Source of the DNA: Escherichia phage 4MG
Sequence record: NC_022968.1
Reading direction: 5' to 3' (one strand)
Length of the DNA stretch: 64,000 nt
Part shown: positions 1-64,000 of the stretch, in pieces
Layout: every line of letters begins with the position of its first letter
Numbering within the stretch: the stretch's first letter is position 1
Notes under the pieces: model-generated
What the model was told of the DNA's origin: nothing
Databases searched by the model: none
The model's input: only the letters and a program-made list of their open reading frames with translations
Made by a program: the position numbers and the translations under genes

Positions 1-213
1 CGAATTCGCGATTCGATAGATTTCGGCAGAGTTGTGGTCTGCGGAAACATACGTTAAGTATCATCACCTATATGATTAAGTTCGAGGCAGTTTAACCTCC
101 AGCCTCGGCAGAGGCAAGATGTTTCCAACTTCGCTAACCAAAAACAGCATTTAAAAACTTTATCAGTTAACAGTGGGAATTACAAGATGTTTTTCATAAT
201 TCCCAAAGTTATT

Positions 214-861
214 TTAGATTGATCCCTCAATCTCTACTTCAGTCTTCGCGTTAGACTCGGACAACACAAAGTCAACGTTGGATTTGAAGTCTTCGATCTC
301 TGTTTCCAGAGCGCGAATTTTGTCTACCAGACCCAGCGGGTCAACGATAGAAGGAGTCCCCATGCTACGAACTGGACCTTCTACAACCGCCAACTGTGCA
401 GCGTCAGGCGCTTTATCACGTTGGATGTATCCGGCGCGAGCTGCTTCAAGCTTCGCTTCGAATTCCTGCGTATCGCGGTTCAGGCGAACCTGAGCGCTGT
501 TATACTGAGACTTCAACTTGCCAAGCAGAAGCTCTTTGAAAACGATAGTACGTTTACGCTCAATTGCCTGAGCAACAGTCATGGACTGGCCTGCGATCTC
601 AACGGTTGTTACCGCGTTAGACTGAACAACTTTCGCCTTCAGGTCGTCGCGAACAGCCAGAAGATCCTGAACACCCTGGAAGTCTGCCTGAGCAGCTTTC
701 TCGAATTCCTCAACGCTCTGGATAGAGCCTGGGATCTGACGGTTTGCGTCAGTGCCTTTCGCGATGTGGATCGTGTTCAGCGCTTCGATACGCTTCTGAA
801 TCTTTTCCTCAACCTTAGTCAGGGTAGCCAGAGCGCGGGTTACAGACATCTTAGTAGTCAT
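214..861 (-). CDS. hypothetical coiled-coil protein (215 aa)
   Basis: Track ORF; GAGGAGA SD upstream of ATG; Ala/Glu/Lys/Gln-rich heptad-like sequence, no catalytic motif seen. Confidence 0.5.
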   Translation of the reverse strand: MTTKMSVTRALATLTKVEEKIQKRIEALNTIHIAKGTDANRQIPGSIQSVEEFEKAAQADFQGVQDLLAVRDDLKAKVVQSNAVTTVEIAGQSMTVAQAIERKRTIVFKELLLGKLKSQYNSAQVRLNRDTQEFEAKLEAARAGYIQRDKAPDAAQLAVVEGPVRSMGTPSIVDPLGLVDKIRALETEIEDFKSNVDFVLSESNAKTEVEIEGSI

Positions 862-936
862 AGAATTCTCCTCTCATGAAATTTAAAATTTAAGTTACTT
901 CAAATATTTGCCGACATCCGTGTCGGCACAGCGGTA

Positions 937-1548
937 TTAGTTTTTGCCAGTGTTGACAACAACGCCTTGGCGGTTTGCATCAGCTTTCGCGATTTCCAGA
1001 CGGGTTTCGCGTTCTGCTTTCAGATCTTCACGGGCAGCTTCAAGCTGTTCGGTCAGCATTGCGATACGATCTTTGTCTGCCTTGGTATTGGCATTCAGTT
1101 CAGCAATTGCAACCTTGTGAGATGCTTCCAGATTCGCCTTAACAGCGTTCAGTTCAGCATATACTTTCTGTTTTGCATCTGCAACAGCGGTGTTGATTGC
1201 ATCTTCGTTGCTGTCCTTAGCAACAGCCAGTTCGTTACGCAGACCATCAACGACACCCGGTTCGATAGCGACGAGGCCACGAGCCTTCAGCAGTGCGTTC
1301 AGAACGCCGTCTTCATTTTCCAGAACCTTGATCTTCAGCTTAGACTTTTCTTCAGCGAATTTCTCATCAAACTGAGCTTCAATCTGACCAAGCTCTTGCT
1401 GTTTAAACTGAATTTCCTGACTGATGCGCTCAGAACCATCTGCCAGAGATTGCAGGTCAGCGACGACCTTACTCAGACCAGAGGCAGCGGTTGCAACAGC
1501 TTTGGTAGCACGTTCAGTTACAGAAATTACAGTTTTAGAATCAGACAT
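937..1548 (-). CDS. hypothetical coiled-coil protein (203 aa)
   Basis: Track ORF; AAGGAGA SD upstream; composition similar to neighbour 214-861. Confidence 0.5.
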   Translation of the reverse strand: MSDSKTVISVTERATKAVATAASGLSKVVADLQSLADGSERISQEIQFKQQELGQIEAQFDEKFAEEKSKLKIKVLENEDGVLNALLKARGLVAIEPGVVDGLRNELAVAKDSNEDAINTAVADAKQKVYAELNAVKANLEASHKVAIAELNANTKADKDRIAMLTEQLEAAREDLKAERETRLEIAKADANRQGVVVNTGKN

Positions 1549-1588
1549 TAAGTTCTCCTTTGCATTAAATTGAGTTTAGATACTACAC

Positions 1589-1726
1589 TTACACGTTTTG
1601 TTTGTCAAGCGAATCTTTAATTATTTCTTCGGTTGTTGGATTGTTTTCAAACCACGACCAATAATACCAGGCAATAATCAAAGAACAAATCACCGACATA
1701 ACAACAAAAATTACACCACCGCTCAT
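1589..1726 (-). CDS. small hydrophobic peptide (45 aa), putative membrane protein
   Basis: Not in track (<60 aa); ATG overlaps stop of 1723-1911 (ATGA coupling); hydrophobic core VIFVVMSVICSLIIAWYYW. Confidence 0.35.
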   Translation of the reverse strand: MSGGVIFVVMSVICSLIIAWYYWSWFENNPTTEEIIKDSLDKQNV

Positions 1727-1911
1727 CGTACAACGTCCTTGATTGAATCACAGACTTCGCCAACAGCATCGGCAGTTGGAGATACGATCATCTCATCAGC
1801 AGCATTGATTGCTTCACCTGCAAGCTCCACAAATGGGGTAGCTACAGCGGCAGTCACTTCAACTGCGGTTCCAACAACATCACCAGCCATGCGTAACAGA
1901 GATCCGAACAT
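1723..1911 (-). CDS. hypothetical small protein (62 aa)
   Basis: Track ORF; AAGGAGA SD about 7 nt upstream of ATG. Confidence 0.4.
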   Translation of the reverse strand: MFGSLLRMAGDVVGTAVEVTAAVATPFVELAGEAINAADEMIVSPTADAVGEVCDSIKDVVR

Positions 1912-1927
1912 TTTGTTCTCCTTTTAA

Positions 1928-2011
1928 TGGTGGACGGAGGTAAGGATTCGAACCTTACGTGATGCGCCCCTAAGCTGGGGGTCCAGGGATTCCTCACCTG
2001 TAATTAAGCAT
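1928..2011 (-). other. tRNA-like element (pseudo-tRNA or unusual tRNA), isotype unresolved
   Basis: Minus-strand T-arm TAAGG-TTCGAAT-CCTTA and 3' terminal ACCA directly downstream of tRNA-Lys; no 5' acceptor strand complementary to the 3' strand found by hand. Confidence 0.3.
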
Positions 2012-2031
2012 TACTCCCAAAGTCCATTGTT

Positions 2032-2107
2032 TGGTGGGGCATGAAGGATTCGAACCTTCGACCTTCGGCTTAAGAGGCCGCTACTCTAACCGCTGAGTTA
2101 ATACCCC
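2032..2107 (-). tRNA. tRNA-Lys (anticodon CUU)
   Basis: Hand-folded 76-nt cloverleaf: acceptor GGGGUAU/AUGCCCC, D-stem ACUC/GAGU, anticodon loop CUCUUAA, T-arm GAAGG-UUCGAAU-CCUUC, encoded CCA. Confidence 0.8.
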
Positions 2108-2220
2108 GAAATTTGGCCAGTGTTTTTCAAGACGTTGCACGGAATCGTCACGGTTGCCGCAGCCCTTTATTTTAAGACGCATCGCCGCAGCCAGCTTCGT
2201 CTATCCCCATGCCGGAGGAA

Positions 2221-2550
2221 TTACTTCTTCTTACCTTTCGGCGCTACGGCTTCAACAACCTTAGCGTCTTTAGCTTTACCAGCGCGTTCACGCTTGGTCT
2301 TGCCAGTGCGAACACGGTGTGAGGCAGAAATCACCTGACCGCCTTCAACGCGGGAAACAGATTCCCATACGAATACAACGTTGCCGTCTTCATCACGACG
2401 CTTCTTGCGAATGGAAACGGTTTTTGTAACACCGCCCAGGCGAACATCGTGTGGTGCAGAGTGAGTCTGCGTTGACTTCGACTCAAACTGGAAAGGCTGT
2501 TTGATTGCGTCGATTGCAGAAACTTTCTTAGTTGCGTTTTTCTTAGCCAT
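2221..2550 (-). CDS. hypothetical basic protein (109 aa)
   Basis: Track ORF; AGGAGA SD upstream; Lys/Arg-rich termini, no motif recognised. Confidence 0.5.
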   Translation of the reverse strand: MAKKNATKKVSAIDAIKQPFQFESKSTQTHSAPHDVRLGGVTKTVSIRKKRRDEDGNVVFVWESVSRVEGGQVISASHRVRTGKTKRERAGKAKDAKVVEAVAPKGKKK

Positions 2551-2619
2551 GTTGTATTTCTCCTCTATTTGCTAATGCCTTGTTGACGTTGGTAATACTA
2601 AACTTTCGTACTTCCTTTG

Positions 2620-2787
2620 TCAATCGTTTTTTAAATCTTTTTTCGGTTCTTTGTGAAGGCCGCGTGAAATGTCGTAACGGTCATACACAGAGTTGCTGTT
2701 GCCTACAGATGTTACCTTTCTGGAATCCCAGTTGAAGAACATTCTGTTTGGTTTGCTCATTCCGAAAAACTCATAAATCTTGTTCAT
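2620..2787 (-). CDS. hypothetical small protein (55 aa)
   Basis: Not in track; GGAGAG SD then ATG immediately downstream of tRNA-Met on the same strand; low-complexity-free sequence. Confidence 0.3.
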   Translation of the reverse strand: MNKIYEFFGMSKPNRMFFNWDSRKVTSVGNSNSVYDRYDISRGLHKEPKKDLKND

Positions 2788-2801
2788 GGTCTCTCCTCGT
2801 T

Positions 2802-2878
2802 TGGTAGTTCTGGCAGGGATTGAACCTGCGACCTCTTCCTTATGAGGGAAGCGCTCTAACCAACTAAGCTACAGAACC
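2802..2878 (-). tRNA. tRNA-Met (anticodon CAU; elongator Met or lysidine-type Ile2 cannot be distinguished)
   Basis: Hand-folded 77-nt cloverleaf: acceptor GGUUCUG/CAGAACU (G1-U72 wobble), D-stem GCUU/GAGC, anticodon stem CUUCC/GGAAG with loop CUCAUAA, T-arm GCAGG-UUCAAUC-CCUGC, encoded CCA. Confidence 0.8.
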
Positions 2879-3083
2879 ATCTCGTCTTGTTGAGGTGAAT
2901 ACTACGCACTATCTTTTCTATTGTCAACGTCTTTTTCATTATTTTCGCAAATAAAACAAAACGTCGCTCTTTTAGGCCCTATGTACTCTTTACCGCACTG
3001 CTTGCAAGCCCTGTGGTGATACATTCCACGAAGGCTTTCATGGGGCCAATCCCTCTCTGAGAAAGCAATACACTGGTCCATCT

Positions 3084-3203
3084 TTAAACGCCCCAGTTTT
3101 CTTCAGAGGAAATACCCTCTCCGAAACCAACGAAAACATCTACGTCTTCAGCTTGGCGAATTCCTTCACCGTAACCAATAAAGCCGTCAAATTCGTCTTT
3201 CAT
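3084..3203 (-). CDS. hypothetical small acidic peptide (39 aa)
   Basis: Not in track; AAGGAG SD 7 nt upstream of ATG; weak support. Confidence 0.25.
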   Translation of the reverse strand: MKDEFDGFIGYGEGIRQAEDVDVFVGFGEGISSEENWGV

Positions 3204-3266
3204 CGTTTTGCTCCTTTTCGTTTTGAACGTGTAATCGCCGCTTCAGCACGGCGCTGTTTGCGGTTT

Positions 3267-3512
3267 TTAGACTGTCCGGAAGATTCGGAGAGCGTACTTG
3301 ATCGTGGAATCACCGTCAACGGGGTAGAAATAGTATAAGCCGCCTTCTTCTCCGAAGGATGCAACATATTTCCAGGTTTCAATGCCGTAGCCAGTCGTAG
3401 TAAAAGCGATATCATCAGCTTCTTCAGTCGCTTCGTCCAGGGTTGGGTGATGTGATTCGTGCTCAAGATACTCTCCATTATCAGATTTGTGTACAAGTTT
3501 AAGTTTAAACAT
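3267..3512 (-). CDS. hypothetical acidic protein (81 aa)
   Basis: Track ORF on the block strand; no motif recognised. Confidence 0.4.
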   Translation of the reverse strand: MFKLKLVHKSDNGEYLEHESHHPTLDEATEEADDIAFTTTGYGIETWKYVASFGEEGGLYYFYPVDGDSTIKYALRIFRTV

Positions 3513-3591
3513 AATGACCTACCGTTAGTTAATTAAGAAATCGAGTTGTTTCGATAACTTAGATCTTATCAGCGGTCACTATTTTTGTCAA

Positions 3592-3837
3592 TCAAACAAT
3601 GCCAGAGTCCTTGACACCCCGCGAATACTCTGCTATAGCCAGCTTTTGCTCTGGCGTTAGCTCTTCTTCATCCTCTTTCGGGTTCTCGATCTCAAGGAAA
3701 TGTTCCTCAAGTCCGTCAAGAACATCTGGTTCCCACGCTTTCTTCTGGTCTGTGTGTACAGAAGCACGATTAAAATCGTTTTTTGCAACGTAATTACGCA
3801 CTGAAATCAGACCCCTTAATCTGTTTTTCGGTTTCAA
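3592..3837 (-). CDS. hypothetical protein (81 aa)
   Basis: Track ORF on the block strand; overlaps end of 3794-4105. Confidence 0.4.
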   Translation of the reverse strand: MKPKNRLRGLISVRNYVAKNDFNRASVHTDQKKAWEPDVLDGLEEHFLEIENPKEDEEELTPEQKLAIAEYSRGVKDSGIV

Positions 3838-4105
3838 CGAGGTCTACATTCCCCGTTTTCGTGTTTACCCAGCGGGTTTCTGTCTTTGTTGCGTGCATTG
3901 TATGTCCACAACCAAAGGAAATGATGCAAACACCTGGGCCGTGGGCTTCAAGATCAGCTTCAAATTCCTGTTTACAGACTTTACACTCCATCATCACTGG
4001 TCCAAACATCTTAGGCTCCTTAATATAATATGGATTTGTTGGTGTGTTATTACACGTAAGGCAATCTCGTACTGGGACTTCATGCCACTTGCATGGATTT
4101 TCCAT
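3794..4105 (-). CDS. hypothetical Cys-rich protein, zinc-ribbon-like (103 aa; true start may be internal Met)
   Basis: Track ORF; CKVCKQ ... CGH cysteine pairs. Confidence 0.4.
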   Translation of the reverse strand: MENPCKWHEVPVRDCLTCNNTPTNPYYIKEPKMFGPVMMECKVCKQEFEADLEAHGPGVCIISFGCGHTMHATKTETRWVNTKTGNVDLVETEKQIKGSDFSA

Positions 4106-4144
4106 AGCCTACCTATCAGAAAAGCCCCCGAAGGGGCTTGTGGA

Positions 4145-5827
4145 TTACAGTTGAGCGGCTGCTCGTTCACGAATCGTTGTCAGGTCTTCATCGACAATCA
4201 GTTTGCCGTTGTAGAACACACGACGCAGTTCGTTATCGTCAGACTGTACATCTTCAAGCTGACAATTGTCAATCAGTTCTAGCTGACCAAACATATTGCG
4301 AACAACCTTCAGGAAACCTTTTGCAGACTTCTTACCGAGGTCAGTCTTAGGTTCTTTGACAACCATGATCTGCTGACCATCAATAACCGCACCAGTTGCC
4401 TTCACAGCCATACCCAGTGAATCGCGGGTTGTGTACTGGGTAGTAAAGGAACCAACACCGTACACGATATTGCTGGATGCAAAGCCTTTATCTTTCAGAC
4501 GTTCAAAGATGTCTTTTGCACGAGCAACAGTGATAGAGTCACCGTAGATCAGGCCAACATGACTATCCAGAACTTTGTAACCCTTGGAGTTAACTTCACC
4601 ACCAAAGATTTCCCACAGACACTGGATTGCACCTTTGACTTCATGGTCTTGCAGATCGGAAGGCTCAAGATCAAGGTAATCCGTATCTTCATCGAATTCG
4701 ATGTTGTAATACTTACCTTTGACTGATACAACTTCACCTTTCTCGCTTTCCCATGCTGCGTCTTTGGCTTCAGACAGCGTTTCGAAATCACCAATATAAC
4801 GATACCCCGCAATGATATGTTCCGGAATGCCTGAATCAGGACGGAACACAACACGACCGTCACGAGCCATGATTTCTTCTTTCAGAATCAGTGCTGCACG
4901 GGTAATAATCGCCCAGAAGTCATAGCTGTCTGCTACGTAGGAAACAAAACCTTTCGGGAAAATTTCCGTGATGTAGCGTTTCAGGAATTCAACTTCAGCC
5001 AGGAAACGCAGTTCATCCAGGGACAAATCAGGATTTTCAGTTTTCAGGCGACCGACGATAAAGCCAATGTTAGTTGTTGCAACACTGTGTTCTGATGCAG
5101 GAATAGAACCAGCAACGAACTTACCTTTCATGTTGTAATAACGGTTCGCATACAGAATCGCAGGAATGGTATCTGTACCCATTGAGTTGATCAGTTGACC
5201 AAACTCACTCTGTGCCGCGTCGTGAGTACCAGATTCACCGCGATAAGCGAAGCAGTGGTTCTGGAACGGAACATGCAGGTTGTTATCACAAGTTTCGGCA
5301 GCGTATGCTTCAGACAGTTTGCGATACTGCCAGAAGGTAGTTGCAGTTGTGATGGTTTTCCATGTCTCTGCGGAGATCACGCTTTCCAGGAAGTTCGGCA
5401 ACCAGTAAAAATCAGGGTGCGTGTTCTGAATGGTGAACAGCGGAACCTGTACCGGGGACAGAGTGCCTTCAGGAATCGAACGGATTTCCAGTGGCAGGTA
5501 ACCAAGGTCATGCAGCTTTTCAAAGCCCCAGGTTTCAACCATGTCCGGGCCGATGCTCAGTTCACAAATTTCTTTGTACTGTGCGATAGCCGCTTTCTTT
5601 TTCATTTTGAAAAAGTTTTCGTTGAACAGGTCGATCAGGAACCATTTGATGAAACCTTGCAAGCCAGCCATCATCACACGCTGATCGTTATCAGCGAAGT
5701 GAATGAAGTGCTTTGCATTGCGTGGTGTCATGTTGTCCTGAACAATTTCAGAACGTCGGTCATACATGGAGATGTGTGAAGGTTTGTAAAAGTCAGCGAA
5801 TACGAGTGGGCTTTCTTTATGCAGCAT
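4145..5827 (-). CDS. nicotinamide phosphoribosyltransferase (NAMPT) family protein; candidate nicotinamide ADP-ribose transferase of an NAD+ reconstitution pathway
   Basis: 560-aa track ORF with AAGGAGA SD; NAMPT motif set FADFYKPSH, PLEIRSIPEGT, FTIQNTHPDFYWLPNF, AYRGESG, ASEHSVATT, VADSYDFW, FRPDSGIP. Confidence 0.88.
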   Translation of the reverse strand: MLHKESPLVFADFYKPSHISMYDRRSEIVQDNMTPRNAKHFIHFADNDQRVMMAGLQGFIKWFLIDLFNENFFKMKKKAAIAQYKEICELSIGPDMVETWGFEKLHDLGYLPLEIRSIPEGTLSPVQVPLFTIQNTHPDFYWLPNFLESVISAETWKTITTATTFWQYRKLSEAYAAETCDNNLHVPFQNHCFAYRGESGTHDAAQSEFGQLINSMGTDTIPAILYANRYYNMKGKFVAGSIPASEHSVATTNIGFIVGRLKTENPDLSLDELRFLAEVEFLKRYITEIFPKGFVSYVADSYDFWAIITRAALILKEEIMARDGRVVFRPDSGIPEHIIAGYRYIGDFETLSEAKDAAWESEKGEVVSVKGKYYNIEFDEDTDYLDLEPSDLQDHEVKGAIQCLWEIFGGEVNSKGYKVLDSHVGLIYGDSITVARAKDIFERLKDKGFASSNIVYGVGSFTTQYTTRDSLGMAVKATGAVIDGQQIMVVKEPKTDLGKKSAKGFLKVVRNMFGQLELIDNCQLEDVQSDDNELRRVFYNGKLIVDEDLTTIRERAAAQL

Positions 5828-5880
5828 GTTTTGTTTCTCCTTTGTGTGTTTTGATGGGGTGATTCTACACCCCGTTTCGT

Positions 5881-6414
5881 TTAGATGTCAAGTGAAAAAT
5901 CTAAAGATTTAGATTCTTCTGTTACAACCGTTGTTTCTTTAACCAGACGACAGCCTTTCACCTTGATTTCTTTGGCTGGTGACCACTTAGTCGCACGGAT
6001 ATAGAATGTGTTTGCACGAATAACCATGAACCGGGCTACATCTTCAGGTGGTTCCTCGTTAATAAAAATCGCAACACTTTCGTATGCAGGCCACTTCATA
6101 GGGTTTTCATCGGTAACATCGGAATGTATACCATTACCGTTGTTAGTGCGACCCGGTGTAGGCCAGATAGTACAAGGTCGATAGCAGGCGTGGTCATCAG
6201 GAACCTGAATAACGTGATTTTCTAACCACGAGCAAATTTTTTCCAGGTCAAAATCATAATGGTCTTCTTTCAGGTCTTCAATATCTGTACGATATTCAGC
6301 CCCAACACCACACTCACCGATTTGCCCGGTAATATGAGCGCACATGTCACGCTCAAAGTTTCCTGCGTATGAGTCAGTATCGACAACAAAAATAAAACGA
6401 GTTGATTCAGTCAT
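5881..6414 (-). CDS. hypothetical protein (177 aa) embedded between the NAMPT-like and Prs-like genes
   Basis: Track ORF; stop/start abuts 6414-7214; no motif recognised (no Nudix box, no P-loop). Confidence 0.5.
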   Translation of the reverse strand: MTESTRFIFVVDTDSYAGNFERDMCAHITGQIGECGVGAEYRTDIEDLKEDHYDFDLEKICSWLENHVIQVPDDHACYRPCTIWPTPGRTNNGNGIHSDVTDENPMKWPAYESVAIFINEEPPEDVARFMVIRANTFYIRATKWSPAKEIKVKGCRLVKETTVVTEESKSLDFSLDI

Positions 6415-7214
6415 TAAAAATTCTCCGTCCAGTCATGGTATGCGTAGATTTCATCAACCCCGCCATCGAGGATGATTTGTTTCCCGAATGAGAAAATGCC
6501 GTGCGTAACGTAAAGGATAACACGTTTTGCACCATTCTCTTTCAGGGCTTTAGCCAGGGCGATGAAGGTACGACCACCATCACAGATATCATCGACGACA
6601 ACGCATTCGCGTCCTTCAACATCACCAAAGATTGCTGTCCCCGTAATTTCGTTTGTTTTCAGGTCACGAACCTTACCAGCTTCAACCAGAGGGAGTCGCA
6701 TACGGTCGGCAACCTTCTGTGCCTTCTTGCGAGCGCCTGCGTCTGGTGCAACAATGGTCACATCTTTCCCGGCAAGTTGATCATGGAATTCTGCAACAAG
6801 AATCTCTTGTCCACGAATCTGAACATTGTCCAGCAGTGCAGCAGAAACATCACTGTGTGGGTCATCAACAATCACTTTGTCGAAGCCAAGCGAGTTGACG
6901 AGGTTTGCAAAAACCTTGATAGATAGTGACTGTCCAGGTTGCATCACGCGATCCTGACGGGCATACGGGATGTATGGCAGGTGCAGGGTAAACTCAGCAT
7001 GGTTATGCAGCCCTTCAAGACGGGAACATGCATCCACCAACATAGCTAATGCCATGACATCGGTGGAGTTTTTGATTTTTGCAGTGATATCGACGAAACC
7101 AATACCGCCTTTTGGGGCATGTTTCAGATCAATCTCAACCTGTTCCTCACCACCCTTGAAGGTGAAGTGGTTAACAGGCACTTCCAGTTTGTTCAAGCGT
7201 AATTCAATACTCAT
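6414..7214 (-). CDS. ribose-phosphate pyrophosphokinase (Prs) family protein; candidate ADP-ribose pyrophosphokinase
   Basis: 266-aa track ORF, AGGAGA SD; Prs motifs PYIPYARQDR and VVDDICDGGRTF, GAKRV; shorter than cellular Prs. Confidence 0.88.
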   Translation of the reverse strand: MSIELRLNKLEVPVNHFTFKGGEEQVEIDLKHAPKGGIGFVDITAKIKNSTDVMALAMLVDACSRLEGLHNHAEFTLHLPYIPYARQDRVMQPGQSLSIKVFANLVNSLGFDKVIVDDPHSDVSAALLDNVQIRGQEILVAEFHDQLAGKDVTIVAPDAGARKKAQKVADRMRLPLVEAGKVRDLKTNEITGTAIFGDVEGRECVVVDDICDGGRTFIALAKALKENGAKRVILYVTHGIFSFGKQIILDGGVDEIYAYHDWTENF

Positions 7215-7215
7215 T

Positions 7216-7533
7216 TTATTTCTCCTCTATCCAATCGTGAATTTCGTAAACCGTTTTGTTGTGGCCCATATTGGTGCGTGTTGTATCCTTTGTCAACCAT
7301 TTTATTTTCTCAAGGTTACCCACACACCGGGCAACAGTCGCCCTCGATAATCCTGTGGCATCAGCGATACTATCAAGTGACTCATGGTAAGTTTTCCGGA
7401 GAGACTTGAAGTAATGATACTGATGACGCATGTAGAGGTACACAATCTTGTCGTTGGACGAGGCGCAGGTCACCGACAGCAACTTCAGTTCGAAGTTACC
7501 GTAGATGTGCTTACCTGACGCGATGTACCCCAT
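7216..7533 (-). CDS. helix-turn-helix DNA-binding protein, putative transcriptional regulator (105 aa)
   Basis: Track ORF, GGAGGAGAG SD; HTH-like segment SIADATGLSRATVARCVGNL; first gene of leftward block next to divergent control region. Confidence 0.5.
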   Translation of the reverse strand: MGYIASGKHIYGNFELKLLSVTCASSNDKIVYLYMRHQYHYFKSLRKTYHESLDSIADATGLSRATVARCVGNLEKIKWLTKDTTRTNMGHNKTVYEIHDWIEEK

Positions 7534-7757
7534 GTCTCTCCTCCATAGCCTATACTCAAATTGACACTAAGCCTAGTCTCAAATTGATAACAGAAATAAA
7601 TACTATATAAAATAAATAAAACAATACTCTTTTAAAAAACAATAAAACATAAGATCTAAAAACAAGATCTTTTAGTATGATCTATATATTCTACTATCAA
7701 AGAGTCGCTGACTCGATGGAACGCAGTATGAATGAACAAAAATGTGCTGTCAAGTGG

Positions 7758-7785
7758 TTGACTTGAGATTTTGTTCATGTAGAAT
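7758..7785 (+). promoter_or_regulatory. sigma70-like promoter TTGACT-N16-TAGAAT for rightward block
   Basis: Hexamers read directly; 26 nt upstream of first + gene; coordinates +/-2. Confidence 0.5.
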
Positions 7786-7811
7786 GCTCGTATTGTTAAA
7801 GGAGATTGTTA

Positions 7812-8135
7812 ATGTTGTCAAGTAAACAAACAAAAGATATTGGTGATATGGTATGTGGAAAACCTCGTCGTAAACCTGAACAGACTGACGAGGAGAAGTC
7901 AAGACTTATGTTAATTCGTGATGTTTTTCATGAAACAATGAAAGAACAAAATGTGTGTGTTGTGTTACCAGATGGTAAGTCCGAGCAGGAAGTGTTCGGA
8001 GATTACCTCACGTCATTGCGTGGTCGATTAAGACGTAGAAATGTGACTGTGGTGTGGTATAAAGACTTGACAGTGGAACACATCGAGAGTAATAATTGTG
8101 TGGTGGATCTCAGTGAGATTCGTATAACGCTCTAG
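7812..8135 (+). CDS. hypothetical protein (107 aa)
   Basis: Track ORF (ATG at 7812 after AAAGGAG SD); no motif. Confidence 0.5.
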   Translation: MLSSKQTKDIGDMVCGKPRRKPEQTDEEKSRLMLIRDVFHETMKEQNVCVVLPDGKSEQEVFGDYLTSLRGRLRRRNVTVVWYKDLTVEHIESNNCVVDLSEIRITL

Positions 8136-8252
8136 GAAGCGTTGTAAGACGTTTTTATTGTGTGGTAGTACACTTGGGTTACCAACACCTGTTTAATTCA
8201 ATACAGGGCCGCTCAGAGGCTCTGAGGGCTATTGTGGAGGGTTAATTTGGAT

Positions 8253-8522
8253 ATGAAAAGCATTAGCAGTGAAAACTCCATCTACAAAGATGCGTATGAC
8301 GCTTTGGTGGGGTTCATGAAAGCTGCTGAGAAGCGGTATGGTGTGAAACTATACCTTGACAGCAAGGTTGACTGGGGTAAGACATGGATGGACTCCAGTG
8401 TGTACATTCATGGTGATCGCCATGTGGTTAATTTGGTGTGCATGAAACTGATTGTGTGGCAACACCAACAGAAGATTCTGGACGGTATTCTGTACGCTTA
8501 CCCGGCATCGGAGATGAAATGA
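8253..8522 (+). CDS. hypothetical protein (89 aa)
   Basis: Track frame, ATG after GGAGGG SD. Confidence 0.45.
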   Translation: MKSISSENSIYKDAYDALVGFMKAAEKRYGVKLYLDSKVDWGKTWMDSSVYIHGDRHVVNLVCMKLIVWQHQQKILDGILYAYPASEMK

Positions 8523-8803
8523 AAAAGGATATCAAGAAACCAGTTCGTGAGAAGTTCGATACCGAGGCGTTTGTGTTCACAACCGATATTGGTGTGATCA
8601 AAGAGGCGCTTCAGCGACTACATGACCAGGAGGCAGATCCTGAAGCAGAACCACTGACCAAAGACCAGATCTACTGGATGGGTTGGTGGGAGCTTAACAT
8701 GCCGGAGGTTGATCGTCGTAAGATCGAAAAGGTACTCACCTGCGCTAAAGAGAATGCGGCCTTGGGCCTGTATAAGAAAACCACAAAGAGGAAGAAAAAA
8801 TGA
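8519..8803 (+). CDS. hypothetical protein (94 aa), Lys-rich C-terminus
   Basis: ATGA overlap with upstream stop; frame of track ORF 8438-8803. Confidence 0.45.
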   Translation: MKKDIKKPVREKFDTEAFVFTTDIGVIKEALQRLHDQEADPEAEPLTKDQIYWMGWWELNMPEVDRRKIEKVLTCAKENAALGLYKKTTKRKKK

Positions 8804-9039
8804 GCAGACTTTCAAAGCTTCACAGACGAAAGAACATGCTGAAAGAAAAGCAGAAAAATATCACCGCAACTTTCCAAGTGTGCCGTGAAGCTATGAAGGC
8901 AAATCTGATAACGCCTTCACAGAGGCAGATTATCCGTGATATACTCCGGCCTGTGCTGCACGACCTGGAGGGCGAGGTTCGTGATGTTTTATGCCACATT
9001 CAAGAAGAACTTGAAAAATTAAATCAGGAGAATACATGA
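8800..9039 (+). CDS. hypothetical protein (79 aa)
   Basis: Track ORF; coupled start. Confidence 0.45.
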   Translation: MSRLSKLHRRKNMLKEKQKNITATFQVCREAMKANLITPSQRQIIRDILRPVLHDLEGEVRDVLCHIQEELEKLNQENT

Positions 9040-9629
9040 TCGACCACGTTACATCAGACACGCATTGGTGGCACACCAATATTCTGGGTTTTCCCTCGTG
9101 TGATAAATTCCGGAAAAACCTGTACGGTCCAAAGGAAGTCCGTGAAAGTCTGTATGCCATGAATGCTGGCATGATTGAAATCTGGAATAAGCACGTCAAA
9201 CCAGATGATGTCGTAGCACACCTCGGTGATTTCGTGATTGCTTACGGACGCTACATGGAGCCTCGCGTTCGTGACATCTTGGAAAAGATCAACGGAAAGA
9301 TCATTCTGGTTGGTGGAAACCATGACAACCGAGATACGAAACGTATCTTCCGTGAGTTTGGTCACGAAGTTGTTGATTATAAAGAGATTAACTTCAGCAC
9401 TGGAAAAGAGAAGGTGCATGTGTGTATGTCTCACTATCCGTTTGCATCGTGGAATAAAGCTCACCACGGGTCAGTTATGCTGCACGGTCATAGCCACGGC
9501 TCCTATACAGCCCCTGGTGGACGTATTCTGGATGTGGGTTGGGATGTACATGGTCGTCCTCTGACGATGCGTGAAGCCGTCCTGATGTGCCTTGAAAAAC
9601 CAATTTACACTGCTGATCACGGAGAATAA
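9036..9629 (+). CDS. calcineurin-like metallophosphoesterase (candidate RNA/DNA-end phosphatase)
   Basis: Track ORF 197 aa; motifs HLGDFV, GGNHDNRD, HGHSHG typical of metallophosphatases. Confidence 0.7.
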   Translation: MIDHVTSDTHWWHTNILGFPSCDKFRKNLYGPKEVRESLYAMNAGMIEIWNKHVKPDDVVAHLGDFVIAYGRYMEPRVRDILEKINGKIILVGGNHDNRDTKRIFREFGHEVVDYKEINFSTGKEKVHVCMSHYPFASWNKAHHGSVMLHGHSHGSYTAPGGRILDVGWDVHGRPLTMREAVLMCLEKPIYTADHGE

Positions 9630-9630
9630 T

Positions 9631-9987
9631 ATGCACAACAAAGTACGTAATTTCTTACCTAAGAAAACATCTAAGTCTTTTTATGCTACGATACACATTG
9701 CTGGGGATCTGGAATCAGCAAGACCATTGCTCCGTCAATGGACTATGCGTGGTGCTTGTGTACAACTAGTCGGGTGTGATTACATCTACACTGGCGGCTC
9801 TGAACGGGGTATGACAGTTCGCATCATGCAGTATCCTCGTTTTGAACGACCGGAGCACGAGATCCTTGAAATGGCGGTTGAACTTGCTAACTTTTTAGCT
9901 CAGGAACTCTGCCAGATCAGTTTCAGCATTGAAACTCCTTACAATACAACGTATTACCAAGCAGAAGGTTACGAAAAGCGATCATGA
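9631..9987 (+). CDS. hypothetical protein (118 aa)
   Basis: ATG after GGAG SD; frame of track ORF. Confidence 0.4.
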   Translation: MHNKVRNFLPKKTSKSFYATIHIAGDLESARPLLRQWTMRGACVQLVGCDYIYTGGSERGMTVRIMQYPRFERPEHEILEMAVELANFLAQELCQISFSIETPYNTTYYQAEGYEKRS

Positions 9988-10187
9988 AAATTCACAACAT
10001 AACCAAGGACAGGATTCATTTCATAATGGATTCAGGGGCTTACGGTTCAATTTCAAAGGTGGATGCCATGAAGTTTCTGTATGCTTCAAATATTCCTCAG
10101 GCAAAGCTTGACTCCCGTTCAGGAGAGTGTATTATTGACTCTATTACGAATACACAAGAACTGTGGGAGATATATCATGAAATTTAA
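9984..10187 (+). CDS. hypothetical protein (67 aa)
   Basis: Track ORF; coupled start. Confidence 0.4.
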   Translation: MKIHNITKDRIHFIMDSGAYGSISKVDAMKFLYASNIPQAKLDSRSGECIIDSITNTQELWEIYHEI

Positions 10188-11097
10188 CGTAGATGATCTG
10201 GTTGCTAAAAAGCTGGTAACCAAAAAGACTTACACCGAAGGCCCGTTCGCGGGTCTGTCTGTACTGAAATATAAGAACAATGTGTTCTGGGATAACCTGT
10301 GGCACACAGATGCGCGTCTGCTTGAGTGCCGTGGCATGGTTGTTGATGCAGAGGACAACGTTGTTATCTGGCCTTTCACGAAGATTTTCAATCGCTTCGA
10401 GAACAACACTGATGTCCCACAGGACAAGTTGGTGTGCGTACCTCGTAAAGTCAATGGCTTTATGGCAGCAATGAGTGTTTACAATGGTGAAGTAATTGTG
10501 TCTACCACAGGAACACTTGATTCTGAGTTTGCACAAATGGCAAAAGATAAGATCACTGGTTCCATGCCTGAAGGGATGCTTGACTATTTCGTGAAGAATG
10601 CTGGACCTTGCACACTTATCTTTGAAATATGTGATGAGAGTGATCCCCACATTGTCGCAGAAGAAGCGGGTGCTTATCTGATTGGTTGCCGGGTCCACTT
10701 AAGTGGTGGTATGCTTCCAGAGTGGGACCTTGATAGAGTTGCAAATCGTTATGGTTGGAAACGTGCTGACTGGGACAACATGATCTTCAGCGATGTTGTT
10801 AAGGCTTCCAAGTCAGTTAATCATGAAGGTTTTGTTGTTCGTGATGTTGACACCAATGAGCTACTGCTGAAAATTAAGTCTCCACATTACCTGGCGAAGA
10901 AGTTCCTGATGCGTGGTAGCCAGAACAAGTGGGACCTGATTTGGGACAACCCGAAAGAAGCCAAAAAACGTATCGACGAAGAGTTCTACGAACTTCTTGA
11001 CTGGCTGCGCTGGGCTTACGAAAAAGATGAGTGGGCGGCTAAGGACTCTCAGTATCGTCGTATGATTATTGAAAAATATTTTGAGGATCGCAAATGA
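10177..11097 (+). CDS. RNA ligase-like nucleotidyltransferase (Rnl2-like)
   Basis: 306 aa; covalent nucleotidyltransferase motifs KVNG (motif I), NHEGFVVRD (motif IV), LKIKSPHY (motif V). Confidence 0.55.
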   Translation: MKFNVDDLVAKKLVTKKTYTEGPFAGLSVLKYKNNVFWDNLWHTDARLLECRGMVVDAEDNVVIWPFTKIFNRFENNTDVPQDKLVCVPRKVNGFMAAMSVYNGEVIVSTTGTLDSEFAQMAKDKITGSMPEGMLDYFVKNAGPCTLIFEICDESDPHIVAEEAGAYLIGCRVHLSGGMLPEWDLDRVANRYGWKRADWDNMIFSDVVKASKSVNHEGFVVRDVDTNELLLKIKSPHYLAKKFLMRGSQNKWDLIWDNPKEAKKRIDEEFYELLDWLRWAYEKDEWAAKDSQYRRMIIEKYFEDRK

Positions 11098-11330
11098 CAC
11101 TCATGTCAATCAAGAACAAACTTGACCGGGCTGTTTCCATAATTACCAGACTTATCATTGGGTTATCTGTGTTTATCTTCTTATTTGCACTGATAATCTT
11201 TGTGAATTGGGTTATCGAAACTCTGGGTGGTAAAGTAATATTCGGTGGAATTCTGCTCATCATTGCGGTGATTGGCTGTTATGGTGTTGGATGTTCCATC
11301 TACCCACACAAAGAAAAGGGTGAAAAATGA
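11094..11330 (+). CDS. small membrane protein (78 aa)
   Basis: Track ORF; two hydrophobic helices. Confidence 0.45.
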   Translation: MTLMSIKNKLDRAVSIITRLIIGLSVFIFLFALIIFVNWVIETLGGKVIFGGILLIIAVIGCYGVGCSIYPHKEKGEK

Positions 11331-11671
11331 TCATCTGGCTTGATGACTTGAGAGACCCAAAAGACTACGGGTATCCTGATGCCTTGTGGTTCAAGACCTC
11401 TCAGAAGTTTATGGATTTTCTTGATAATCGGTCAAAGTTCTATCGTTATGTCACAGAGTGGCATTTTGATAATGACCTAGGTGAAGATTCAGAAAAGGAG
11501 GGCTATGACTGCCTACTGGCCTTGGAAGAGAAGCTTGTGTATGGGAAACTTCCTGTGCATGATGCTAAACTCTATGTCCATACGTCTAACCCTTCTGCGG
11601 CACAAAAGTTCATGCTTGCAAAAGAGAGCTTCTTGAAGTATCGTATCACGATCTTAAGAAACAATTACTGA
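11327..11671 (+). CDS. hypothetical protein (114 aa)
   Basis: Track ORF; coupled start. Confidence 0.45.
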   Translation: MIIWLDDLRDPKDYGYPDALWFKTSQKFMDFLDNRSKFYRYVTEWHFDNDLGEDSEKEGYDCLLALEEKLVYGKLPVHDAKLYVHTSNPSAAQKFMLAKESFLKYRITILRNNY

Positions 11672-11680
11672 GGAGAAGAG

Positions 11681-12088
11681 ATGGAAAAGACTCTGATCAT
11701 CCTGCGTGGTGTGTCTGGTGCTGGTAAGTCTACAGTAGCAGATATGCTGGCAGAGGATTTGTGGCCTGTCTATGAAGCAGATAAATTCCACTACACAGAA
11801 GATGGCGTGTACGACTGGAAACCTGAAAACATGCAGGCTGCACACGCATGGTGTCAGTCAGAGGTCAAAGATATGATGGGGTGGAATATCAGCAGGATCA
11901 TCGTATCTAACACCTCTACCAGTGAAAAAGAACTGAAGCCGTATCTTGATCTCGCAGCGGAGAACGGGTATCGTGTCATCAGCTTGGTGGTAGAAAACCG
12001 TCATGGCAATGACTCCATTCACAGCGTTCCGCAGGAAACCCGCGATGCTCAAGAGCGTCGTCTGCGTAACTCATTGAAATTACAGTAA
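11681..12088 (+). CDS. P-loop kinase, polynucleotide 5'-kinase-like
   Basis: 135 aa; Walker A GVSGAGKST at N-terminus; sits between RNA ligase-like and Sir2-like genes. Confidence 0.55.
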   Translation: MEKTLIILRGVSGAGKSTVADMLAEDLWPVYEADKFHYTEDGVYDWKPENMQAAHAWCQSEVKDMMGWNISRIIVSNTSTSEKELKPYLDLAAENGYRVISLVVENRHGNDSIHSVPQETRDAQERRLRNSLKLQ

Positions 12089-12098
12089 GGGGAAACAA

Positions 12099-12875
12099 TT
12101 GAGGCGTTTAATTGTTATTAGTGGTGCAGGCTTCTCTGCTGAAAGCGGTGTTCGTACATTCCGTACTGATACAGACTCCGGAAAGGCTTTGTGGGATGAG
12201 TACGACCTTGAAGAGGTCTGTAATATCCATGCTTTCCGTGGTAATTTCTATCACAAAACGCACATGTTTTATAACAAGCGTCGTGTAGAACTGCAAACTG
12301 TGCATCCGAATGCTGCACATATGCGTGTTGCTGAGTGGTATAAAAACTACCCAAAACAGGTTGTTAATCTGACGACAAACGTAGATGACCTGCTGGAACG
12401 TGCTGGTGTTCCTAAGGAAGATACTCTGTATATCCACGGATATCTGAAAGAACTTCGGTATAAACTTCACGAAGATTCTGAAGAGCAGTTAGTTGACATT
12501 GGTTACAATGAAGTAGATCCTGATGAATTTCACTGGTGCAAACCAAATGTGGTCTTCTTTGGTGAGGCTGCTCCAGCATATAACGACCTATACTCAACCC
12601 TAGATAGCCTGACATCTGAAGACATGGTGATTGTTGTTGGATGCTCAAACACAGTTATCAACTTCAACTGGGAGCTTTTCCCAGCATCAAGGATGGGTAC
12701 TAAGATTGTTGTGGTTAACCCTAATGTTCGCTACGATGAACAGTTGATGTACGAAGACGCTGGTGTTGTTGTATACCGAACTGGTGCTGTAGATGCGTTC
12801 AGCAACCCTGGTCTCATCAAAATGGTTGAGGATCACCTTGAAGGTAAAACCTCATTGCAGAAGAAGGAGAAATAA
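12099..12875 (+). CDS. Sir2-family (sirtuin-like) NAD+-dependent protein
   Basis: 258 aa, TTG start after AAGGGG SD; GAGFSAESGVRTFR NAD-binding signature, YIHGYL, VVGCSNTV, VVVNPN; no Cys4 zinc module. Confidence 0.7.
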   Translation: MRRLIVISGAGFSAESGVRTFRTDTDSGKALWDEYDLEEVCNIHAFRGNFYHKTHMFYNKRRVELQTVHPNAAHMRVAEWYKNYPKQVVNLTTNVDDLLERAGVPKEDTLYIHGYLKELRYKLHEDSEEQLVDIGYNEVDPDEFHWCKPNVVFFGEAAPAYNDLYSTLDSLTSEDMVIVVGCSNTVINFNWELFPASRMGTKIVVVNPNVRYDEQLMYEDAGVVVYRTGAVDAFSNPGLIKMVEDHLEGKTSLQKKEK

Positions 12876-14179
12876 TGTCAATTAGTTTAGACACACCAAC
12901 ACTATACGCCATTAACAAGGACGGATCGTATCAAGTTTGGAATGTAACCACAGAAGGTGATGAGGTTGTCGTTTCTTTCGGTAAGGAAAATGGAAAGATT
13001 CAACAAAAGCGCACCAAGTGTGAAATGAAAAACATTGGTCGTTCCAATGAAACCACCGCTGAGTTCCAGGCCGTCCTGGAGGCCCGGTCTAAGTGGGAGA
13101 AACAGGTCCGTTTAGGTTATCGTGAGACCAAAGAGGAGTTACAGACGGAAGAGAACTTCTCTCCTATGCTGGCACACGATGCGATCAAACGGTCAAAGTC
13201 AATCGTCTATCCTGCGTATATTCAGCCAAAGCTCGATGGTGTTCGTGCTCTTGTGACGCTTGACAAGGACGGCATCCCGGTGTTTAATAGCCGTGGCAAC
13301 AAAACATACCCAGTACAGGGCGCTTTATTGCAGCAAGTTAAAGAACTTGCAGAGCACACAGGGTTTGACAAGTTCGATGGTGAACTGTATATTCATGGTC
13401 TAAGCCTTCAGAAGATTGTTGCTTTGGCTAAGAAGTGGCGCACCCCTGAACAGATTGAAGCTGAGATCGAGAAAGACTATCAGGCTGATATCAAGCGCTG
13501 TAATAAGGCGGTTGCCGATGGTGAGCATCTCTGGAAAGACTTTGATGGTAATGTGTGGGCTGTTTCCACGTATAAACCAGTAAAAGACGTTGACCGCTTC
13601 AGTGGTTATTCCAGTCTTGACCTAGAGTATCACATCTTTGACATTCCTGTGAATGCACAAAGCCCTTGGTACTCTTATGAGCATGATAAGACCAGACATC
13701 AAGATCTGTTGGTGGTTGCCGATGCTGTTGAATGTGAACTTAACGTACCTATGGTGAAAGTTATCCACGGGATCGTGGTATCTTCTGAAAGGGAAGTTAA
13801 ATGGTCCATCGGTAAATACATGGAGCAGGGATTTGAAGGTTCAATCATCCGAAACTTCAAAGGTGTCTACGAATTTGGTCAACGATCCTCTGATCTCCAA
13901 AAATGGAAACAGTTCCAGGATGGTGAGGCAAAAGTTCTTGATTCTGTAGAGGATAAGAACGGTGAGGGTGTCCTGCTCTGTGAAGAAAGAGATGGTACTC
14001 GATTCAACTGCAAAATGAAAGGCACTCACGCAGAGCGTTCTCAGGCGAAGATGCTATTGTTGGTTGGCGATTTCATCAACTTTACATTCCAGTCGCGTAC
14101 TGATGATGGTGTACCTCAGTTCCCGGTGGGGCAGAGTGTACGTGAACTTGATACATTAACATGGGAGCCAGTATACTAA
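12875..14179 (+). CDS. ATP-dependent DNA ligase
   Basis: 434 aa; motif I KLDGVR, motif IV-like FEGSIIR; size typical of phage ATP ligases. Confidence 0.8.
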   Translation: MSISLDTPTLYAINKDGSYQVWNVTTEGDEVVVSFGKENGKIQQKRTKCEMKNIGRSNETTAEFQAVLEARSKWEKQVRLGYRETKEELQTEENFSPMLAHDAIKRSKSIVYPAYIQPKLDGVRALVTLDKDGIPVFNSRGNKTYPVQGALLQQVKELAEHTGFDKFDGELYIHGLSLQKIVALAKKWRTPEQIEAEIEKDYQADIKRCNKAVADGEHLWKDFDGNVWAVSTYKPVKDVDRFSGYSSLDLEYHIFDIPVNAQSPWYSYEHDKTRHQDLLVVADAVECELNVPMVKVIHGIVVSSEREVKWSIGKYMEQGFEGSIIRNFKGVYEFGQRSSDLQKWKQFQDGEAKVLDSVEDKNGEGVLLCEERDGTRFNCKMKGTHAERSQAKMLLLVGDFINFTFQSRTDDGVPQFPVGQSVRELDTLTWEPVY

Positions 14180-14625
14180 TGGGATTCTATAAACGTAAAC
14201 CTCAGGAAGTTGAAGCACACGTATTCAACGGATCGAGCACAGGGGTTGGTCAGGTGACCAAGTGGATCGAGACCGGGGTCTGGAAAGACGCTGAGATCCA
14301 CACACGGGATATCCGAAATATGGACGTGAATGGCGTTCAGGCGTTTCCTGGTGATTACATAGTAAAAGTGGGTGACCAGTTCACAGCAATGTCCCCACAA
14401 GCGTTCAGCGACCTTTATGAGGCTGTTAGCGATGAAGATCGTCTTCCAGGGGACTACAAAGCAAAGAACGTAGTGATGGGTGACAAAGTTGAGATGTGGG
14501 GTAAAGACTACATCGTAAAAGGTCACAAAATCAGTGGTGACGATATTATCCTCACCCTTGATGACGGATCTAACATTCAGCTTCGCGGCGAAGCAACCGT
14601 GAAGGTAACAGAGGTACGTGCATAA
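14179..14625 (+). CDS. hypothetical protein (148 aa)
   Basis: ATG after GGGAG SD in frame of track ORF. Confidence 0.45.
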   Translation: MGFYKRKPQEVEAHVFNGSSTGVGQVTKWIETGVWKDAEIHTRDIRNMDVNGVQAFPGDYIVKVGDQFTAMSPQAFSDLYEAVSDEDRLPGDYKAKNVVMGDKVEMWGKDYIVKGHKISGDDIILTLDDGSNIQLRGEATVKVTEVRA

Positions 14626-14996
14626 TGATCTGGTACTGGCTGGCGCTCTTAGGCGCAACACTGGTCACAGGGGGCGGTATTTATACCGCTTTCCGTTTCC
14701 GGAAAGACAAGCTCGATGACTTTATCGACTGGATTCAGGGTAAAGTAAAACGACTGCTGTTGATTTGGGCTGTGGTGTTGGGCCTGGTAACGCTGGCCCT
14801 TACCAAACCGTTGTGGAACACCATGACCTGTCAGTTCGACGGCATGGCCTACAAGGTGAATACGTCTTATTCTTGGTATAAGAATGGGACATATGGCGAC
14901 AAATGCCTGTTCGTTGCTAAGAACGGTGCTCTTTTGCCATTACGAATTATCCGTGACCAACCGGAAGGTGATCACGCAACAGATGTAATTAATTAA
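14625..14996 (+). CDS. membrane protein (123 aa)
   Basis: Track ORF; two predicted TM helices. Confidence 0.45.
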   Translation: MIWYWLALLGATLVTGGGIYTAFRFRKDKLDDFIDWIQGKVKRLLLIWAVVLGLVTLALTKPLWNTMTCQFDGMAYKVNTSYSWYKNGTYGDKCLFVAKNGALLPLRIIRDQPEGDHATDVIN

Positions 14997-15005
14997 GGAG
15001 AATCA

Positions 15006-15695
15006 ATGAGTAAGGTTTACGAAACACTTTTAGCGATGACAAAACCAACAGATCTGTACGCATATGCGGAGCATGTTATCGAATGGAACCATGTTGCATA
15101 TCGTGCTCGCAATAATGTGGCAACACCATTCGATCTGCAATGGGGCTTTATTCGTGAAGAATTCAACGAACTCGTTGACGCACTCCGTGTTGGTGACCGT
15201 ATCGAAACTGTTGACGCTGCCTGTGATCTCTTTGTTGTAGCTTCATACGCTTGCCAGTTGAAGAGTCCTGAGTATCTTCGTGAAGCCTGTATTCCTTCAC
15301 CGACACTGACGTTCACTATTGGCGATCTTGAGCACAACCTGTATGGCAATATGCGAGACCCGGTTTATGTTCTTAAGCTGGTAACTGCATTATGTTATCG
15401 CCTTGATATTAATCTTGACTACAATATGCGACAGGTGTTACATTCAAACGATACCAAATACCCATATGTGCAAGATATCCTTGCCTTGTGGCCTGGTAAG
15501 GCGAAAGCCGAAGCTTTACGTCAAGAATGTAAGGCAATCGAAGATCGTTCCAATGGTCGTTATGAGGGTGTTGGTTTCCGCGAGGTAATTGATATCCGCA
15601 ACCCGGATGTTAAAGGTTCACGCCTTGTCTTCTTCGATAGAAACGGAAAAATCATGAAGCCAAGCACTTTCGAAAGTCCGAAAATTATTGCTTGA
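15006..15695 (+). CDS. mazG: MazG-like nucleoside triphosphate pyrophosphohydrolase
   Basis: 229 aa; EExxE-type motif REEFNELVDA followed by ETVDAACD. Confidence 0.55.
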   Translation: MSKVYETLLAMTKPTDLYAYAEHVIEWNHVAYRARNNVATPFDLQWGFIREEFNELVDALRVGDRIETVDAACDLFVVASYACQLKSPEYLREACIPSPTLTFTIGDLEHNLYGNMRDPVYVLKLVTALCYRLDINLDYNMRQVLHSNDTKYPYVQDILALWPGKAKAEALRQECKAIEDRSNGRYEGVGFREVIDIRNPDVKGSRLVFFDRNGKIMKPSTFESPKIIA

Positions 15696-15719
15696 CAATG
15701 GATAAGGGGTCTGTATAAT
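15692..15719 (+). promoter_or_regulatory. strong sigma70-like promoter TTGACA-N16-TATAAT
   Basis: Consensus hexamers read directly, 30 nt upstream of 15750 ORF; coordinates +/-2. Confidence 0.55.
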
Positions 15720-15749
15720 GGCCCCTATCAAGACAGAGAGGAGAAAGCA

Positions 15750-15971
15750 GTGGAAGAAATTATTGATTACCCAGAGATTATTGCGTTAGCTAATCGCCTC
15801 GGCATTACTATCGTCAGTCGTGGTCCAAATACACGTTATCTGATCCGCTTCACCATGAAACGTCGCTGGGGTGGCGCTAAGAAGTACGCTTACGAATGTA
15901 CGCTTGGCACACTGACAGCGTATGTTGACCAGATTGAGCGCTCTGGTGGAAAGATTGTCGGCATTGATTAA
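15750..15971 (+). CDS. hypothetical protein (73 aa)
   Basis: Track ORF. Confidence 0.45.
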   Translation: MEEIIDYPEIIALANRLGITIVSRGPNTRYLIRFTMKRRWGGAKKYAYECTLGTLTAYVDQIERSGGKIVGID

Positions 15972-15977
15972 AAGTGT

Positions 15978-16005
15978 TTGACAAAAAGAATTAAAAAGCT
16001 ATACT
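15978..16005 (+). promoter_or_regulatory. sigma70-like promoter TTGACA-N16-TATACT
   Basis: Hexamers read directly upstream of 16039 ORF; coordinates +/-2. Confidence 0.5.
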
Positions 16006-16038
16006 GAACAGACTAAATAAACAGAGGAGAAACAAAAC

Positions 16039-16401
16039 ATGGCACGTACCGCAAAAATCAAAGTAGCACTGATCACCTCCCTGCCTTCTGACCCGGCATC
16101 CCGCGAGCGTCTGAAGTCAACCGTTAACGAAATCGTTGATCTACAGCGTCAAATCGCTGACCTGAAAGACCAGATCAAGGACATTCGTGCTGTGGAAAAA
16201 GAAAACCACAACATCTCTCCTAAGTTCCTGAATTCTCTGGTAAAACGTGAGTACGATGTGCGTTATGAAGCAGAGAAGAAGACTGCTGCACTCGATGCAG
16301 AGCAAGAGATCTTCACCGAAGCGGATATCCTGTTCGGTCGCGGCAAGCCTGCAAATGTCGCACAAACCGAAGAAGATGACGGTGCTGAGGACGCTGAATA
16401 A
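16039..16401 (+). CDS. hypothetical protein with acidic C-terminal tail (120 aa)
   Basis: Track ORF, GAGGAGA SD; coiled-coil-like, tail EEDDGAEDAE. Confidence 0.5.
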   Translation: MARTAKIKVALITSLPSDPASRERLKSTVNEIVDLQRQIADLKDQIKDIRAVEKENHNISPKFLNSLVKREYDVRYEAEKKTAALDAEQEIFTEADILFGRGKPANVAQTEEDDGAEDAE

Positions 16402-16592
16402 TGAAACACTACCTTAACGCTGTTGGTATCTTCCTGTTTATCTGCATCACCTTTGGCGTCGGTGTTCCGACGCTGGTGTCAGCGAAAGATACCCTGATGC
16501 TGTGTGCTGGTTTTGCATGGATCATCGCAACACCTGCAATCGTGTGGTATTGGGCGAGAAAAGCGTTCTTCCCTAAAAAATCGGAGGCGTAA
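16401..16592 (+). CDS. small membrane protein (63 aa)
   Basis: Track ORF; two hydrophobic segments. Confidence 0.45.
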   Translation: MKHYLNAVGIFLFICITFGVGVPTLVSAKDTLMLCAGFAWIIATPAIVWYWARKAFFPKKSEA

Positions 16593-16756
16593 TGTTACTA
16601 AACCTGAAAGCGTCTACCTGGGAAAAGTTGCAGCACTTAGCGCGAGTTAAGAATAAGTCTGCTGCTGCCCTTGTAGCAAAAATTGTTGACGAACATGTTG
16701 ACGAGAAAGTAAAAACTACCTATAAAATTGAAGAGGAGAACCAAACCAATGCTTAA
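16592..16756 (+). CDS. ribbon-helix-helix-like small DNA-binding protein (54 aa)
   Basis: Not in track; TAATG coupling; N-terminal pattern LNLKASTWEKLQHLARVKNKSAAALVAKIV resembles Arc/CopG RHH fold. Confidence 0.4.
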   Translation: MLLNLKASTWEKLQHLARVKNKSAAALVAKIVDEHVDEKVKTTYKIEEENQTNA

Positions 16757-17639
16757 GAATATCAAACGTGTGATTTTTGCTGGCCTGATCGCTCTGGGTG
16801 CCGTTGGCCTGACTGGTTGTGAACGTGCAACTGTCCCGGCAGGTTATGTGGGTGTGAAGGTTGACCTGTATGGCGACGAAAAGGGTGTTCAGCAGCAGGA
16901 AGTGGGTGTTGGTAAATACTGGCTGACCTGGAACGAAGAAATCTATCAGTTCCCTACATTCAACCAGTTAAACAACTACGACCAACCGTTTAACTTCCAG
17001 ACCAAGGATTCTATGACGGTCTCTGCGAAGGTTGGTGTTGAGTATTACGTTGACCGCTCCAAGGTCACCAAGATCTTCCAGACCTACCGTAAAGGTGTTC
17101 AGGAAATCACTGATGTCAACATTCGTCAGAACATCTCTGATGCACTGATCAAAGAAGCGGGTACGATGGATATCGGTACGCTGGCTGGCGATGGTAAATC
17201 TCAGCTTCTGGATCGTGTGACGAAGACCCTGAAAGCGAAGCTTGACCCGATTGGTATCGTGATCGTGAAACTGTCTTACACTGATGATCTGCGTTATCCA
17301 CCACAGGTAACCGCATCCATCAACGCGAAGATCGAAGCGACTCAGAAAGCGCTGCTGCGTGAAAACGAAATCCAGCAGACCAAAGCTGAAGCTCAGAAAC
17401 AGATCGAAGCCGCTCGCGGTGAAGCTGAATCTAAGCGACTGCAAGCTCAGGGTGAGGCAGATGCTAAAGTAGCACTGGCAAAAGGTGAAGCAGAATCCAT
17501 CCAACTGCGTGGTGATTCTCTCCGCAAAAACCCAGAAATTATGCAACTGGAAGCGATCAACAAGTGGAACGGTGTGACCCCGGTCTATATGACCAGCGGT
17601 TCTCAGACCCCATTCGTTACCCTGCCAGCAGGTAAATAA
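16749..17639 (+). CDS. SPFH (band-7/prohibitin-like) domain lipoprotein
   Basis: 296 aa; lipobox LTGC after hydrophobic signal; SPFH-like core followed by long Ala/Glu/Gln coiled coil. Confidence 0.7.
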   Translation: MLKNIKRVIFAGLIALGAVGLTGCERATVPAGYVGVKVDLYGDEKGVQQQEVGVGKYWLTWNEEIYQFPTFNQLNNYDQPFNFQTKDSMTVSAKVGVEYYVDRSKVTKIFQTYRKGVQEITDVNIRQNISDALIKEAGTMDIGTLAGDGKSQLLDRVTKTLKAKLDPIGIVIVKLSYTDDLRYPPQVTASINAKIEATQKALLRENEIQQTKAEAQKQIEAARGEAESKRLQAQGEADAKVALAKGEAESIQLRGDSLRKNPEIMQLEAINKWNGVTPVYMTSGSQTPFVTLPAGK

Positions 17640-17702
17640 GAGTTGACAAAAGGCCCGGTGATAGATTATCATCGGGTCTCAACTTAACAAAGGAGATACA
17701 AA

Positions 17703-17897
17703 ATGATCCGCACAACAATTCTTTTAGCAGTAGCTCTGCTCTCTTCTCCGGCGTTCGCCACAGTTAATACACTCTCTTTGGTAGATGAATACACCGATGG
17801 GAGTTCTAAAGTATGCATCTACAGCGACGGTAACCGTACCGAAAGCGTTGTGAAAGAAGGTGCTGGCTCATGTCCGTCTAAAAAGACGTTCCACTAA
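17703..17897 (+). CDS. small secreted protein (64 aa)
   Basis: Track ORF; signal peptide ending AFA. Confidence 0.45.
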   Translation: MIRTTILLAVALLSSPAFATVNTLSLVDEYTDGSSKVCIYSDGNRTESVVKEGAGSCPSKKTFH

Positions 17898-17908
17898 GAG
17901 GATGAACC

Positions 17909-18415
17909 ATGAGAGTAACTGATCAGCATGTTTTCTTCTTCACTTATCGTGATATGTTCAGCAACCACTTTCGACAGATAATTCCTATTCGTTGTGGTGG
18001 CTATGAGTTCTTCACGGTGGAGCACTTTATGATGTTCCAAAAAGCAATGCTCTTTGATGACAAAGAGATTGCTGCACGTATTGCCACAGTTGATAATCCA
18101 AACGAGGCAAAAGCGCTGGGTCGTAAAGTCAGGGACTTTGACAACAGTGTTTGGGAAGAAAACAGAATGGACATTGTAACAAACGGTCTTGTTCTGAAAA
18201 TGAAGGCTAACCGCTCTATTCTGGAGTCTGCACTGACTCACAGAGATGCTGGGCGGCGATTTGTAGAGGCATCCCCGTATGATGCAATCTGGGGTGTAAA
18301 ACTGAATGAATATGATCCACGCATTGATGATCCTGCTAACTGGCAAGGTCTTAATCTTCTCGGTGAGTGCTGGGAAAGAGCAATTGATGTTGTGATCGCA
18401 GCTTCGTGGAGGTGA
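17909..18415 (+). CDS. NADAR-domain (YbiA-like) protein
   Basis: 168 aa; motifs MFSNHF, TVEHFMMFQKA, DAIWGV, GLNLLGECWERA matching the YbiA/NADAR pattern. Confidence 0.75.
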   Translation: MRVTDQHVFFFTYRDMFSNHFRQIIPIRCGGYEFFTVEHFMMFQKAMLFDDKEIAARIATVDNPNEAKALGRKVRDFDNSVWEENRMDIVTNGLVLKMKANRSILESALTHRDAGRRFVEASPYDAIWGVKLNEYDPRIDDPANWQGLNLLGECWERAIDVVIAASWR

Positions 18416-18416
18416 G

Positions 18417-18854
18417 TTGAAATTAGAGATTGAACTTGTTCCAAAAACAGCTTGGTTTACTAACTTACGCTCTCACCTCACTAAATCCCAATGGGATGTC
18501 GTAAGAAAGAAATGCTATGCCAAAGCCAATTACAGATGTGAGATTTGTGGTGGTAAAGGGAATAAGCACCCTGTTGAGTGTCACGAAATCTGGGACTTTG
18601 GTAATGGTAAGATCACGCTGAAAGGTCTTATCGCGCTCTGCCCGTCATGTCACGAAGTAAAACATATCGGCCTTGCTGGTATTCGTGGAAGAGGAGAGAT
18701 TGCCCTTCGTCACTTCATGAGGGTCAACAATGTCTCCCGACAGGTTGCAGAGAAATACGTGAGCGAGGCATTTGCCTTGTATCATGAACGGAGTAAGCGA
18801 GAGAAATGGGAACTGGATGTCCGGTATTTGGACGAGTATTTGAGTAACGATTGA
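18417..18854 (+). CDS. HNH endonuclease (homing-endonuclease-like)
   Basis: 145 aa; CEICGG ... HPVECHEIWDF ... CPSCHEVKH HNH/zinc motifs. Confidence 0.7.
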   Translation: MKLEIELVPKTAWFTNLRSHLTKSQWDVVRKKCYAKANYRCEICGGKGNKHPVECHEIWDFGNGKITLKGLIALCPSCHEVKHIGLAGIRGRGEIALRHFMRVNNVSRQVAEKYVSEAFALYHERSKREKWELDVRYLDEYLSND

Positions 18855-18862
18855 GAGGGCTA

Positions 18863-19984
18863 GTGGGATATCCGTATGATAAAGATTGGAAAAATAAAGT
18901 CACGAATGACTGTGTGATCGCTTTAGACCTTGACCAGACTTGCTTTGTGTCTGCTGCTGGCGCTGAGAAGCGCACAATTAAGGCAACACACATCGCCTCT
19001 GGCAGGGAAAAGATCTTCAAAAACAGAACAGAATTCTGGGGTTCCACCAAAAGGGTGGTGGGCGGTTGGCTAAAAGACCAAAACGCCAATATGGAAATTA
19101 AGGCAAAATCCGAGGGTCGTGAATTCACACCTTGGGGACGCGATGACTTCCTGATTGAGGATATTCAGACTCCGGAACCTGTTGAAAACTGTCTGCACAT
19201 CCTGAAAACAAAGATCAACGCGATCTTTGAGCACTTAGAGATGGACAGCCAGTATGGTATGGGCGTGTTGGGTGGGGAAAATAACTTCCGTCTACTACTG
19301 CCTGCACCAGAACGCTATAAGGGTAACCGTGAGGACACCCTACGTCCTAAACTGTTACAGGAAACGCGTGATTACGTCAAGAAGAAGTACAAGGCAAAGG
19401 TAATTGACGGAGTAGAGGCAGATGATTATCTTTCTGTCCTGATGAATACCGGGTGGGAGTTCTACCAGGCGACTGGCAAGTTCAACTACATGGTTGCATC
19501 CTTCGACAAAGACCAGAAAGGAACGCCGGGGCTTCTGTTCGACACCATGCGGGACAGTGAAGAGAGATCATGGAAACATCCTATCCCTATGGTCATTGAT
19601 GACTCTATGGGTGAGATTTGGATGGAAGGTAATAAGGTTAAGGGTTGGGGACGTAAGTTCTTCGGCTACCAGATGCTCTGTGGCGATAGCTCAGATAACA
19701 TCAAGCCTTATCAGTGCTTTGACATCTCCGGACGATTTGGTGATACCGCCGCATTCAACCTAATCGGTCATTTACAGACTGAAAAGGATATGTGGACAGC
19801 TATTGTTGACCAGTATAAGACCTGGTTCCCTCAGGGTGTGGAGTTTACATCGTGGGATGGAACACAGCGTAAAATGAGTGCTGGTCAGTGGGCTTCGATC
19901 ATCTTCCAGATGGTATACATGAAGCGCACAGCCAACGATCCAACAACTCTGGCAACAGAACTGCGTCGTGTGGGGGTTTTATGA
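18863..19984 (+). CDS. 5'-3' exonuclease / flap endonuclease (RNase H-like)
   Basis: About 373 aa; N-terminal CVIALDLDQT, catalytic GVEADDYLSVL and helix-3-turn-helix CGDSSDNIKP motifs; GTG start after GAGAGGG SD. Confidence 0.8.
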   Translation: MGYPYDKDWKNKVTNDCVIALDLDQTCFVSAAGAEKRTIKATHIASGREKIFKNRTEFWGSTKRVVGGWLKDQNANMEIKAKSEGREFTPWGRDDFLIEDIQTPEPVENCLHILKTKINAIFEHLEMDSQYGMGVLGGENNFRLLLPAPERYKGNREDTLRPKLLQETRDYVKKKYKAKVIDGVEADDYLSVLMNTGWEFYQATGKFNYMVASFDKDQKGTPGLLFDTMRDSEERSWKHPIPMVIDDSMGEIWMEGNKVKGWGRKFFGYQMLCGDSSDNIKPYQCFDISGRFGDTAAFNLIGHLQTEKDMWTAIVDQYKTWFPQGVEFTSWDGTQRKMSAGQWASIIFQMVYMKRTANDPTTLATELRRVGVL

Positions 19985-20286
19985 TTGATGGGATGATCAT
20001 GGAAGCAGTAATGAGGGACTCCAAGGCCCTCGCTGTTTCTTCTCTGAAGCCTAAGTTCATAGTTGGAACAGGTATTTGGCGTATGCTTGAGACAGACCAC
20101 GGTGACTACGTGGTCTTCACAGATGACTTTATTGACCCGGATAAGGCCTTCACGGTACTTCTTCTTGAAGATTGTGAGCTTGTTGAAGGTGAGAAGTTGC
20201 TGTTGTTGACAAGCGTTGCCTATGGAGACCTTGAATGCTCCCTTGTTCTTTTCCGTGAAAATGCTGTGGATGGGAATGATGAGTGA
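19981..20286 (+). CDS. hypothetical protein (101 aa)
   Basis: ATGA overlap with upstream stop; frame of track ORF 19888-20286. Confidence 0.4.
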   Translation: MIDGMIMEAVMRDSKALAVSSLKPKFIVGTGIWRMLETDHGDYVVFTDDFIDPDKAFTVLLLEDCELVEGEKLLLLTSVAYGDLECSLVLFRENAVDGNDE

Positions 20287-20914
20287 TTTCCCATATGTAC
20301 TGATGTCTGTTGACCAGTCGCTATCCCATTGTGCTGTTGTTATCTGGCGCGATGGGGTGCCAATCTACAGGGAGATGATCAGGACAGGGTCTACAAAGAG
20401 TAAAGGGAAGCAAAGCCCGGATGTCTACTACTTTGACACTGTTTATGAGCAGATAGAGCACATCTGTAAGCGCATAAATGAACTCTGTGAAGAGTATTCA
20501 CCCGATGACTATGTGATGGAAGCACTAAGTCTTGGATCGATTGGTAGCGCAACAAGGGACCTTGCTGGACTGTTTTATTGTATTGCTCTCAGTCTGGATG
20601 ATTGCGGTAATCATTTTATTGAATACTTCAATATCCACACTGTTGCACCAACTTCTGTTAAGTCTTTTGCCCGTAGTCTGCTCCCGGAAGATGAGCAATG
20701 GGAAGTTAAGGAAAAGCTTGACAAAAAGAAGAATAAAATGGTATCATCCAAGTCCAAAGTTAAGATGGACAAAGCCATGATGGTTAAGGCTGTCAATTAC
20801 GACTGCCCTGGCTGGTTGGATGGTGTTACTCTTGCAGCAGGAAAGGCTGACTATGCAGATGCATATTTGATTGGGAAAAAGTTCTTGGAGGACCTATCCG
20901 CAGGAAAAGAGTAA
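20276..20914 (+). CDS. hypothetical protein, possible RuvC-like resolvase fold
   Basis: Frame of track ORF; acidic residues in LMSVDQS, VMEALS, ADYADAYLIG resemble RNase H-like resolvase layout; weak. Confidence 0.4.
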   Translation: MMSDFPYVLMSVDQSLSHCAVVIWRDGVPIYREMIRTGSTKSKGKQSPDVYYFDTVYEQIEHICKRINELCEEYSPDDYVMEALSLGSIGSATRDLAGLFYCIALSLDDCGNHFIEYFNIHTVAPTSVKSFARSLLPEDEQWEVKEKLDKKKNKMVSSKSKVKMDKAMMVKAVNYDCPGWLDGVTLAAGKADYADAYLIGKKFLEDLSAGKE

Positions 20915-20955
20915 AGAGTCCTGCATCTAAACCCAAGGCAAGGAAGAAACCTGTC

Positions 20956-21444
20956 GTGGTGCCATTGACGGCAGAACTTTGGGTTAAGGATGCAAGACAG
21001 ATAGCAGCATTCAGGGAGAAGTTAATTCTGGAACAAGGCGGTCTTGATCCTGTACTTGGTGAGCCACTTCGCAAACCATGTCTCGATCATGATCACTTCG
21101 ACGGAAAGTGTCGAGGAGTCCTTAGCCAGTGTGTGAATACGTTTGAAGGATATGTCCTGAAGGCTTGGATGAAGTACGTTTCTGCTTACACAGAGACCTC
21201 GTTGTCCACAGCGCTTAGAAATCTTGCTGACTACTTGGAACAAGATTTCAGTGGGTATCCTATTCATGCTGGCTACAAGGACGACATGCTGAAGTTTTTG
21301 AGAAGATGTACCAATGAGAAGATCATTGAAAGGGCTGAGTCGGATCTCGGCCTCATCATTCCGAAAGGAACTCAGAAGCATGACAGCATCACACTTTACC
21401 TTACGGAGTTTGTCAGACAGACGGAGGAAAGATTTGCTGAATAA
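20956..21444 (+). CDS. endonuclease VII-like Holliday junction resolvase
   Basis: 162 aa; PCLDHDHFDGKCRGVLSQCVN matches the T4 endonuclease VII H-N-H/zinc core. Confidence 0.7.
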   Translation: MVPLTAELWVKDARQIAAFREKLILEQGGLDPVLGEPLRKPCLDHDHFDGKCRGVLSQCVNTFEGYVLKAWMKYVSAYTETSLSTALRNLADYLEQDFSGYPIHAGYKDDMLKFLRRCTNEKIIERAESDLGLIIPKGTQKHDSITLYLTEFVRQTEERFAE

Positions 21445-21646
21445 TTTGAGTAAGCCCCTGAAGTTCTATTACAAGAACTGGCGCGGGGAATACGGTTACC
21501 GTACCGTGGTGGACCCGGTGATGTGGTATGGGTCTACAGAGTTTCACAAAAAGCCTCAATGGATGATCAAGGCATATGATGTCGAGAAAGATGCCGTGCG
21601 AGACTTTGCTGTGAATGATATCGTTGAATTTATCCGAGAGGTGTAA
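21380..21646 (+). CDS. hypothetical protein (about 88 aa)
   Basis: Frame of track ORF 21314-21646; ATG with AAAGGA SD; overlaps end of 20956-21444. Confidence 0.35.
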   Translation: MTASHFTLRSLSDRRRKDLLNNLSKPLKFYYKNWRGEYGYRTVVDPVMWYGSTEFHKKPQWMIKAYDVEKDAVRDFAVNDIVEFIREV

Positions 21647-22620
21647 TGCTGAGTGCAGAAGAAATCCTTGATTTAAAAGCTAAAGGCCTGAGTAACCGTG
21701 AAATTGCTCGTCGTTATCTGGGAAAAGAAAGCAAGGAATCCCACATCCGTCTTATTCTTAAGGCGCATGAGTATAACAAGGAAGCTGAGAGAGTGATCAG
21801 TGATGTTATTGAGCAGCATCCCGGTGCTAAGATCTTCCTCGGTGACGTAGAAGTATCACCAACACTGGCTTGGGTCTTTAACCGATTCAAGGCGTTTGTA
21901 ACACCTTCCCACGTAGAGCATGAACCTTACATGTACACATGGGCTGGTAAGTGGTTACATAACCCTGCGATCATCAGTCGCAAACTTCCTGACTACGAAA
22001 CGTTCAAAACAGATATCCACGACGACCGTGAACTGGTTGAAGAACTGTGGCATATTTTGGATGAGTGTGATATCTTCATCGCACACAACGCTCGCTTCGA
22101 CAAAGGTTGGGCTAACCAGCGTTTCGCGTTCCACGGAATGAAACCGCCATCTCCGTACATCGTGATCGATACGCTTGCAGAACTCAAGTCAGCATTCTCC
22201 TTGCCTTCTAACGCTCTGGAAGCTGCGTGTAATTACTTCCAACTGGACGCTCGTAAGCGCCACCACGAAGGTATCACGCTGTGGATTCGTTGTTTCCACG
22301 GAGAGATTGAAGCATTCGAAGAAATGGAATACTACAACATCGGGGATATCCCGACACTTGAAGGTATCTACTTGAAAGTCCGTCCTTTCATGAAGAAACA
22401 CCCTAACGTGACCCTGTACAATGATGAAGACGAAAACACGGTCCTGCGCTGTGTCCGTTGTAACTCTGATCAGGTTGTTGAGATGCCGGGTAAGGTCGGT
22501 ACTACGTACCTGTCTAAGTTCCAGGCATACCGTTGTGAGTGCTGCGGTTCTGTGATGCGTGACCGCCGTAACATCCGTACTAAGGAAGAAATGGCTAACA
22601 CGCTTGTGAATATCATTTAA
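21646..22620 (+). CDS. DEDD-family 3'-5' exonuclease with C-terminal zinc ribbon
   Basis: 324 aa; Exo I LGDVEV, Exo II IAHNARFD, C-terminal CVRC ... CECC. Confidence 0.55.
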   Translation: MLSAEEILDLKAKGLSNREIARRYLGKESKESHIRLILKAHEYNKEAERVISDVIEQHPGAKIFLGDVEVSPTLAWVFNRFKAFVTPSHVEHEPYMYTWAGKWLHNPAIISRKLPDYETFKTDIHDDRELVEELWHILDECDIFIAHNARFDKGWANQRFAFHGMKPPSPYIVIDTLAELKSAFSLPSNALEAACNYFQLDARKRHHEGITLWIRCFHGEIEAFEEMEYYNIGDIPTLEGIYLKVRPFMKKHPNVTLYNDEDENTVLRCVRCNSDQVVEMPGKVGTTYLSKFQAYRCECCGSVMRDRRNIRTKEEMANTLVNII

Positions 22621-22637
22621 GGGCTTCGGCCCTTTTG
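22621..22637 (+). terminator. intrinsic terminator (GGGCTTCGGCCC + TTTT)
   Basis: UUCG tetraloop hairpin and T-run immediately after stop at 22620. Confidence 0.6.
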
Positions 22638-22651
22638 CAAAGGAGAGAAGA

Positions 22652-23257
22652 TTGGATATTATTGTTCTTAACGCCCCGCCACAAAGCGGTAAAGATGAGA
22701 TCTCTGCGTATCTGTGCAAAGGTAATCCCAACATCAACCACGAAGAGGTAAAGGAACTCCTGTTTGAGGTTGCTATTCGTTCAGCGGGGATTTCCCGTGA
22801 GTTGTGGGATGCAATGTATACTCGTCGGTATAAAGAGATCCCAAGCCCATATCTGATGATTGATGGTGTGAATGTATCTCCACGTCAGTGGATGATCCAT
22901 TGCTCTGAGAAGGTTATCAAGCCGTTGTTTGGTAAGTCTGCATTTGGTAAGGCCGCTGTAGAGCACCTGAAAAAGACCTATGCGAATGATGAAGTCATTG
23001 TGTATTCTGATGGTGGTTTCAGGGAAGAAATCAAAGAGTTATCCGATTACGCATATTCAACTGGTGGTGAATTCTTCCTTGCACGTATCCACCGAAAAGG
23101 TTATGATTGGGGTAATGACAGTCGTAACTGGTTGTACCTTGATGGTATCAGAGGCCACGAACGTGACTTTGACAACAAAGAGGGCGGCATGATAGACTGT
23201 GCTGAAGAGGTTCTCGAATGGGCGAGAACTATTAGCTACGGAGAAGAGAATGCGTAA
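22652..23257 (+). CDS. P-loop protein, deoxynucleoside monophosphate kinase-like
   Basis: Track ORF (TTG start); N-terminal LNAPPQSGKDE resembles T4 dNMP kinase P-loop. Confidence 0.45.
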   Translation: MDIIVLNAPPQSGKDEISAYLCKGNPNINHEEVKELLFEVAIRSAGISRELWDAMYTRRYKEIPSPYLMIDGVNVSPRQWMIHCSEKVIKPLFGKSAFGKAAVEHLKKTYANDEVIVYSDGGFREEIKELSDYAYSTGGEFFLARIHRKGYDWGNDSRNWLYLDGIRGHERDFDNKEGGMIDCAEEVLEWARTISYGEENA

Positions 23258-23852
23258 ACCGCTAAATATCGGTATTGATGTTGACCTGACTTTTGTCGAT
23301 TCAGGGTCCCCTTGGATTCTATGGATGGAACAGGTGTATGGTGTGAGTGCTGACTACAAGCTTCCACCACCAAACCCACAAGGGAAACTCTACTACAACG
23401 TTTCCAAGTATTTTCCACCTGCAAAGGTAAATCAGGTTCCACCATACGAGTTCTGGGAAGACCCATACCTCTATGACAAACTGAAGCCTCTGCCTGGTGC
23501 AGTTGAAGCAGTAGCGGCTTGGGCCGAAGCTGGACACTTCAACCAGTTTGTGTCTTACTGTAAGAAAGGCCACTTCTCGTCTAAGGTGCGATTCCTGAAA
23601 CGTGAAACGGAAGAGTTTTTCAGTATCGAGCCAGGCTCAGGCCACGGGTTCTATGCAACGAAAAACAAAGCTGGTATCAAACTCGATGTCATCATTGATG
23701 ACCGCAACGAGTTCCTGAATCAGTTCGGTCCTGAAGTGATCAAGATTAAGTTCAAGACACCTTACGATCAGTCCGAAGAACTTCGTGTCTCGATTGACCT
23801 TGAGACCGATAACTGGGACGACATCCGGAAGTTTGTTCTGGACATTGCATAA
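23250..23852 (+). CDS. HAD-family phosphatase, 5'(3')-deoxyribonucleotidase-like
   Basis: ATG after GGAGAAGAG SD; HAD motif I GIDVDLT and motif IV VIIDDR. Confidence 0.55.
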   Translation: MRKPLNIGIDVDLTFVDSGSPWILWMEQVYGVSADYKLPPPNPQGKLYYNVSKYFPPAKVNQVPPYEFWEDPYLYDKLKPLPGAVEAVAAWAEAGHFNQFVSYCKKGHFSSKVRFLKRETEEFFSIEPGSGHGFYATKNKAGIKLDVIIDDRNEFLNQFGPEVIKIKFKTPYDQSEELRVSIDLETDNWDDIRKFVLDIA

Positions 23853-24046
23853 TGAAGAGATGCCCCACAGGAGACTTCGTTGTCCACTATGGGGATTGGG
23901 TGGAGGTTTTCACCGAGGACGGAACCTTCCTCATATCCTTCAAAGCAACAAGCGACATGTGTCAGGACATCCTGACACGTTATCTGGTGTTTAAAGCAGG
24001 AATGAACCCTGAGACACCATATCGAATCAAAAGGAGAGGCAAATGA
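23852..24046 (+). CDS. hypothetical protein (64 aa)
   Basis: Track ORF; coupled start. Confidence 0.4.
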   Translation: MKRCPTGDFVVHYGDWVEVFTEDGTFLISFKATSDMCQDILTRYLVFKAGMNPETPYRIKRRGK

Positions 24047-24366
24047 CATTAAAACAAGAATCTTTCGACATCCTGAAAAATGAATTGCAACGCCGTGTGG
24101 ATAAGGTTCCACAGGTTATGGGGTTTGATGCCTATGGTATCACCGCCGCAGATATGGGTCTCGATGCCGATTTCATTAACCGACTGATCACTGAAGCCTA
24201 CCTTGGTATCTTCACTGCCGAAGAAGCTGAAGAAATGATCGCATTCCAGCAACGCTTTGCTGATCGCACCGCGATCCTTGAAAAGGTTGTGGAAGAAGCT
24301 GTTGGAAAGGTAATGGAAGCCAACAAAGAAAACATCCTGAAAAAACTGCAAGAAGGGGTTAAGTAA
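24043..24366 (+). CDS. hypothetical protein (107 aa)
   Basis: Track ORF; coupled start. Confidence 0.45.
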   Translation: MTLKQESFDILKNELQRRVDKVPQVMGFDAYGITAADMGLDADFINRLITEAYLGIFTAEEAEEMIAFQQRFADRTAILEKVVEEAVGKVMEANKENILKKLQEGVK

Positions 24367-25331
24367 TGACAGAAGCTGTAATCGCTCGCGTAGTAGCGGA
24401 TAGTGTTTCTCCGCAGGGACAACGTATTACAACTTTTGAGCTTGAATACCCGCGTATCATCCACAGTGAGTTGATGACGCACCGACTATTCAGTCGTAAT
24501 GCTATGAGTAGCCGTGCAATTCCGATCAAGAAGATGATCGAGCAGGTTCAGCAAAATCCAGCAATGCCTGTTAAGTTCGGGAAGAACCAGCCCGGTATGC
24601 AAGATGCAGGTGACCATAACCAGTTGATCGATGCGGGTTATGAACCCGCAACTTGGTGGGGACTAGCAGGGCTGAGTGCAGCACGATTTGCTGAGGCATT
24701 TGCAGAAGCTGGGTATCATAAGCAGATTGCAAACCGCCTTCTGGAGCCATTCCAGCGTATGAAGACGGTCCTGACTGCTACCGACTTCGAGAACTTCTGG
24801 TGGTTGCGTGTGGATAAGGATGCAGATCCTACCATCTTCGCACTGGCTGAAGCCATGAAGAAGGCCTTTGATGAGTCCTTACCAGAACTTCTGGAACCGG
24901 GACAGTGGCATACGCCGTATGTTGATCACGTCTACGAATACGAAGACATTGACGACAAAGAATGTGTTGTGTTTGTTGGGTATTGTGTTCTTGACGAGAA
25001 CGACAAGCCTGTTATGCTTACCGTTGAGGAAGCAAAGGCAATATCTGCCTCGTGTTGTGCTCAGGTCTCTTACCGTGTCCTGAACAACACAAAAGATAAG
25101 GCGCTGGACATTTATGGGAAACTTTTGAGCGGTAATAAGGTTCATGCTTCTCCGTTCGAACACCAGGCTACGCCACTTGTTCATGCTTCCTGTGATGAAC
25201 TGGAGAATGGGGCATTCGCTTGGGAAGAGGGCGTTACCCACGTTGACCGGAATGGGATGTTCTGGAGTGGTAATTTCCGTGGTTGGTCACAACACCGCCA
25301 GTTAGTTCCCAACAACGTAGTTTCAGGTTGA
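24366..25331 (+). CDS. thyX: flavin-dependent thymidylate synthase (ThyX)-like
   Basis: 321 aa; signature MTHRLFSRNAMSSR fits the ThyX RHR-x2-S-x-N-x3-S-x-R pattern with Thr in place of first Arg. Confidence 0.65.
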   Translation: MTEAVIARVVADSVSPQGQRITTFELEYPRIIHSELMTHRLFSRNAMSSRAIPIKKMIEQVQQNPAMPVKFGKNQPGMQDAGDHNQLIDAGYEPATWWGLAGLSAARFAEAFAEAGYHKQIANRLLEPFQRMKTVLTATDFENFWWLRVDKDADPTIFALAEAMKKAFDESLPELLEPGQWHTPYVDHVYEYEDIDDKECVVFVGYCVLDENDKPVMLTVEEAKAISASCCAQVSYRVLNNTKDKALDIYGKLLSGNKVHASPFEHQATPLVHASCDELENGAFAWEEGVTHVDRNGMFWSGNFRGWSQHRQLVPNNVVSG

Positions 25332-25357
25332 CAAAGGTTCCAGTAATCCGTATCTTG
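25329..25357 (+). promoter_or_regulatory. sigma70-like promoter TTGACA-N17-TATCTT
   Basis: Hexamers read directly between thyX-like stop and next ORF; coordinates +/-2. Confidence 0.4.
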
Positions 25358-25412
25358 GTTGTATGAATTGCGGGGAGAGTTTCTCCCCGATTATAGGCAG
25401 AATGGAGAATAC

Positions 25413-25889
25413 ATGAGTAAAACAAAACGCAAACCTACCCAACACATTTCGGTCACTTTGGACTTCCTGAGAACCGTTCCTGGATTCGATGTGACACAAG
25501 AAAGTGGACTCCGCGCTGCCCTTTATGCAGTAGGATTCCAAGTCTCCGACAGTGAGGGTAATCCTAAGCAAGTAACTATGCTTAACAACAAAAATGTACG
25601 ATGTGCTAATTTGCCATATTTGTACCGTAAGACCACGATCTTTGTCGGTGACATGCGTCCGGACTATCCGTATGCAAAAATTTATAACGGCGTTGACATC
25701 CTTGATGTCGGTGTGTATTCAGAGCGCGACATGGAGTTCGTTATCGACTTGCCTTATGACATCCCGGTAAACGAAAAAGTCAACACCCGTAAGTACACAA
25801 AACGCGGTGACCGCCCAGACTCGTTCGATATTACGTTCAATAGTGAAGATGAAGCACGTCTGAGTGACGCATTTGGTCTGGGGGACTAA
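25413..25889 (+). CDS. hypothetical protein (158 aa)
   Basis: ATG after GGAG SD in frame of track ORF. Confidence 0.45.
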   Translation: MSKTKRKPTQHISVTLDFLRTVPGFDVTQESGLRAALYAVGFQVSDSEGNPKQVTMLNNKNVRCANLPYLYRKTTIFVGDMRPDYPYAKIYNGVDILDVGVYSERDMEFVIDLPYDIPVNEKVNTRKYTKRGDRPDSFDITFNSEDEARLSDAFGLGD

Positions 25890-26119
25890 TGAGTAAAGAG
25901 AAGACCAAGTGGAAAGACCGTGGCTTTGATGATAAGCATCACTACGCCGGGTGGCTCTACTTCAATGATTTGACCGATGACAGTAAGATGTACGATGATG
26001 TTTACTATGATCAATATTCTGGTAAAATAATCAATGTCACTGCTCCGTCTGAAGAAACACCTCAAGACGAGGAAGTTGACGAAGCCGATAAATATCTTGC
26101 TCAATTCGAAGAGAAATAA
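25889..26119 (+). CDS. hypothetical acidic protein (76 aa)
   Basis: Track ORF; coupled start. Confidence 0.4.
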   Translation: MSKEKTKWKDRGFDDKHHYAGWLYFNDLTDDSKMYDDVYYDQYSGKIINVTAPSEETPQDEEVDEADKYLAQFEEK

Positions 26120-26128
26120 GGAGAAAGT

Positions 26129-28444
26129 TTGATCAATACAGTTGTAAAGAGTGATGGAACAGAAGTTGTGTTCGAGCCGGAACGTCTTAACAAAGCAGCA
26201 ATCTTTGGTGATGACGGCAATGGCAACTGGTCACATATCTCAATGGACGCTTACAAGCGTCTGTATGACGGTTGCACCACTCGTGAAGTAAACCAGGCAT
26301 TGATCGACGCTTGTGTAAGTCGTAAAGATGAAGCTCACTCCCGCATGGCTGGACGTGTTCTCATCGGGCAGATCTACAAAGAGGCGTATGGTGGTTTTAC
26401 AAAGATCCCTACGCTGTTTAACTTCTACCACTACATGACCAATATCGGCTACTGGGAAGATATGGGTTATGACTCTTTCGACCTGATTAAGCTGGAAGAA
26501 GCTATTGATCACTCGAAAGACCTGAGTTATGGTTATGCGGTTCTGAAACAGTTCCGCGATAAGTACGGTATCAAGGACAACATCAACGATGTTCTGTTTG
26601 AATCTCCGCAGATGATGTTCATGGGTATCGCAATGGCAGTAATGAAACGTATGCCGAAGGAACGCCGTATCAATGACGTTATCCAACTGTACACGTACCT
26701 GTCTGATCTGAAGATCAATGCTCCAACGCCGTACCTGAATGGTCTGCGTACTGGTCGCACTGGCTATGCGTCATGTTGCATCATCAAAGCAGACGACACA
26801 GCTAAGAGCATCGGTGTTGCTCGTGAAGTTGCGTACACAATGACGGTTGCACAGGCCGGGATTGGGTATTACCTGTCCTCCCGTTCAATCGGTGATGGTG
26901 TCCGTGGCAATACGATCAAACACATGGGTAAAATCCCATATTACCGTGGGATTGACTCTGGTGTGAAAGAGAACCGTCAGTCAACTCGTGGTGGCTCTGC
27001 AACAGTTTCGTTCTTGGCTATCGACCCACAAGTCGAAGACCTGATGAAGCTGAAGAACCCGCTCACAGTGACCTCTAAACGCCTGAACACAATGGATTAC
27101 TCCATCGGTATTAACCAGTCGTTCATGAACCGTGTGGCTAAGAACCTTGACTGGATGCTGGTCTCTTACAAGGATGCACCTCAGTTACACGAGGGTATGT
27201 TTAAGATGACCATGCAGGAGTTCGATGCGGAAGTTGCTCGTATCGCAGCGGATAAGAAGATCCCTAAGACTTGGGTTAAAGCCCGTGACTTAGCTCTGGA
27301 GATCATCACACAACGAGCAGAAACAGGTCGCCTGTACGTGTACTGGCCTGATGAGATGAACCGACACACGCCGTTCCTGGAGACAATTTACTCCTCTAAC
27401 CTGTGTCAGGAAATCTGTCTGCCGACCAAGGGCTACAAAGATATGCGTAATATCTTCAACCCTGTTGCAGACGATGGTGAGGTTGCGCTATGCTTCCTGT
27501 CCTCTTTGGTTGCTGGTCGTGTTACTCCTGAAGAGTACGAGGATGTTGCTTACTACACCGTCCTGATGATCGATAACGTTATGGATATCATGGAATATCC
27601 GTATGAGAACATGAAGCACACAGCCGAATCTCGTCGTTCGATTGGTGTTGGCCTGACTAACCTTGCTCACTACATCGCGAAACACAAAGTCGCGTATGGT
27701 TCTCCGGAAAGCAAGCAGTTGGTTCACGATCTGGCAGAACTGCACAGCTACAGCCTGCACAAGGCAAGCTTGCGACTGGCGAAAGAGCGTGGTGTGGCAC
27801 CGTGGATGCATAAGACCAAATACCCTCAGGGTTGGTTGCCTATCGACACCTATAACAAGGCAGTTGATAGTGTTGTGAAGAATCCGAGTCTGAAGCAGGA
27901 CTGGGAAACTCTGCGACAGGAAATCATCAAGAATGGTGGTATTCGTAACAGTGTTCTGGAAGCGTATATGCCGAACGAAAGTTCCTCATTGGCTACCAAC
28001 ACAACCAACGGTCTGTATCCGGTACGTGATCATGTGATCTTCAAGAAATCGCCTCAAGGCTCTGTGCTGTTTATTGTGCCTGAGTATGAAGAACTGAAGG
28101 ATTACTACACCTCTGCGTGGGATATCAACACAAACGACCTGATTGACATTTACGCCATCATTCAGAAGTTCGCAGGCCAGGCAATCAGTGCTGACCTCTA
28201 CATCGACTACACCCAGTTGAAAGACGGGAAGATTTCGATGAAAGACCAGATTGGTTATCTGATCCGTGCGACGAAGATGGGGATGAAGACCTGGTACTAC
28301 CTGAACTCGAAGGTTGGTGCTGGCGACTCCCTCACCGCAGAACTTCAGGCGAAGAAAGAAGCAGAAGAGGCCACCCGCAAGGATTATCCTCTGATCGCTG
28401 ACAACTCTGTCGAAGATCCGTACTGTGAAGGTTGTGCATTGTAA
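26129..28444 (+). CDS. nrdA: ribonucleotide reductase large subunit (class I, NrdA)
   Basis: 771 aa; TTG start after AAGGAGAAAG; active-site region SNLCQEICLP and overall class I alpha layout. Confidence 0.88.
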   Translation: MINTVVKSDGTEVVFEPERLNKAAIFGDDGNGNWSHISMDAYKRLYDGCTTREVNQALIDACVSRKDEAHSRMAGRVLIGQIYKEAYGGFTKIPTLFNFYHYMTNIGYWEDMGYDSFDLIKLEEAIDHSKDLSYGYAVLKQFRDKYGIKDNINDVLFESPQMMFMGIAMAVMKRMPKERRINDVIQLYTYLSDLKINAPTPYLNGLRTGRTGYASCCIIKADDTAKSIGVAREVAYTMTVAQAGIGYYLSSRSIGDGVRGNTIKHMGKIPYYRGIDSGVKENRQSTRGGSATVSFLAIDPQVEDLMKLKNPLTVTSKRLNTMDYSIGINQSFMNRVAKNLDWMLVSYKDAPQLHEGMFKMTMQEFDAEVARIAADKKIPKTWVKARDLALEIITQRAETGRLYVYWPDEMNRHTPFLETIYSSNLCQEICLPTKGYKDMRNIFNPVADDGEVALCFLSSLVAGRVTPEEYEDVAYYTVLMIDNVMDIMEYPYENMKHTAESRRSIGVGLTNLAHYIAKHKVAYGSPESKQLVHDLAELHSYSLHKASLRLAKERGVAPWMHKTKYPQGWLPIDTYNKAVDSVVKNPSLKQDWETLRQEIIKNGGIRNSVLEAYMPNESSSLATNTTNGLYPVRDHVIFKKSPQGSVLFIVPEYEELKDYYTSAWDINTNDLIDIYAIIQKFAGQAISADLYIDYTQLKDGKISMKDQIGYLIRATKMGMKTWYYLNSKVGAGDSLTAELQAKKEAEEATRKDYPLIADNSVEDPYCEGCAL

Positions 28445-28451
28445 TTCTTAT

Positions 28452-28470
28452 GGGGCTTCGGCCCCGTTTT
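28452..28470 (+). terminator. intrinsic terminator-like hairpin (GGGGCTTCGGCCCC + GTTTT) between nrdA and nrdB
   Basis: UUCG tetraloop stem-loop followed by T-run, 12 nt before nrdB start. Confidence 0.5.
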
Positions 28471-28481
28471 AGAGGGGAATA

Positions 28482-29570
28482 ATGGCTGTATTTAACGTTG
28501 AGAACACCGCTCATAAAACTGGTGACTATCCGCTGTTCTTAGGGCAGCAAATGGGGATGTATGACTCCATCAACAAAAAGTACCCGCAACTGTTCGACCT
28601 GTACAAAAAGCAGAAAGAGCAGGACTGGTCTGAAGATGAAGTTGAACTGAACCAATCCATTACCGATTTCGCGACCTGTAGCAAATCAACCTACGATGTC
28701 ATGGTCCAGACGATCATGTGGCAGTGGGAAGCCGACAGCGTTGCAGCACAGGCGATTATTTGTCTGTTCGCACCATTCATCACCAATAGTGAACTGTTTG
28801 CTATGATGATGAAGCAATCTGAGATTGAAGTTCTTCATGCTTTAACGTATTCTGATATTGTCCGTCAGTGTCTGCCAAACTCACGACAGATCATTGAAGA
28901 CATTCAGAATAACCAAGCTGTTCTCGAACGCTCTGGTGTAATCGTGAAGTATATGCGTGAACTGGAAGTTCTCGGTGCAAAATACCGTATCGATCCTGAG
29001 TCCGTGGACAAAGAAGAGATTCGCCGTGGTATTCTGCGAGCGCTGTTCTCTCTGCTTGGTCTTGAAGGTATCGAGTTCATCTCCAGCTTTGCATGTACCT
29101 TTGCACTGGCAGAACAGGGTGTGTTCGTTCAGGTCGGTCAGCTTGTCCAGAAAATCATGCTGGATGAAATGCTGCACACCAAGATGGACTTCGGTGTTAT
29201 TGACATTCTCCTGAAAGACCCTGTGTGGAAAGATAGTTTCTACGCTATCAAGTCAGAACTGAAGGCGATCCTCGATGAGGTACGTACAAACGAGTATGCA
29301 TGGGGTGATTACCTGTTCAGTGAAGGCCGTGCGATCATCGGGCTTAACGCTCCATTACTGAAGGACTGGACAGACTGGAACTGCGCCCCGATCTACGATT
29401 ACTACGGTATCGAACGTGACTTCGAAGCACCAAAACGCGATCCTCTTCCGTTCATGGACACTTGGATGAACCCAAGCAAACAGCAGAATGCGAATCAGGA
29501 ACAAACCAACACCGATTATCGTGTCAACGCGGCAATTGATGACACTGAAGGCGAAACCTGGGATTTCTAA
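28482..29570 (+). CDS. nrdB: ribonucleotide reductase small subunit (NrdB)
   Basis: 362 aa; di-iron/radical region IEVLHALTYSDIV, ferritin-like layout; directly follows nrdA. Confidence 0.85.
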   Translation: MAVFNVENTAHKTGDYPLFLGQQMGMYDSINKKYPQLFDLYKKQKEQDWSEDEVELNQSITDFATCSKSTYDVMVQTIMWQWEADSVAAQAIICLFAPFITNSELFAMMMKQSEIEVLHALTYSDIVRQCLPNSRQIIEDIQNNQAVLERSGVIVKYMRELEVLGAKYRIDPESVDKEEIRRGILRALFSLLGLEGIEFISSFACTFALAEQGVFVQVGQLVQKIMLDEMLHTKMDFGVIDILLKDPVWKDSFYAIKSELKAILDEVRTNEYAWGDYLFSEGRAIIGLNAPLLKDWTDWNCAPIYDYYGIERDFEAPKRDPLPFMDTWMNPSKQQNANQEQTNTDYRVNAAIDDTEGETWDF

Positions 29571-29580
29571 GGAGAAAAAT

Positions 29581-29937
29581 ATGACAGTGCAAGACAACGT
29601 TCCACTTAAACCGCTACGCTTAGTGGCTTACGACCCACAGAAACTCCATCTTTTCCTTGGTGGCGAACGGGTTAGTGGATTCATGCCATACCGTAAGATT
29701 TCCTTGCGCCGTGGTCTGAACGGCACGTTTGAAATGGAAATTTTCCTAAGTGGGGTGTCTTCTTGGGTCCCTAAGTTGCGTCAACTTTTAGGTTATGAAA
29801 TGGCTATCAGTGTTCAGTATCCAAATGAATTTGCTGATAATCTTGGTTTTGAGGATGTTGGTGTCCTCTCCGGATTCGACCTGCACTTCACCAACGAAGT
29901 TCCGGAAATTGTGTTCTACTTTAAAAATAAGGATTGA
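29581..29937 (+). CDS. hypothetical protein (118 aa)
   Basis: ATG after AAGGAGAAAAAT; frame of track ORF. Confidence 0.45.
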   Translation: MTVQDNVPLKPLRLVAYDPQKLHLFLGGERVSGFMPYRKISLRRGLNGTFEMEIFLSGVSSWVPKLRQLLGYEMAISVQYPNEFADNLGFEDVGVLSGFDLHFTNEVPEIVFYFKNKD

Positions 29938-29938
29938 T

Positions 29939-30205
29939 ATGAGTATCAAAGACAATACCTTCGTGATCTATGGCAAAGATAGCTGCCCTCACTGTGTTCG
30001 TGCGAAAGAATTCGCAAAGTCAAAAGGTCTTGACTTCCTGTACATGACCCTTGACAAGAACTATACAAAGGAAGAACTGGTTGCCAAATGTGCTCCAGTG
30101 ATCCCGACAACCGTCCCACGCGTATTTATGGAAGTAGACGGTACTGAGCGTTATGTAGGGACCGCAGATGAGTTTATCGCATTTGTGAAATCTCATAACA
30201 TCTGA
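29939..30205 (+). CDS. glutaredoxin/NrdH-like redoxin
   Basis: 88 aa; CPHC active site in thioredoxin-fold context, adjacent to nrdAB. Confidence 0.7.
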   Translation: MSIKDNTFVIYGKDSCPHCVRAKEFAKSKGLDFLYMTLDKNYTKEELVAKCAPVIPTTVPRVFMEVDGTERYVGTADEFIAFVKSHNI

Positions 30206-30234
30206 TTGACAGTCGTCTAAAAACCATATAAGAT
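30206..30234 (+). promoter_or_regulatory. sigma70-like promoter TTGACA-N17-TAAGAT
   Basis: Hexamers read directly after redoxin stop; coordinates +/-2. Confidence 0.4.
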
Positions 30235-30282
30235 TAACTAAGCCCATCCTCATGTTGTTGGTGGGCCACAAAGGAGAAAAGA

Positions 30283-30423
30283 ATGAGCAAACGTACTCTG
30301 CGTAAGGCATATCAAAAGGAACTGGCACTGGAACTGCGTGGTAAAAAGCGTAAGACTAAACGTGCCACTGAAGACGAACTCCTGCAACTGGTAGCTGACG
30401 CTGCTGCCCGTAGCACATACTGA
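30283..30423 (+). CDS. small basic protein (46 aa)
   Basis: Not in track; AAAGGAGAAAAGA SD then ATG; Lys/Arg-rich. Confidence 0.35.
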   Translation: MSKRTLRKAYQKELALELRGKKRKTKRATEDELLQLVADAAARSTY

Positions 30424-30431
30424 GGTAACCC

Positions 30432-30857
30432 ATGACTGACGTTATCAATGATGAAGGACAAACATTCGTCCCAATGCCACAATCAGAGCTTGACACTATT
30501 CTGTTTGGTGACCACGAGCAACTGGCCCGTGACTTTGTTGGTCTTGTATTCCCACGACTGATTAATCAGTTCAGTGAACAGACTCAATACCAGATCGAGG
30601 CAATGCGCCAGATGAAGTCTAGTTCAAAAGACCCGGCTTTCGAAAAGGAACTGAATGCCGCTCAGGTTCGCCTGAAAAAGGCTCTTTCCGAAGAGGTTAT
30701 GCAAAAAGTTATGGATAAGATGGTCTATCTCCTGAAAGAAGAGCTTGCGCCACATGAGCTGGCCTATGCTATCTACCAGGAACGTATTACCATCAAGATC
30801 TCTGGGATTGCCGCCCAACTTGAAACGGCTTTTGAAGAGGCGCTAGGAGAGGGTTAA
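30432..30857 (+). CDS. hypothetical protein (141 aa)
   Basis: Track ORF. Confidence 0.45.
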   Translation: MTDVINDEGQTFVPMPQSELDTILFGDHEQLARDFVGLVFPRLINQFSEQTQYQIEAMRQMKSSSKDPAFEKELNAAQVRLKKALSEEVMQKVMDKMVYLLKEELAPHELAYAIYQERITIKISGIAAQLETAFEEALGEG

Positions 30858-30876
30858 TCCGTAAGGAGGTCTTCTT

Positions 30877-31431
30877 TTGAAACTAACGCTTGAACAACTC
30901 AACAAGATTTTTCCAGTAGGTGCATCCGCTGGGCGTAACGCAAAGTTCATTGATGCACTGAACGACTTGTTTGAGAAGGGTGGTATTAATACTGTCAACC
31001 GTATCGCCGGATTCCTCTCCCAAATTGGTGTGGAGTCTGCCGAGTTCCGTTACGTCAAGGAGCTTGGGAAGGATTCGTACTTTGATAAGTATGATACTGG
31101 CTCTATCGCAAAGCGTCTTGGTAACACCCCAGAGAAGGATGGGGATGGGGCCAAGTACAAGGGGAGAGGCCTGATTCAGGTAACCGGACTTGCAAACTAC
31201 AAAGCTTGCGGTAAGGCACTTGGTCTGGACCTCGTTAACCACCCAGAATTGCTTGAACAGCCTAAGTATGCAGTTGCCAGCGCTGGTTGGTATTGGAACA
31301 TGAGAAACATCAACGCCGCTTGCGATGCTGATGATATCGTTAAGATTACCAAGCTGGTAAACGGTGGTACAAACCACCTGGCCGAGCGCACAGCCTATTA
31401 CAAAAAGGCAAAATCTGTTCTAACCTCGTAA
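30877..31431 (+). CDS. endolysin, glycoside hydrolase family 19 (chitinase-like) fold
   Basis: 184 aa, TTG start after AAGGAGG; GRGLIQVTGLANY and ASAGWYWNM resemble GH19 catalytic signatures. Confidence 0.6.
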   Translation: MKLTLEQLNKIFPVGASAGRNAKFIDALNDLFEKGGINTVNRIAGFLSQIGVESAEFRYVKELGKDSYFDKYDTGSIAKRLGNTPEKDGDGAKYKGRGLIQVTGLANYKACGKALGLDLVNHPELLEQPKYAVASAGWYWNMRNINAACDADDIVKITKLVNGGTNHLAERTAYYKKAKSVLTS

Positions 31432-31442
31432 GGAGAACCAAT

Positions 31443-32243
31443 ATGGGAAGAAGCAAAGAGGCTCGTGCAACAAAACTGAGCGCCCGTCAACAGCAACGTG
31501 CTGAACGTCAGGCCGCTAGTCAGGCAAAGCACCACCCGAAATTCGATGAGGAACGAAAAAGCGCACCACCGCTAGTTGCTCTGAATGAAAAGCAGCAGGA
31601 TTACCTTCACAAGTTGCAGACATGCAACATTATCATCGCGAAGGGGATCTTCGGAACAGGTAAAACCTACCTTGCATCCGCTCATGCTGCCGACTTGCTG
31701 CGTAGAAACGAACTCGACAAGATCATTGTCGCTCGTCCATACGTGCAGACGGGTAAAACCTCCGGCTTCAAACCGGGTACTTCACTGGAAAAGCTGTTCC
31801 CTTACGTCCGAAATATGCTGGATACCATCCGTAAGCGTATGGGTGATGGGGCTTACTACAATGCCCTGAAGGACGGCTTGAATGGGCGTATCGAAGTTCA
31901 GGAACTGGAAAGCATCCGTGGTCGTTCATTCGACGAAAAGAGCTTCCTGCTGATCGACGAAGCGCAGCAGAGCACCCCGGAAGAAATGCTGAGTATCATC
32001 ACTCGTATTTCTGATAACTGTACGCTCGTAGTCATGGGTGATGCAAGTCAGAAAGATATTCATGGTCAGTCAGGCCTTGAATGGTTGATCGAGTTCACTC
32101 AGCGTCACAATCTTGCAGGCGTGGGATCTGTTTCCTTTGATGACCCGAATGAGGATATCGTTCGTGGTGGTATGGTTCGCGACATCGCTCTTGGCCTCAT
32201 GGCTGACCGCGAAGAGAAGCGCTATACCCCGATGGCTTCTTAA
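31443..32243 (+). CDS. phoH: PhoH-like ATPase
   Basis: 266 aa; Walker A GIFGTGKTY and PhoH-like layout. Confidence 0.7.
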   Translation: MGRSKEARATKLSARQQQRAERQAASQAKHHPKFDEERKSAPPLVALNEKQQDYLHKLQTCNIIIAKGIFGTGKTYLASAHAADLLRRNELDKIIVARPYVQTGKTSGFKPGTSLEKLFPYVRNMLDTIRKRMGDGAYYNALKDGLNGRIEVQELESIRGRSFDEKSFLLIDEAQQSTPEEMLSIITRISDNCTLVVMGDASQKDIHGQSGLEWLIEFTQRHNLAGVGSVSFDDPNEDIVRGGMVRDIALGLMADREEKRYTPMAS

Positions 32244-32253
32244 CAGGAGGATT

Positions 32254-32886
32254 ATGGCATATTACACTGGGGTAGGATCTCGCGAAACACCCCCAGAGGT
32301 TATCAGCGTCATGGAAGACGCTGCTTTCCGATTAGCAAGACTTGGATTCACACTGCGAAGTGGAAAAGCCGGGGGTGCTGATGAGGCATTTCAGGTAGGA
32401 ATGCAAAAATATTACGAATCTCTTGACAATGGAAAACAAGAAGAGTATCGTACACGCTTGGCAGAGATTTACATACCGTGGGACGGGTTTGCAGCAGATA
32501 ATGACAAGCTCTGGGATTATTGGGATTATCCTTTGAGTTATGTCGATTACCTAATGCCGGAGCAAAAAGTGGTCAGGGACTCACTGGTCGAGGAAATTCA
32601 TCCTAATTTCGAGGCACTTAAGAAGAAGCGTGGTGCTTTTGCACTTCACTCTCGCAACGTGCATCAGGTTTTGGGTGCAAATATTCTTGAGCCGCGCCCC
32701 TCTGCGTTTTGCCTGTACTATGCATCCGAGGATAAGCATGGTAATCCGAAAGGTGGTACGGCTACTGCGGTAAATCTTGCCAAAAAATATGGCGTGAGAA
32801 CGCTTAATCTAAACACTCCGGAGCGCTTGGCCTTACTTGAGCAGTTCCTGACCAATCTTGAGAGGAAAAGAGGTGTCCAGGTTTAG
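32254..32886 (+). CDS. DprA/Smf-like Rossmann (SLOG) domain protein
   Basis: About 210 aa; GVGSRETP ... RSGKAGGADEAFQVG matches DprA Rossmann-domain motifs; lacks DprA flanking domains. Confidence 0.45.
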   Translation: MAYYTGVGSRETPPEVISVMEDAAFRLARLGFTLRSGKAGGADEAFQVGMQKYYESLDNGKQEEYRTRLAEIYIPWDGFAADNDKLWDYWDYPLSYVDYLMPEQKVVRDSLVEEIHPNFEALKKKRGAFALHSRNVHQVLGANILEPRPSAFCLYYASEDKHGNPKGGTATAVNLAKKYGVRTLNLNTPERLALLEQFLTNLERKRGVQV

Positions 32887-33181
32887 AGATAAGCTGAATC
32901 AGTCCTATTGTCTCGTGAAATATGACAAAAAGGGCTGGGTTCTGGCTAAAAAGACAGGAAAACGGATTTATGTCACTGAAAGTAATGGTGAAATCCGCTA
33001 TATCTGCACCACAGATGATACTGACCAGTTCAAACATCTTACCGAGTCCTTGGAATATGAGTCAAGGAAGACCCTTGTAGTGGGTGATGTGGTGAGATTG
33101 GACAATTTTGGGCCATATCATGTGGTTGATTCCGGTTACCGTGGGGATGACGGTGAAGTGAAATATCTGATAGCTCGATAG
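32873..33181 (+). CDS. hypothetical protein (about 102 aa)
   Basis: GTG after GAGAGGAAAAGAG in frame of track ORF. Confidence 0.4.
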   Translation: MSRFRDKLNQSYCLVKYDKKGWVLAKKTGKRIYVTESNGEIRYICTTDDTDQFKHLTESLEYESRKTLVVGDVVRLDNFGPYHVVDSGYRGDDGEVKYLIAR

Positions 33182-33188
33182 GAGGAGT

Positions 33189-33671
33189 ATGACAGTTAGT
33201 ATTCATGGGGTTATCTCCCATCGAAAACTGATGGAGTTGAAGAATTGTGGGGTTGTTTCTCCGGGGCTGTTTGATGCTGAAGCGGAAAGCCTCTTCAATT
33301 TTTATCGTAAGGTTGTGGCTCAGTCTCTGTATGAGATGAACGATGGGTTCTTTACCCGAATGATTTATAACACTGCCGCAGCAGAACGCGATGCACGGTG
33401 GATGTTCCCGGATCGTCGTGATTTGCTGAATCACCTGATCTACCTGGATGGTAAATCCAAGTATGTGACTGTCGAAAAGGAAGAACTTGACAAGTTCACA
33501 ATGCTGCACACCGCAGCCGTAGCCTCTGAAAGGGCGAGAAAAGTTCTCGTGACATTCAAGTACAGCGACCAGGTACTTGTCGATGACGAAACAGGGTATT
33601 ACATCGACTGGCTGATGAAGAATGCATACATTCTGAAAGGCTATATTGCAAACGCTCGTGAGGAGGATTAA
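33189..33671 (+). CDS. hypothetical protein (160 aa)
   Basis: Track ORF. Confidence 0.45.
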   Translation: MTVSIHGVISHRKLMELKNCGVVSPGLFDAEAESLFNFYRKVVAQSLYEMNDGFFTRMIYNTAAAERDARWMFPDRRDLLNHLIYLDGKSKYVTVEKEELDKFTMLHTAAVASERARKVLVTFKYSDQVLVDDETGYYIDWLMKNAYILKGYIANAREED

Positions 33672-33672
33672 T

Positions 33673-34596
33673 ATGGAACAGAACAAGAACTTTTTCGGAA
33701 TGCCGGGATTCAGTGGCAACGTGTACAGCTACCCTGTCCACTCTCACGATCATGTTATCTACATTGATGACCTGTCATGGTTAGAAGATCATCAGGACCG
33801 CTTGCAGGTAATTCGCCAGGCATCTCCTGATGATACCATTCGTGTGGTAATTAACAGTCCTGGTGGGGTTGTTTCTATCGCAATGGCTTATGTAAGTGCT
33901 ATTCGTGAAAGCCAGGCGTCGATTGTTACCCACGCAGAAGGTAACGTGTGTTCTGCTGGTACTGTTCTGTGGCTTGCCTGTAAGGATCGCACGGTCTCTC
34001 CCCTGACTATGTTCATGTTCCACAACTACCAGGGCGGTACGTATGGTGACGGTGCAAACATGTACAGCCAGATTGCCTTTGAAAAGCACTACTTTGATCG
34101 CCTGATGGATACCTTCTACACCGGGGTTCTGACAGAGACTGAAATTGCTACGATCAAAGGTGGTGGTCAGGTGTGGATGGATGAAGTTGAGATCCTGAAG
34201 CGCACCCCAGCGGTTCTGCTCGATGAACGAAACATTAAGCGTATGCAAGAGGGGCAGCGTCCGATCATCTCCGGTGAGAAGCCGAAAGAAAAGACCGTGG
34301 TCGAGAATGTTGATCTGAATAACCTCCCTGAAGACGGCGTGCCAGAAAGCATTTTCCTGAGAATTGAAGTTGAGGGTGAGACCTTTAAGTTCGACGTATC
34401 GACTCTCCAGGCAAAAGACTTTGATCCTTTCAACGTTGCTGAACTGCAAACCATCTACTCTCAGATTGGTGCAATCGCCTCAGGGTCAGAGGAAGCCTTG
34501 ATTGTGAATACTCGAAACCGTCAGGACCTGATCGATGCGATTCTCGCCGCTTCTGAAGAGATTATGGCTGATGTGCTGGAGAAAATGGGGAAATAA
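33673..34596 (+). CDS. ClpP-like (S14 family) serine peptidase
   Basis: About 307 aa; VVINSPGGVVSIAMAYVSAI and CSAG nucleophile-like motif; C-terminal extension. Confidence 0.55.
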   Translation: MEQNKNFFGMPGFSGNVYSYPVHSHDHVIYIDDLSWLEDHQDRLQVIRQASPDDTIRVVINSPGGVVSIAMAYVSAIRESQASIVTHAEGNVCSAGTVLWLACKDRTVSPLTMFMFHNYQGGTYGDGANMYSQIAFEKHYFDRLMDTFYTGVLTETEIATIKGGGQVWMDEVEILKRTPAVLLDERNIKRMQEGQRPIISGEKPKEKTVVENVDLNNLPEDGVPESIFLRIEVEGETFKFDVSTLQAKDFDPFNVAELQTIYSQIGAIASGSEEALIVNTRNRQDLIDAILAASEEIMADVLEKMGK

Positions 34597-35276
34597 TGTC
34601 TGCGCCTTTGAAGAAGAAGGGGGAACGTAGGGATTATGACGTGTATGAGACACCAGAATGGGCTGTCACGGCCCTTTTGGATGTTATCCCTATCAACCCA
34701 CACTGGAAATATTTAGAGCCGTGTAGAGCGTCTGGGAGATTCTACAACCACATGCCAATAGGTTCAGCCTGGGGTGAAATCCGTCATGGTGTGGATTATC
34801 TCAACACAGAGTACAAGCATGTGGATTGTATCATCACAAACCCGCCTTATTCTTTGGCTCAGGAGTTCGTTACAAAGGCCCTTGAAGATGCGGATGTGGT
34901 AATTATGCTCCTCAGGTTAGGATTCCTTGAAAGCCAGATCCGGAACAAGTGGTGGCAGGACAATAAACCGTCCAGCCTGATGGTCTTATCACAAAGGCCT
35001 TCATTCACCGAAGACGGTAAGACTGATGGTTCTGGGTACGCTTACTTTGTGTGGGATAAGAAGAACCGCCTTAACCTTGAACCATTCTATTTCTTGGAGG
35101 GTCAAAGCGATGAGTGTCGCAAACAAGATGCGAGAGATCGCAAACAACGCAGAAAAGCAAACGCCAGCAGAAATGAAGGACATCTTCGAACAGATAGTGA
35201 GCGGGATAGCTCAGTGTGCGAGGAAGGGGATGTACGGGATGGGACTCTCAATGGACTTCCCGGTGGAGATGAGTGA
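34596..35276 (+). CDS. DNA methyltransferase (N6-adenine/N4-cytosine type)
   Basis: 226 aa; catalytic IITNPPY motif; C-terminal 55 aa look non-globular. Confidence 0.7.
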   Translation: MSAPLKKKGERRDYDVYETPEWAVTALLDVIPINPHWKYLEPCRASGRFYNHMPIGSAWGEIRHGVDYLNTEYKHVDCIITNPPYSLAQEFVTKALEDADVVIMLLRLGFLESQIRNKWWQDNKPSSLMVLSQRPSFTEDGKTDGSGYAYFVWDKKNRLNLEPFYFLEGQSDECRKQDARDRKQRRKANASRNEGHLRTDSERDSSVCEEGDVRDGTLNGLPGGDE

Positions 35277-35388
35277 TTACCTGCCTCATATTGTTGGGGA
35301 TCTTCGTAATGGAGGTTTCACAGTTGACATCATCGGATACCAGCCGACAATGCAAGGCACTTCGATAAACTTCTTTGTTACCTGGTAA
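35110..35388 (+). CDS. hypothetical protein (92 aa) overlapping 3' end of methyltransferase ORF
   Basis: ATG after GGAGGG SD; different frame from 34596-35276. Confidence 0.4.
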   Translation: MSVANKMREIANNAEKQTPAEMKDIFEQIVSGIAQCARKGMYGMGLSMDFPVEMSDYLPHIVGDLRNGGFTVDIIGYQPTMQGTSINFFVTW

Positions 35389-35393
35389 ATTAA

Positions 35394-35413
35394 CCCGCTT
35401 CGGCGGGTTTTTT
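35394..35413 (+). terminator. intrinsic terminator (CCCGCTTCGGCGGG + TTTTTT)
   Basis: UUCG tetraloop hairpin plus T-run right after stop at 35388. Confidence 0.6.
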
Positions 35414-35424
35414 CGTTTTTGTGC

Positions 35425-35453
35425 TTGACATCAATTTTACCGAGGATTATTAT
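35425..35453 (+). promoter_or_regulatory. sigma70-like promoter TTGACA-N17-TATTAT
   Basis: Hexamers read directly, just downstream of terminator; coordinates +/-2. Confidence 0.5.
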
Positions 35454-35474
35454 CTACCCAACAAAGGAGAACAC

Positions 35475-35747
35475 ATGAAATTTTTCATCTATTACCGACC
35501 ACTGGAAACGATTCGATTCAAAGAGTACATGGGTGACTTGATCCATCTCTCCACTGAAGAGAAAGAATATTCCCCGGATGGGAAAGTTTGGAAAATTAGA
35601 CGTTGCAATCGTCCACAGAGTGTGTATACTCGTTTAGTAAAGATGCTGGCACATGGTGGGATGGAGAGTGACATGGTTTACCCTCTTGACGGCAAACGGT
35701 CAGTAAGAGATCTTGTTAACTACATGAATAAATGGGAGAACAAATAA
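35475..35747 (+). CDS. hypothetical protein (90 aa)
   Basis: ATG after AAAGGAGAAC; frame of track ORF. Confidence 0.45.
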   Translation: MKFFIYYRPLETIRFKEYMGDLIHLSTEEKEYSPDGKVWKIRRCNRPQSVYTRLVKMLAHGGMESDMVYPLDGKRSVRDLVNYMNKWENK

Positions 35748-35965
35748 TGTCAAAACGCCTTACGAAAGAGCAAGCGATTATCATCACCGGGTTTACAGGG
35801 CGCACAGCTTGTGGTTTTAGCCTTTTTCACGAGGATGTTGAAAAGCGTCTTGGGCGTCCTGTTTGGACGCATGAGTTTGCCAACAAACAATTCTCTGAAG
35901 AGCTTCGCGATCTCTATCGTGAAGATTACCTGGCGATCTGTTACAGTGAGGAGGAAGCAGAATGA
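35747..35965 (+). CDS. hypothetical protein (72 aa)
   Basis: Coupled ATG in frame of track ORF. Confidence 0.4.
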   Translation: MSKRLTKEQAIIITGFTGRTACGFSLFHEDVEKRLGRPVWTHEFANKQFSEELRDLYREDYLAICYSEEEAE

Positions 35966-36351
35966 GCGAACTGAATGCTCGTGAAAAGCTGTTAGCCATT
36001 GCTGACTGGTTGGGTTGGCAGAATGAAGATCTATCTTTCGGCCTGAAGTCTCCTGAAGATGCAGTCAAGCTGTACAACTACTGGCAGGAACGTGCCGACA
36101 CCCTACCTGAAATGGCAGACGAGGTAGAGGACGACGAAGGTCGTTATGTGTTCATGTTCCGTAAACATGCCTTGGGCTATGACCCGCTTGGACAGGATGT
36201 TGAGATCCTTGCAAGCCTTGCACGGGACAAGTATGAAGAGAACAACGAAACACCGTGCTGTGATTTCAATGGACTCCGTAAACACGTTCGTACAATGTAC
36301 ATGAACGATGCCGAGTGGAAACTGCAAAAGGAGTATGGCCTTGTTCGATGA
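35962..36351 (+). CDS. hypothetical acidic protein (129 aa)
   Basis: Track ORF. Confidence 0.45.
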   Translation: MSELNAREKLLAIADWLGWQNEDLSFGLKSPEDAVKLYNYWQERADTLPEMADEVEDDEGRYVFMFRKHALGYDPLGQDVEILASLARDKYEENNETPCCDFNGLRKHVRTMYMNDAEWKLQKEYGLVR

Positions 36352-36493
36352 AAAATTTGAAGCGTGGTTCAATGAGAACTACCCTCATGTGACCGATCCA
36401 ATCACTCGTGCCATTGCTCACTGTGCGTGGGATGCCCGGTGGGAGCTTCTGGTTGAAGAATTCCGTGAAGTTCACGGGGAGAAACAAAAATGA
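36335..36493 (+). CDS. hypothetical small protein (52 aa)
   Basis: ATG after AAAAGGAG in frame of track ORF. Confidence 0.35.
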   Translation: MALFDEKFEAWFNENYPHVTDPITRAIAHCAWDARWELLVEEFREVHGEKQK

Positions 36494-36741
36494 ACGGGGT
36501 CTCCATCAAGTATCGAGCATACTGGGGTGGGACTCGAAAACAACCGCTCGCAGGGTTCTCTGTAGGCAACAAACCCTGGGTGACTGTTCGCGAGAACTAC
36601 GAAAAGCCTCTGCTTGTTCTCTGCACATGTGGGGCAAACGACTGGACCGATAACGGTCGCACAATGAATGAATACGAATGTGGCTGTTGTGGCGAATTCG
36701 TACTAACAGAACCTAAACAGGAGAAACACAATGACCAATAA
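36490..36741 (+). CDS. hypothetical Cys-rich protein (83 aa)
   Basis: Track ORF; CTCG ... CGCCGEF cysteine cluster. Confidence 0.4.
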   Translation: MNGVSIKYRAYWGGTRKQPLAGFSVGNKPWVTVRENYEKPLLVLCTCGANDWTDNGRTMNEYECGCCGEFVLTEPKQEKHNDQ

Positions 36742-37042
36742 AACGTACACCGTTGTAAAAGACCAGTGCCATGAAAACATGGGTACTCCGTCTACCGTGG
36801 GTCAGTCAGTGACCACAATTGTGGCAGTTCCTTCTGGAACACAGATCGTGATAGTAGACCAAAACGGAGCCAAAGGCTTTTCACGGGTTCGTCGTGATGT
36901 TTATCTTACTCTTGGCGGTACATCACGAATTGCAGACAGATTCGGAAATGTTTCAGATTGTACATTCTCTGTGTACATTGGTGGGGTCGCCTATAATGGT
37001 AACGATGTGTACACCGCAGAGGAACTGGGGATCACCGAATGA
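36731..37042 (+). CDS. hypothetical protein (103 aa)
   Basis: Track ORF. Confidence 0.4.
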   Translation: MTNKTYTVVKDQCHENMGTPSTVGQSVTTIVAVPSGTQIVIVDQNGAKGFSRVRRDVYLTLGGTSRIADRFGNVSDCTFSVYIGGVAYNGNDVYTAEELGITE

Positions 37043-37305
37043 AAGTAACCGCGTTTTTAAAGTACGATTTATACCCGTACTACATTGTTCTTGAAGGGGA
37101 ACTCCAAGAGAACTTTGATGTGAAAACCAGTTGTGGAACCTATTCCCACACAAAAGTTCTGCGTGTTAAGCCTTTCTCTGAGTACGATTTACACTCTAAA
37201 ATACACAGAGATATCAAACAACAGCATGATCGTTGTCTTCGTAAATTAAAAGTTGACTTGTTGAAGCAAAATGGTATAGACTTCATCAACACAGAAAATT
37301 TCTAA
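37039..37305 (+). CDS. hypothetical protein (88 aa)
   Basis: Track ORF. Confidence 0.4.
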   Translation: MKVTAFLKYDLYPYYIVLEGELQENFDVKTSCGTYSHTKVLRVKPFSEYDLHSKIHRDIKQQHDRCLRKLKVDLLKQNGIDFINTENF

Positions 37306-37314
37306 GGAGAAAAG

Positions 37315-38568
37315 ATGAAAGTATATCTGGTAGGTGGCGCAGTACGTGACGGTTTGCTTGGTCGTGAAGTTCATGACCGTGACTACGTGGTTGTGGGTGC
37401 AACGCACGAAGAAATGATCAATAAAGGTTTCACCCAGGTTGGCGCTGCTTTTCCAGTATACCTGCATCCTGAAACCAACGAAGAGTATGCTTTGGCCCGT
37501 ACCGAGCGCAAGACGGGCAACGGTCATACAGACTTCGAAACATTCTTCAGCCCGGACGTGACTTTGGTTGAGGATTTGTCTCGTAGAGACCTGACGATCA
37601 ACGCTATGGCTAAAGATTTGGAAACAGGAGAGATCATCGACCCGTTTGGTGGTCAGTATGATATCGAAAAGAAAATTCTGCGTCATACAACGCTGGCATT
37701 CCTTGACGATCCTCTCCGCATCCTGCGTGTGTACCGATTCAAAGCACAACTGGGCAAAGACTGGGAAATCCATGCCGACACTAAAGCTCTGTGCTTTAAT
37801 AACCGTTATGGGCTGTCCCACATCAGCGGTGAGCGTAAGTGGAAAGAGATGGAGAAAGCCCTTGGTTCTGACAACTTCCGGGCATATGCTGAAGCAATGG
37901 CAGAGCTTGGTGAGTTGCCAGAACTGGATGCCCTGCGTGGAGTAGCACAACCACCAGAACACCACCCGGAAGGTGATGCTTTCGTTCATACACTGCTGTG
38001 TTTGGATGTGGCTGACCTTTACGAGGCTAACCCGTATACCAAATTTGCAGTGCTGTGCCATGACTTCGGTAAGGCGATCACTTTCCGTAAATACGGCAAT
38101 CTGATCGGGCATGAAGAGGCAGGTCTGGAACCAGTACGTACATTGTGTGAGCGTATCCGTGTGCCTAACGACTTCCGTGATGTTGCACTGTACGTAACAG
38201 AGCACCACACCCGTGTTCACTGTATCGCCCCTCGTGGCGGCAATAAGGGTGCAAAGCCACGGTCACTGATGAAACTGTTTGAGGCAGCAGGTAATGTGGC
38301 GAGCGCCAAAACAGCGATGAAGGTTGGTTCTTTGGCAGATGCGTGTTTCTGCGATGCAAAAGGTCGTGGTCCAACAAAAATTGCAGAGCCGTATCCGCAG
38401 GGTTATGTTCTGATGGATGCTTTCCGTTGCATGAAGGCTGTTGACACTAAGGTGATCTCTGCTGAGTGCCTTGCAAAAGGTAAGAGCGGTATCGAGATTG
38501 GTGAAGCTATTCGTGTTGCACGTATTGATGCTATCCGTAGCATCACCCAGCGTGAAATTAAGTGGTAG
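37315..38568 (+). CDS. tRNA nucleotidyltransferase (CCA-adding enzyme) with HD domain
   Basis: 417 aa; class II head MKVYLVGGAVRDGLLGREVHDRDYVVVG, RRDLTINAMA, and HD-type CHDFGK motif. Confidence 0.85.
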   Translation: MKVYLVGGAVRDGLLGREVHDRDYVVVGATHEEMINKGFTQVGAAFPVYLHPETNEEYALARTERKTGNGHTDFETFFSPDVTLVEDLSRRDLTINAMAKDLETGEIIDPFGGQYDIEKKILRHTTLAFLDDPLRILRVYRFKAQLGKDWEIHADTKALCFNNRYGLSHISGERKWKEMEKALGSDNFRAYAEAMAELGELPELDALRGVAQPPEHHPEGDAFVHTLLCLDVADLYEANPYTKFAVLCHDFGKAITFRKYGNLIGHEEAGLEPVRTLCERIRVPNDFRDVALYVTEHHTRVHCIAPRGGNKGAKPRSLMKLFEAAGNVASAKTAMKVGSLADACFCDAKGRGPTKIAEPYPQGYVLMDAFRCMKAVDTKVISAECLAKGKSGIEIGEAIRVARIDAIRSITQREIKW

Positions 38569-38576
38569 GAGAGACT

Positions 38577-39038
38577 ATGACCCTATTTGATTTTCCAAAA
38601 CCGAATGGCAAGACGGTGCAGGAGAAGTACGAATATGCCAAGTTCCTAGTGTTGTGCAAGGAGCCTACACTGGAACTTCTGCGATTCCTTGAAAGGGAGA
38701 AAGATAATTTTACGTACCGTCATCTTATGGTTGGTGGTTACACGTTTAGCTATGACCTTGTGTGGAGCAAAGGACTGCTCTTTGATAATCTTTCCCGGCA
38801 GGATACTACCTATCCACACTACGGTGTGGGCGGGTATGTAAGCAATGTCACCAGCAGGTACTATGGTTTTTCGTGGGCGAACCCTTATGAGGCATCTTTG
38901 TTGGAAAAGGCTGTTGACAACCTTATATTGTGGTCGGAAGAGCGTACAAGACTGGCAGAGATCCAGAGGGAAAAGGATATTCAAAATGCTCACCGAACTC
39001 GTGTCAAAGAATGGTTGAATACCCATGAAGAAAGCTGA
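38577..39038 (+). CDS. hypothetical protein (153 aa)
   Basis: ATG after AGGAGAG in frame of track ORF. Confidence 0.45.
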   Translation: MTLFDFPKPNGKTVQEKYEYAKFLVLCKEPTLELLRFLEREKDNFTYRHLMVGGYTFSYDLVWSKGLLFDNLSRQDTTYPHYGVGGYVSNVTSRYYGFSWANPYEASLLEKAVDNLILWSEERTRLAEIQREKDIQNAHRTRVKEWLNTHEES

Positions 39039-39231
39039 CAAGGAAGAGTACACATACGAGAAACACCATTTCTACGCAGACAAACATGCAGGGAAGCAGG
39101 TCTGCGCCTGGTGCGGCCTTGTAGCCTTGAGAAACAAGGCAAGTGACTGGTGCGTTGACAAGGGGTGCAACTACAAACTGCACCCGTCTTATCGCAGCGC
39201 CATGTACAAATTTACGCAATTCTTCAAATAG
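39025..39231 (+). CDS. hypothetical Cys-containing small protein (68 aa)
   Basis: Track ORF; CAWCG ... C ... C pattern. Confidence 0.4.
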   Translation: MKKADKEEYTYEKHHFYADKHAGKQVCAWCGLVALRNKASDWCVDKGCNYKLHPSYRSAMYKFTQFFK

Positions 39232-39239
39232 GAGAGCAT

Positions 39240-39560
39240 ATGTTCTGGTGGATTGATAATGTTGTAGGGCCATATATGTTCTTCGTGAACGAGTGGTTTG
39301 AGTGGCTGACGCTTGGTGTACTGATCGTGTCTTCTGCATTGATAGGTAAATTCTTCCATCCAAGAAGTTTTGATAGCTGGGAGGACTATTTCTGGCCCGT
39401 GTTGTTTATCACGGTGGCGACAGTGCTTATTCCAACTGCATCGGTACTGATAATGTTTATACTTCCGATAATCGCCGTTGTCCTCTTGATCGCAGCGGTA
39501 GGTGGTGGAATATTCTGGGCTGTGCAGAATAACTTCTGGATAAAAAGGGGAAAACAATGA
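39240..39560 (+). CDS. membrane protein (106 aa)
   Basis: ATG after AGGAGAG; three hydrophobic segments. Confidence 0.45.
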   Translation: MFWWIDNVVGPYMFFVNEWFEWLTLGVLIVSSALIGKFFHPRSFDSWEDYFWPVLFITVATVLIPTASVLIMFILPIIAVVLLIAAVGGGIFWAVQNNFWIKRGKQ

Positions 39561-39775
39561 CTATTGAACTTGTAATTTACCTGTGCATCGGTATACTGTG
39601 CATGGTCGCTGTAATAGCTGCTGATTGGTTCTTGGCAGATAGATTATCTGGACAAGGAATTGGTATTGGGCTGCTGGCTGTTGTGTTCTGGCCTTTATTT
39701 GGGATTTGCCTTATTGGTGGCCTGATAGCTGCCCTGTTTGAAGAAGATTTTGTAATCGCAAGGAGAAAGAGATGA
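39557..39775 (+). CDS. membrane protein (72 aa)
   Basis: Track ORF; two hydrophobic helices. Confidence 0.45.
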   Translation: MTIELVIYLCIGILCMVAVIAADWFLADRLSGQGIGIGLLAVVFWPLFGICLIGGLIAALFEEDFVIARRKR

Positions 39776-40260
39776 AGACACGCATGTACTGCGTAGTAAA
39801 CCAATATATTGCTGGCATCCATGCCGGGATTCAGTCGGCACACGCGATGTCGGAGATGTTCCTTGATTACTCTCAGCGCCGTAACAATGCCGGAAACCTG
39901 TTGTGGGACTGGGCTGATCGCGACAAGACCGTAATCGTGCTCAACGGTGGCTACCAGTCTTCATTGCAGGAACTATGTGAGAAACTGAAGCCTCTGAGCG
40001 GCACTTACCCTTGGGCTTCCTTCTGTGAGGAACAGGATGCCCTGAACGGTGCGATGACCGCAGTTGCTGTTGTGCTGCCTGAGTATATGTACTCACCGCA
40101 ATACGCAGAAGTTGTTGACTTGGTGAAATTACCAGGTTACAATCCACCACAAGTTGCTAATCAGTATCGTGACGAGATGGGAAATACCATCCACAACTAT
40201 ACGCAACCTGAAAAAGACCTGATCACAATGATCAAATCATTCCGACTGAAAGGAGAATAA
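39772..40260 (+). CDS. hypothetical protein (162 aa)
   Basis: Track ORF; no motif recognised. Confidence 0.45.
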   Translation: MKTRMYCVVNQYIAGIHAGIQSAHAMSEMFLDYSQRRNNAGNLLWDWADRDKTVIVLNGGYQSSLQELCEKLKPLSGTYPWASFCEEQDALNGAMTAVAVVLPEYMYSPQYAEVVDLVKLPGYNPPQVANQYRDEMGNTIHNYTQPEKDLITMIKSFRLKGE

Positions 40261-40262
40261 AT

Positions 40263-40598
40263 ATGATCTACACTATCTTTTTACTCTGGACCCTCTTTGG
40301 CCTTGGCATCTGTACATATTCTTGGCTGAAAGGCGAAGATACCGTTGCCGACCCGAAATCGTTTGGTGTATTCGTTGTTCTGGCAATGGTCGAGGGGCTG
40401 ATGTTGGTAACAACCCTGATCCCACCAAGCGCGGGTCTGTTTGCAGGGTGCTTGTTTGGTTTCTGGCTGTTCCGTCACCTGGTGGCAGCAAAAGCAATTC
40501 TCACCGGGAAGACCTGCAAAAACAAGAATATGGGTTATGGCATTCTTGTTAACGCCGTGTTCCTTGGCCTTGTGACCATCTCTTACTTCGGAGGGTAA
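40263..40598 (+). CDS. membrane protein (111 aa)
   Basis: Track ORF; multiple hydrophobic helices. Confidence 0.45.
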   Translation: MIYTIFLLWTLFGLGICTYSWLKGEDTVADPKSFGVFVVLAMVEGLMLVTTLIPPSAGLFAGCLFGFWLFRHLVAAKAILTGKTCKNKNMGYGILVNAVFLGLVTISYFGG

Positions 40599-40599
40599 T

Positions 40600-40776
40600 A
40601 TGAAAGTTGAAGAACTGAACCCGGAAATCCTTGTAGCCATGATAAATGCAGCGAGCAACATCGCCGCTGCTAAAATCAGGACAATTGGTGACGAATTCAA
40701 CCGTGACCACAACTTTTTTAGCCGGGAATTTGGACGTGTTATCGAAGGCGTAATGAAAGAGGTCAACAAAGAATGA
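40600..40776 (+). CDS. hypothetical small protein (58 aa)
   Basis: Not in track; fills gap with coupled start and ATGA overlap with next gene. Confidence 0.35.
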   Translation: MKVEELNPEILVAMINAASNIAAAKIRTIGDEFNRDHNFFSREFGRVIEGVMKEVNKE

Positions 40777-41114
40777 AAGACGTTCGTGGTGAAACCCTGA
40801 ATGTTGGTGATGAGGTTTATATCTACTGGGGGTATAACCAATTGCGCCCAGCCGTGGTAAAGCAGATCACTAAAAACAAGGCCAAAGTGTTTTGTGACGG
40901 GTCACTCTCCAAATGGAAGTCAGGTGAGTGCATGATCAAGGCAGAAGAACCAACAGGCTACTACCCTGACGAGGTGATCATGCTTCTTGAAGAGATTCGT
41001 CGTATTCGGGATGAGGCTCCGATGAATAAAGAGGGTCTTCCAACAAAACAACTGTGCCAGGGGCTTCTGAATTTTTGGGATATGAAGCGCCCAATGAAAC
41101 TGGTTACCTCTTAA
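40773..41114 (+). CDS. hypothetical protein (113 aa)
   Basis: Track ORF. Confidence 0.45.
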   Translation: MKDVRGETLNVGDEVYIYWGYNQLRPAVVKQITKNKAKVFCDGSLSKWKSGECMIKAEEPTGYYPDEVIMLLEEIRRIRDEAPMNKEGLPTKQLCQGLLNFWDMKRPMKLVTS

Positions 41115-41122
41115 GGAGAGAT

Positions 41123-42196
41123 ATGAAAACTTTTGATATGATGCGATGCTACTCAGGTAGCCTCGCGTATGGGACTAATCTCCCAACATCGGATGTTGAT
41201 ATCCGTGGTCTGTTCTGTGCGGAACCTAAGTTCATCCGTACTCCATTCTTCAATATCAAAGAGCAGACGCTCGCTGATGAAGAGGATGGTAAGATCTACG
41301 AACTGACAAACTTCATGAAGTTGTTTGTGGAGATGAACCCCAACATCATCGAACTGATGTTTGTTGATGAAAAAGATATCATTTCCAGTTCAGACGCTTA
41401 CGCATACCTGCGTACAATGGCACCTGAGCTTATGTCAAGTAAGGTTGCATTTAGCTTCTCTGGTTATGCTATGGCACAGCTTAAGCGTATCCGTGGTCAT
41501 GATAAGTGGATCACCAATCCGCAACCGGAGGAAAAGCCAACGCAAAAGGACTTCTTCCGTTTAGTCCACAACTACAGTGAGCACCCTTTCCTTGCTGGTG
41601 TAATTAAGCACGAACGCTTCATGGAGGCCATGACAAATCTGAACGATATGTGCGTCCTCGTTCCTTATGGCAACGACATCTATGGTGTGATGGAGAACTT
41701 CAGTAGCTCAGGTATGTTCAACGCAGATGGTTCTATTCGTCATGTTGACTACCAGCAACTGTCTGATACAGACAAGCGCCGGAAACCTGTGTTCATTGTA
41801 AAGTATCTGGCAGAAGAGCACAAACAGGCAAAGGAGAAGCACCGTAACTACTGGGCCTGGAAGCAGAACCGTAACGAAGTGCGTCATCAGCTTGAAGTGA
41901 ACTTTGGGTACGACACCAAACACGCCATGCATCTTGTACGTCTGATGCGCATGGCTGAAGAGATCCTGACTGATGGAAAGGTTCTGGTGAAGCGTCCTGA
42001 CGCTCAAGAACTCTTAGATATCCGTGGTGGCAAGTGGACTCTTGACGAGCTTCTTAAATGGGCTGATGAAAAAGATCATTACATTCGCGAAGTTCTGTAC
42101 AAAAAGACAGACCTGCCGAAGTACACCGATCTTGAGTTAGCTTCTCGTGTTCTCATGACAGCGCAGGATATCTGCTGGGCGAGTATGGATGTTTGA
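41123..42196 (+). CDS. polymerase-beta superfamily nucleotidyltransferase of unknown specificity
   Basis: About 357 aa; GSLAYGTNLPTSDVDIRGL fits the G[SG]-x(9-13)-D-h-[DE] nucleotidyltransferase signature; helical C-terminal domain. Confidence 0.6.
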   Translation: MKTFDMMRCYSGSLAYGTNLPTSDVDIRGLFCAEPKFIRTPFFNIKEQTLADEEDGKIYELTNFMKLFVEMNPNIIELMFVDEKDIISSSDAYAYLRTMAPELMSSKVAFSFSGYAMAQLKRIRGHDKWITNPQPEEKPTQKDFFRLVHNYSEHPFLAGVIKHERFMEAMTNLNDMCVLVPYGNDIYGVMENFSSSGMFNADGSIRHVDYQQLSDTDKRRKPVFIVKYLAEEHKQAKEKHRNYWAWKQNRNEVRHQLEVNFGYDTKHAMHLVRLMRMAEEILTDGKVLVKRPDAQELLDIRGGKWTLDELLKWADEKDHYIREVLYKKTDLPKYTDLELASRVLMTAQDICWASMDV

Positions 42197-42401
42197 GGCA
42201 ATCGTAGGCATAATTGGGGTTGCATATGCTGTGATTGCTGTGGTATACTCCGTGAAGATGGAGAACGATAAGGTTCTTAAGCAGGTATATAAAGCAAAGT
42301 CAGATCATGACTGGTCAGAAATATGCTTTGCGGTCGGGTTCGCCTGGCCGCTGGCTACTTTGCTCCACTATGTTATGAGGAGAAGAAATGCGTCAGCTTG
42401 A
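42189..42401 (+). CDS. small membrane protein (70 aa)
   Basis: Track ORF; hydrophobic N-terminus. Confidence 0.4.
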   Translation: MFEAIVGIIGVAYAVIAVVYSVKMENDKVLKQVYKAKSDHDWSEICFAVGFAWPLATLLHYVMRRRNASA

Positions 42402-42564
42402 ATTTTCAGGAAAAATGCTTGAGCTTGTTGCTGAGTGGATGGATGACTATAAACGTCAACGTAGCTTCAGCGACGAGCCTGAGAACTGGCCTTATGAGCG
42501 CACCCAAGAAGACTGGATGAGTGACTTCTTTGTGTGGCTCCAGTGTAAGGGGTATCCGGTATGA
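42388..42564 (+). CDS. hypothetical small protein (58 aa)
   Basis: Not in track; coupled to neighbours. Confidence 0.35.
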   Translation: MRQLEFSGKMLELVAEWMDDYKRQRSFSDEPENWPYERTQEDWMSDFFVWLQCKGYPV

Positions 42565-42791
42565 GCTTCGGGACACTAACAGCAGAGCAGGCACAGATCC
42601 TGCAAGACCGTTATAAAGAACAGCAAGGTATTGAGAAGGTCGTATGGCCCTCACCAGGTAACTCCGGTGTTATCAAATGCCTGCATGACCAATGTCCTAA
42701 TTGCGGGGGAACAGGTGTTCGCAAAGACGGCTTAGGACTGTGCTTCCACGGGATAGCCTGTCCTTGCCCTAAATGCAGTTTTACTTGCTGA
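42561..42791 (+). CDS. zinc-ribbon-like Cys-rich protein (76 aa)
   Basis: Track ORF; CPNCGG ... CPCPKC. Confidence 0.4.
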   Translation: MSFGTLTAEQAQILQDRYKEQQGIEKVVWPSPGNSGVIKCLHDQCPNCGGTGVRKDGLGLCFHGIACPCPKCSFTC

Positions 42792-42798
42792 GGTATTA

Positions 42799-43449
42799 AT
42801 GGAAGAGATGCTATTGGTTGGTGGTGGAAAATCACCTGGGGTCACTGTCCTTGATATTGACCCATCAAAACAAACCCTTGGACAAACAAACCTTGTAGAT
42901 GTCTACGGGCATCCGTTTACAAAGGTTGGGGCTGGCAATGCCATAATTCAGGATGTCTCTGGTCAAGGAAGGGTCATGTCCTTCCCAGGATCAGCATACT
43001 TCGAGACACCAATGACGGCAGACATAAGCATGGCAGTAGGTAAATTTGAAGTTCGTTCTGAGTTTTATCTCAACAATACCGCAACTATGGCAGTATGGGG
43101 TACAGGGGATTATGTCTCTACAGGAAATATTGTTGGTGGGGTATTGCAGGTGGCGAACCTGTCTGGAGGTTCTCAGTATTTTGTTACAGACAATATTGGA
43201 AACTTTGTGAGGGCATTCTTCAGTCCGGCTGCTCCGGGGTGGAATGATTTCTCAATGATTTGGGACTCAACAACCAAAGTTATGAAAGTAGTGAATAACA
43301 ACAATCCTTTAGCGACACAACAATACATAATTCCATATGGCTTTGGAAACGGGACAAAGTTGAGTGTCGGGGGAAGCTATCCACGAGGAGTCGGTTCTTA
43401 TACCCTACAGGGATACCTGAAGCGGTTGCGGATCATTAAGTTATCATGA
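42799..43449 (+). CDS. LamG/concanavalin-like beta-sandwich protein (paralogue of 47782-48435)
   Basis: 216 aa; beta-rich, Gly/Thr-rich; shares N-terminal M-x-E-M-L ... GKS-P and C-terminal Y-L-K-R-L-R-I pattern with 47782 ORF. Confidence 0.35.
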   Translation: MEEMLLVGGGKSPGVTVLDIDPSKQTLGQTNLVDVYGHPFTKVGAGNAIIQDVSGQGRVMSFPGSAYFETPMTADISMAVGKFEVRSEFYLNNTATMAVWGTGDYVSTGNIVGGVLQVANLSGGSQYFVTDNIGNFVRAFFSPAAPGWNDFSMIWDSTTKVMKVVNNNNPLATQQYIIPYGFGNGTKLSVGGSYPRGVGSYTLQGYLKRLRIIKLS

Positions 43450-43522
43450 TTCATCCTGTCTCCTATATAATATCTTGACTAACCATGATAAAATGGAGGT
43501 TAATAATATGATAGGAGGTAGT

Positions 43523-44011
43523 ATGTTTCAGAAATTAGTTCGTGAACACCCTACCCTACAAGAACACTGGCAGACCCTGCTGGAAAAGGGGTTCATAGAG
43601 AACTCTAAGGGTTGCATCGCGCTTGTACGCAAGTACGCCGCTGATGAAAGAGTGCTTATTATCAGGGATGCTAAAAACAGTATCCTTTATACCATTCGTG
43701 TAGGGCGATTGGAAGTTACTCGTGGCGTAGACACACAAAACCCGGTGACGTATACATTCCGTGTGGGTGATATGGGGAAGCTCGACCCAGAGCATCTGGA
43801 AGAGGCATTTGACCAATATGAGGGTTTTGAGACTTCCATCCGTGATCTCTATCGTACAATCGACAGGATCATTAACGAGTATAAGAAGTCTCTTGGATGG
43901 GGATACAGAATCAAAGATTGGTTCAGAAACCCGCCGAACAAGGTGTTCTTTGCTGTATTCGTTATCTATGCAATAATTAGCATGGTTGTGTATTTCTATC
44001 CACTTTTCTGA
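43523..44011 (+). CDS. hypothetical protein with C-terminal transmembrane anchor
   Basis: ATG after AGGAGG; hydrophobic C-terminus VFFAVFVIYAIISMVVYFYPLF. Confidence 0.45.
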   Translation: MFQKLVREHPTLQEHWQTLLEKGFIENSKGCIALVRKYAADERVLIIRDAKNSILYTIRVGRLEVTRGVDTQNPVTYTFRVGDMGKLDPEHLEEAFDQYEGFETSIRDLYRTIDRIINEYKKSLGWGYRIKDWFRNPPNKVFFAVFVIYAIISMVVYFYPLF

Positions 44012-44016
44012 GGAGA

Positions 44017-44418
44017 TTGTCTATGAGGGACAGAGGAGATTATTACCGTAAGTACGCCGAGCGGAGGCGAATGATAGACCGTGAGCGTCGTTCTACGCCA
44101 GAAGGAAAGGCAAGGCAGTTACAGATCAGGCTTGAGCGTATCGAGGCTGAGAAACGTGCAACCATGCACAGTGAGTGGGACATCTTTGTAAGAGAAGAGG
44201 CCAACCATCTTTGCAACGTGAGGATGTGTGAAACTGGCATCCGTTGGGAGCCAGACCACATGCTGCCCCTCCGGGCAAAGATTGTCTCCGGCCTTAACTG
44301 TGGTGATAATATCCAGGTAATCCCTGCAAAGATGAATCGTAGCAAAAAGAACCACATGATTTATACCAACCGCTTTGAGTGGATTAAGGATTTGGAGACC
44401 GTATGCAGGATGAAATGA
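44017..44418 (+). CDS. HNH endonuclease
   Basis: 133 aa; HLCNVRMCE ... EPDHMLP ... NCGDNIQVIPAKMNRSKKNH HNH-type motifs. Confidence 0.6.
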   Translation: MSMRDRGDYYRKYAERRRMIDRERRSTPEGKARQLQIRLERIEAEKRATMHSEWDIFVREEANHLCNVRMCETGIRWEPDHMLPLRAKIVSGLNCGDNIQVIPAKMNRSKKNHMIYTNRFEWIKDLETVCRMK

Positions 44419-44897
44419 TTAGACTGTTTGTAAAAGACACCAGCCACGAGGTGATAAGCAAACTCCCCGGAATATCTAGTGCTGTTGCACAGGTAAAGTC
44501 CGGGGTTTGTGGGGCAATTGTTTTTGTCGTGAAGTCAAAACACAACATTGATTCTGAAGGCATACTCAATCCAAGATTGGTTATCACAAAGAGTGCTGGT
44601 AAGAATGAGCAGATATTTATGATAGCCACGAGTAAGGATGAGAAGATTTGGATTCATCCGGACGAAGTTTTCATTGGTAACACCCAGGTCTACAACCGGG
44701 ACATGTTCTTTGATGCTTCTGCTCCAACTGAGGAAGAAGTCCAAATGCTGAGAATGGCTAAAGGTGCGGATTTGGATGCCCTTATGAAGGCATTTGGGAA
44801 AGTCCCCGGAAGGATTATGGAAAGGATAATGTCCGGGACTTTTGTGGAAGAGTACACAGCGGTAACCAAAGAAAAGGTAATCGTTTTAATGGGATAA
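44403..44897 (+). CDS. hypothetical protein (164 aa)
   Basis: Track ORF. Confidence 0.45.
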   Translation: MQDEMIRLFVKDTSHEVISKLPGISSAVAQVKSGVCGAIVFVVKSKHNIDSEGILNPRLVITKSAGKNEQIFMIATSKDEKIWIHPDEVFIGNTQVYNRDMFFDASAPTEEEVQMLRMAKGADLDALMKAFGKVPGRIMERIMSGTFVEEYTAVTKEKVIVLMG

Positions 44898-44923
44898 CCC
44901 GCCTTGAGCGGGTTTTCTTTTAT
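44896..44923. terminator. bidirectional intrinsic terminator (AACCCGCCTTGAGCGGGTT flanked by A-run and T-run)
   Basis: Hairpin sits between convergent genes 44403-44897 (+) and 44920-45234 (-). Confidence 0.5.
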
Positions 44924-45234
44924 CTGTCTTTTGACATTTTCTCAATAACGAGCCTGTCAGAATCATCCAACAGCATGAGGTGCTCTAAAGGAATGTCAAT
45001 TGTTACTGGCATACCCCTAACGTGACATTCAAACCAGATGTCGTCTGGTGGGTATGGGATACGATCAGGTCCAAACTTTGATCGTTGGATCACAAAGCAT
45101 TCACGACCATTAAGTTGCCCGGTAAGAGGGTTTTTAGGGCTGAATCCGTACAGAAGGCAAATGGTGTCCTCGCGTACACGGTTATCTGGTTCATTGCGGT
45201 CTGGACGACCACCCTTATCTTCGAGTAATTGCAT
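44920..45234 (-). CDS. hypothetical protein (104 aa)
   Basis: Track ORF on minus strand inside the + block. Confidence 0.45.
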   Translation of the reverse strand: MQLLEDKGGRPDRNEPDNRVREDTICLLYGFSPKNPLTGQLNGRECFVIQRSKFGPDRIPYPPDDIWFECHVRGMPVTIDIPLEHLMLLDDSDRLVIEKMSKDR

Positions 45235-45539
45235 TATTTGACTCCAAAGTTGAGTTTGCCATTGAGCTTCTGCACACGATGCGGCAGTATTTCTTCATAC
45301 CACCAATCTTTCTCATGAAGACGGTATGATACGTGGGTCCCATAAGTATCTTCCTGACCGTTCTCACCCTTGATGCGGTAAGTCCTGGTGAAGATGTCAC
45401 GGATTGTTGCTTCAAACTGACCATCGATCAAGACGATCTCATTGTATTTGTACTTATCTTGTTCTAAGATTTCTTGAGACATTATGTTTCTCCTTTGTGT
45501 TGGTAAGGTAAGATTATCAGTGAAATTATTTTTAGTCAA
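45234..45539 (-). CDS. hypothetical protein (101 aa)
   Basis: Track ORF; AAGGAGAAACA SD; coupled to 44920-45234. Confidence 0.45.
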   Translation of the reverse strand: MTKNNFTDNLTLPTQRRNIMSQEILEQDKYKYNEIVLIDGQFEATIRDIFTRTYRIKGENGQEDTYGTHVSYRLHEKDWWYEEILPHRVQKLNGKLNFGVK

Positions 45540-45543
45540 TAGT

Positions 45544-45572
45544 TGACATCATCTTTATTCCTGCCATAATGG
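45544..45572 (+). promoter_or_regulatory. sigma70-like promoter TTGACA-N16-CATAAT
   Basis: Hexamers read directly in divergent gap before 45602 ORF; coordinates +/-2. Confidence 0.45.
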
Positions 45573-45601
45573 TTGAACACAAACCGTTTCAAGGAGAAAC
45601 C

Positions 45602-46750
45602 ATGAAAAGCATTAAACTGAGCATTGCACCAACCTACGTAGCCCATTGGTCATGGTGGGAGGGCGTTCGTGAACTCATTCAGAACGCCATTGACGCTGGT
45701 GACCACGAAGTTGTGTTCATTAAGGACACCATTTCAATTGCATCCTACGGTGGTAAGCTGCCTATCCAATCCCTCCTGATGGGTAAGACCACTAAGGAAG
45801 ATGATGATACCAAGATCGGTAAGTTTGGCGAGGGGATGAAGGTAGGTTTCCTGTGCCTGTTACGTGAAGGTGCAGACATTACCATGTACAACGGTCGAGA
45901 TCTGTGGAAACCAGAGCTTGCGATGGATGATGTGTTCGACGAGAAGGTTCTCTCTGTCAATATCGAGGAGGGGCGTTTCCCTAATCGCTCTGAGGATTGT
46001 GTTACCATCCATATCAAGAATGTTCCTGAACACGCCATACGTGAAATAAAGAACAACTATGCCCCGGAACGTGCTAATCTTGAGGTGGTGTTTGAAGCAG
46101 AGGGCTATGGTAAGGCCTACGCGAAAAAGAACGAGCGTGATTACAAGGATTGCCGTCTATACGTTAATGGCCTGTACGTAACCACCGTTGAGGGTAAGTA
46201 CAAGTTCGATTATGACTTCCCGGCAGACCGATTCACTCTGGATCGTGACCGTAACCAGGCAAGTGAGTTCGAAGTTCGCTGGAATGCAACCCGTCTTCTG
46301 TCACAATCTGACGATGTGCTTATGCTGGCAGACCTGGGTGTTGGTCAGTACGATGACCTTGAGCACTTCGATAGTCAGAACGAGTCAAGCTATTATGTTC
46401 GTGGTTATGAACAGGACACTCTCGAAGAACGGGCGGTATCCATCTTCCGTGAACAAAATGGTTGGAAGGCATTCCCTATCAATGCCAATTGGTCTGATAG
46501 TCGTAAACGATTAGTTACTGAAATGGCGATCAGCCACGGCAAAACTCCGGTGACAGTCAAGAAAGCAGCCTACCAGATGCTGAAACACGAGTTTTCTGTG
46601 CCTGAGGAGATCAACGAAATGGTTGAATTCAAGGCTCTTAGCTACCTTGAGAAATTCCTTGCAAAACACGGTCGAAAACTGTACAGTAAGCCGCGTAAGG
46701 ACCTGGAAAAAACAATCCATATGCTAAAAGTGGCTAAAGGGGAAGCATGA
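45602..46750 (+). CDS. GHKL-type (histidine kinase/MutL/Hsp90-like) ATPase-fold protein
   Basis: About 382 aa; N-box ELIQNAIDAG and G2-box-like GKFGEGMKVGF; the D-x-G-x-G box is not evident. Confidence 0.45.
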   Translation: MKSIKLSIAPTYVAHWSWWEGVRELIQNAIDAGDHEVVFIKDTISIASYGGKLPIQSLLMGKTTKEDDDTKIGKFGEGMKVGFLCLLREGADITMYNGRDLWKPELAMDDVFDEKVLSVNIEEGRFPNRSEDCVTIHIKNVPEHAIREIKNNYAPERANLEVVFEAEGYGKAYAKKNERDYKDCRLYVNGLYVTTVEGKYKFDYDFPADRFTLDRDRNQASEFEVRWNATRLLSQSDDVLMLADLGVGQYDDLEHFDSQNESSYYVRGYEQDTLEERAVSIFREQNGWKAFPINANWSDSRKRLVTEMAISHGKTPVTVKKAAYQMLKHEFSVPEEINEMVEFKALSYLEKFLAKHGRKLYSKPRKDLEKTIHMLKVAKGEA

Positions 46751-46908
46751 CATACTCGATCTACGGCAGAATGTCAAAAGACTCGGCCTCCCGCGAGGGG
46801 GCCTGGTACTGTTTGAAAACTAAGGTTTCTGTTGACAATGTTCAGCAGGTTATGGAATACTACGCTAAGACATGGCGATATGTGGAGAAAAGAAATGAAA
46901 TTGAGTGA
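46747..46908 (+). CDS. hypothetical small protein (53 aa)
   Basis: Not in track; ATGA overlap with upstream stop. Confidence 0.3.
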   Translation: MTYSIYGRMSKDSASREGAWYCLKTKVSVDNVQQVMEYYAKTWRYVEKRNEIE

Positions 46909-47143
46909 AATCAAAAAGGTCCTTGAGCAGTCCCGCTCTAATGGTATTTATTTTCACGATAAGGGTTGGAATCAGGACCCAGGAAGTGTTCGTGGACTGG
47001 CCTACCTCTCTAAGGATGGTCATTTGTTCATGACCTACTTACACCCACTTAAAAATAGGCGTGTGGTACGTCCATTCACGCCGGACATGGAAAACATGCT
47101 CAGACCGTCAGAGGGCCTTGTCATCTGGGAGGGTTCTGTATGA
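46895..47143 (+). CDS. hypothetical protein (82 aa)
   Basis: ATG in frame of track ORF 46832-47143. Confidence 0.4.
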   Translation: MKLSEIKKVLEQSRSNGIYFHDKGWNQDPGSVRGLAYLSKDGHLFMTYLHPLKNRRVVRPFTPDMENMLRPSEGLVIWEGSV

Positions 47144-47334
47144 AAATTTCAAGCAATATGAAGAACTTCCTCATCGGCTTTCCGGTAGTGATTTTCGTTC
47201 TGGTAACTCTCGGCTTCCTGATCTCAACTTTCGGCCCAGGCTCCCTATTAATCCTTGGATTTTTGGCATTTTTCGGGATGATCGGGATTGTTGTTGGGGA
47301 TTTTATTCGTGATAAGTTCGGGGTCTGGAAATGA
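47140..47334 (+). CDS. small membrane protein (64 aa)
   Basis: Track ORF; two hydrophobic helices. Confidence 0.45.
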   Translation: MKISSNMKNFLIGFPVVIFVLVTLGFLISTFGPGSLLILGFLAFFGMIGIVVGDFIRDKFGVWK

Positions 47335-47507
47335 CAGAACAAGAACTACGTGTGCAACAGGCAGGTGACCTGTTGCATTACATTGAGAAAACGCTGCTGT
47401 TTGAGGCGGTTTTTAATTACTGGGAAGACCGTTGTCGGGTTGCAGACAAGATTAAAGAGCTTCACGAAATGGCTGTAGAGCCACGGGAGCCGTATGCAAA
47501 GTCGTGA
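47331..47507 (+). CDS. hypothetical small protein (58 aa)
   Basis: Not in track; ATGA overlap with upstream stop. Confidence 0.3.
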   Translation: MTEQELRVQQAGDLLHYIEKTLLFEAVFNYWEDRCRVADKIKELHEMAVEPREPYAKS

Positions 47508-47742
47508 TTATCGTGAGCTACTGAAAGAGATCCACGGGGATTCTATTGATAACTGGTATCTCCCAGAAGAAGAGTGGGGAAAGGAGAACGCTATGGGCGG
47601 TGAAAATATTCTGGAGTTCATTAACCACGAGGTGTGGAAAGACACCGACACAGGGCAATGGCGATTCAAGGACAAGCTTTTCAAGCGAGAGGGTCAGGCC
47701 CGTAAAGCGGCACGTCTGTACTTTCGCAAGAAATTCTCCTGA
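47494..47742 (+). CDS. hypothetical protein (82 aa)
   Basis: Track ORF. Confidence 0.4.
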   Translation: MQSRDYRELLKEIHGDSIDNWYLPEEEWGKENAMGGENILEFINHEVWKDTDTGQWRFKDKLFKREGQARKAARLYFRKKFS

Positions 47743-47781
47743 TTTTGTGATAAAATAAAGGTTTACAAATAGGAGGAAATA

Positions 47782-48435
47782 ATGTTAGAAGCGATGTTAA
47801 CAGCGGGTAAGAGTGCCCCAGTTGTGGGTAATAAGACTCTTCTTCTGCTACAGGCAGATAAAGGCGGTGTCGATCAGGCAAAAAGTGACAGGGTGTTCTC
47901 TAAAGTGGCGACAGTTAGTACCACAACCACAGCAAAGTTCAACAACAAGCAGTTTGATTGCCTGTCTGCGGCAAGTTATTTTGAAATAATGGCGGCAAAC
48001 AAAACAGACCTTGTTTTTGGGTCAACAGATGACTACACTATCGAATTCTGGTGTAAGAACTCCAGTGTTGCATCCTCGTGGTGGTTGTATTTTGGAACCG
48101 GAACACAAAGTTGCTTGAAGGTATATCAGAGCGTTGTCTACTTACAGGATCAACTGAGGTATCTAAGTTTTAACTCAAACTTCTGGCCTTTATCAACATG
48201 GGCGCATATAGCAATTGTTAACAAGGACGGTATAACAAAGCTTTATATCAACGGGTCAACCGCTGTGACTGGGGCTGGTTTTGCTTCTGGGGGTTGGAGT
48301 CTCCCATCTGTCTATGCGCGAATTGGGTATGGTGAGGCTACAGCGTTTGCATACATGGACCAAATCAGGATCAGTAAGGTTGCCAGGTATAGCGGTAACT
48401 TCTCTGTTCCAACAGCACCCTTTATTCTTGATTAA
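47782..48435 (+). CDS. LamG/concanavalin-like beta-sandwich protein (paralogue of 42799-43449)
   Basis: 217 aa; beta-rich; AGGAGGAAATA SD. Confidence 0.35.
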   Translation: MLEAMLTAGKSAPVVGNKTLLLLQADKGGVDQAKSDRVFSKVATVSTTTTAKFNNKQFDCLSAASYFEIMAANKTDLVFGSTDDYTIEFWCKNSSVASSWWLYFGTGTQSCLKVYQSVVYLQDQLRYLSFNSNFWPLSTWAHIAIVNKDGITKLYINGSTAVTGAGFASGGWSLPSVYARIGYGEATAFAYMDQIRISKVARYSGNFSVPTAPFILD

Positions 48436-48456
48436 GGCCCTTAGGGGCCTTTTTTG
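48435..48456 (+). terminator. intrinsic terminator (AGGCCC-TTAG-GGGCCT + TTTTT)
   Basis: Hairpin and T-run immediately after stop at 48435. Confidence 0.6.
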
Positions 48457-48459
48457 TTG

Positions 48460-48488
48460 TTGACATCCAGAAAAATAGCTGGTACGCT
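48460..48488 (+). promoter_or_regulatory. sigma70-like promoter TTGACA-N17-TACGCT
   Basis: Hexamers read directly after terminator; coordinates +/-2. Confidence 0.4.
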
Positions 48489-48515
48489 CTTGGTAGATAA
48501 CTAACAGGAGAAACT

Positions 48516-48632
48516 ATGGACACTATTTTAACAATCATCTTCCTTCTTGTGATGGTAGGTGTTGGTTTACGAGGACTGCCCTTCTGGGCCTGGGTTGTTT
48601 TGGCACACGAATCTAAAAGGAGGGATCGATGA
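48516..48632 (+). CDS. tiny membrane peptide (38 aa)
   Basis: Not in track; AGGAG SD; hydrophobic ILTIIFLLVMVGVGL. Confidence 0.3.
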   Translation: MDTILTIIFLLVMVGVGLRGLPFWAWVVLAHESKRRDR

Positions 48633-48823
48633 AGCGAAGATACCGAGTTGTTACAGCAATTTCAGAGGGCGGCACTGAAATGTTTGTGCTACAGACCCGG
48701 AATATCTTCTGGCCCTTCTGGGCTGATGTGAGTCGGCATATGTACGAGGAATATGCTACAAGGGCCTTAGAGACAGAGAAGAAAAAAGATGCCTACAAGG
48801 GACGTGTCGTTCGCTTAGGCTGA
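48629..48823 (+). CDS. hypothetical protein (64 aa)
   Basis: Track ORF; coupled start. Confidence 0.4.
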   Translation: MKRRYRVVTAISEGGTEMFVLQTRNIFWPFWADVSRHMYEEYATRALETEKKKDAYKGRVVRLG

Positions 48824-48871
48824 TATTTGCTGCCGTCAGGCAGCGCCGCAAAAATCCAATAGGAGATTTTC

Positions 48872-49039
48872 GTGAAAAGAGGTGTAACTTTTGAGAAAGC
48901 GGTAGCCCTCGTTGAGGACACGCTTTCCAAAACAGGGGCCGGAAAATACATTAACGAGTACGTGGTGAAAATTATGGAGATCACGTATGATATGGGCTTC
49001 AAAGCCGGGGCAAAGACCTTAGAGAAGGAGAGGAAATGA
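48872..49039 (+). CDS. hypothetical small protein (55 aa)
   Basis: Not in track; GTG after AGGAG SD; ATGA overlap with next gene. Confidence 0.3.
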   Translation: MKRGVTFEKAVALVEDTLSKTGAGKYINEYVVKIMEITYDMGFKAGAKTLEKERK

Positions 49040-49281
49040 ACATTTTTATTGACGAGCGTCGTGGAACGCCGATCACCCAGGAAGAGCGCGAGTGGATCGA
49101 GAAAGAGATCCGTGAACTCGAAGCGTACCGTGTAGATGAGGATGCGCTAGCCGCTGAAGCGCAGTCTATGAGGGAGGAAGGCATGTCTGCTTTTGATCGT
49201 GACGTGATCATTATGTGTATTGATGCTGATATCTACGGAATGAAACGAACCCTCGAACAGGGTCGTGTTATTTTGTGGTAA
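49036..49281 (+). CDS. hypothetical acidic protein (81 aa)
   Basis: Track ORF. Confidence 0.45.
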   Translation: MNIFIDERRGTPITQEEREWIEKEIRELEAYRVDEDALAAEAQSMREEGMSAFDRDVIIMCIDADIYGMKRTLEQGRVILW

Positions 49282-49286
49282 TTCGC

Positions 49287-49315
49287 TTGACAGCCAGTTA
49301 ATGCTGGCTTAAAAT
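49287..49315 (+). promoter_or_regulatory. sigma70-like promoter TTGACA-N17-TAAAAT
   Basis: Hexamers read directly upstream of membrane-peptide cluster; coordinates +/-2. Confidence 0.5.
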
Positions 49316-49354
49316 CACTGCATACAAAACAAATCCATAAAGGAGAAATAAAAC

Positions 49355-49522
49355 ATGCTGTCATTAACCACTATCGCTTTTACCCTGAACCTTATCGCGG
49401 CGGTACTAAATACCTACATCGGTTTCCAGGGAAAGTCTACGTTCAATCTCGGCCTTGCGATGTTTAACTGGCTCCTGACAGGGGCATTTCTGGCTGCGTT
49501 GGCACACGAGACAGGGTTATAA
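49355..49522 (+). CDS. tiny membrane peptide (55 aa)
   Basis: Not in track; AAGGAGAAATA SD; hydrophobic; coordinates +/-1. Confidence 0.35.
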   Translation: MLSLTTIAFTLNLIAAVLNTYIGFQGKSTFNLGLAMFNWLLTGAFLAALAHETGL

Positions 49523-49662
49523 TGAAAGCTCATCGCTGGAACGTACCAAAAACGAAAAAGATGACAGACATTCAGTACCTGTTCGGCGTTGCCGGGGTGC
49601 TTATGTGTGTGGTAGCATTCATTGGTTTTTGGTTGCTCATCCTTGCGGCGCTGCTGTCATGA
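49522..49662 (+). CDS. tiny membrane peptide (46 aa)
   Basis: Not in track; coupled start; hydrophobic C-terminal half; coordinates +/-1. Confidence 0.3.
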   Translation: MKAHRWNVPKTKKMTDIQYLFGVAGVLMCVVAFIGFWLLILAALLS

Positions 49663-49760
49663 AGCCGATGAGCGAGTACCTGCTGTGCTTCCTGTACTTC
49701 GTTATGGTCTTTGCCATTGGAAGCGTTGTCTGGGGCATGTTTATTTTCCTTACCAACTGA
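49659..49760 (+). CDS. tiny hydrophobic peptide (about 33 aa)
   Basis: Not in track; coupled start; my reading of this stretch was ambiguous by one nucleotide. Confidence 0.2.
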   Translation: MKPMSEYLLCFLYFVMVFAIGSVVWGMFIFLTN

Positions 49761-49769
49761 GGATAAAAG

Positions 49770-49952
49770 ATGACACATGAAGATTATGTAAAAGATATGG
49801 ATGACAAATCCCTGCGACAGCATGTTGAGCATGGAAGACAATTCCTCATTGACCACCCTGAGCCGGAGGCCCTGAAAGGTCGTAGTCAGGTCCGTAAGTG
49901 GGTTGAGTGTGCAGAGCGTGAACTGAAACGGCGATTCCCTGATGAATCGTAG
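49770..49952 (+). CDS. hypothetical protein (60 aa)
   Basis: Track ORF. Confidence 0.4.
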   Translation: MTHEDYVKDMDDKSLRQHVEHGRQFLIDHPEPEALKGRSQVRKWVECAERELKRRFPDES

Positions 49953-50250
49953 CATCACCTATGCCGATATCAGCGCGTTGACCAGAGACCTTCTTCAAAG
50001 AACCTATCCTAAAGGGAAGGCTCTTTGCATTCGTGCTGACTCTGACTTCTTCCGTGTTGGGGAGTCTTACGATATCGTCCGTATCGATCACTGGGAAGAT
50101 ACAGTCCACATAGCCACCGGGAATTATTTTGACGATGTTCTGGTCTGCGGAAGAACAATGTACGAAGGCATTGTTGCGGCTAAGGTCGAGAACGAAGAAA
50201 ATGTTTACGTGTTTGATATTTGTGAGAGGAGACAAAAACGTGAAAGTTAA
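49942..50250 (+). CDS. hypothetical protein (102 aa)
   Basis: Track ORF. Confidence 0.45.
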   Translation: MNRSITYADISALTRDLLQRTYPKGKALCIRADSDFFRVGESYDIVRIDHWEDTVHIATGNYFDDVLVCGRTMYEGIVAAKVENEENVYVFDICERRQKRES

Positions 50251-50470
50251 TGTAACACAGAAGAACAAAGCCAGAGCGATCATTGGTGAACTGGAGGCTG
50301 GCGACGGATTCCTTTTTGACGGGTATCCATATATGGTTTGTGAGAACGGCTTGCTGGTGAACTATAAAGGCTACGTGCCTGCGGTTTGCCTTCGTAATGC
50401 AAGAATTGTGACCATCCGATTTGAAACGGAGGTCCAGTTAACGCAGATCGATGTGGAGTACACCGTATGA
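50238..50470 (+). CDS. hypothetical protein (77 aa)
   Basis: GTG start in frame of track ORF 50129-50470. Confidence 0.35.
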
Positions 50471-50859
50471 GTGAAATGCGAATAACCGATGACCCTATCA
50501 AGGCCATTGAGGGGACAGTTGGTGATATTACCATCACAGGGACTGGGGTTTACTACCCAGCACACAGAACGATCAGCATCAGCCAACCGAATGCAAATCG
50601 GCCAGACGACGAAGATTTTGTCCTGATGTGCGACGTTTCAGATTTGCCTAAACTGATCGCTGCCCTGAAAGAAATCCAGAAAGCATATGAGGGGCCGATC
50701 TCCTATAGTGGAGAACGATCTGCACACTACGCTAGTGGCTGGGATGATTGCATGAGACATCACAGAGGCCCACAACTACCAGACGGTTACCGTGGACCCT
50801 TGGGTGTTGTAAATAGCGAATATGATGAAGGCTGGAATGATGCCTGGGATTTCTTATAG
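50467..50859 (+). CDS. hypothetical protein (130 aa)
   Basis: Track ORF; coupled start. Confidence 0.45.
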   Translation: MSEMRITDDPIKAIEGTVGDITITGTGVYYPAHRTISISQPNANRPDDEDFVLMCDVSDLPKLIAALKEIQKAYEGPISYSGERSAHYASGWDDCMRHHRGPQLPDGYRGPLGVVNSEYDEGWNDAWDFL

Positions 50860-50867
50860 GAGATGCC

Positions 50868-51287
50868 ATGATTGATTATGATATGCTGAATGAGTATTTC
50901 CTCCATGAACGCCATGAGCGGTTGATGGTTGTTTACAAAGAGGGCAGTGTTTCACAGGCAGAGCTATATCGCAGACAAAAGTACCTGAAGGCTTACTACT
51001 TCGTCAGTGATAAGCGAGAACTGCGGATGATGATCTGCGGAATCCGGTTCAGTGGTGTCATCATTGAGCCTGGTGCAGACCTGACCTACGAGAATTTCCG
51101 TTACTCGATGAGCCGTATGCGGTCAGAAGATGATGACCTGTTATTTGTGATGGACGATAAACATAAGGAACGTCTGGACGATATCATGGAAGAGTTCTGG
51201 GAAAGTTCCAGCAACAAAGAACTCATGGATAAATTCAAGGAGCGGATCAAGTTTGTAAAAATGGAGGATACGAAATGTCAGCATTAA
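50868..51287 (+). CDS. hypothetical protein (139 aa)
   Basis: Track ORF. Confidence 0.45.
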   Translation: MIDYDMLNEYFLHERHERLMVVYKEGSVSQAELYRRQKYLKAYYFVSDKRELRMMICGIRFSGVIIEPGADLTYENFRYSMSRMRSEDDDLLFVMDDKHKERLDDIMEEFWESSSNKELMDKFKERIKFVKMEDTKCQH

Positions 51288-51466
51288 TGGTTGTGCTCTG
51301 GGTATTGTGGTTTGTGATCGCCGTGCGACTGAACTTCGAATTCGTTGGAATGCGGAGCATGGTTCAGTTCTTCCCGGAAGGCTGGCGTTGGTGGATGTTG
51401 CCAGTACAACTGTTGACACTCTTCAACTTCGCCATGTGTGTACTCTTCAATCCGTTTTCGGGGTGA
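51275..51466 (+). CDS. small membrane protein (63 aa)
   Basis: Track ORF; hydrophobic helices. Confidence 0.45.
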   Translation: MSALMVVLWVLWFVIAVRLNFEFVGMRSMVQFFPEGWRWWMLPVQLLTLFNFAMCVLFNPFSG

Positions 51467-51470
51467 TACC

Positions 51471-51899
51471 ATGATAAAACATTGCCACAATTGCAGTGCC
51501 TGTTGTGAAGTTATCGCTATAGACAACATCACACACGAAGACTTCCACGAAAAGATCAGGACCGGAAGAATATCCGCTATCCACGGGGAGATGATGAAAC
51601 CAATCTCCAGGGATGAGGCCTACAAACGGAATCCTCTTGTTGTTACAGGTCGTGAGGAAGTTGGTAAAGGAACAAAACACTTCACCAGCTACTTTACCTG
51701 CACAAAGCTGAAAGACAACAAGTGCTCAATGTACGAGGATCGCCCGTACATGTGCAGCGGGTATCCGTTCTATGACCGGGAGCCTGTTGACACACAATCC
51801 CACGCTTCTCTGTGCAAGACACAGCTACGCAGGAAGGACACCCCGTACTCACCAACATGTACGTATGTCCCAACACTAATCGCGGTCAGAAATATCTAA
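51471..51899 (+). CDS. Cys-rich protein, putative metal-binding (CxxCxxCC)
   Basis: ATG in frame of track ORF; CHNCSACCEV plus later Cys pairs. Confidence 0.4.
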   Translation: MIKHCHNCSACCEVIAIDNITHEDFHEKIRTGRISAIHGEMMKPISRDEAYKRNPLVVTGREEVGKGTKHFTSYFTCTKLKDNKCSMYEDRPYMCSGYPFYDREPVDTQSHASLCKTQLRRKDTPYSPTCTYVPTLIAVRNI

Positions 51900-51923
51900 C
51901 CCACACAATAATGGAGCTTAAAG

Positions 51924-52481
51924 GTGACTAAGAAAAGAACAGAACTCAAGTTGTATAGACTAGTTTTCATGCTGGACCATATCAAAGAGTGCGATGTTGA
52001 TGAGACTGGGTATTTGATATATCCAACAACAGACAATAAGTTGTACGACATATACATACTTGCTGAAAATAAAGAAAGTGTCATATTCAGGGCGGGAAGC
52101 TCCATAGCGGATCGCCAATCCTATTTTGGGATTGGTAATTTTTGGGGTGATGTAGAGGTCCTGAAAGTGGAAGAGATCCCCAGTGAAGACTATAAGGAAT
52201 ATATCATCACCGACACCCCTTTTGAAGGGGGTGGATTAAAGGTCTGGTGTTCAGGACCTGGTTATGAAAAGAGTAAATGGGAAGAGCTATGCGATGTCAA
52301 AGAAGGTACTAATATGCTCCGTGTATCAGACCTCAATGCTCACGCCGGGTGTGGTGCAGTACCTGCCAAAACGATAGAGGCTGCGCTTGAGAGATACAGG
52401 CTAGAAAGGGCAGAGCAAGAGCGCAGACACAAGGAGCGGGAGGAACGGAAGCTCAAGAGGCAGGCAAAGAAAGTAAAGTAA
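51924..52481 (+). CDS. hypothetical protein with basic coiled-coil C-terminus (185 aa)
   Basis: Track ORF. Confidence 0.45.
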   Translation: MTKKRTELKLYRLVFMLDHIKECDVDETGYLIYPTTDNKLYDIYILAENKESVIFRAGSSIADRQSYFGIGNFWGDVEVLKVEEIPSEDYKEYIITDTPFEGGGLKVWCSGPGYEKSKWEELCDVKEGTNMLRVSDLNAHAGCGAVPAKTIEAALERYRLERAEQERRHKEREERKLKRQAKKVK

Positions 52482-52491
52482 CACACAACAA

Positions 52492-52519
52492 GGGAGCCTG
52501 AAGAGGCTCCTTTTCTTTT
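52492..52519 (+). terminator. intrinsic terminator (GGAGCC-loop-GGCTCC + TTTTCTTTT)
   Basis: Hairpin and T-run right after stop at 52481. Confidence 0.55.
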
Positions 52520-52603
52520 ATCTAAAGTGGCACATCAATTTCCCTTGACCTGAAGTGTCCCGTCGATTATACTCCATCTATCAATTACACGAGGAGAAAT
52601 TTT

Positions 52604-52717
52604 ATGACTGGACTTGAATTTTTAGTGCTAAGTGCGTGGGTGTGCTTCATGCTGTTCGGAAGCATTGGCCTGCTTCTGTGGGTATCTGTTGGTCCAGTGG
52701 CTAAGAAGGACGAATGA
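52604..52717 (+). CDS. tiny membrane peptide (37 aa)
   Basis: Not in track; GAGGAGAAATTTT SD; hydrophobic. Confidence 0.3.
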   Translation: MTGLEFLVLSAWVCFMLFGSIGLLLWVSVGPVAKKDE

Positions 52718-52893
52718 TGGAACTGATTATCTTGTGGGGACTGCTGATCCTCTGTGTTGTCCTGATAGTGCTTGCTATCTGCGCCATCTTCAGCGATGAC
52801 GATGACGACACGCCTTCCTCCGGCTCAGGCACTGTTGATACCGCTATGCTGATCACCACACAACAGGCTATGGTTGTCACCATGATTTTATAA
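52714..52893 (+). CDS. small membrane protein with acidic tail (59 aa)
   Basis: Not in track; coupled start; hydrophobic N-terminus then DDDDD. Confidence 0.3.
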   Translation: MMELIILWGLLILCVVLIVLAICAIFSDDDDDTPSSGSGTVDTAMLITTQQAMVVTMIL

Positions 52894-52905
52894 GGAGAAC
52901 ACAAC

Positions 52906-53133
52906 ATGTTTATATTCAGCAAAGAAGTGGTCAACACCCTTCTGAAAGAGGCCCACCAGGAATTAACAAGGGTTGAGGATGCCCTGCTTGCACTTCACGA
53001 CAGGGGGTACGGAATGTGCTCTGAAGAGTTCGTTTCCCTGATGGAGTATCGCAGACTGACAAAGAATTCCATTGAAGATCTGGAGAAGAAGTTCAAAAGA
53101 CTTGGGCTGATTGAGGAGATCCTGAAGAAATGA
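52906..53133 (+). CDS. hypothetical protein (75 aa)
   Basis: Track ORF; AAGGAGAACACAAC SD. Confidence 0.45.
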   Translation: MFIFSKEVVNTLLKEAHQELTRVEDALLALHDRGYGMCSEEFVSLMEYRRLTKNSIEDLEKKFKRLGLIEEILKK

Positions 53134-53369
53134 AAGAGCACGAGTTCAAAATACGTTTCGACAAAGCCACAGGTGAGTGGCGTGTATGGGTGAAGGTTCC
53201 GTTCCTGTTCTTCTGGACCTGCTGGCAGGTTGTTTTCAAAACCCAGAATGGCATATACGGAAATCCGTTCTTTGATAGCGAAAGAGACTGCGAGAAAGGC
53301 ATCGAGAAGTGGAAGCTGGAAAACGCACCGGACTATGAGCGTTACAACACAACCCACCGCAAACTCTAA
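53130..53369 (+). CDS. hypothetical protein (79 aa)
   Basis: Track ORF; coupled start. Confidence 0.45.
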   Translation: MKEHEFKIRFDKATGEWRVWVKVPFLFFWTCWQVVFKTQNGIYGNPFFDSERDCEKGIEKWKLENAPDYERYNTTHRKL

Positions 53370-53378
53370 GGAGAACAC

Positions 53379-53666
53379 ATGGCTTTCCACAAGGTTGTAA
53401 AAGCGCCTGCGAAACGGGCGCATATAAAGAATTACCCACACAAGAAGTCTGAAGCGAGAGACCGAAGAGTGAAGTGGTTATGGGACTATACAAAATCACT
53501 TCTTGGGGTTATCCTCGTAAACAGCGGCTATCATAAGTTTCACTTCTACGAACAATGGAGTGCTGTGAAAAAAGAGCTTAAAGAACTCGATGCTTACGAT
53601 GAGCGAAACACCTGGCTCATTATCTCAGATGTTAAGTGGGAGCACAACAGATTTTATCGGTGGTGA
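53379..53666 (+). CDS. hypothetical basic protein (95 aa)
   Basis: Track ORF; AAGGAGAACAC SD; last gene of rightward block. Confidence 0.45.
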   Translation: MAFHKVVKAPAKRAHIKNYPHKKSEARDRRVKWLWDYTKSLLGVILVNSGYHKFHFYEQWSAVKKELKELDAYDERNTWLIISDVKWEHNRFYRW

Positions 53667-53679
53667 CCACACAAAAGGG

Positions 53680-53708
53680 TTGACGTAAACTGTCAGCCCT
53701 GTTATAGT
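53680..53708 (+). promoter_or_regulatory. sigma70-like promoter TTGACG-N17-TATAGT firing into the ORF-free island
   Basis: Hexamers read directly 14 nt after last + gene; no ORF with SD follows; coordinates +/-2. Confidence 0.45.
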
Positions 53709-54433
53709 CATTATACGCCACATCTCCTGAAGCGGGAGGATACAATCACCAGACCTGCGTGAAAGGTTGTACACCCTGTTAACATTCTGTCATGTCGATA
53801 AAACACCATTTCATAAACATATACCCCACAACATGTCGATGCTATAAACATGTCTGAAGTGACCCAGCAAATTAGCCGGGGACTAATCGCCTTGCGATAT
53901 ACCCACCCCTCCCCCGCCCGGAGGGAAACGTAAACAGGCCCCTCTCTTTGTGTTTTCTGGCACGAAAATATCCTGAAGAGGCAGGGCCTCGAAGACAGGT
54001 GTTTCTGGGCGCAATCTCTATGTCTGATGTGTTAGACGGACAATCACAGCCCCTCCGGGTTGTCAAGGATCTTTACAAAATATCTGAGAGGTCTGACCAC
54101 GAGACCCTATCGAGTTTTTGGCACGATGATTGCATGATGATTACGTGGCGCAACTAATGATTACAAGTGCAACTATTAGCAATGTGACAGTTTACACCTG
54201 TTACAGCACGATTTGCTCTTGACTTGCTTATATTTGTGTGAATGAGCCTATTTAACATAATACACGTTATGCGAACCACAGATCACCGGGAGACAGGCCA
54301 TATAGTCACATATGTTATCATTGCATCAGTGAACCATACCACAAGGCAACCAATAGCCTGCTACATGTTACCACCACGACAGTTTCACGCTGTTATTATT
54401 CATTTTGTGGGGTGTTTTGTCGATGAGAATACA

Positions 54434-54446
54434 AATGATAATCATT
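54434..54446. promoter_or_regulatory. Fur-box-like palindromic 13-mer AATGATAATCATT
   Basis: Identical to the central 13 nt of the E. coli Fur consensus GATAATGATAATCATTATC; second identical copy at 54584-54596. Confidence 0.4.
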
Positions 54447-54583
54447 CTGAATACGATTTCGATTTCAGTTTCGAAATGAAAACCATTCTCAAATGGAAAA
54501 TATTTTGTAAATCTGCCATAAAAAGCTTGACACAGAGGGAAAAATGTGTTTAGCATTTAAGCCTATCTTGAGCATCCAACCGC

Positions 54584-54596
54584 AATGATAATCATT
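54584..54596. promoter_or_regulatory. Fur-box-like palindromic 13-mer AATGATAATCATT (second copy)
   Basis: Exact repeat of 54434-54446, 150 bp away. Confidence 0.4.
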
Positions 54597-54782
54597 AACG
54601 TTAAGCCTTGCTACGCCTGGCTTTAATAGACTTTTCCTATCAATAAAAAGCTTGACAGTTTACACCTTTTCATGCTCAAGAAAACCGCTTTTCATCGGGC
54701 ATCTAGCCCGGTTTACAACATGATTAATCATGATTTGTCAATCATTAAACATGATTAAACCGCTTTTGATCTTCATAACCTG

Positions 54783-54802
54783 GCGACACAATAACACGAG
54801 GG
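54783..54802. repeat. left arm of perfect 20-bp inverted repeat GCGACACAATAACACGAGGG
   Basis: Exact reverse complement of 54976-54995; arms 173 bp apart with nested 11-bp inverted repeat. Confidence 0.7.
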
Positions 54803-54975
54803 CGATCATGCGATAGCGTGATCGGTGTTATCGTGGCGAGGTTATAAAATACTTCAACTATGCAATAGTTGCATTATGAATTATTCATTGTTCTAGTCAT
54901 CTTGTCTGTTAACGCTTAGGCGCTAACGAGCCACGATAACGCGAACGAAAACGATATTTATTATCGTTTGAGTTA

Positions 54976-54995
54976 CCCTCGTGTTATTGTGTCGC
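54976..54995. repeat. right arm of perfect 20-bp inverted repeat CCCTCGTGTTATTGTGTCGC
   Basis: Exact reverse complement of 54783-54802. Confidence 0.7.
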
Positions 54996-55131
54996 TCGCT
55001 CCGCTCGCGCCACTCACCCCGATAACGCGAACGATATTTTTATTTGACAAAAGATGATTACTATGCTCAAAAAAGACAGTTCACACAAAGGGTTAGATGA
55101 GAAAAGTTATCATTTCAGGGCTTTTGCTTCG

Positions 55132-55327
55132 TATTCACTCAATTTGCATAAAAACACGGTGTTTATTCACTTGATAACCTGCGTTATCATTTTTGGGGTG
55201 TGAGTGAGTCAAAGGCGGGTAATGATACACGATTAAACGCAATATAACGCGTTTTGAGAGGGTTTATCTGTTAGGCTTGCCGTTGTATGGCTTCAAAGAG
55301 ATCTCTTTAAATTCACTTTTTTGCATA
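55132..55327 (-). promoter_or_regulatory. regulatory cassette C: two conserved boxes (ATTCACT-N-TTGCATA type) about 179 bp apart, with AAAGAGATCTCTTT palindrome
   Basis: Boxes at about 55132-55150 and 55311-55327; paralogous to cassettes at 56538-56732 and 61218-61414. Confidence 0.5.
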
Positions 55328-55376
55328 AAGACGGGTAAAGATTTAGTGTTTTGTTTGGGGTGTTGGTATGATATGC

Positions 55377-55400
55377 AAAAAGCCGGGGATTATCCCGGCC
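55377..55400 (-). terminator. intrinsic terminator of leftward block (GCCGGGGA-UUA-UCCCGGC + UUUUU on minus strand)
   Basis: Hairpin and U-run immediately downstream of last minus gene (stop at 55420). Confidence 0.6.
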
Positions 55401-55419
55401 TTACTTGGTGTGACTTTGA

Positions 55420-55635
55420 TCAGATAAACATTGCAGCATAATGATCGTAAAGGTCTTGCGCTTGTCTGGCAGGCCAGCGGCTTTCATCCACCGGGACACG
55501 TAGATCAATCGGGCGGCGATCTTTCAATCCGTTAACATGAAAAAATGTTTCACCTGTAAGCTGTACGATCTCCAGTTTAACGAGGTTGTCAGAATCTTTT
55601 ACGGTCTGCTGAATGAGAATAGTAGTCATTTGCAA
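55420..55635 (-). CDS. hypothetical protein (71 aa)
   Basis: Track ORF; coupled to upstream gene. Confidence 0.45.
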   Translation of the reverse strand: MQMTTILIQQTVKDSDNLVKLEIVQLTGETFFHVNGLKDRRPIDLRVPVDESRWPARQAQDLYDHYAAMFI

Positions 55636-56001
55636 TTACTCCACAATTGTGATGGTTTGACCTGGTAACAGGAAATTCCCGGTTTTATCGTCAAAAATTC
55701 CGGTTGCACTTGTTACGGTGACCGTTTCGCCTGATGTCACGATCATAACTTGGGATTCAGTTGGATAATCAAAGGTGTAAAGGCGAGGTGTTAACGGCTT
55801 GCCGCTTTCTTTCGAATAGTTAACATCATAATCATAAACGGCTTGACATTTGATCGCTACCGTTTCGGCCTTGTAATAGTGGTTATCATAGCCATAGCCA
55901 CGCATAAACGGCGCGGATATTTCCAGGACTTCACACAGCGAACCACGAAACAACATATCGCCTTTTTTCAGGTCTAAAAGGTTGATTTTCTTAAGATCCA
56001 T
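55636..56001 (-). CDS. hypothetical protein (121 aa)
   Basis: Track ORF; GAGAGG SD after stem-loop. Confidence 0.45.
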   Translation of the reverse strand: MDLKKINLLDLKKGDMLFRGSLCEVLEISAPFMRGYGYDNHYYKAETVAIKCQAVYDYDVNYSKESGKPLTPRLYTFDYPTESQVMIVTSGETVTVTSATGIFDDKTGNFLLPGQTITIVE

Positions 56002-56024
56002 TTTGTTTACCTCTCAAAGTGTAA

Positions 56025-56043
56025 CGGGGCGACTAGCGCCCCC
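56025..56043 (-). repeat. intergenic GC-rich stem-loop (CGGGGCG-ACUAG-CGCCCCG)
   Basis: Lies between stop of 56052-56429 and SD of 55636-56001. Confidence 0.5.
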
Positions 56044-56051
56044 GATGATTA

Positions 56052-56429
56052 TTACTGATAAGCGGGATCGTTGGTGATGTCGATCCAATGAGTTAAATCA
56101 ATTTTGCCTTTTTCTTTCATTTTCTCGATCAGGCGGTCGGCTAATGTCTCAGAACGAACATAAACATTCTCGCTAAAATCCTGGCCTGTTTCATCGTCGA
56201 TCATTTCGCAATATTCGATTTTACCGATGAAAGCATGATTCAAGGCGTAAGTTTTACCAGTAAACCAGTTGTGTAAATGAATCTCGCATTTATAATCATC
56301 GCTACGGCCTTCAGTAGTCATAACGTCGATCAGATCACCTTTGAAAACTGAAAGATTCCACATGAGATCTTTAGTTTTACCGCCAAAATCTTTAGTTTCT
56401 ACGGTTGAAGCCAGGTTAATGATCGACAT
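56052..56429 (-). CDS. hypothetical protein (125 aa)
   Basis: Track ORF; AAGAGG SD; first gene after cassette D. Confidence 0.45.
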   Translation of the reverse strand: MSIINLASTVETKDFGGKTKDLMWNLSVFKGDLIDVMTTEGRSDDYKCEIHLHNWFTGKTYALNHAFIGKIEYCEMIDDETGQDFSENVYVRSETLADRLIEKMKEKGKIDLTHWIDITNDPAYQ

Positions 56430-56485
56430 TTGATTTACCTCTTAGTCTGTTTTGTTTGATTTCGTTTGTTTGCCCTACGAGATAA

Positions 56486-56514
56486 ATATTACTATAGGGG
56501 GATCAGCACGTCAA
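56486..56514 (-). promoter_or_regulatory. sigma70-like promoter on minus strand, TTGACG-N17-TAATAT
   Basis: Read on reverse complement; about 50 nt upstream of ATG at 56429 and about 25 nt downstream of conserved box. Confidence 0.5.
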
Positions 56515-56537
56515 TAGCTCTTTACATAACTTTACAC

Positions 56538-56732
56538 TATTCACTGTTTGCATCTTTATGCATCGCTATGCAATTCATTTCATGGTGAAATTACTTTTTA
56601 GGCGTTTTTCCGTGTCAAGCTATTTTTATATAGCCTTTAAACGTCCTGTAACGCGTTTTAAGCGGTTTTGCGTCCAGGCTGTACCCTAGCCCGTTTTAAC
56701 GGAGATCTCCCCATATTCACTATTTTGCATAG
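56538..56732 (-). promoter_or_regulatory. regulatory cassette D: two conserved boxes about 175 bp apart, with GGAGATCTCC palindrome and Fur-box-like motifs nearby
   Basis: Boxes at about 56538-56553 and 56713-56732; internal segment shares AACGCGTTTTAAGCGG-like motif with cassettes C and E. Confidence 0.5.
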
Positions 56733-56884
56733 GATTTGAGGGTGTAGTGATAATCATTCTCATCGCCCAGCGATTAGCCCCCGGCTAACTATCTAAATGA
56801 TAGTGATTCTCATTACCGGAATAACAGGCACCTCCGGTGGCTTTCCTCCGGTGTCCATCGTTGCCGCTTCCACAAAAGAATAAC

Positions 56885-56912
56885 AAAAACCGGGACAGAA
56901 AACAAGCCCCGG
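56885..56912 (-). terminator. candidate intrinsic terminator on minus strand (CCGGGG...CCCGG hairpin + UUUUU)
   Basis: Immediately downstream of stop of 56926-57243; loop is long (about 13 nt), so weaker call. Confidence 0.35.
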
Positions 56913-56925
56913 AATTGTAAAGATT

Positions 56926-57243
56926 TTAGCGGATATTTATCCCGGCGGGTAGCCAGTAGCCAGAATAATGATCATGAGGTGTGAACCCGTGGGACGGCTT
57001 TATATATGTAACTGATAACCATTCTCGATCATCCAGATAAAGCGCCTCATCTATTGCCACCACAAAACACAATTCACCTTCACGATCTTTAACGGTTGCG
57101 ATAGCGTGTTTTTCTATCGCCTTTTCAAGTGCAGCCAGGCCGCGCCGGAATTGTTCCGGGCGTGTGCGGTAACCTAAGTTATCCTCAGGGCAAAGTCTGT
57201 TTAAGGTAGCCCAGCTAACCGCAATCATTTTTTGAAGTGTCAT
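56926..57243 (-). CDS. hypothetical protein (105 aa)
   Basis: Internal ATG of track ORF with AAGAGG SD; abuts stop of upstream gene. Confidence 0.4.
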   Translation of the reverse strand: MTLQKMIAVSWATLNRLCPEDNLGYRTRPEQFRRGLAALEKAIEKHAIATVKDREGELCFVVAIDEALYLDDREWLSVTYIKPSHGFTPHDHYSGYWLPAGINIR

Positions 57244-57253
57244 TGTCTGCCTC

Positions 57254-57730
57254 TTATCTGTAACGGTGCATTGATTCACGATAGACCGATCCGCCGTCGA
57301 ACTTCTCCGCACTTCTCAGGGCGTCCACTAGCTCGCACATTTTGCGGAGTACATACGAACAATGATCATTAAAGTCAATGGCTTTTTTAATCATTTCCTC
57401 TTTACTCTCCCCATCAATAAAGACAAGTTGATCAAGGGCGTTATAGTGATCAAGCCAGGCGCGGATCGCGTCATGCTCCAGGGGGCGATCTGTCTGGCTA
57501 AAACTTGACAGGCCGAAAGATTCAAAAGTGTTTACATTGTCCATTAATTCATCATAAGCGGTTTCCCAGCTACTAGCCCAGAACTCAACCGCATCAGATT
57601 GAAAATCAGGATCATCAGGGTCAATAAAACAGATTGAAAAAAGTTGCAGGCCTTCACGCTTTGTTAAGGTATAGCGAGCACTATCAAGGGCGCGTGTTTT
57701 GGTGTCTTCTGGGGTGATTTCATATTTCAT
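57254..57730 (-). CDS. hypothetical acidic protein (about 158 aa)
   Basis: Frame of track ORF; start chosen at MKYEITPED; start uncertain. Confidence 0.4.
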   Translation of the reverse strand: MKYEITPEDTKTRALDSARYTLTKREGLQLFSICFIDPDDPDFQSDAVEFWASSWETAYDELMDNVNTFESFGLSSFSQTDRPLEHDAIRAWLDHYNALDQLVFIDGESKEEMIKKAIDFNDHCSYVLRKMCELVDALRSAEKFDGGSVYRESMHRYR

Positions 57731-57872
57731 TCTTTGATACCTATAAACGGAAAATGTGAGAGATCTGCGGGGCGTAAGTGTTGACTTTGAACCCATTCAC
57801 CAGACATCAGAGCCAGGACACGGGAACCGCGCCAGCGGTAGCGATTCCCATTCAAAAGGTTAACGTAAATGA

Positions 57873-58100
57873 TCATGCGCCGTAAAGACCATCACTATTA
57901 AAATCATCCTCAAAAGAGGCCAAGTATTCGAAAAATTCAAACTCCATCGCGACAACATGTTTAACCAAATCAGCATTTTTGTATTCAGCCGGGGACAGGC
58001 GGATCGGCGCGTCACTATATAGATCCGTAAGTTCGATGTATTCCCCGACCTTTTGAGCGGTTACCGTGTTTTTCTTGTTGTCGAAAATTACTTGTTTCAT
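57873..58100 (-). CDS. hypothetical protein (75 aa)
   Basis: Track ORF. Confidence 0.45.
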   Translation of the reverse strand: MKQVIFDNKKNTVTAQKVGEYIELTDLYSDAPIRLSPAEYKNADLVKHVVAMEFEFFEYLASFEDDFNSDGLYGA

Positions 58101-58321
58101 GATATACGCTCAATAATAATGATTGCTTGCGGGATAGAATCAGGAGTAACGATCAGGGCTTTTGATTGACGAATTTTAAAGCCTAGTTTCGCTTTGCACA
58201 CCGTGGCGGTCATTTTCCGCATTTCAGGATCTACGTTTGCACCTTCACAGAACCATACAGCCTTTTCACCTGCGATAAGGTTGCGTAAAAATTCAGTTTG
58301 CCCGGTTTGATTCTTTAACAT
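58097..58321 (-). CDS. hypothetical protein (74 aa)
   Basis: Track ORF; AAAGGTAAAC SD after stem-loop. Confidence 0.45.
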   Translation of the reverse strand: MLKNQTGQTEFLRNLIAGEKAVWFCEGANVDPEMRKMTATVCKAKLGFKIRQSKALIVTPDSIPQAIIIIERIS

Positions 58322-58342
58322 TTCGTTTACCTTTCAAAGTAT

Positions 58343-58361
58343 GCCGGGGACGTTCCCCGGC
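58343..58361 (-). repeat. intergenic stem-loop GCCGGGGA-CGU-UCCCCGGC
   Basis: Perfect 8-bp stem, about 20 nt upstream of ATG at 58321. Confidence 0.55.
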
Positions 58362-58368
58362 TTGCTGA

Positions 58369-58629
58369 TTAGATTGATTTTTCGATATCGGCTAAAATCT
58401 CTTTTGCAAGAGTATAGTTTACATTCAGATCCCGCGCTATGTCTTCGGCTAACAGTTTACGACCTACGTTACCGAAACTTAACATTCTTTTAACTTCTGG
58501 TAACCCTTTGCCCCAATAGTTATAGCAGGAATCACCGATATATTTTGAGTAAAACGCGTTATCGTTGCGAACTCCACCTAAAACAGCGACATTAACAGAG
58601 ATAACGTGTTTAAAATTGTGCTTTTCCAT
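58369..58629 (-). CDS. hypothetical protein (86 aa)
   Basis: Track ORF; AAAGGTAAAC SD after stem-loop. Confidence 0.45.
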   Translation of the reverse strand: MEKHNFKHVISVNVAVLGGVRNDNAFYSKYIGDSCYNYWGKGLPEVKRMLSFGNVGRKLLAEDIARDLNVNYTLAKEILADIEKSI

Positions 58630-58649
58630 TTTGTTTACCTTTTCGGCTT

Positions 58650-58670
58650 GCCGGGGAGGTATTCCCCGGC
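58650..58670 (-). repeat. intergenic stem-loop GCCGGGGA-GGUAU-UCCCCGGC
   Basis: Perfect 8-bp stem, about 20 nt upstream of ATG at 58629. Confidence 0.55.
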
Positions 58671-58714
58671 CTCAAAAAGATATTAACCGATCCGCGCCTT
58701 GCTTGCAAGCGTTT

Positions 58715-59059
58715 TTATTCATCTTCCCCGTAATCATCGCCAATGTTGAAAATGTCCAGCATATCACCAGCAGCGATCCACAGCAGGTACATTTCCAGGG
58801 TATGGCGATCCATATTATCGATCCCGTCTACCCCTTCACGCTCGATCCCGGTTTCAGCCAGATAATCCCGGATCATTTGATCGGTGTAGGCGCTAAACTG
58901 TAAACCGTCCCGGAAATAGGGCAGGGCTTCAACGGTGGAGGCTTCACAATCCCCAGAGTGGGCGATCTCTTCTACCTGGTCACGGTCACGGAAAATCAGA
59001 CACAACCGACCACAGGAGGAAGACCAATAAACGTTTTTCTTTTTCATGATTAAGCCCAC
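58715..59059 (-). CDS. hypothetical acidic protein (114 aa)
   Basis: Track ORF. Confidence 0.45.
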   Translation of the reverse strand: MGLIMKKKNVYWSSSCGRLCLIFRDRDQVEEIAHSGDCEASTVEALPYFRDGLQFSAYTDQMIRDYLAETGIEREGVDGIDNMDRHTLEMYLLWIAAGDMLDIFNIGDDYGEDE

Positions 59060-59283
59060 ACTTTAGCATAAGAGAAGAGATCGGAAATATAGCCACGATA
59101 CCCGCCGCGCTTGTGATTGCTTGCGTTATTCTTCCAGGCAACAACCACAGATCCCGAACGTTTTACACCACAGAAGATCCCGCGATCCCCACCTTTTCCG
59201 GCTTCTACCCATTGCCCCGGCTGCAATTTTGCAACGTTGGTTTGAGCGTCCCAGATATCCACGGTTTTAGTGTATCGTGCCAT
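59050..59283 (-). CDS. hypothetical protein (77 aa)
   Basis: Track ORF; AAAGGTAAAT SD after stem-loop. Confidence 0.45.
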   Translation of the reverse strand: MARYTKTVDIWDAQTNVAKLQPGQWVEAGKGGDRGIFCGVKRSGSVVVAWKNNASNHKRGGYRGYISDLFSYAKVWA

Positions 59284-59303
59284 AATATTTACCTTTCATT
59301 ATG

Positions 59304-59323
59304 ACCGGGGACAATCCCCGGCC
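59304..59323 (-). repeat. intergenic stem-loop CCGGGGA-CAA-UCCCCGG
   Basis: About 20 nt upstream of ATG at 59283; followed on minus strand by CATAAT. Confidence 0.55.
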
Positions 59324-59335
59324 TGTTAGAATACT

Positions 59336-59677
59336 TTAGCCGATCTGGTTTTCAGAGTCAACCGGGAAAACATCATTTACAATCTCAACAACTACCGCGA
59401 AAACATCCAGAGCATCACGGATCGGCAGGCTATCCGCTTGCTTTACATAGCCTTTCACGCTTTCAAGCTGATAAGAGATGTAATGAGCTTTGCAGGGTTT
59501 TTGTGTGCCGTGATCAATGCTGTTTTCCGTGCGGATCATGATATCCAGGCGATCCCCGTTCACAGCGTCATTGATATGACAAAAACGCAATAACGTTTTA
59601 TCATCGAAACGACGAAAATCACATTTTGCTTTGTCAGTAACGCCAGCCAGGAAGAAAAATTTATTTGCCAGTTCCAT
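59336..59677 (-). CDS. hypothetical protein (113 aa)
   Basis: Track ORF; GAGG SD. Confidence 0.45.
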   Translation of the reverse strand: MELANKFFFLAGVTDKAKCDFRRFDDKTLLRFCHINDAVNGDRLDIMIRTENSIDHGTQKPCKAHYISYQLESVKGYVKQADSLPIRDALDVFAVVVEIVNDVFPVDSENQIG

Positions 59678-59692
59678 TTTTAAAACCTCGTT

Positions 59693-59809
59693 TTAGAATA
59701 AAGATAATAACAGCAGGAAGATCACGAAAGACCACACCAGACGACACATGATCCGCGCCTCAGTGTAAACCGGGTTTTCGGTAGTGTATTCTACTTTGTA
59801 ACCTTTCAT
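59693..59809 (-). CDS. tiny membrane peptide (38 aa)
   Basis: Not in track; GAGGTG SD; hydrophobic C-terminus LVWSFVIFLLLLSLF. Confidence 0.3.
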   Translation of the reverse strand: MKGYKVEYTTENPVYTEARIMCRLVWSFVIFLLLLSLF

Positions 59810-59826
59810 GATTCACCTCACCAGGT

Positions 59827-59847
59827 GACCGGGAACCGCTCCCGGCC
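59827..59847 (-). repeat. intergenic stem-loop CCGGGA-ACCGC-UCCCGG
   Basis: Between 59889-60185 and the 59693-59809 peptide ORF. Confidence 0.5.
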
Positions 59848-59888
59848 TTGTCTGATAATTATTGATCAACCGTTCCCCGTTGTCAAAT

Positions 59889-60185
59889 TTATTTTTTGGC
59901 CTCTTGTGTGGCGTACATTTCAACCAAACTTTGAGCGCTCAAATTATCCACAAAAAAGGATGTCACGGCAACCGCCGGATCACCTTCCACGGCTTCACCT
60001 TCCGGCATTGGTTCGACTTCCGGCGATGGTATGCAAGCCGGATTAATCCAGCGGCGATCCTCGGAATAGCCACGCGCTACAATGTAGCAGGTTAGCGGAT
60101 CGTCGTATGATTCAACAATAAAATCATCACACTGTTTAAGCGCAAGGGCGCTATAAAAACACATTCCGGCGAATACTTCAAACAT
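59889..60185 (-). CDS. hypothetical protein (98 aa)
   Basis: Track ORF. Confidence 0.45.
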   Translation of the reverse strand: MFEVFAGMCFYSALALKQCDDFIVESYDDPLTCYIVARGYSEDRRWINPACIPSPEVEPMPEGEAVEGDPAVAVTSFFVDNLSAQSLVEMYATQEAKK

Positions 60186-60194
60186 GATCTTTAC

Positions 60195-60413
60195 CTACTT
60201 TTTGAGGGTGAGGATAGGGCGTTTATCGCCTTCTTTAACTCCGGGATCTAGCTCATCACAGATCCCGATCTGCTCGCCTTTGCCTAACGTGTATTCGTTT
60301 TCGTACACGTTGCAAGCCTGCTCGGTGGGGAATGTTTTTTTAACATCCCAGCTACATTCTAACTTCATTGAAGTTAGCGAGATATGGCAGGCCATAACGA
60401 TAAACCCGAACAT
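60195..60413 (-). CDS. hypothetical protein (72 aa)
   Basis: Track ORF. Confidence 0.45.
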   Translation of the reverse strand: MFGFIVMACHISLTSMKLECSWDVKKTFPTEQACNVYENEYTLGKGEQIGICDELDPGVKEGDKRPILTLKK

Positions 60414-60649
60414 TACGCCACCTCTTCAAAAGTCGATTCCCAGGCCCCGTGATAATCAACGCCGTTTTCGGTGTCCTCATCACAAGAGTGGATATTATCA
60501 AAAAGTTCGCCGGATGTATAGCCCTCATTCAACATTTCGAAAATTCTTTCTTGTGCTGATTCTTCTAAAAAATCCGCGTGGCGGTCTAATACTTCACCGT
60601 TATTATCTGACTTTTTCCACCAATAAGAGATTTTGATTTCGCGTTTCAT
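60413..60649 (-). CDS. hypothetical acidic protein (78 aa)
   Basis: Internal ATG (MKREIKISYWW) of track ORF with GGAG SD. Confidence 0.4.
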   Translation of the reverse strand: MKREIKISYWWKKSDNNGEVLDRHADFLEESAQERIFEMLNEGYTSGELFDNIHSCDEDTENGVDYHGAWESTFEEVA

Positions 60650-60756
60650 TTTTCGGACTCCAGAATGATATGGATAGCGACAACAGAGCAAGCCGCTACG
60701 ATGAAAGATACCAGCGCCGCCACACACCAAAGGTTTGTATAATCTAACATTTTCAT
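60646..60756 (-). CDS. tiny membrane peptide (36 aa)
   Basis: Not in track; AGAGAGG SD; ATGA overlap with downstream gene. Confidence 0.35.
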   Translation of the reverse strand: MKMLDYTNLWCVAALVSFIVAACSVVAIHIILESEK

Positions 60757-60826
60757 TACCTCTCTTTAAGTGGTGGCATTATTGCCGCCTATGAATAAAG
60801 ATACCATAAGCGGCGCAGATTGCAAG

Positions 60827-61117
60827 TTATTTTTTGATCTGGTTTGTGCGGTTATAGTCCTCATACCGTACACGGGACACGGTGACCGATTGAGGGAGGA
60901 GGCAACGCACACGATCCGCGCGGTTGTCATATTTCTGGATATGTGCCGGGGTATTGTTGCGGGTAAACTTCACGCGTAAACGTAATTTTGTTGGATCACG
61001 GTCATCGATCCCGGTGACCACACCGAACCCAATTTGACCATAATTATGATAAACCATTTTGCCCAAGTATTTGTTTTCAAGAGCATTTTTAGTCAGAGCA
61101 TTCATTACTTTACACAT
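60827..61117 (-). CDS. hypothetical protein (96 aa)
   Basis: Track ORF; AAAAGGTAAAT SD; first gene after cassette E. Confidence 0.45.
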   Translation of the reverse strand: MCKVMNALTKNALENKYLGKMVYHNYGQIGFGVVTGIDDRDPTKLRLRVKFTRNNTPAHIQKYDNRADRVRCLLPQSVTVSRVRYEDYNRTNQIKK

Positions 61118-61168
61118 GATATTTACCTTTTGGTTGTGTGGGCTTCACTATGTCGCCCTACGTGTTAA

Positions 61169-61196
61169 ATATTAACAGATTCACGCCAGGACGCAA
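61169..61196 (-). promoter_or_regulatory. sigma70-like promoter on minus strand, TTGCGT-N16-TAATAT
   Basis: Read on reverse complement; about 50 nt upstream of ATG at 61117, downstream of conserved box. Confidence 0.45.
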
Positions 61197-61217
61197 GAAA
61201 ATTATTAAATCTTTACA

Positions 61218-61414
61218 ATATTCACTGTTTTGCATAAGTATTCAATGATATGCAAATAGTTTCACGTTGTTACTAAATTTAAGCCCTTTTGAGCGTGGCG
61301 CGGTTTCGTGATACCGCTTTAAAGCTCCTGTAAGCCTCTCTAAGCGCTTCAACGTCGAACCCTGGCAAGTGCATCACCTCGCGGAGAAGTCCCCAAATTC
61401 ACTTTTTTGCATAG
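61218..61414 (-). promoter_or_regulatory. regulatory cassette E: two conserved boxes about 177 bp apart
   Basis: Boxes at about 61218-61236 and 61395-61414; paralogous to cassettes C and D. Confidence 0.5.
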
Positions 61415-61440
61415 AAAAAAGGCCGGGGATCGTCCCGGCC
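61415..61440 (-). terminator. intrinsic terminator on minus strand (GGCCGGGACGAUCCCCGGCC + UUUUUU)
   Basis: Hairpin and U-run immediately downstream of stop at 61446. Confidence 0.6.
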
Positions 61441-61445
61441 TCTTG

Positions 61446-61649
61446 TTAGTCAGTTTGTACGGCTTGCCACTGTAAAGCACGTTTGCGATCCGCCAACCGT
61501 TTATTGAGATTTGGATCATAACGGTCTGGCGTCCAGGTTTTGGCAACGCGTTCCGGCTTGTGTAATTTGTCGTTACGTTGGCGGCGCTCGTTTACTTCAC
61601 CATAAGCCAGGCGATCACGCTTGCTTGTCATCTTCTCAATATTTCGCAT
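61446..61649 (-). CDS. hypothetical basic protein (67 aa)
   Basis: Track ORF. Confidence 0.45.
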   Translation of the reverse strand: MRNIEKMTSKRDRLAYGEVNERRQRNDKLHKPERVAKTWTPDRYDPNLNKRLADRKRALQWQAVQTD

Positions 61650-61663
61650 TCTAAACCCTCGTT

Positions 61664-62011
61664 TTATTTTCGTTTGTTGTATACATGTTCAATGATCCGG
61701 CCTTGCTGTTCTGCTAGCTCATTAGCTCGCCATTCTATGATCTCGGTTATCTGCTCTTTTGTGCCTTCTTTGTGATACGTGATAAACCCGCCACGCTTTT
61801 TCACTTCACACAATAGCCCGTTACCCTCAAGATCATTTAATGCCCCAGATCGCCGGGTGTGGTAGTGCTTACCGTGGAACCTATATTCAATATAATGATA
61901 CACTTTCCCGATCCTGTATTCGTAGTAAATCCAGAGCACTCCCCGCCATAGCCTGGCGGGGATCTTCCAGTAAATAGCAGCAGCAGCTACCAAAAACAGG
62001 ATTTTAAACAC
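61664..62011 (-). CDS. hypothetical protein with N-terminal hydrophobic segment (115 aa)
   Basis: Track ORF. Confidence 0.45.
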   Translation of the reverse strand: MFKILFLVAAAAIYWKIPARLWRGVLWIYYEYRIGKVYHYIEYRFHGKHYHTRRSGALNDLEGNGLLCEVKKRGGFITYHKEGTKEQITEIIEWRANELAEQQGRIIEHVYNKRK

Positions 62012-62013
62012 TG

Positions 62014-62580
62014 TTAATAATCCTCTAACATTTCGCGCAGGGCTTCCAGTTCCTCACCTGTAAAGATCTTGCGGAGTTCCTCGCCTGTTTTCTGGCAAGC
62101 AAGATAAATCTCTAAACCTTTGCGGCTATCCTCATCATAACCCATGTTAGCGCAAAAATCAGCATGAGTTTCTGATCCACAATCAGCATCAGCTAGCAGG
62201 CAGTAAAGCACGTTTGCGGCGCAAGGTGTCGCAACATATACACGGTAACCGAAAGACATTGCTTTATTATTGTTGCGTTTGTAATCGTCGCGTGTCCAGT
62301 TTTTCTGATCCACTTGTGCAACTTTCGCGCCAACTTTCGCAAGCTCTCGCGCATCAGTCGGAGTTACGCCACCGTTACGGCCTACACGGTGCCCGGTTCC
62401 CGTTTTAAATTCAGTGCGGTAAACGTTAGCGCCCTTTTCGAAACTCACAAAAAACAGATCCGCTTCCCACTTAGGATCATTGTTAACGCCGCCATATTGA
62501 GCATTAAAAGTAATGCCCTTTTCTTTCAGGAAGTTAGAAACGGCTACGTCTTGATCGTTGAAAGTGATTTTGTTATTCAT
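62014..62580 (-). CDS. hypothetical protein (188 aa)
   Basis: Track ORF; largest gene of the right block; no motif recognised. Confidence 0.5.
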   Translation of the reverse strand: MNNKITFNDQDVAVSNFLKEKGITFNAQYGGVNNDPKWEADLFFVSFEKGANVYRTEFKTGTGHRVGRNGGVTPTDARELAKVGAKVAQVDQKNWTRDDYKRNNNKAMSFGYRVYVATPCAANVLYCLLADADCGSETHADFCANMGYDEDSRKGLEIYLACQKTGEELRKIFTGEELEALREMLEDY

Positions 62581-62675
62581 GATATTTTACCTTTTGTTTG
62601 GTTTGGCATTATTGCCGGGTTATTTCTCTTACTTGGTGGAGCTATCTTAAAGCCCCACCTATTAAGAGTCAACAA

Positions 62676-62861
62676 CTATTTAATAATTTCTTTGCCGAAA
62701 GAATCAAAAGAGGCGATCACTTTTAGATTATCATCTAACAGCTTGCCGGGGATCTTTAGATTGTTGATCCGTTGGCTAGCCTCTTGTTTAACGTCCTCAA
62801 TAGTGCGGCTTGCCGAATTGAAGATCGTTAAAACTTGCCCGTTATCCATGCTTACAACCAT
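62676..62861 (-). CDS. hypothetical protein (61 aa)
   Basis: Track ORF. Confidence 0.4.
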   Translation of the reverse strand: MVVSMDNGQVLTIFNSASRTIEDVKQEASQRINNLKIPGKLLDDNLKVIASFDSFGKEIIK

Positions 62862-62862
62862 T

Positions 62863-63258
62863 TCACACCGCCTTTAAATAATTGTTAGTTACTCGGTAAA
62901 CGTGGCGATAAGCTTGTTTTTTGGTGTGCGGCGCATAGGTCATAGACTGATAAGCCAGATCATAACCGATTTTTTCAAGCCAGTAAAGCGCGGCGCTTTG
63001 CCCTTCATTGTGTGATTGTTCCCGGCGGCGTGGCGATTCCAGGACGGTGACGCCGAACCCGGTATAACCATTTTGCACGGACAGAAGATCCCCACGGTGA
63101 AGCGTGGCGCGGTATTTGTTGATCGTGTTACCGTTGACATCTCGCCCAAAATCAAAGGAATCAATGACCACGAAAAAATCCCCGGTTGTCTGGCGTGAAA
63201 CTTCTTTCAGGCGGTTAACAGCGTCATACAGATTGATTGAGGTTTTAAACTTTGCCAT
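62863..63258 (-). CDS. hypothetical protein (131 aa)
   Basis: Track ORF; AAAGGTAAAG SD after stem-loop. Confidence 0.45.
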   Translation of the reverse strand: MAKFKTSINLYDAVNRLKEVSRQTTGDFFVVIDSFDFGRDVNGNTINKYRATLHRGDLLSVQNGYTGFGVTVLESPRRREQSHNEGQSAALYWLEKIGYDLAYQSMTYAPHTKKQAYRHVYRVTNNYLKAV

Positions 63259-63288
63259 TTTCTTTACCTTTAGTCAGTGCCGGGAACC

Positions 63289-63306
63289 GTCCCGGCTTGA
63301 GTAGAA
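63289..63306 (-). repeat. intergenic stem-loop GCCGGGA-ACCG-UCCCGGC
   Basis: About 25 nt upstream of ATG at 63258. Confidence 0.5.
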
Positions 63307-63337
63307 TTATCGGCTTTTCTTGCCGGGGTGTCAATAC

Positions 63338-63631
63338 TTACAGAAGATTTTTTAATTCTTCGTAAGTGGCGGCGCTAATCTCGGTTACAGATTTAACACG
63401 TACAACATGAGCGCCACAATCAGACCAATAACCGCTTTCGTTCACTTCGTCGATATCATCGAAAGAATAATGGGCGGCGGCGCAACGGTTTTCCGCTTCG
63501 TTGGTTGCATCTTCCAGGGAGTGATCAACAATAAGATCCACGGTCGGGAATTCTTTCCCATCATACATGCAATAGATACGGGCAAGGAAAAATTTTGCTG
63601 GGGCGGTAGTGGTTTTGTTTGTAGTAGTCAT
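63338..63631 (-). CDS. hypothetical acidic protein (97 aa)
   Basis: Track ORF; AAAAAAGGTAATAC SD after stem-loop. Confidence 0.45.
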   Translation of the reverse strand: MTTTNKTTTAPAKFFLARIYCMYDGKEFPTVDLIVDHSLEDATNEAENRCAAAHYSFDDIDEVNESGYWSDCGAHVVRVKSVTEISAATYEELKNLL

Positions 63632-63652
63632 TTTGTATTACCTTTTTTGTGT

Positions 63653-63671
63653 GGCGGGAACTATTCCCGCC
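63653..63671 (-). repeat. intergenic stem-loop GGCGGGA-ACUAU-UCCCGCC
   Basis: About 20 nt upstream of ATG at 63631. Confidence 0.5.
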
Positions 63672-63711
63672 TTGATTTGTAATATAATCGATCTAGCTTA
63701 GGATTGCAAAT

Positions 63712-63909
63712 TTATTTTGCAACATAATCCGGGTTAGGTGTACGGCGTTCAATGATCCGGGCTTCGTACCCGTTGCGGCGATAATCTTTCTTTGTTGCTC
63801 TCGCATCAGACCAATTTGCCTCGGCGCAGGAATCCTCCCAGCCGTTGCAGGTTCTTTCCTGTACGATGATTTCATAAAGCCATTTATTAACACGCGGAGC
63901 CTTTGCCAT
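63712..63909 (-). CDS. hypothetical protein (65 aa)
   Basis: Track ORF; GAGGTAAAC SD. Confidence 0.45.
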   Translation of the reverse strand: MAKAPRVNKWLYEIIVQERTCNGWEDSCAEANWSDARATKKDYRRNGYEARIIERRTPNPDYVAK

Positions 63910-63940
63910 TTCGTTTACCTCGTTTTGTTTCGGTTTTGGT

Positions 63941-63970
63941 ATTATGCGCCGGATTCCCGGCGCTTGTCAA
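63941..63970 (-). promoter_or_regulatory. candidate sigma70-like promoter on minus strand (TTGACA-N18-CATAAT) with stem-loop GCGCCGGGAAUCCGGCGC in the spacer
   Basis: Read on reverse complement at right edge of window, about 30 nt upstream of ATG at 63909. Confidence 0.4.
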
Positions 63971-64000
63971 ATTTATTTTCTTGCCATATGAGCAGCAAGC

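What the first reader, a model, noticed from the sequence alone, without database searches (positions are those of the whole stretch)
32254..32886. Standalone DprA/SLOG-like Rossmann domain protein
Seen: about 210-aa ORF with GVGSRETP and SGKAGGADEAFQVG motifs typical of the DprA Rossmann domain, without the SAM or winged-helix domains of bacterial DprA. Established: SLOG-type Rossmann domains can bind nucleotides and nucleotide-derived ligands. Inference: it may bind ssDNA to aid recombination, or bind/process a nucleotide signal; its position right after phoH fits either.
Basis: partly seen in the sequence, partly recalled or inferred. Interest (0 to 1): 0.45.

Follow-up and report, generated by a model that had tools for sequence, protein, structure and literature searches.

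The report
Phage standalone DprA-like SLOG domain
This is a real, well-conserved phage gene for a small nucleotide-binding protein that looks like the core of the bacterial DNA-uptake protein DprA. It is already annotated as such in related phages, and its contexts tie it to the phage's NAD/ADP-ribose counter-defence genes more than to DNA recombination.

Summary
The ORF is real: 32254-32886 (+), 210 aa, with an AGGAGG ribosome-binding site 10 nt after the phoH stop. The window is a Seunavirus-like myovirus (Vequintavirinae). The orthologue GAP31_133 is already named "DprA-like DNA recombination-mediator protein" in RefSeq (PHROG 768, E 1e-61).

Both published DprA pocket motifs (G-S-R and L-x-x-R-N) are present and invariant. 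The Pfam DprA model scores below threshold. There is no SAM or winged-helix domain, and the LOG catalytic Glu is missing.

- **Size and spread:** about 5,800 clusters; 1,151 of 50,697 phage records carry it, always single copy. It behaves as an accessory gene.
- **Fusions:** relatives with the same invariant residues are fused to NADAR (5), DUF4326 (1) and a PD-(D/E)XK nuclease (1).
- **Neighbours:** standalone copies often lie near AdfM-like Macro, Prs-like and Nampt-like genes. None of the recurrent neighbour clusters I annotated was a recombinase.

Most likely it binds or processes an NAD/ADP-ribose-derived nucleotide as part of phage counter-defence. That prediction was already made computationally (Iyer et al. 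2022). The function is experimentally unknown. It is ordinary as a sighting and moderately interesting as a target.

The parts
32245..32250 (+). Shine-Dalgarno AGGAGG, 3 nt before the ATG
   Evidence: Read directly from the sequence.
32254..32886 (+). CDS of the 210-aa standalone DprA-like SLOG-domain protein (PHROG 768; orthologue of GAP31_133 / PVP-SE1 gp148)
32266..32292 (+). Strand 1 plus loop T-G-V-G-S-R-E-T-P (residues 5-13). G6, G8, S9 and R10 are invariant. This equals the DprA 'G-S/T/A-R' pocket-lid motif.
32350..32400 (+). Strand 2 plus loop/helix T-L-R-S-G-K-A-G-G-A-D-E-A-F-Q-V-G (residues 33-49). This equals DprA 'SGxAxGIDxxAH'. R35, G37, A39, G41, D43, A45, F46 and G49 are invariant.
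32461..32481 (+). Strand 3 A-E-I-Y-I-P-W (residues 70-76). W76 is invariant; E71, I72, Y73 and P75 are nearly invariant.
32482..32628 (+). Family-specific, mostly helical insert (residues 77-125), variable in length between clades. It ends in the conserved H116-P.
32644..32676 (+). Helix L-H-S-R-N-V-H-Q-V-L-G (residues 131-141). This equals the DprA 'F/L/Y-x-x-R-N/D' base-pocket motif. H132, R134, N135, Q138 and G141 are invariant in alignment A1.
32749..32769 (+). K-G-G-T-A-T-A loop (residues 166-172). It is positionally equivalent to DprA 'SGSLxTA' and LOG 'PGGxGTxxE', but the position of the LOG catalytic Glu is N174 and is variable.
31443..32243 (+). Context: PhoH-like ATPase immediately upstream (10-nt gap), probably the same transcript
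32873..33181 (+). Context: 102-aa ORF of unknown function (phrog_5456) whose GTG start overlaps the SLOG gene end by 14 nt. Conserved only in close relatives.
33673..34596 (+). Context: ClpP-like protease, a recurrent neighbour (9 of 40 lineages)
17909..18415 (+). Context, same genome: standalone NADAR protein (PF08719, E 6e-34), 14 kb upstream. This is the domain fused to this SLOG family in other proteins.
4145..7214 (-). Context, same genome: NAPRTase/Nampt-like gene (4145-5827) and Prs-like gene (6414-7214), i.e. NAD+ salvage/reconstitution genes. The same two families lie within 10 kb of the SLOG gene in 4 and 6 of 40 other lineages.

Best explanation
The gene encodes an accessory (non-core) phage protein that is a single SLOG-superfamily Rossmann domain of a phage-rich, DprA-like clade (PHROG 768).

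Shown:
- The fold.
- A pocket built from the invariant residues G-S-R10, R35-S-G-x-A-x-G-x-D43, P75-W76, L-H-x-R134-N135-x-x-Q138 and G-G-T169.
- The same residues are kept when the domain is fused to NADAR, DUF4326 or a nuclease.

Inferred: the pocket takes up one nucleotide or base moiety. The natural ligand is an NAD+/ADP-ribose-derived nucleotide made during host immunity, such as a cyclic-ADPR-type signal or another ADPr derivative. The protein would bind it and probably cleave or hand it on. It would then work alongside the phage's other ADP-ribose tools (NADAR, Macro/AdfM-like, Nampt/Prs NAD+ reconstitution) to blunt NAD-centred defence. On this view it is not a RecA loader for recombination.

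Whether it is an enzyme or only a binder is open. The very high conservation of polar pocket residues suggests catalysis or very specific recognition, but the LOG-type catalytic glutamate is absent.

For: **Pocket.** There are 21 invariant columns among 55 sequences down to 36% identity.

**Fusions.** Among the 20 longest of the 150 best representatives:
- NADAR in five: P0125, P0131, P0132, P0191, P0248.
- DUF4326 in one: P0219.
- DUF7831 in one: P0253.
- The two roughly 1,480-aa polyvalent proteins also carry YAcAr and LDcluster4 SLOG domains.
- All fused copies keep the family's invariant residues.

**Neighbourhoods.** I took 80 IMG/VR loci, giving 40 groups at 60% identity. Counts within 10 kb: a Tk.4/AdfM-like Macro protein in 8 (5 within 3 kb; Pfam-confirmed), Prs-like in 6, Nampt-like in 4, NADAR in 1. 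At least one of these occurs in 11 of 40. The base rate of that Macro family is 2,914 of 50,697 phage records.

**This genome.** The window itself carries NADAR, Prs-like and Nampt-like genes. The close relative GAP31 adds NMNAT, PnuC and a Macro-like 'phosphatase'.

**Accessory status.** The gene is absent from the PhoH-ClpP slot of Bas54. In the T4-like phage Aes508 it sits in the plastic nrdH-gp55 region.

**Literature.**
- Iyer et al. 2022 (PMC9503650) found viral SLOG domains fused or linked to Macro, NADAR and DUF4326, co-occurring more than chance, and predicted ADPr-derivative sensing or processing.
- A different standalone phage SLOG (DruSM1 ORF83, YAcAr family) scored as anti-Avs type III in a knockout screen. 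It is predicted to bind AMP and to lack DprA dimer and RecA-binding residues.
Against: - No ligand, binding or activity was tested for any member of this family.
- The closest solved fold, and the only Pfam or PDB sequence signal, is DprA, a DNA binder.
- NADAR and Tk.4/AdfM-like Macro enzymes have demonstrated or inferred substrates on ADP-ribosylated DNA, not soluble signals. The fusions therefore fit a DNA-centred role equally well.
- In this window the gene is 14 kb from NADAR. Its immediate neighbours (PhoH, ClpP-like, two unknowns) say nothing about NAD.
- 29 of 40 lineages show none of the NAD/ADPr genes within 10 kb.
- The neighbourhood enrichment has no phylogeny-corrected control. 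My attempt at a PhoH-anchored control failed.
- The LOG catalytic Glu is not conserved, so a LOG-like hydrolysis mechanism is unsupported.
Confidence: 0.45

Rival explanations
1. DNA-centred ADP-ribose reading. The domain keeps DprA's ability to hold ssDNA by flipping one base into its pocket. It would recognise ssDNA or an ADP-ribosylated base, shielding phage ssDNA from DarT-type ADP-ribosyltransferases or presenting modified bases to NADAR or Macro hydrolases.
For: - DprA is the nearest solved fold.
- Both motifs shown by mutagenesis to bind ssDNA in HpDprA (G-S-R and F/L/Y-x-x-R-N) are invariant here.
- The fusion and neighbour partners are exactly the two enzyme families shown or inferred to strip ADP-ribose from DNA. 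These are NADAR, including a Vequintavirinae NADAR that counters DarTG1, and Tk.4/AdfM Macro against DarTG2.
- There is a bacterial fusion to a PD-(D/E)XK nuclease.
- Iyer et al. list sporadic fusions to HNH, exonuclease and helicase domains.
Against: - T4 AdfN and AdfM work without any SLOG partner.
- The G-[SG]-R and R-N motifs also occur in the YAcAr-type SLOG Seurat gp80, the ORF83 homologue, which is predicted to bind AMP. They are therefore not specific to DNA binders.
- High-affinity ssDNA binding by DprA needs a dimer with two pockets, and dimerisation could not be tested here.
- The protein in this window is slightly acidic (pI 6.45).
- Polyvalent proteins carrying three different SLOG families fit several small ligands better than redundant DNA binding.
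Confidence: 0.2
2. Classical DprA-like recombination mediator. The protein binds phage ssDNA and loads host RecA (or a phage recombinase) to support recombination-dependent replication. This is what the database name 'DprA-like DNA recombination-mediator protein' implies.
For: - The PHROG and RefSeq name.
- The DprA fold and pocket motifs.
- 30 of 55 family members touch Pfam PF02481 at E<0.01.
- The jumbo-phage survey of Iyer et al. 2021 suggested phage DprA/Smf could act as an extra ssDNA-binding protein.
Against: - The name comes from homology only.
- The Pfam match is below the gathering score and covers only residues 7-46. hhalign to E. coli Smf aligns 38 columns with 9.7% probability.
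- There is no SAM or winged-helix domain.
- None of the recurrent neighbour clusters I annotated was a recombinase, SSB or annealase.
- No RecA/UvsX/SSB is annotated in GAP31.
- The gene is dispensable by distribution: absent from Bas54 at the same locus, and present as an accessory gene in a plastic region of the T4-like phage Aes508; from general knowledge, not a tool result, T4-like phages already carry UvsX/UvsY.
- The fusions are to ADP-ribose enzymes, not to recombination proteins.
Confidence: 0.13
3. LOG-like nucleotide phosphoribohydrolase used for nucleotide-pool remodelling. It would cleave a (d)NMP into base plus ribose-5-phosphate, as part of the phage nucleotide-metabolism module.
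For: - It lies in a module with RNR, glutaredoxin, ThyX and, in other phages, dCMP deaminase (6 of 40), NrdD and MazG-like genes.
- EVADES proposes this activity for the YAcAr-type ORF83.
Against: - The defining LOG motif PGGxGTxxE is not met. The Glu position is N174 and is variable.
- The fold is nearer to DprA than to LOG.
- There is no Pfam Lysine_decarbox hit.
Confidence: 0.1
4. Antitoxin mimic. The phage copy imitates the DprA-like antitoxins ShosA or PsyrA and neutralises the ShosT or PsyrT toxins of those defence systems.
For: - Weak PADLOC hits to ShosA and PsyrA (E about 0.02, residues 7-45).
- Phages do carry orphan antitoxin-like genes; AdfN is an example.
Against: - The hits cover only the shared SLOG motif region and are not significant.
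- ShosA needs its SAM domain for stability, and needs dimerisation, ssDNA binding and RecA binding to neutralise ShosT. It does not bind ShosT directly.
- The phage protein lacks the SAM domain and ShosA's extra C-terminal helix.
Confidence: 0.04

Closest known systems
Bacterial DprA/Smf Rossmann domain (Pfam PF02481; H. pylori 4LJK/4LJR, R. palustris 3MAJ, S. pneumoniae 3UQZ)
   Different: - Sequence similarity is detectable only over about 40 residues and is below the Pfam cut-off.
- There are no SAM or winged-helix domains.
- A roughly 50-residue helical insert replaces the DprA segment between strand 3 and the RN helix.
- There are extra family-specific invariant residues (E71, W76, H116, Q138).
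- It is phage-borne and accessory, and is fused or linked to ADP-ribose enzymes rather than to competence or recombination genes.
PHROG 768 / RefSeq 'DprA-like DNA recombination-mediator protein' (e.g. GAP31_133, PVP-SE1 gp148, phAPEC8, PAK_P1, Aes508 gp050)
   Same: It is a full-length member (E 1e-61). The locus has 90% nucleotide identity to GAP31. Gene order is the same: lysin-PhoH-SLOG-x-x-ClpP-MTase.
   Different: Nothing differs structurally. The family name is a homology-derived label with no experimental basis that I could find.
Viral SLOG domains of the NAD+-ADPr network (Iyer, Burroughs, Anantharaman, Aravind 2022, PMC9503650)
   Same: The signature is the same. They are mostly standalone, occur in medium and large phages, and have fusions or neighbourhoods with NADAR, Macro and DUF4326.
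DruSM1 ORF83 / Seurat gp80 (YAcAr, PF10686): standalone phage SLOG reported as anti-Avs type III
   Same: It is a small standalone phage SLOG domain with analogous G-[GS]-R, GxAxGxD, R-N and GGxGT motifs. It was also first labelled 'Smf/DprA'.
   Different: It belongs to a different SLOG family: my family HMM does not detect it even at E<=10. It is about 130 aa with no helical insert. No defence phenotype is known for the family studied here.
ThsA SLOG domain (Thoeris) and LOG phosphoribohydrolases
   Different: There is no SIR2 or other effector domain. The LOG catalytic Glu is absent. ThsA ligand-contact residues were not compared.
ShosA / PsyrA DprA-like antitoxins
   Different: ShosA has an N-terminal SAM domain and a C-terminal dimerisation helix, and acts through ssDNA and RecA. 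The phage protein has neither extension.

Membership tests
SLOG superfamily (Smf/DprA-LOG Rossmannoid) | Three-layer alpha/beta Rossmann-like fold with the ligand pocket formed by the loops after strands 1, 2 and 3 and the following helices | tested here: met
DprA/Smf (PF02481) | Scores above the Pfam gathering threshold for DNA_processg_A | tested here: not met
   The score is 14.9 bits against a 29.6 cut-off, E 0.016, residues 7-46 only. 30 of 55 family members hit at E<0.01, but every PF02481 match listed for the query and the 20 relatives scanned is below the cut-off. The profile against PDB gives 3MAJ at E 0.07.
DprA/Smf (PF02481) | 'G-S/T/A-R' motif in the loop after the first pocket strand (HpDprA G50-R52; PMC3950713) | tested here: met
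   G8-S9-R10 is invariant in 55 sequences. Caveat: a G-G-R equivalent also occurs in a YAcAr SLOG.
DprA/Smf (PF02481) | 'F/L/Y-x-x-R-N/D' motif in the pocket helix (HpDprA F140-N144) | tested here: met
   L131-H-S-R134-N135; R134 and N135 are invariant. Caveat: R-N is also present in Seurat gp80, a YAcAr SLOG.
DprA/Smf (PF02481) | Flanking SAM (N-terminal) and/or winged-helix (C-terminal) domains, found in most but not all DprA proteins | tested here: not met
   The protein is 210 aa and a single domain. No further Pfam hit appears at E<=10.
DprA/Smf (PF02481) | Homodimerisation through the C-terminal face, and direct RecA binding | not testable with these tools
   No multimer prediction and no model coordinates were available. 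EVADES reports absence of these residues for a different phage SLOG, not for this family.
DprA/Smf (PF02481) | ssDNA binding | not testable with these tools
   This needs EMSA or MST. The pI of this protein is 6.45 and the family median is 8.4, which is uninformative.
DprA/Smf (PF02481) | Genomic or functional association with competence or recombination machinery | tested here: not met
   None of the recurrent neighbour clusters I annotated across 40 lineages was a recombinase, SSB or annealase. Distribution is that of an accessory gene.
LOG (PF03641, cytokinin riboside 5'-monophosphate phosphoribohydrolase) | P-G-G-x-G-T-x-x-E motif with a catalytic Glu | tested here: not met
   Here the sequence is K166-G-G-T-A-T-A-V-N174. 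The Glu position is N/K/S/A and variable in the alignment. There is no Pfam LOG hit.
PHROG 768 | Full-length significant match to the family profile | tested here: met
   E 1e-61, residues 1-207 on profile positions 3-187 of 191.
YAcAr / DUF2493 SLOG (PF10686; includes the anti-Avs ORF83 homologue) | Match to PF10686, or mutual HMM detection with Seurat gp80 | tested here: not met
   There is no PF10686 hit for the query. The family HMM finds nothing in Seurat gp80 at E<=10, whereas gp80 hits PF10686 at 5e-18.
Viral ADPr-network SLOG (Iyer et al. 2022) | Fusion or conserved neighbourhood with Macro, NADAR or DUF4326 in relatives | tested here: met
   NADAR fusions in 5 proteins and a DUF4326 fusion in 1, all with conserved pocket residues. 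Macro lies within 10 kb in 8 of 40 lineages.
Viral ADPr-network SLOG (Iyer et al. 2022) | Binding or processing of an ADP-ribose derivative | not testable with these tools
   This has not been tested experimentally for any member, to my knowledge.
ShosA / PsyrA antitoxins | Significant PADLOC model match, plus the SAM domain and a partner toxin gene | tested here: not met
   E 0.019 and 0.022 over residues 7-45 only. There is no SAM domain and no PRTase or RecQ-like neighbour.

The most novel reading that the evidence does not exclude
The DprA-like SLOG domain is a previously unrecognised third component of phage defence against DNA ADP-ribosylation or NAD-derived signalling. One version is a base-flipping reader of ssDNA or ADP-ribosylated bases that cooperates with NADAR (AdfN-type) and Macro (AdfM-type) hydrolases. 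The other is a sponge or hydrolase for a TIR/Thoeris- or Avs-linked nucleotide signal. Either would make PHROG 768 (about 2% of sequenced phages) a widespread anti-defence family that is misnamed as a recombination mediator.
Probability: 0.3. Interest if true: 0.65.

Novelty: already known. Interest (0 to 1): 0.3.

Why it matters
As a sighting it is ordinary. The orthologue already carries this very annotation in RefSeq, and viral standalone SLOG domains were catalogued in 2022.

It matters for two reasons:

- **The database name is probably misleading.** 'DNA recombination-mediator protein' is a homology-derived label, and the fusions and neighbourhoods point elsewhere.
- **The family is large and untested.** It occurs in 1,151 of 50,697 phage records and about 5,800 sequence clusters, and no member has been studied experimentally.

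Its fusion partners (NADAR, DUF4326) and neighbours (AdfM-like Macro, NAD+ reconstitution genes) are the modules recently shown to defeat DarTG and NAD-depletion immunity. A different standalone phage SLOG has just been reported as anti-Avs. A cheap knockout-plus-defence-library experiment could therefore assign a counter-defence function to a widespread phage gene. It could also clarify what the ancestral DprA pocket recognises.

Tried and rejected
1. **NCBIfam:** no hit at E<=10.
2. **Single-sequence PDB search:** only a chance ACE hit. The profile search gives DprA 3MAJ at E 0.07 over 41 residues.
3. **hhalign of the family against E. coli Smf:** only 38 columns, 9.7% probability. The motif-by-motif correspondence beyond residue 46 rests on structure and manual reading.
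4. **PhoH-anchored control set for the neighbourhood statistics:** the PhoH alignment was too diverse for the locus finder, so enrichment is judged only against base rates.
5. **afdb50 fold library:** unavailable. BFVD gave only uncharacterised phage homologues such as phi92 gp047.
6. **Bacterial genome scan:** only 19 loci, mostly MAGs, with heterogeneous and probably mobile-element contexts and no defence-island signature. Some long 'fusions' were artefacts of my longest-ORF caller in GC-rich DNA. One real SLOG-PD-(D/E)XK fusion was confirmed.
7. **Bas54 HIDEN-SEQ supplements:** Bas54 lacks the gene, so there are no essentiality data.
8. **Literature searches** for an experimental study of a phage DprA-like or SLOG protein of this family found none.
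9. **DruSM1 ORF83 membership:** I considered whether it belongs to this family and rejected that. Its Seurat homologue is YAcAr and is not detected by the family HMM.
10. **The TTG start at 32113** was rejected in favour of ATG 32254.
11. **Promoter and terminator scan:** counts are not above shuffles. Only the positions of the best sites (30206 and 35392/35425) are suggestive.
Full report
**1. Observation**

The ORF is there as described. The ATG is at 32254 and the TAG at 32884-32886, giving 210 codons. AGGAGG at 32245-32250 precedes it, and the gene starts 10 nt after the stop of the upstream gene.

The mechanical ORF list extends it to a TTG at 32113 inside the upstream gene. All 55 aligned homologues start M-x-x-Y-T-G at the ATG, so 32254 is the start. 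The two quoted motifs are present and fall on invariant columns of the family. The upstream gene is a PhoH-like ATPase (PF02562, E 5e-46).

**2. Source of the window**

The 3.6-kb region is 92% identical to Enterobacter phage EC152 and 90% identical to Cronobacter phage GAP31 (Vequintavirinae, Seunavirus). Gene order is the same: endolysin, PhoH, this gene, two small unknowns, ClpP-like protease, DNA methyltransferase.

In RefSeq the orthologue GAP31_133 is already called 'DprA-like DNA recombination-mediator protein'. That name comes from PHROG 768, which the protein matches end to end (E 1e-61).

**3. Fold and family**

Sequence-only evidence for DprA is thin:

| Search | Result |
|---|---|
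| Pfam PF02481 | 14.9 bits against a 29.6 cut-off, residues 7-46 only |
| NCBIfam | nothing |
| PADLOC ShosA / PsyrA | E about 0.02 on the same 40 residues |
| Family profile against PDB sequences | DprA 3MAJ at E 0.07 |
| hhalign against E. coli Smf | 38 columns aligned |

With a 55-sequence alignment, AlphaFold2 gives a very confident single-domain model (pLDDT 95.2, pTM 0.90).

- Foldseek puts H. pylori DprA on top (E 2e-5).

The protein is therefore a bona fide SLOG-superfamily domain. It is closest to DprA, but only by a small margin.

Reading E. coli Smf next to it, the motifs correspond one by one:

| E. coli Smf | This protein |
|---|---|
| VVGSR | GVGSR |
| SGLARGIDGVAH | SGKAGGADEAFQ |
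| IAVLGNG | EIYIPW |
| FPRRNRIISGL | LHSRNVHQVLG |
| SGSLVTA | GGTATA |

The H. pylori DprA-ssDNA study showed that a thymine is flipped into a small pocket made by R52 (G-S-R), Y108, F140, R143, N144 and G164. It proposed 'G-S/T/A-R' and 'F/L/Y-x-x-R-N/D' as DprA signatures (PMC3950713). Both are present and invariant here (G8-S9-R10 and L131-x-x-R134-N135).

Differences from DprA:

- There are no SAM or winged-helix domains.
- A roughly 50-residue, mostly helical insert (residues 77-125) sits between strand 3 and the RN helix.
- There are additional family-specific invariant or near-invariant residues: E71, W76, H116, H132, Q138.
- The LOG signature PGGxGTxxE is not met. The Glu position is N174 and varies.

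**4. Size and spread of the family**

- A full HMM scan of 1.84 billion representatives finds 5,778 clusters at E<=1e-3 and 1,872 at E<=1e-30.
- tblastn finds the gene in 1,151 of 50,697 phage records, always as one copy. The phages are very diverse: Vequintavirinae, Stephanstirmvirinae (phAPEC8), Pakpunavirus, Otagovirus, T4-like Straboviridae, an N4-like Sulfitobacter phage, Rhizobium and Vibrio phages, and jumbo phages.
- BFVD structural neighbours are the same uncharacterised phage proteins, for example phi92 gp047.
- The gene behaves as accessory. The Vequintavirus Bas54 has PhoH, a 103-aa ORF and ClpP with no SLOG gene. In the T4-like phage Aes508 it lies in the plastic nrdH-gp55 region.
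- Only 19 loci turned up in the bacterial species set with the narrow patterns used. They were mostly MAGs with heterogeneous contexts.

**5. Contextual evidence on function**

*Fusions.* I scanned the 20 longest of the 150 best representatives.

- Five carry a NADAR domain: P0132, P0191, P0248 and the roughly 1,480-aa polyvalent proteins P0125 and P0131. The polyvalent proteins also contain YAcAr and LDcluster4 SLOG domains.
- One carries DUF4326 (P0219) and one carries DUF7831 (P0253).
- A bacterial copy is fused to a PD-(D/E)XK nuclease.
- All these fused domains keep the family's invariant residues; only H132 alternates with Q. What the fusions imply should therefore hold for the standalone form.

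*Neighbourhoods.* I called ORFs in 80 IMG/VR loci (+/-10 kb), clustered them, and dereplicated the loci into 40 groups at 60% SLOG identity. Recurrent neighbours within 10 kb:

| Neighbour | Groups of 40 |
|---|---|
| PhoH | 15 |
| Metallophosphoesterase | 10 |
| ClpP-like | 9 |
| Macro-domain protein (5 within 3 kb; PF01661 confirmed) | 8 |
| Prs-like | 6 |
| dCMP deaminase | 6 |
| Nampt-like | 4 |
| NADAR | 1 |

At least one of Macro, Prs, Nampt or NADAR occurs in 11 of 40 groups. None of the recurrent clusters I annotated was a recombinase, SSB or annealase; many ORFs were left unannotated.

The Macro protein is a homologue of T4 Tk.4 (34% identity to the T2 copy, E 1e-15). It occurs in 2,914 of 50,697 phage records. 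Finding it within 10 kb in 20% of lineages is therefore well above a naive expectation. I could not build a phylogeny-aware control.

*The same genome.* The window carries a standalone NADAR (17909-18415; PF08719, E 6e-34), a Prs-like gene (6414-7214, minus strand) and a NAPRTase/Nampt-like gene (4145-5827, minus strand). GAP31 additionally has NMNAT, PnuC and a Macro-like 'phosphatase', and no annotated RecA, UvsX or SSB.

**6. Literature**

- Iyer, Burroughs, Anantharaman and Aravind (2022, PMC9503650) surveyed viral NAD+-ADPr systems. They reported that viral SLOG domains are mostly standalone and are fused or linked to Macro, NADAR and DUF4326. These domains co-occur with Macro, NADAR and Nudix more than chance. 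The authors predicted that the SLOG domains sense or cleave ADPr-derived signals, and stated that this is experimentally uncharacterised.
- Since then, phage NADARs have been shown to reverse guanine ADP-ribosylation of DNA by DarT1. This includes a Vequintavirinae NADAR from Bas60 (PMC11257639).
- T4 Tk.4 was named AdfM, an anti-DarTG2 macrodomain (preprint 10.1101/2025.11.20.689424).
- A knockout screen of phage DruSM1 found that ORF83, annotated 'Smf/DprA', is needed against Avs type III (preprint 10.1101/2024.04.14.589459).
- The EVADES preprint predicts that ORF83 binds AMP and lacks DprA dimerisation and RecA-contact residues.
- I checked whether ORF83 belongs to this family. Its Seurat homologue gp80 matches the quoted residues exactly (R89, N90, T112, D114), belongs to Pfam YAcAr (E 5e-18), and is not detected by my family HMM. 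It is a precedent, not a relative.
- gp80 does carry G-G-R, GxAxGxD, R-N and GGxGT motifs. The 'DprA ssDNA motifs' are therefore shared more widely within SLOG and cannot by themselves prove DNA binding.
- ShosA, the DprA-like antitoxin, needs its SAM domain, dimerisation, ssDNA binding and RecA binding (PMC12961424). The phage protein lacks the SAM domain and the extra helix.

**7. Interpretation**

*Shown:*

- A real, conserved, single-domain SLOG protein of a DprA-like clade.
- A strictly conserved pocket.
- Accessory distribution.
- Repeated fusion or linkage to ADP-ribose-processing and NAD+-salvage genes.
- No linkage to recombination genes among the neighbours I annotated.

*Inferred (confidence about 0.45):* the pocket binds, and perhaps cleaves, an NAD+/ADP-ribose-derived nucleotide. 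The protein would be part of the phage's counter-defence toolkit.

*Main rival (0.2):* it is DNA-centred and reads ssDNA or ADP-ribosylated bases in cooperation with NADAR or Macro. I cannot separate this rival from the best explanation by computation, because the partner enzymes act on ADP-ribosylated DNA.

*Other rivals:*

| Reading | Confidence |
|---|---|
| Classical RecA-loading (what the database name implies) | 0.13 |
| LOG-like nucleotide hydrolase in pool remodelling | 0.10 |
| ShosA/PsyrA antitoxin mimic | 0.04 |

**8. Transcription**

The best promoter-like site upstream is at 30206-30234. A strong terminator at 35392-35409 is followed at once by an 11/12 promoter at 35425-35453. 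This suggests one unit from about 30.2 to 35.4 kb that contains the lysin, PhoH, this gene, two unknowns, the ClpP-like gene and the methyltransferase. Site counts are not above shuffled controls, so this is weak evidence.

**9. Verdict**

Of the two functional options, the nucleotide-ligand one is better supported than recombination.

The gene is not new. Its orthologue already carries this annotation, and the family's link to ADP-ribose systems was published in 2022. What remains open, and is worth a simple experiment, is what the pocket binds and which host defence, if any, it defeats.

Noticed in passing
window 17909-18415 (+): A standalone NADAR-domain protein (PF08719, E 6e-34). A Vequintavirinae NADAR (Bas60) has been shown to neutralise DarT1 and DarTG1, so this is probably an AdfN-type anti-DarT factor.
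   Followed up: partly
window 4145-5827 (-) and 6414-7214 (-): A NAPRTase/Nampt-like gene and a ribose-phosphate pyrophosphokinase-like gene, with a small ORF between them. This resembles the phage NAD+ reconstitution pathways (NARP type). GAP31 also encodes NMNAT and a PnuC-like transporter elsewhere.
   Followed up: partly
window 32873-33181 (+): A 102-aa ORF (phrog_5456, unknown function; no Pfam hit) whose GTG start overlaps the end of the SLOG gene by 14 nt, suggesting translational coupling. It is conserved next to the SLOG gene only in close relatives.
   Followed up: partly
window 33189-33671 (+): A 160-aa ORF of unknown function (phrog_7224, E 6e-82; no Pfam hit) between the SLOG gene and the ClpP-like gene.
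   Followed up: no
window 35392-35453 (+): A strong intrinsic-terminator-like hairpin (AACCCGC-TTCG-GCGGGTT followed by a T run), then 16 nt later a near-consensus promoter (TTGACA-17-TATTAT). This is a likely boundary between two transcription units.
   Followed up: no
window 33646-34596 (+): The ClpP-like protease (PF00574 on residues 43-133 only) has a roughly 170-residue C-terminal extension with no domain hit. ClpP-like genes recur near the SLOG gene in 9 of 40 phage lineages.
   Followed up: no
P0125 and P0131 (proteins of about 1,480 aa from the representative search): Polyvalent-type giant proteins that combine this DprA-like SLOG domain, a YAcAr SLOG, an LDcluster4 SLOG and a C-terminal NADAR domain. 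That is three different SLOG families in one polypeptide.
   Followed up: partly
L096 7959-9236 (Armatimonadota MAG): A bacterial protein that fuses this SLOG family to a C-terminal PD-(D/E)XK (Cas4/RecB-like) nuclease domain (PF12705, E 5e-10).
   Followed up: partly
L106 5561-7000 (Aeromonas phage Aes508 gp049): In this T4-like phage the SLOG gene overlaps by 4 nt a 479-aa downstream gene with no Pfam match. It could be a lineage-specific partner.
   Followed up: partly
L002 11540-12340 (Logan contig SRR30535871_46735): A phage contig with a distant SLOG homologue also encodes a SIR2-family protein about 5 kb downstream, as well as PhoH, a proteasome-like protein and a metallophosphatase.
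   Followed up: no
P0001: The 99%-identical database protein is labelled 'hypothetical protein [Staphylococcus haemolyticus]' by NCBI, although it sits on 148-kb enterobacterial-phage-like contigs. This is probably a mislabelled or contaminated assembly.
   Followed up: no

Follow-up and report, generated by a model that had tools for sequence, protein, structure and literature searches.

Escherichia phage 4MG very probably carries a functional copy of the gammaproteobacterial type of Cca, a bifunctional enzyme that would keep the acceptor ends of tRNAs chargeable. Within the 64,000 nucleotides of phage DNA analysed here (sequence record NC_022968.1; hereafter the window), the gene, cca, is an ATG-initiated open reading frame of 417 amino acids at positions 37315-38568 of the plus strand, which agrees to the nucleotide with a preliminary description of the sequence. 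This reading draws on the sequence of the gene and the fold of its modelled product, on residue conservation and purifying selection, and on synteny and gene linkage among phages, each of which was established in the present analysis.

Identification of the putative phage CCA-adding enzyme

The preliminary description had recognized a class II CCA-adding enzyme with an HD domain, and this identity is strongly supported by family profiles, alignment with Escherichia coli Cca, individual residues, the structural model and its fold, from which CCA addition and end repair are the predicted activities. The motif strings on which it was based are all present in the translation: GGAVRD at residues 7-12, DRDYVVVG at residues 21-28 and RRDLTINAMA at residues 90-99, as well as the HD-type phosphohydrolase motif, CHDFGK, at residues 248-253. 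Three Pfam domains are matched, each above its gathering score, namely the PolyA_pol head (PF01743, 7.5e-21), PolyA_pol_RNAbd (1.5e-5) and HD (4e-5). Together they outline a nucleotidyltransferase head (residues ~1-145), an RNA-binding neck (151-199) and an HD phosphohydrolase domain (~206-352), with a helical tail at the C terminus. The start codon is preceded by a Shine-Dalgarno sequence, AAGGAG (37304-37309, plus strand), which lies 5 nucleotides before the ATG and overlaps the TAA stop codon (37303-37305) of the preceding open reading frame. A GTG-initiated open reading frame of 324 amino acids also runs antisense to cca (37246-38220, minus strand), and is most likely a shadow of the strongly constrained plus-strand gene.

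At the level of whole families, the product matches PHROG 2244, 'tRNA nucleotidyltransferase', at 1.3e-145, and the NCBIfam model PRK10885 (NF008137), 'multifunctional CCA addition/repair protein', at 8e-123. The latter alignment is full-length, pairing residues 1-413 with positions 1-406 of the 409 in the model, and its score of 410.2 bits lies below the equivalog cutoff of 451 bits; strict equivalence to the E. coli type of Cca is therefore not established. The phage protein is best described, on its sequence, as a probable divergent relative of the E. coli type rather than as another architecture.

This description is consistent with a direct comparison. Phage Cca and E. coli Cca (b3056; PRK10885) have the same length, domain order, motifs A-E and HD residues, and the phage protein is colinear with the K-12 enzyme over 413 residues at 43% identity. 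The two differ by a 6-residue insertion in the phage protein around residues 305-312 and by the first residue of motif D, which is an aspartate in the phage and a glutamate in E. coli. Among named cellular homologs, the nearest come from Pseudoalteromonas (48% identity) and not from enterobacteria. Given these identities, recent capture of the gene from a host was rejected. The CCA-adding enzyme of Bacillus stearothermophilus (PDB 1MIV) shares the head and neck fold and the catalytic motifs (phmmer 3.8e-22; Foldseek); however, an active HD phosphohydrolase domain like that of E. coli Cca, which the phage protein is predicted to have, is missing from it and from other class II enzymes of solved structure, and the alignment with 1MIV ends at about residue 207.

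Catalytic residues, selection and predicted structure

An alignment with 119 homologs was used to examine the residues expected to support catalysis. Motif A (GGAVRD ... DRD; 37333-37383) is invariant in all 119 of them, at G7, G8, R11, D12, D21 and D23, and D21 and D23 are presumably the metal-binding carboxylates. Motif B (R90, R91 and D92, forming RRD), motif C (D109, P110, G113 and D116, in the pattern DPxxG..D) and motif E (E173, R174 and E178, in the pattern ERxxxE) are invariant or nearly so. In motif D, the nucleotide-selecting template (37705-37719), residues D132, R135 and R138 are invariant. The phage sequence of this motif is DDPLR, where E. coli has EDPLR; its first position is an aspartate in 47 of 55 close phage homologs and a glutamate in most cellular ones. 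The aspartate also occurs in 6 of 47 homologs with less than 50% identity, among which the cellular enzymes fall. The change was therefore rejected as a sign of altered specificity, being a conservative polymorphism that is also found among distant, mostly cellular-type homologs. In the HD domain, H217, the dyad H249-D250 (38059-38064; Pfam HD and alignment), H266, H298, H302 and D347 are all invariant.

In class II enzymes, motifs A and B are separated by a flexible loop that is required for the addition of A76 and that is shortened in CC-adding enzymes. The corresponding region of the phage protein (residues 56-75) aligns with E. coli Cca without a gap. Within it, the close phage clade shows no variation at E57, Y58 and R62; T63 is nearly invariant; and E64 is invariant in the 53-sequence alignment that was also used for structure prediction.

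Comparison with the orthologs from phages GAP31 and EC152 gave a dN/dS of ~0.03 at a dS of about 0.68. The head half and the HD half of the gene share this low ratio, and both predicted activities therefore appear to be under purifying selection. The AlphaFold model has a pLDDT of 93.2 and a pTM of 0.90. When it was compared with the PDB by Foldseek, the best 46 matches were all class II tRNA nucleotidyltransferases, with E-values down to 1.5e-14, and the C-terminal half of the model weakly resembles the HD protein PhnZ. In every sequence and fold test, the predicted product behaves as a class II CCA-adding enzyme. By homology, it can be assigned with high confidence as a putative bifunctional CCA-adding/repair enzyme of the E. 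coli type.

Distribution among phages

The gene, together with the surrounding 24-kb block, shares ~88% DNA identity with Cronobacter phage GAP31, Enterobacter phage EC152 and Escherichia phage LNA4, which, like the phage of the window, belong to the genus Seunavirus (Vequintavirinae) and have genomes of about 148 kb. Orthologs occupy the same genomic position in GAP31 (GAP31_120), EC152 (WZX10630.1) and PVP-SE1 (gp159), all assigned to PHROG 2244, with amino-acid identities of 97% to the GAP31 and EC152 proteins and 87% to that of PVP-SE1. In relatives including these three, the syntenic gene is labelled 'tRNA nucleotidyltransferase' or 'CCA tRNA nucleotidyltransferase', and a 99%-identical protein is already present in a public protein collection.

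More widely, tblastn located homologs in 468 phage records. The match spans at least 80% of the query, and thus includes the HD half, in 203 of them; many phage homologs are matched by the N-terminal half of the query only, with the HD half unmatched. Phage cca is therefore already known at the level of annotation, as the gene class is annotated in hundreds of phages. Phage CCA-adding enzymes are also covered in the literature (PMC7162821, PMC7824862, PMC7344957), and published comparative studies count them among RNA-repair genes.

One local difference from GAP31 and EC152 lies directly downstream of cca, where the window has an additional open reading frame of 158 amino acids (38562/38576-39038, plus strand; PHROG 19588) that adjoins the 3' end of the gene and is absent at that spot in the two relatives. 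Its likely start is the ATG at 38576, which is preceded by GGAG. In GAP31 and EC152, a 68-amino-acid gene follows cca in its place, and the 158-amino-acid frame looks like a small lineage-specific insertion.

tRNA genes of the phage and its relatives

The preliminary description had argued for the maintenance of tRNA ends partly from the presence of only two or three tRNA genes, a premise that did not survive comparison with related genomes. The window does hold two, tRNA-Lys(CTT) at 2032-2107 and tRNA-Met(CAT) at 2802-2878, both on the minus strand and both with an encoded 3' CCA (tRNA and Rfam scans); the Rfam scan of the window returned no RNA elements beyond these two. EC152 and GAP31, however, carry 25 tRNA genes each (ARAGORN). 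Position 1 of the window corresponds to position 65640 of EC152, whose main tRNA cluster extends from 65818 to 69329. Since that cluster begins ~180 nucleotides beyond the window, the count of two is an artefact of the window edge, and the argument from a small number of tRNA genes was rejected.

The CCA end is encoded in 24 of the 25 tRNA genes of EC152 and in 23 of the 25 of GAP31. The one exception that is conserved in both is tRNA-Ser(GCT), whose gene has ..UCC as its last letters, with the first G of tRNA-Ser(TGA) coming immediately after. The pair lies outside the window, at 5583-5764 of the EC152 sequence L005 and at 8332-8512 of the GAP31 sequence L006. As there is no spacer, A76 of tRNA-Ser(GCT) must be added after processing. 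The arrangement recalls the dimeric tRNA precursors of phage T4, which need CCA addition.

Linkage of cca to Pth2-like and RlaP genes

Downstream of cca on the plus strand lie two genes whose products may also act on tRNA. One, at 39772-40260, is a conserved neighbour that encodes a 162-amino-acid protein with the fold of peptidyl-tRNA hydrolase 2 (Pth2), as found by fold comparison. Its match to Pfam Pth2 (PF01981) reaches 18.4 bits against a gathering cutoff of 23 (E=0.0025), and no Pth2 was found for it among PDB sequences, either by phmmer or with a family profile. Proof of Pth2 identity at the level of sequence thus failed, and fold comparison alone succeeded. The other gene encodes a nucleotidyltransferase of the RlaP family (RNA ligase-associated Pol-beta) at 41054-42196, 2.5 kb downstream of cca (PF10127, 1.9e-13; PHROG 388, 5.7e-78; GS...DVD motif), and its true start is probably the ATG at 41123.

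The linkage of cca with the Pth2-fold and RlaP genes recurs in unrelated phages. In relatives as well, RlaP comes after cca and the Pth2-like gene, and the order cca, Pth2-like, RlaP is also found in contigs of the size of the rV5 genome. Among 44 dereplicated lineages with a Pth2-like gene, cca lies within 10 kb in 13 and within 2 kb in 7, and in the unrelated Rheinheimera phage Barba8S the Pth2-like gene and the Cca homolog overlap. The cluster is not obligatory, because the Pth2-like gene often has no Cca nearby (31 of the 44 lineages). The RlaP homolog is about double in length, at 699 amino acids, in the rV5-size contigs L082 and L083, compared with 353 amino acids in L084, which suggests a fusion or an insertion, possibly an intein or a homing element, in some relatives.

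The three genes may share a transcription unit. Upstream, a terminator-like hairpin (35392-35409) is followed by a sigma-70-like promoter on the plus strand (35425-35453; TTGACA-17-TATTAT, 11 of 12 consensus matches), and this region (35392-35453) is a candidate for the start of the unit that contains cca. The next strong terminator-like hairpin on the plus strand (44896-44914) is a candidate for its end, beyond the Pth2-like gene and RlaP. Both boundaries of this putative operon were called by consensus scans only.

RNA-repair genes elsewhere in the window

The preliminary description had also placed an RNA-repair set in the window, and Pfam and PHROG matches and sequence motifs bear this out: besides RlaP, it comprises a metallophosphoesterase, an Rnl1-like ligase and a P-loop kinase, which lie ~26 kb from cca on the plus strand. 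The calcineurin-like metallophosphoesterase (9036-9629; profile matches) carries DxH and GNHD motifs and is a candidate, from its sequence, for a phosphatase that heals 3' ends. The Rnl1-like RNA ligase (10081-11097, with a probable start at 10177) matches PHROG 562 at 5.7e-65 and possesses a KVNG nucleotidyl-lysine motif, although no Pfam match was obtained for it. The small kinase (AAA_33; 11681-12088) has the Walker A sequence GVSGAGKS and a weak match to a polynucleotide-kinase PHROG. Together, kinase, phosphoesterase and ligase resemble a split Pnkp/Rnl healing-and-sealing system within the block 9036-14179.

This plus-strand block also holds a SIR2-family protein and an ATP-dependent DNA ligase. 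Genes of NAD salvage, for a nicotinamide phosphoribosyltransferase and a ribose-phosphate pyrophosphokinase, are located at about 4.1-7.2 kb on the opposite strand, and their presence together with that of a phage SIR2 beside the repair genes hints at NAD-related counter-defence. The sign of the GC skew flips near 8 kb and at 54-56 kb, where the coding strand switches, and GC content falls to 0.41 at 54-56 kb, the end of a long block of plus-strand genes.

Possible roles of the enzyme during infection

For E. coli Cca, the addition of CCA and the removal of end phosphates are established as a mechanism with two activities. We infer the catalytic activities of the phage enzyme, its substrates and its benefit to the phage as follows. 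The Pol-beta-type N-terminal head would supply tRNA 3' ends with missing C74, C75 and A76 independently of a nucleic-acid template, with D132 and R135 of motif D picking CTP or ATP. The C-terminal HD domain would strip 2',3'-cyclic, 2'- or 3'-phosphates, so that a 3'-OH is regained for extension. During infection, phage Cca would thus most likely keep the acceptor ends of both host and phage tRNAs chargeable. The gene is probably expressed from the host-type promoter together with the Pth2-fold hydrolase and the RlaP nucleotidyltransferase, and the three products would make up a cluster for the maintenance of tRNA acceptor ends, in which a possible task of the Pth2-like protein is to release tRNAs from peptidyl or acyl groups that block them, and one of RlaP to replace other nucleotides that have been lost. 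Such roles for Pth2-like and RlaP proteins were put forward for jumbo phages by Iyer et al. (PMC7824862). A point against this explanation is that the host already has its own Cca, which makes the benefit of another copy hard to account for.

Could the protein instead be a nucleotidyltransferase of another kind, such as a poly(A) polymerase, an enzyme that adds only CC or only A, or one that tags host tRNAs with CCACCA for decay? Class II nucleotidyltransferases with such activities have the same head domain, and CC-adding enzymes, A-adding enzymes and poly(A) polymerases are all represented among the fold matches in the PDB. Yet the models for the poly(A) polymerase PcnB score far below their cutoffs (TIGR01942, 66 against 305.65 bits; NF008634, 35 against 702 bits) and align over the shared head domain only, the gap-free flexible loop is conserved, and both the order of the domains and the HD domain correspond to E. 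coli Cca. A poly(A) polymerase or CC-adding identity was rejected on the model scores and the intact loop, and an activity from this group as a whole is very improbable. An idea that leaves the activity as predicted is that the enzyme is needed to mature the phage's own tRNAs because their genes lack an encoded CCA, as do some T4 tRNA genes. The 25 tRNA genes of the relatives and the missing A76 of tRNA-Ser(GCT) in both EC152 and GAP31 are in its favor. However, the CCA end is encoded in nearly all of these genes and in both tRNAs of the window, and host Cca could supply a single A. Furthermore, certreviruses with one or two tRNA genes keep the enzyme, among them Pectobacterium phage CB7, which has a single tRNA gene (PMC7344957), and phiTE, in which a match was found by tblastn. 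As CB7 retains the enzyme with a single tRNA, its main substrates are probably host tRNAs. A missing encoded CCA was therefore largely rejected as the reason for cca, and the maturation of phage tRNAs is unlikely to be its principal role.

A dedicated counter-defence function is a specialization of the maintenance of acceptor ends and not an alternative to it. The enzyme, perhaps with the Pth2-like protein and RlaP, would then mainly reverse damage inflicted on tRNA acceptor ends by immune systems or toxins, examples being cleavage of the CCA tail by Cas12a3-type nucleases and cuts in the acceptor stem by nucleases whose products end in cyclic phosphates. Tail cleavage is a demonstrated antiphage mechanism: two papers from 2026 describe how Cas12a3, through its cuts in the tRNA CCA tail, brings growth to a halt and prevents the spread of phage, and one of them states that viral tRNAs cannot circumvent this and that a viral countermeasure is unknown (PMC12851939, PMC13594972). 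The end-healing HD domain is kept under purifying selection here, while many phage homologs are matched over their N-terminal half only; cca co-occurs with RNA-repair genes; the retention of cca by CB7 points to host tRNA as the probable target (PMC7344957); and the same hypothesis is already in print for jumbo phages (PMC7824862). On the other hand, Cas12a3 often removes the discriminator base too (PMC12851939), which is beyond the power of Cca to restore, and host Cca would already carry out the same repair. Tail-cutting systems would also have to be present in the Enterobacteriaceae that this phage group infects, and the literature searched contains neither a test of phage Cca against any defence nor a report that loss of a phage cca sensitizes to, or that its expression neutralizes, a defined one. 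A counter-defence role for phage Cca is nonetheless plausible, and has become more credible since the papers on tail cutting by Cas12a3, but as a dedicated function we hold it to be possible rather than probable. The sequence is compatible with housekeeping and with counter-defence alike. Bolder still, and in our estimation rather unlikely, is the proposal that cca, the Pth2-like gene and RlaP form a dedicated module which resets acceptor ends and allows the phage to escape from immunity and toxins that target the CCA tail, the opponents being Cas12a3-type nucleases, acceptor-stem RNases and toxins that acylate or nucleotidylate tRNA. The HD domain of Cca would heal the end and Cca would then rebuild the CCA, with the Pth2-like protein stripping acyl or peptidyl groups and RlaP restoring a lost discriminator base.

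The closest precedent for such a role is found in phage T4, in which Pnkp and Rnl1 counter the anticodon nuclease PrrC. There, too, damaged tRNA is restored by phage-encoded enzymes, and the window likewise has an Rnl1-like ligase, a kinase and a phosphoesterase. The two systems differ in that T4 heals and seals the anticodon loop, whereas Cca would rebuild the 3' acceptor end by untemplated addition, and in that the counter-defence role is proven for T4 and hypothetical for phage Cca.

Implications

As a gene, cca changes nothing, since the annotation of CCA-adding enzymes in phages is routine and comparative studies have treated them since about 2011; the gene class and the counter-defence hypothesis are both in print. 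What is added here is a corrected premise as to the number of tRNA genes, a demonstration that the explanation by missing CCA ends is largely untenable, and documentation of the recurrent linkage between cca, the Pth2-fold gene and RlaP. Such value as the finding has lies in its timing and context: with CCA-tail cleavage shown to be a form of bacterial immunity in 2026, this phage group offers a well-conserved and genetically tractable candidate that is linked, moreover, to a Pth2-fold gene and RlaP. Should the cluster indeed protect against tail-cutting defences, the repair model built on T4 Pnkp and Rnl1 would come to cover the acceptor end as well as the anticodon loop, and the cluster would be the 'yet unknown' viral answer to CCA-tail cleavage.

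Follow-up and report, generated by a model that had tools for sequence, protein, structure and literature searches.

Cleavage of tRNA is a widespread antiphage strategy (PrrC, RloC, PARIS, retrons, Cas13, Cas12a3), and the counter-measures used by phages are being mapped. Phage members of the RlaP family were earlier predicted to replace the nucleotides lost from cleaved tRNAs, and the distribution of RlaP in jumbo phages mirrors that of RNA ligases. The assayed enzymes PfRlaP and PaRlaP, which belong to RtcB-RlaP-RtcA operons, add 1-2 NMP to RNA 3'-OH ends and use neither DNA nor protein as acceptor; Mn2+ is preferred, and T4 Rnl1 can seal the products (bioRxiv 10.64898/2025.12.29.696909). 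The RlaP structure, known from a PfRlaP crystal, comprises a nucleotidyltransferase (NTase) domain and a helical domain with a basic cleft; just a 3'-OH is required, full-length tRNAs being labelled too, for PfRlaP the acceptor end is a poorer target than the 5' half of a cleaved tRNA, and E. coli proteins were no substrates of canonical RlaP (bioRxiv 10.64898/2025.12.29.696909).

The NTase gene analysed here lies in a 64-kb window (the whole stretch of DNA that was analysed; Table 1) from a Vequintavirinae myovirus of the GAP31/EC152 type, whose genome shows ~86% DNA identity to the nearest deposited phage. The open frame spans 41054..42196 on the + strand, and 41123-42196 is the right gene model since AAGGAG precedes the ATG and the upstream ORF, the DUF7205 gene, ends with a TAA at 41112-41114. 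A longer GTG start at 41054 was dropped because of its overlap with the upstream gene and the missing ribosome-binding site, while the ATG at 41123 fits the N-termini of the orthologs. The ORF of about 357 aa claimed in an earlier note on this DNA is confirmed by its start, its ribosome-binding site, its homologs and purifying selection (dN/dS = 0.047 compared to the GAP31 ortholog). Scans for promoters and terminators in the surroundings of the gene gave chance-level results only, so there is no evidence of a transcription unit of its own.

Table 1 Coordinates of the NTase gene, its elements and the RNA-related genes of the 64-kb window.
Feature	Position	Strand	Evidence or remark
RlaP-family NTase gene (PF10127 / PHROG 388)	41123..42196	+	357 aa plus stop; ORF, start, Pfam, PHROG, dN/dS, AlphaFold2
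Shine-Dalgarno AAGGAG	41113..41118	+	4 nt 5' of ATG 41123; overlaps stop of DUF7205 gene (sequence read)
Pol-beta NTase signature G12-S13...D24-x-D26	41156..41212	+	invariant in alignments A1 and A2; two metal-binding carboxylates
D55, presumed third catalytic carboxylate	41285..41287	+	alignment conservation
Subfamily-specific insert, ~residues 143-228	41549..41806	+	predicted beta-rich, fast-evolving, ~85 aa
C-terminal motif G262-Y-D-T-K-H267, then H270, R273	41906..41923	+	invariant in alignments
CCA-adding tRNA nucleotidyltransferase with HD domain	37315..38568	+	PolyA_pol + PolyA_pol_RNAbd + HD; 2.5 kb upstream
PTH2-fold peptidyl-tRNA-hydrolase-like protein (PHROG 3668 'hydrolase')	39772..40260	+	fold search; 0.9 kb upstream
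DUF7205 protein	40773..41114	+	Pfam PF23835 4.9e-39; directly upstream of NTase gene
Calcineurin-like phosphoesterase, candidate for RNA 3'-end healing	9036..9629	+	Pfam Metallophos; PHROG 547
Rnl1-type RNA ligase	10081..11097	+	PHROG 562 5.7e-65; ortholog of GAP31_172
cREC_REC cyclic-phosphate-processing receiver domain protein	11327..11671	+	Pfam PF20274 6.9e-18
AAA_33 P-loop kinase, polynucleotide-kinase-like	11681..12088	+	Pfam AAA_33; 42% identical to L095 kinase abutting CCA-RlaP
SIR2-family protein inside the healing/sealing cluster	12099..12875	+	Pfam SIR2 2.3e-23

Judged by its sequence, the gene product belongs to the known RlaP family as one of its phage members, rather ordinary and with a few subfamily-specific twists; it is not an orphan. 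The Pfam RlaP model (PF10127) scored 51.4 bits (gathering threshold 23, E 1.6e-13), the match being confined to residues 8-124 (model positions 23-141 of 249), and PHROG 388 matched over the full length (6e-78). There were 1412 database homologs at E<=1e-3, all of the best 120 of which carried PF10127, and 9698 cluster representatives in a profile search; searches of PDB sequences with the single protein and two profiles returned nothing useful. When compared by hhalign with canonical full-length RlaP (Myxococcota paralogs, standing in for the assayed PfRlaP and PaRlaP), the N-terminal 121 columns aligned with a probability of 98.7% (E 1.9e-16), the three acidic residues included. The C-terminal halves gave no significant match, and their blocks only weak collinear ones (TKHAMHLVRL with VKHLLYAYRV, E 0.16; S.LPK with S.LPE, E 5e-4, probability 31%); as far as sequence comparison goes, the C-terminal "GYDTKH" domain is not demonstrably homologous to canonical RlaP.

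The signature peptide GSLAYGTNLPTSDVDIRGL (residues 12-30) fits G-S-x10-D-x-D and corresponds in the alignment to the GxH..SDxD block of canonical RlaP. D55 was D in 39/39 sequences of A1 and D or E in 16/16 of A2, and is aligned with the invariant D102 of canonical RlaP, completing the Pol-beta signature of the family (G-S ... D-x-D plus a third conserved Asp). The N-terminal G[SG]-x(9-13)-D-h-[DE] signature which the earlier note had pointed out is therefore real: G12, S13, D24 and D26 are invariant, and the homolog numbers, the invariant residues, the dN/dS and the AlphaFold2 confidence (pLDDT 90.9) place GS-x10-DxD above chance. In the AlphaFold2 model an alpha/beta N-terminal domain is followed by a helical C-terminal domain, and many Arg, Lys and His residues of the C-terminal half are invariant in A1 and A2. 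The nearest solved folds are ANT(4')/kanamycin nucleotidyltransferase and the MNT-HEPN NTases, that is, a minimal Pol-beta NTase with a KNTase_C/HEPN-like helical bundle. The helical part does differ from that of CCA enzymes, as had been noted earlier (PolyA_pol, PolyA_pol_RNAbd and HD were all unmatched); a test for a class II CCA/poly(A) polymerase left PF01743 and PF12627 unmatched in the NTase, both being matched by the separate gene at 37315-38568.

The protein shares with canonical bacterial RlaP the Pfam family, a homologous N-terminal NTase module including the three acidic residues, the order of NTase and helical domains as seen in the AlphaFold2 model, and the presence of RNA-repair genes (RtcA, RtcB, ligases) near its bacterial relatives. 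It differs in the C-terminal half, where the subfamily has invariant motifs of its own (NRNxxR, GYDTKHxxHxxR, RPDA, IRxG), in the ~135 residues between conserved blocks, which include the ~85-aa insert, and in the preference of phage members for the neighbourhood of a CCA enzyme over that of a ligase. GYDTKH-type and canonical RlaP occur as tandem paralogs in Myxococcota. The insert is missing in relatives of 280-330 aa and forms strands and helices in the AlphaFold2 model; 17 of the 26 substitutions compared to the GAP31 ortholog fall in residues 137-223. T4 NrdC.11 (NP_049709), itself an RlaP, is a distant homolog (hhalign probability 97%, E 9e-11, 265 columns covering both halves). It is similar in its length (336 aa) and in the N-terminal-only Pfam RlaP match, and T4 also has an RNA-repair system; however, identity is ~24%, NrdC.11 reads GIDWKALSH in place of a strict GYDTKH, and its gene is located among nrdC.x/mobD genes with no CCA enzyme adjacent.

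A cluster of Metallophos, Rnl1, cREC, kinase and SIR2 genes is located at 9-13 kb, ~30 kb upstream of the NTase gene; a search of the 64-kb window revealed neither a canonical RlaP paralog nor Rnl2, Pnkp, Thg1 or RtcB. The relative GAP31 encodes Rnl2 and 26 tRNAs besides. The product of the gene at 39772..40260 was below threshold for Pfam PTH2, and small and larger sequence profiles compared to the PDB were negative; its likeness to PTH2 comes from the fold search only, in which the 13 best Foldseek matches to the AlphaFold2 model (pLDDT 91.7) were all PTH2/Bit1 (probability 1.00). The tightest and most recurrent neighbours of the NTase among phages were the CCA-adding enzyme and the hydrolase of PTH2 fold, always upstream and in the same orientation; in 7 of 22 viral lineages the CCA gene lay no more than 3 kb upstream. 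Several phage lineages share the triad, the neighbours being consecutive or overlapping in 495E54-1, L012, L095-L098 and L107, and at the genus level the three genes are co-distributed (50,697 phage records). In Vibrio D69, CCA, hydrolase, NTase, Thg1, Rnl1 and Pnkp lie inside 15 kb; in L095, Metallophos (a homolog of the 9036..9629 gene), kinase, CCA and RlaP are contiguous; in L097, CCA and RlaP overlap and Pnkp is present. The loci of 121Q, Tenacibaculum PTm1, Bacillus G and L093 added no information. Bacterial relatives of the subfamily adjoin RtcA (6 loci), RtcB (3), PF09414 RNA ligase (3) and Thg1 (1), so that the association with RNA ligase and RNA repair on which the RlaP name is based is found at the subfamily level; here the distances are 30 kb to Rnl1 and 2.5 kb to the CCA gene.

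The reading we favour, at a probability of roughly 0.6, is that of an RlaP-family enzyme which adds nucleotides to RNA 3' termini without a template and would act with phage repair enzymes in restoring nuclease-damaged tRNAs; most likely it helps in the repair of tRNAs cut by bacterial defences. What the analysis establishes is the family, the catalytic motif, the purifying selection, the class of fold and the genomic associations; which RNA is used, how many nucleotides are added, with which metal and to what biological end we infer. D24, D26 and D55 would coordinate two divalent metal ions, probably Mn2+; NTPs would supply the 1-2 NMPs that extend the 3'-OH end of an RNA, most likely tRNA, after breakage or trimming; and this acceptor would be bound in the cleft formed by the NTase domain and the basic helical domain at the C-terminus. 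The phosphoesterase, the cREC protein, the P-loop kinase, both ligases (Rnl1 and Rnl2) and the CCA/HD enzyme may be the partners, and tRNAs stripped of nucleotides by host defence nucleases would be restored, allowing phage translation to go on. With this, the list of candidates in the earlier note stands in part: the nucleotide tailing of RNA is retained, in its RlaP form, and the readings as a CD-NTase mimicking CBASS signals or as an MNT enzyme are unsupported.

The phage neighbourhood also suggests a different target, the tRNA tail instead of the anticodon loop: nucleotides 5' of CCA (e.g. the discriminator base N73) would be replaced, after which the CCA enzyme would take over, no ligase would be needed, and the PTH2-like enzyme would strip the 3' end of aminoacyl or peptidyl groups. 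We regard this as rather unlikely, even though the two closest phage neighbours are the CCA/HD enzyme and the hydrolase of PTH2 fold, ligases adjoin the NTase in just 2 of 80 viral loci, tail-trimming immune nucleases are known that take 2-4 nt off tRNAs, up to the discriminator base (Cas12a3), and a 3'-OH suffices for RlaP to label intact tRNAs. The support is purely contextual, with linkage to the CCA gene in only about a third of the viral lineages; the RtcA, RtcB and ligase neighbours of bacterial relatives from the same subfamily point to break sealing; the preference of PfRlaP for the 5' half argues against the acceptor end; and non-templated addition would give the correct discriminator base only part of the time. 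It is similarly doubtful that the "GYDTKH" subfamily is not functionally equal to canonical RlaP and forms, with the CCA/HD and PTH2-like enzymes, a ligase-independent module for tail repair. Only tentatively can it be proposed that such a module would rebuild acceptor ends cut past CCA and into the discriminator base by nucleases or toxins of the Cas12a3 or HepT type, the NTase putting back what is missing and the CCA enzyme finishing the tail.

An offensive use, in which extra nucleotides on the CCA ends of host tRNAs would block aminoacylation and stop host translation as MenT toxins do, is formally the same in vitro chemistry as that of RlaP (addition to RNA 3'-OH, full-length tRNAs too), but is very improbable: Pfam families of the MenT/AbiEii type were unmatched, the phage's own tRNAs (see GAP31) would suffer too, the gene is co-located with tRNA-restoring CCA and PTH2-like enzymes and not with toxin-antitoxin partners, and bacterial homologs are placed in repair operons. 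Just as hard to credit is an MNT-like enzyme that would inactivate a host toxin of the HEPN (HepT-like) type, or another protein, by AMPylation, a counter-defence mimic of an antitoxin. The NTase half weakly resembles MNT antitoxins and the C-terminal bundle HEPN proteins (7ae9, 7ae2, 5yep), and the NCBIfam MntA match is marginal (E 0.056), scoring 13.3 bits against a cut-off of 60; no HEPN gene is adjacent (the flanks are the DUF7205 gene and a gene for a 70-aa membrane protein), canonical RlaP did not use E. coli proteins, and the family is RlaP. The sole Rx4-6H motif (R250...H255) is not conserved, by which a HEPN RNase reading of the bundle was also discarded. Least probable of all is an enzyme making signalling nucleotides, either a cyclase of the CD-NTase/OAS type or a HalB-like oligodeoxyadenylate synthase, that would jam or mimic CBASS or Hailong signalling. 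The CD-NTase, SMODS, OAS and Mab-21 Pfam families were unmatched at E<=1, as were the PADLOC models (a library older than Hailong); profile searches of PDB sequences retrieved neither HalB nor CD-NTases, no close likeness to HalB was seen in structure or sequence, and the genomic context is that of tRNA and RNA repair. The fold comparison that the earlier note had proposed gave neither CD-NTase nor OAS: cGAS, DncV and OAS structures were missing among the top matches and a bilobal cGAS/DncV-like fold was not found, so that its suggestion of cyclic-oligonucleotide synthesis found no backing, and the Pol-beta folds of ANT(4') and MNT-HEPN came nearest.

Under the favoured reading as a tRNA-repairing RlaP enzyme, the gene alone changes little, being one further copy of a family already predicted for this role. 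The subfamily pattern could matter more (a distinct C-terminal domain, tandem occurrence with canonical RlaP in bacteria, coupling to CCA and PTH2-like genes in phages): if the module did repair acceptor tails, tail-trimming immunity would have its first described counter-measure, and RlaP enzymes would gain a second, ligase-independent role.

Among the PHROG 388 orthologs, amino acid identity is 97% with EC152, 93% with GAP31 gp112 and 35-39% with jumbo-phage copies (e.g. 121Q gp506, RaK2); in the Vequintavirinae the synteny is the same as here. From the members of this group the gene differs in nothing substantial. In the relatives P0121, P0134 and P0140, inteins interrupt the C-terminal motif (GYD/C...HGN/TKH, the slashes marking the junctions).

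The open reading frame encoding the nucleotidyltransferase (NTase) lies on the plus strand, and the ATG at 41123 is the sensible start, giving a product of 357 amino acids; it was chosen because AAGGAG (41113-41118) stands just before it and the stop codon of the upstream gene falls at 41112-41114, and the N-termini of the orthologs are consistent with it. The earlier note had observed an NTase frame with a polymerase beta signature, and this was borne out: residues 12-30 (GSLAYGTNLPTSDVDIRGL) carry G-S-x10-D-x-D. At the DNA level the region shares 86% identity with Cronobacter phage GAP31 and Enterobacter phage EC152 (Vequintavirinae, Seunavirus). The protein shares 97% identity with the 'putative nucleotidyltransferase' of EC152, 93% with GAP31 gp112 and 35-39% with jumbo-phage copies (121Q, RaK2, GAP32, Serratia BF); Bacillus phage G and Lak phages give weaker matches. 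Homologs numbered 1412 (E<=1e-3) in a set of 5.8 billion proteins, and a profile search recovered 9698 cluster representatives. The gene is real and under constraint (dN/dS of 0.047 against the GAP31 ortholog; AlphaFold2 pLDDT 90.9).

Pfam assigned the NTase to PF10127, RlaP ('RNA repair pathway DNA polymerase beta family'; 51.4 bits, cut-off 23), the match being confined to residues 8-124 (model positions 23-141 of 249), and PHROG 388 'nucleotidyltransferase' aligned with it end to end (6e-78). T4 NrdC.11, given as the RlaP member of T4 in a preprint (10.64898/2025.12.29.696909), shares the N-terminal-only Pfam pattern and is homologous across both halves of the protein (hhalign probability 97%, E 9e-11, 265 columns). 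These three results make the NTase a member of a named family rather than an unclassified protein; PADLOC and NCBIfam searches with it returned nothing meaningful. Compared by hhalign with canonical full-length RlaP, the protein aligns over its N-terminal 121 columns (probability 98.7%), whereas the matches between the C-terminal halves are weak, collinear and non-significant, and the protein is therefore placed in a distinct subfamily within PF10127, here called GYDTKH after its C-terminal motif.

RlaP was named in 2016 by Burroughs and Aravind after its linkage with RNA ligases. According to Iyer et al. 2021 (PMC7824862), no other NTase is as prevalent in jumbo phages, RlaP and RNA ligases are distributed alike, and the enzyme is predicted to replace, before ligation, nucleotides lost from cleaved tRNA ends, for example via RloC. 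In a December 2025 preprint, Carruthers, Fatma and Huang assayed two Pseudomonas RlaPs from RtcB-RlaP-RtcA operons: the enzymes extend RNA 3'-OH ends by one or two NMPs (or dNMPs), prefer Mn2+, favour the 5' half of cleaved tRNA as acceptor and do not use DNA or protein; together with sealing by T4 Rnl1 they partly rescued aminoacylation of a tRNA lacking one nucleotide, and the crystal structure combines an NTase domain with a C-terminal helical domain and a conserved basic cleft (10.64898/2025.12.29.696909). The interpretation in the earlier note stands in part: its NTase call and RNA-tailing option are right, while its description of the enzyme as uncharacterised does not hold. The family already had a name and a predicted part in phage RNA repair, and bacterial members were recently assayed.

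In the model, residues ~1-140 form an alpha/beta NTase domain, ~145-228 a middle module rich in beta structure, and 230-357 a helical C-terminal domain. The catalytic motif is conserved: D24 and D26 are invariant, and position 55 (D55 here), which corresponds in the alignment to the third, invariant Asp of canonical RlaP, holds Asp or Glu in all sequences examined. Relatives of 280-330 amino acids (33-40% identity), all Pfam RlaP members, lack residues ~143-228, indicating an insert of ~85 amino acids in the window protein; this insert evolves faster than the rest of the protein, with residues 137-223 accounting for 17 of the 26 differences from GAP31. Invariant C-terminal motifs are W246, R250-N251, R254, G262-Y-D-T-K-H267, H270, R273, R291-P-D293 and R301. 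Three relatives of ~700 amino acids (P0121, P0134, P0140) carry an intein exactly at GYD|TKH (window equivalent 41906-41923); it begins with C, its last residues are HGN, and T or C comes next. Inteins typically lodge at functionally critical sites, circumstantial evidence that this motif may be functionally central. An additional insert behind a GH(x)K motif occurs in P0140 and in another relative, P0129.

The NTase gene is part of a long co-directional array, and a promoter/terminator scan around the gene gave no signal above chance. The 'hydrolase' encoded between it and the CCA-adding enzyme scored below the Pfam PTH2 cut-off (18.4 bits against 23); judging by its AlphaFold2 model (pLDDT 91.7), whose best 13 PDB matches in Foldseek were all PTH2/Bit1 peptidyl-tRNA hydrolases (probability 1.00), it is a predicted PTH2-fold peptidyl-tRNA-hydrolase-like protein, with a C-terminal extension of ~45 residues. 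A healing and sealing cluster (9036-14179) located 30 kb upstream of the NTase looks like a split Pnkp-type system plus an NAD-linked component. The relative GAP31 additionally has Rnl2, more phosphatases and 26 tRNAs. The GC skew of the window changes sign at ~8 kb and ~54 kb, coinciding with the switch from minus- to plus-strand gene blocks and back, and GC content has a low of 0.41 at 54-56 kb.

Features of the window related to the NTase gene and its surroundings
Feature	Position	Strand	Remark
Two tRNA genes	2032-2878		
Metallophos phosphoesterase	9036-9629	+	
Rnl1-type RNA ligase	10081-11097	+	
cREC_REC cyclic-phosphate-processing domain protein	11327-11671	+	
AAA_33 P-loop kinase	11681-12088	+	
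SIR2-family protein	12099-12875	+	
ATP-dependent ligase	12875-14179	+	
Class II CCA-adding enzyme with HD domain	37315-38568		upstream of NTase
'Hydrolase', predicted PTH2 fold	39772-40260	+	162 aa, PHROG 3668
DUF7205 protein			upstream of NTase
NTase open reading frame	41054-42196	+	
EndoVII/HNH-like small nuclease	44017-44418	+	PHROG 1035, downstream of NTase
393-aa protein	45569-46750	+	PHROG 6077, downstream of NTase; faint, sub-threshold Sacsin-domain match

The order CCA enzyme, PTH2-like gene, NTase recurs in GAP31, in Vibrio phage D69 (followed within 15 kb by Thg1, Rnl1, Pnkp and a phosphoesterase), in Vibrio phage 495E54-1, there as three successive genes, and in a Spirochaetia-binned contig; in Serratia BF, Thg1 lies 3 kb upstream of the NTase. 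In the metagenomic contig L095, homologs of the phosphoesterase, kinase, CCA enzyme and NTase of the window stand side by side, with a 4-nt overlap between the CCA and RlaP genes, an overlap also found in contig L097, which has Pnkp 2.6 kb downstream. IMG/VR yielded 80 loci, which fall into 27 lineages at 70% identity; 57 of them (22 lineages) extend 3 kb or more upstream, and of these at least 18 (at least 7 lineages) have a CCA enzyme within 3 kb upstream and at least 13 (at least 5 lineages) a PTH2-like gene. Rnl1 is nearby in only 2 of the 80; all these figures are lower bounds because few tblastn probes were used. A count over 50,697 phage records gave 230 with the NTase, 187 with the PTH2-like gene and 498 with the CCA enzyme, the genus counts of the first two being nearly the same. 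Three features of the subfamily are noteworthy, namely the insert, the divergent C-terminal domain bearing an intein hotspot and the CCA/PTH2-like linkage, but they do not set the gene apart as categorically new. In a phage contig from TARA Oceans, a gene of the Acb2/Tad1-hairpin family (anti-CBASS/Thoeris sponge fold; L097:2800-3138 and L098:1274-1612) precedes the overlapping CCA-RlaP pair by ~5 kb, so that the repair genes lie in an early region rich in counter-defence.

The best-supported reading is that the NTase acts as an RNA 3'-terminal nucleotidyltransferase in phage tRNA/RNA repair (probability about 0.6). Acting on 3'-OH ends shortened by host nucleases, it would append one or two nucleotides, after which Rnl1 or Rnl2 could seal the ends or the CCA enzyme finish them. 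Family membership, catalytic motif, selection and genomic associations are shown by the data, whereas substrate, stoichiometry, metal and role are predicted from homology and context. The assayed enzymes are canonical RlaPs, with C-terminal homology to the window protein not demonstrable. The tightest phage partners of the NTase, a CCA-adding enzyme and a PTH2-fold hydrolase, would also fit a subfamily that repairs tRNA tails and not loops, since characterised members of both families act at the tRNA 3' end. A CCA enzyme alone should be unable to rebuild a tail trimmed to the discriminator base. Immune nucleases that trim tails by 2-4 nt, up to that base, exist (Cas12a3; PMC12851939), and we regard the tail-specific variant as possible, if rather doubtful.

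Other activities of the fold appear far less probable. Protein AMPylation of the MNT type is very unlikely, given an MntA score far under the NCBIfam cut-off, the absence of a HEPN partner gene nearby and a sole Rx4H motif that is not conserved. An offensive, MenT-like extension of tRNAs is equally improbable: the NTase has no match to that family, and such an enzyme would hit the tRNAs of the phage itself as well. Least probable is a signalling enzyme of the CD-NTase, OAS or HalB-like kind, including the CBASS mimicry proposed from the sequence, which found no support in Pfam, PADLOC, PDB profile or structure comparisons.

Among 80 bacterial loci retrieved by the GYDTKH motif (mostly Myxococcota), adjoining genes included RtcA (6/80), RtcB (3/80), a PF09414 RNA ligase (3/80) and Thg1 (1/80). 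In 22 of the 80, a tandem paralog directly upstream of the GYDTKH type is a canonical full-length RlaP (151 bits), the median gap being 39 nt (loci among L041-L091), as in L077:5108-5959, followed by the long form at L077:6001-7053. This tandem paralogy argues that the two types are non-redundant, and suggests a division of labour or a heteromer.
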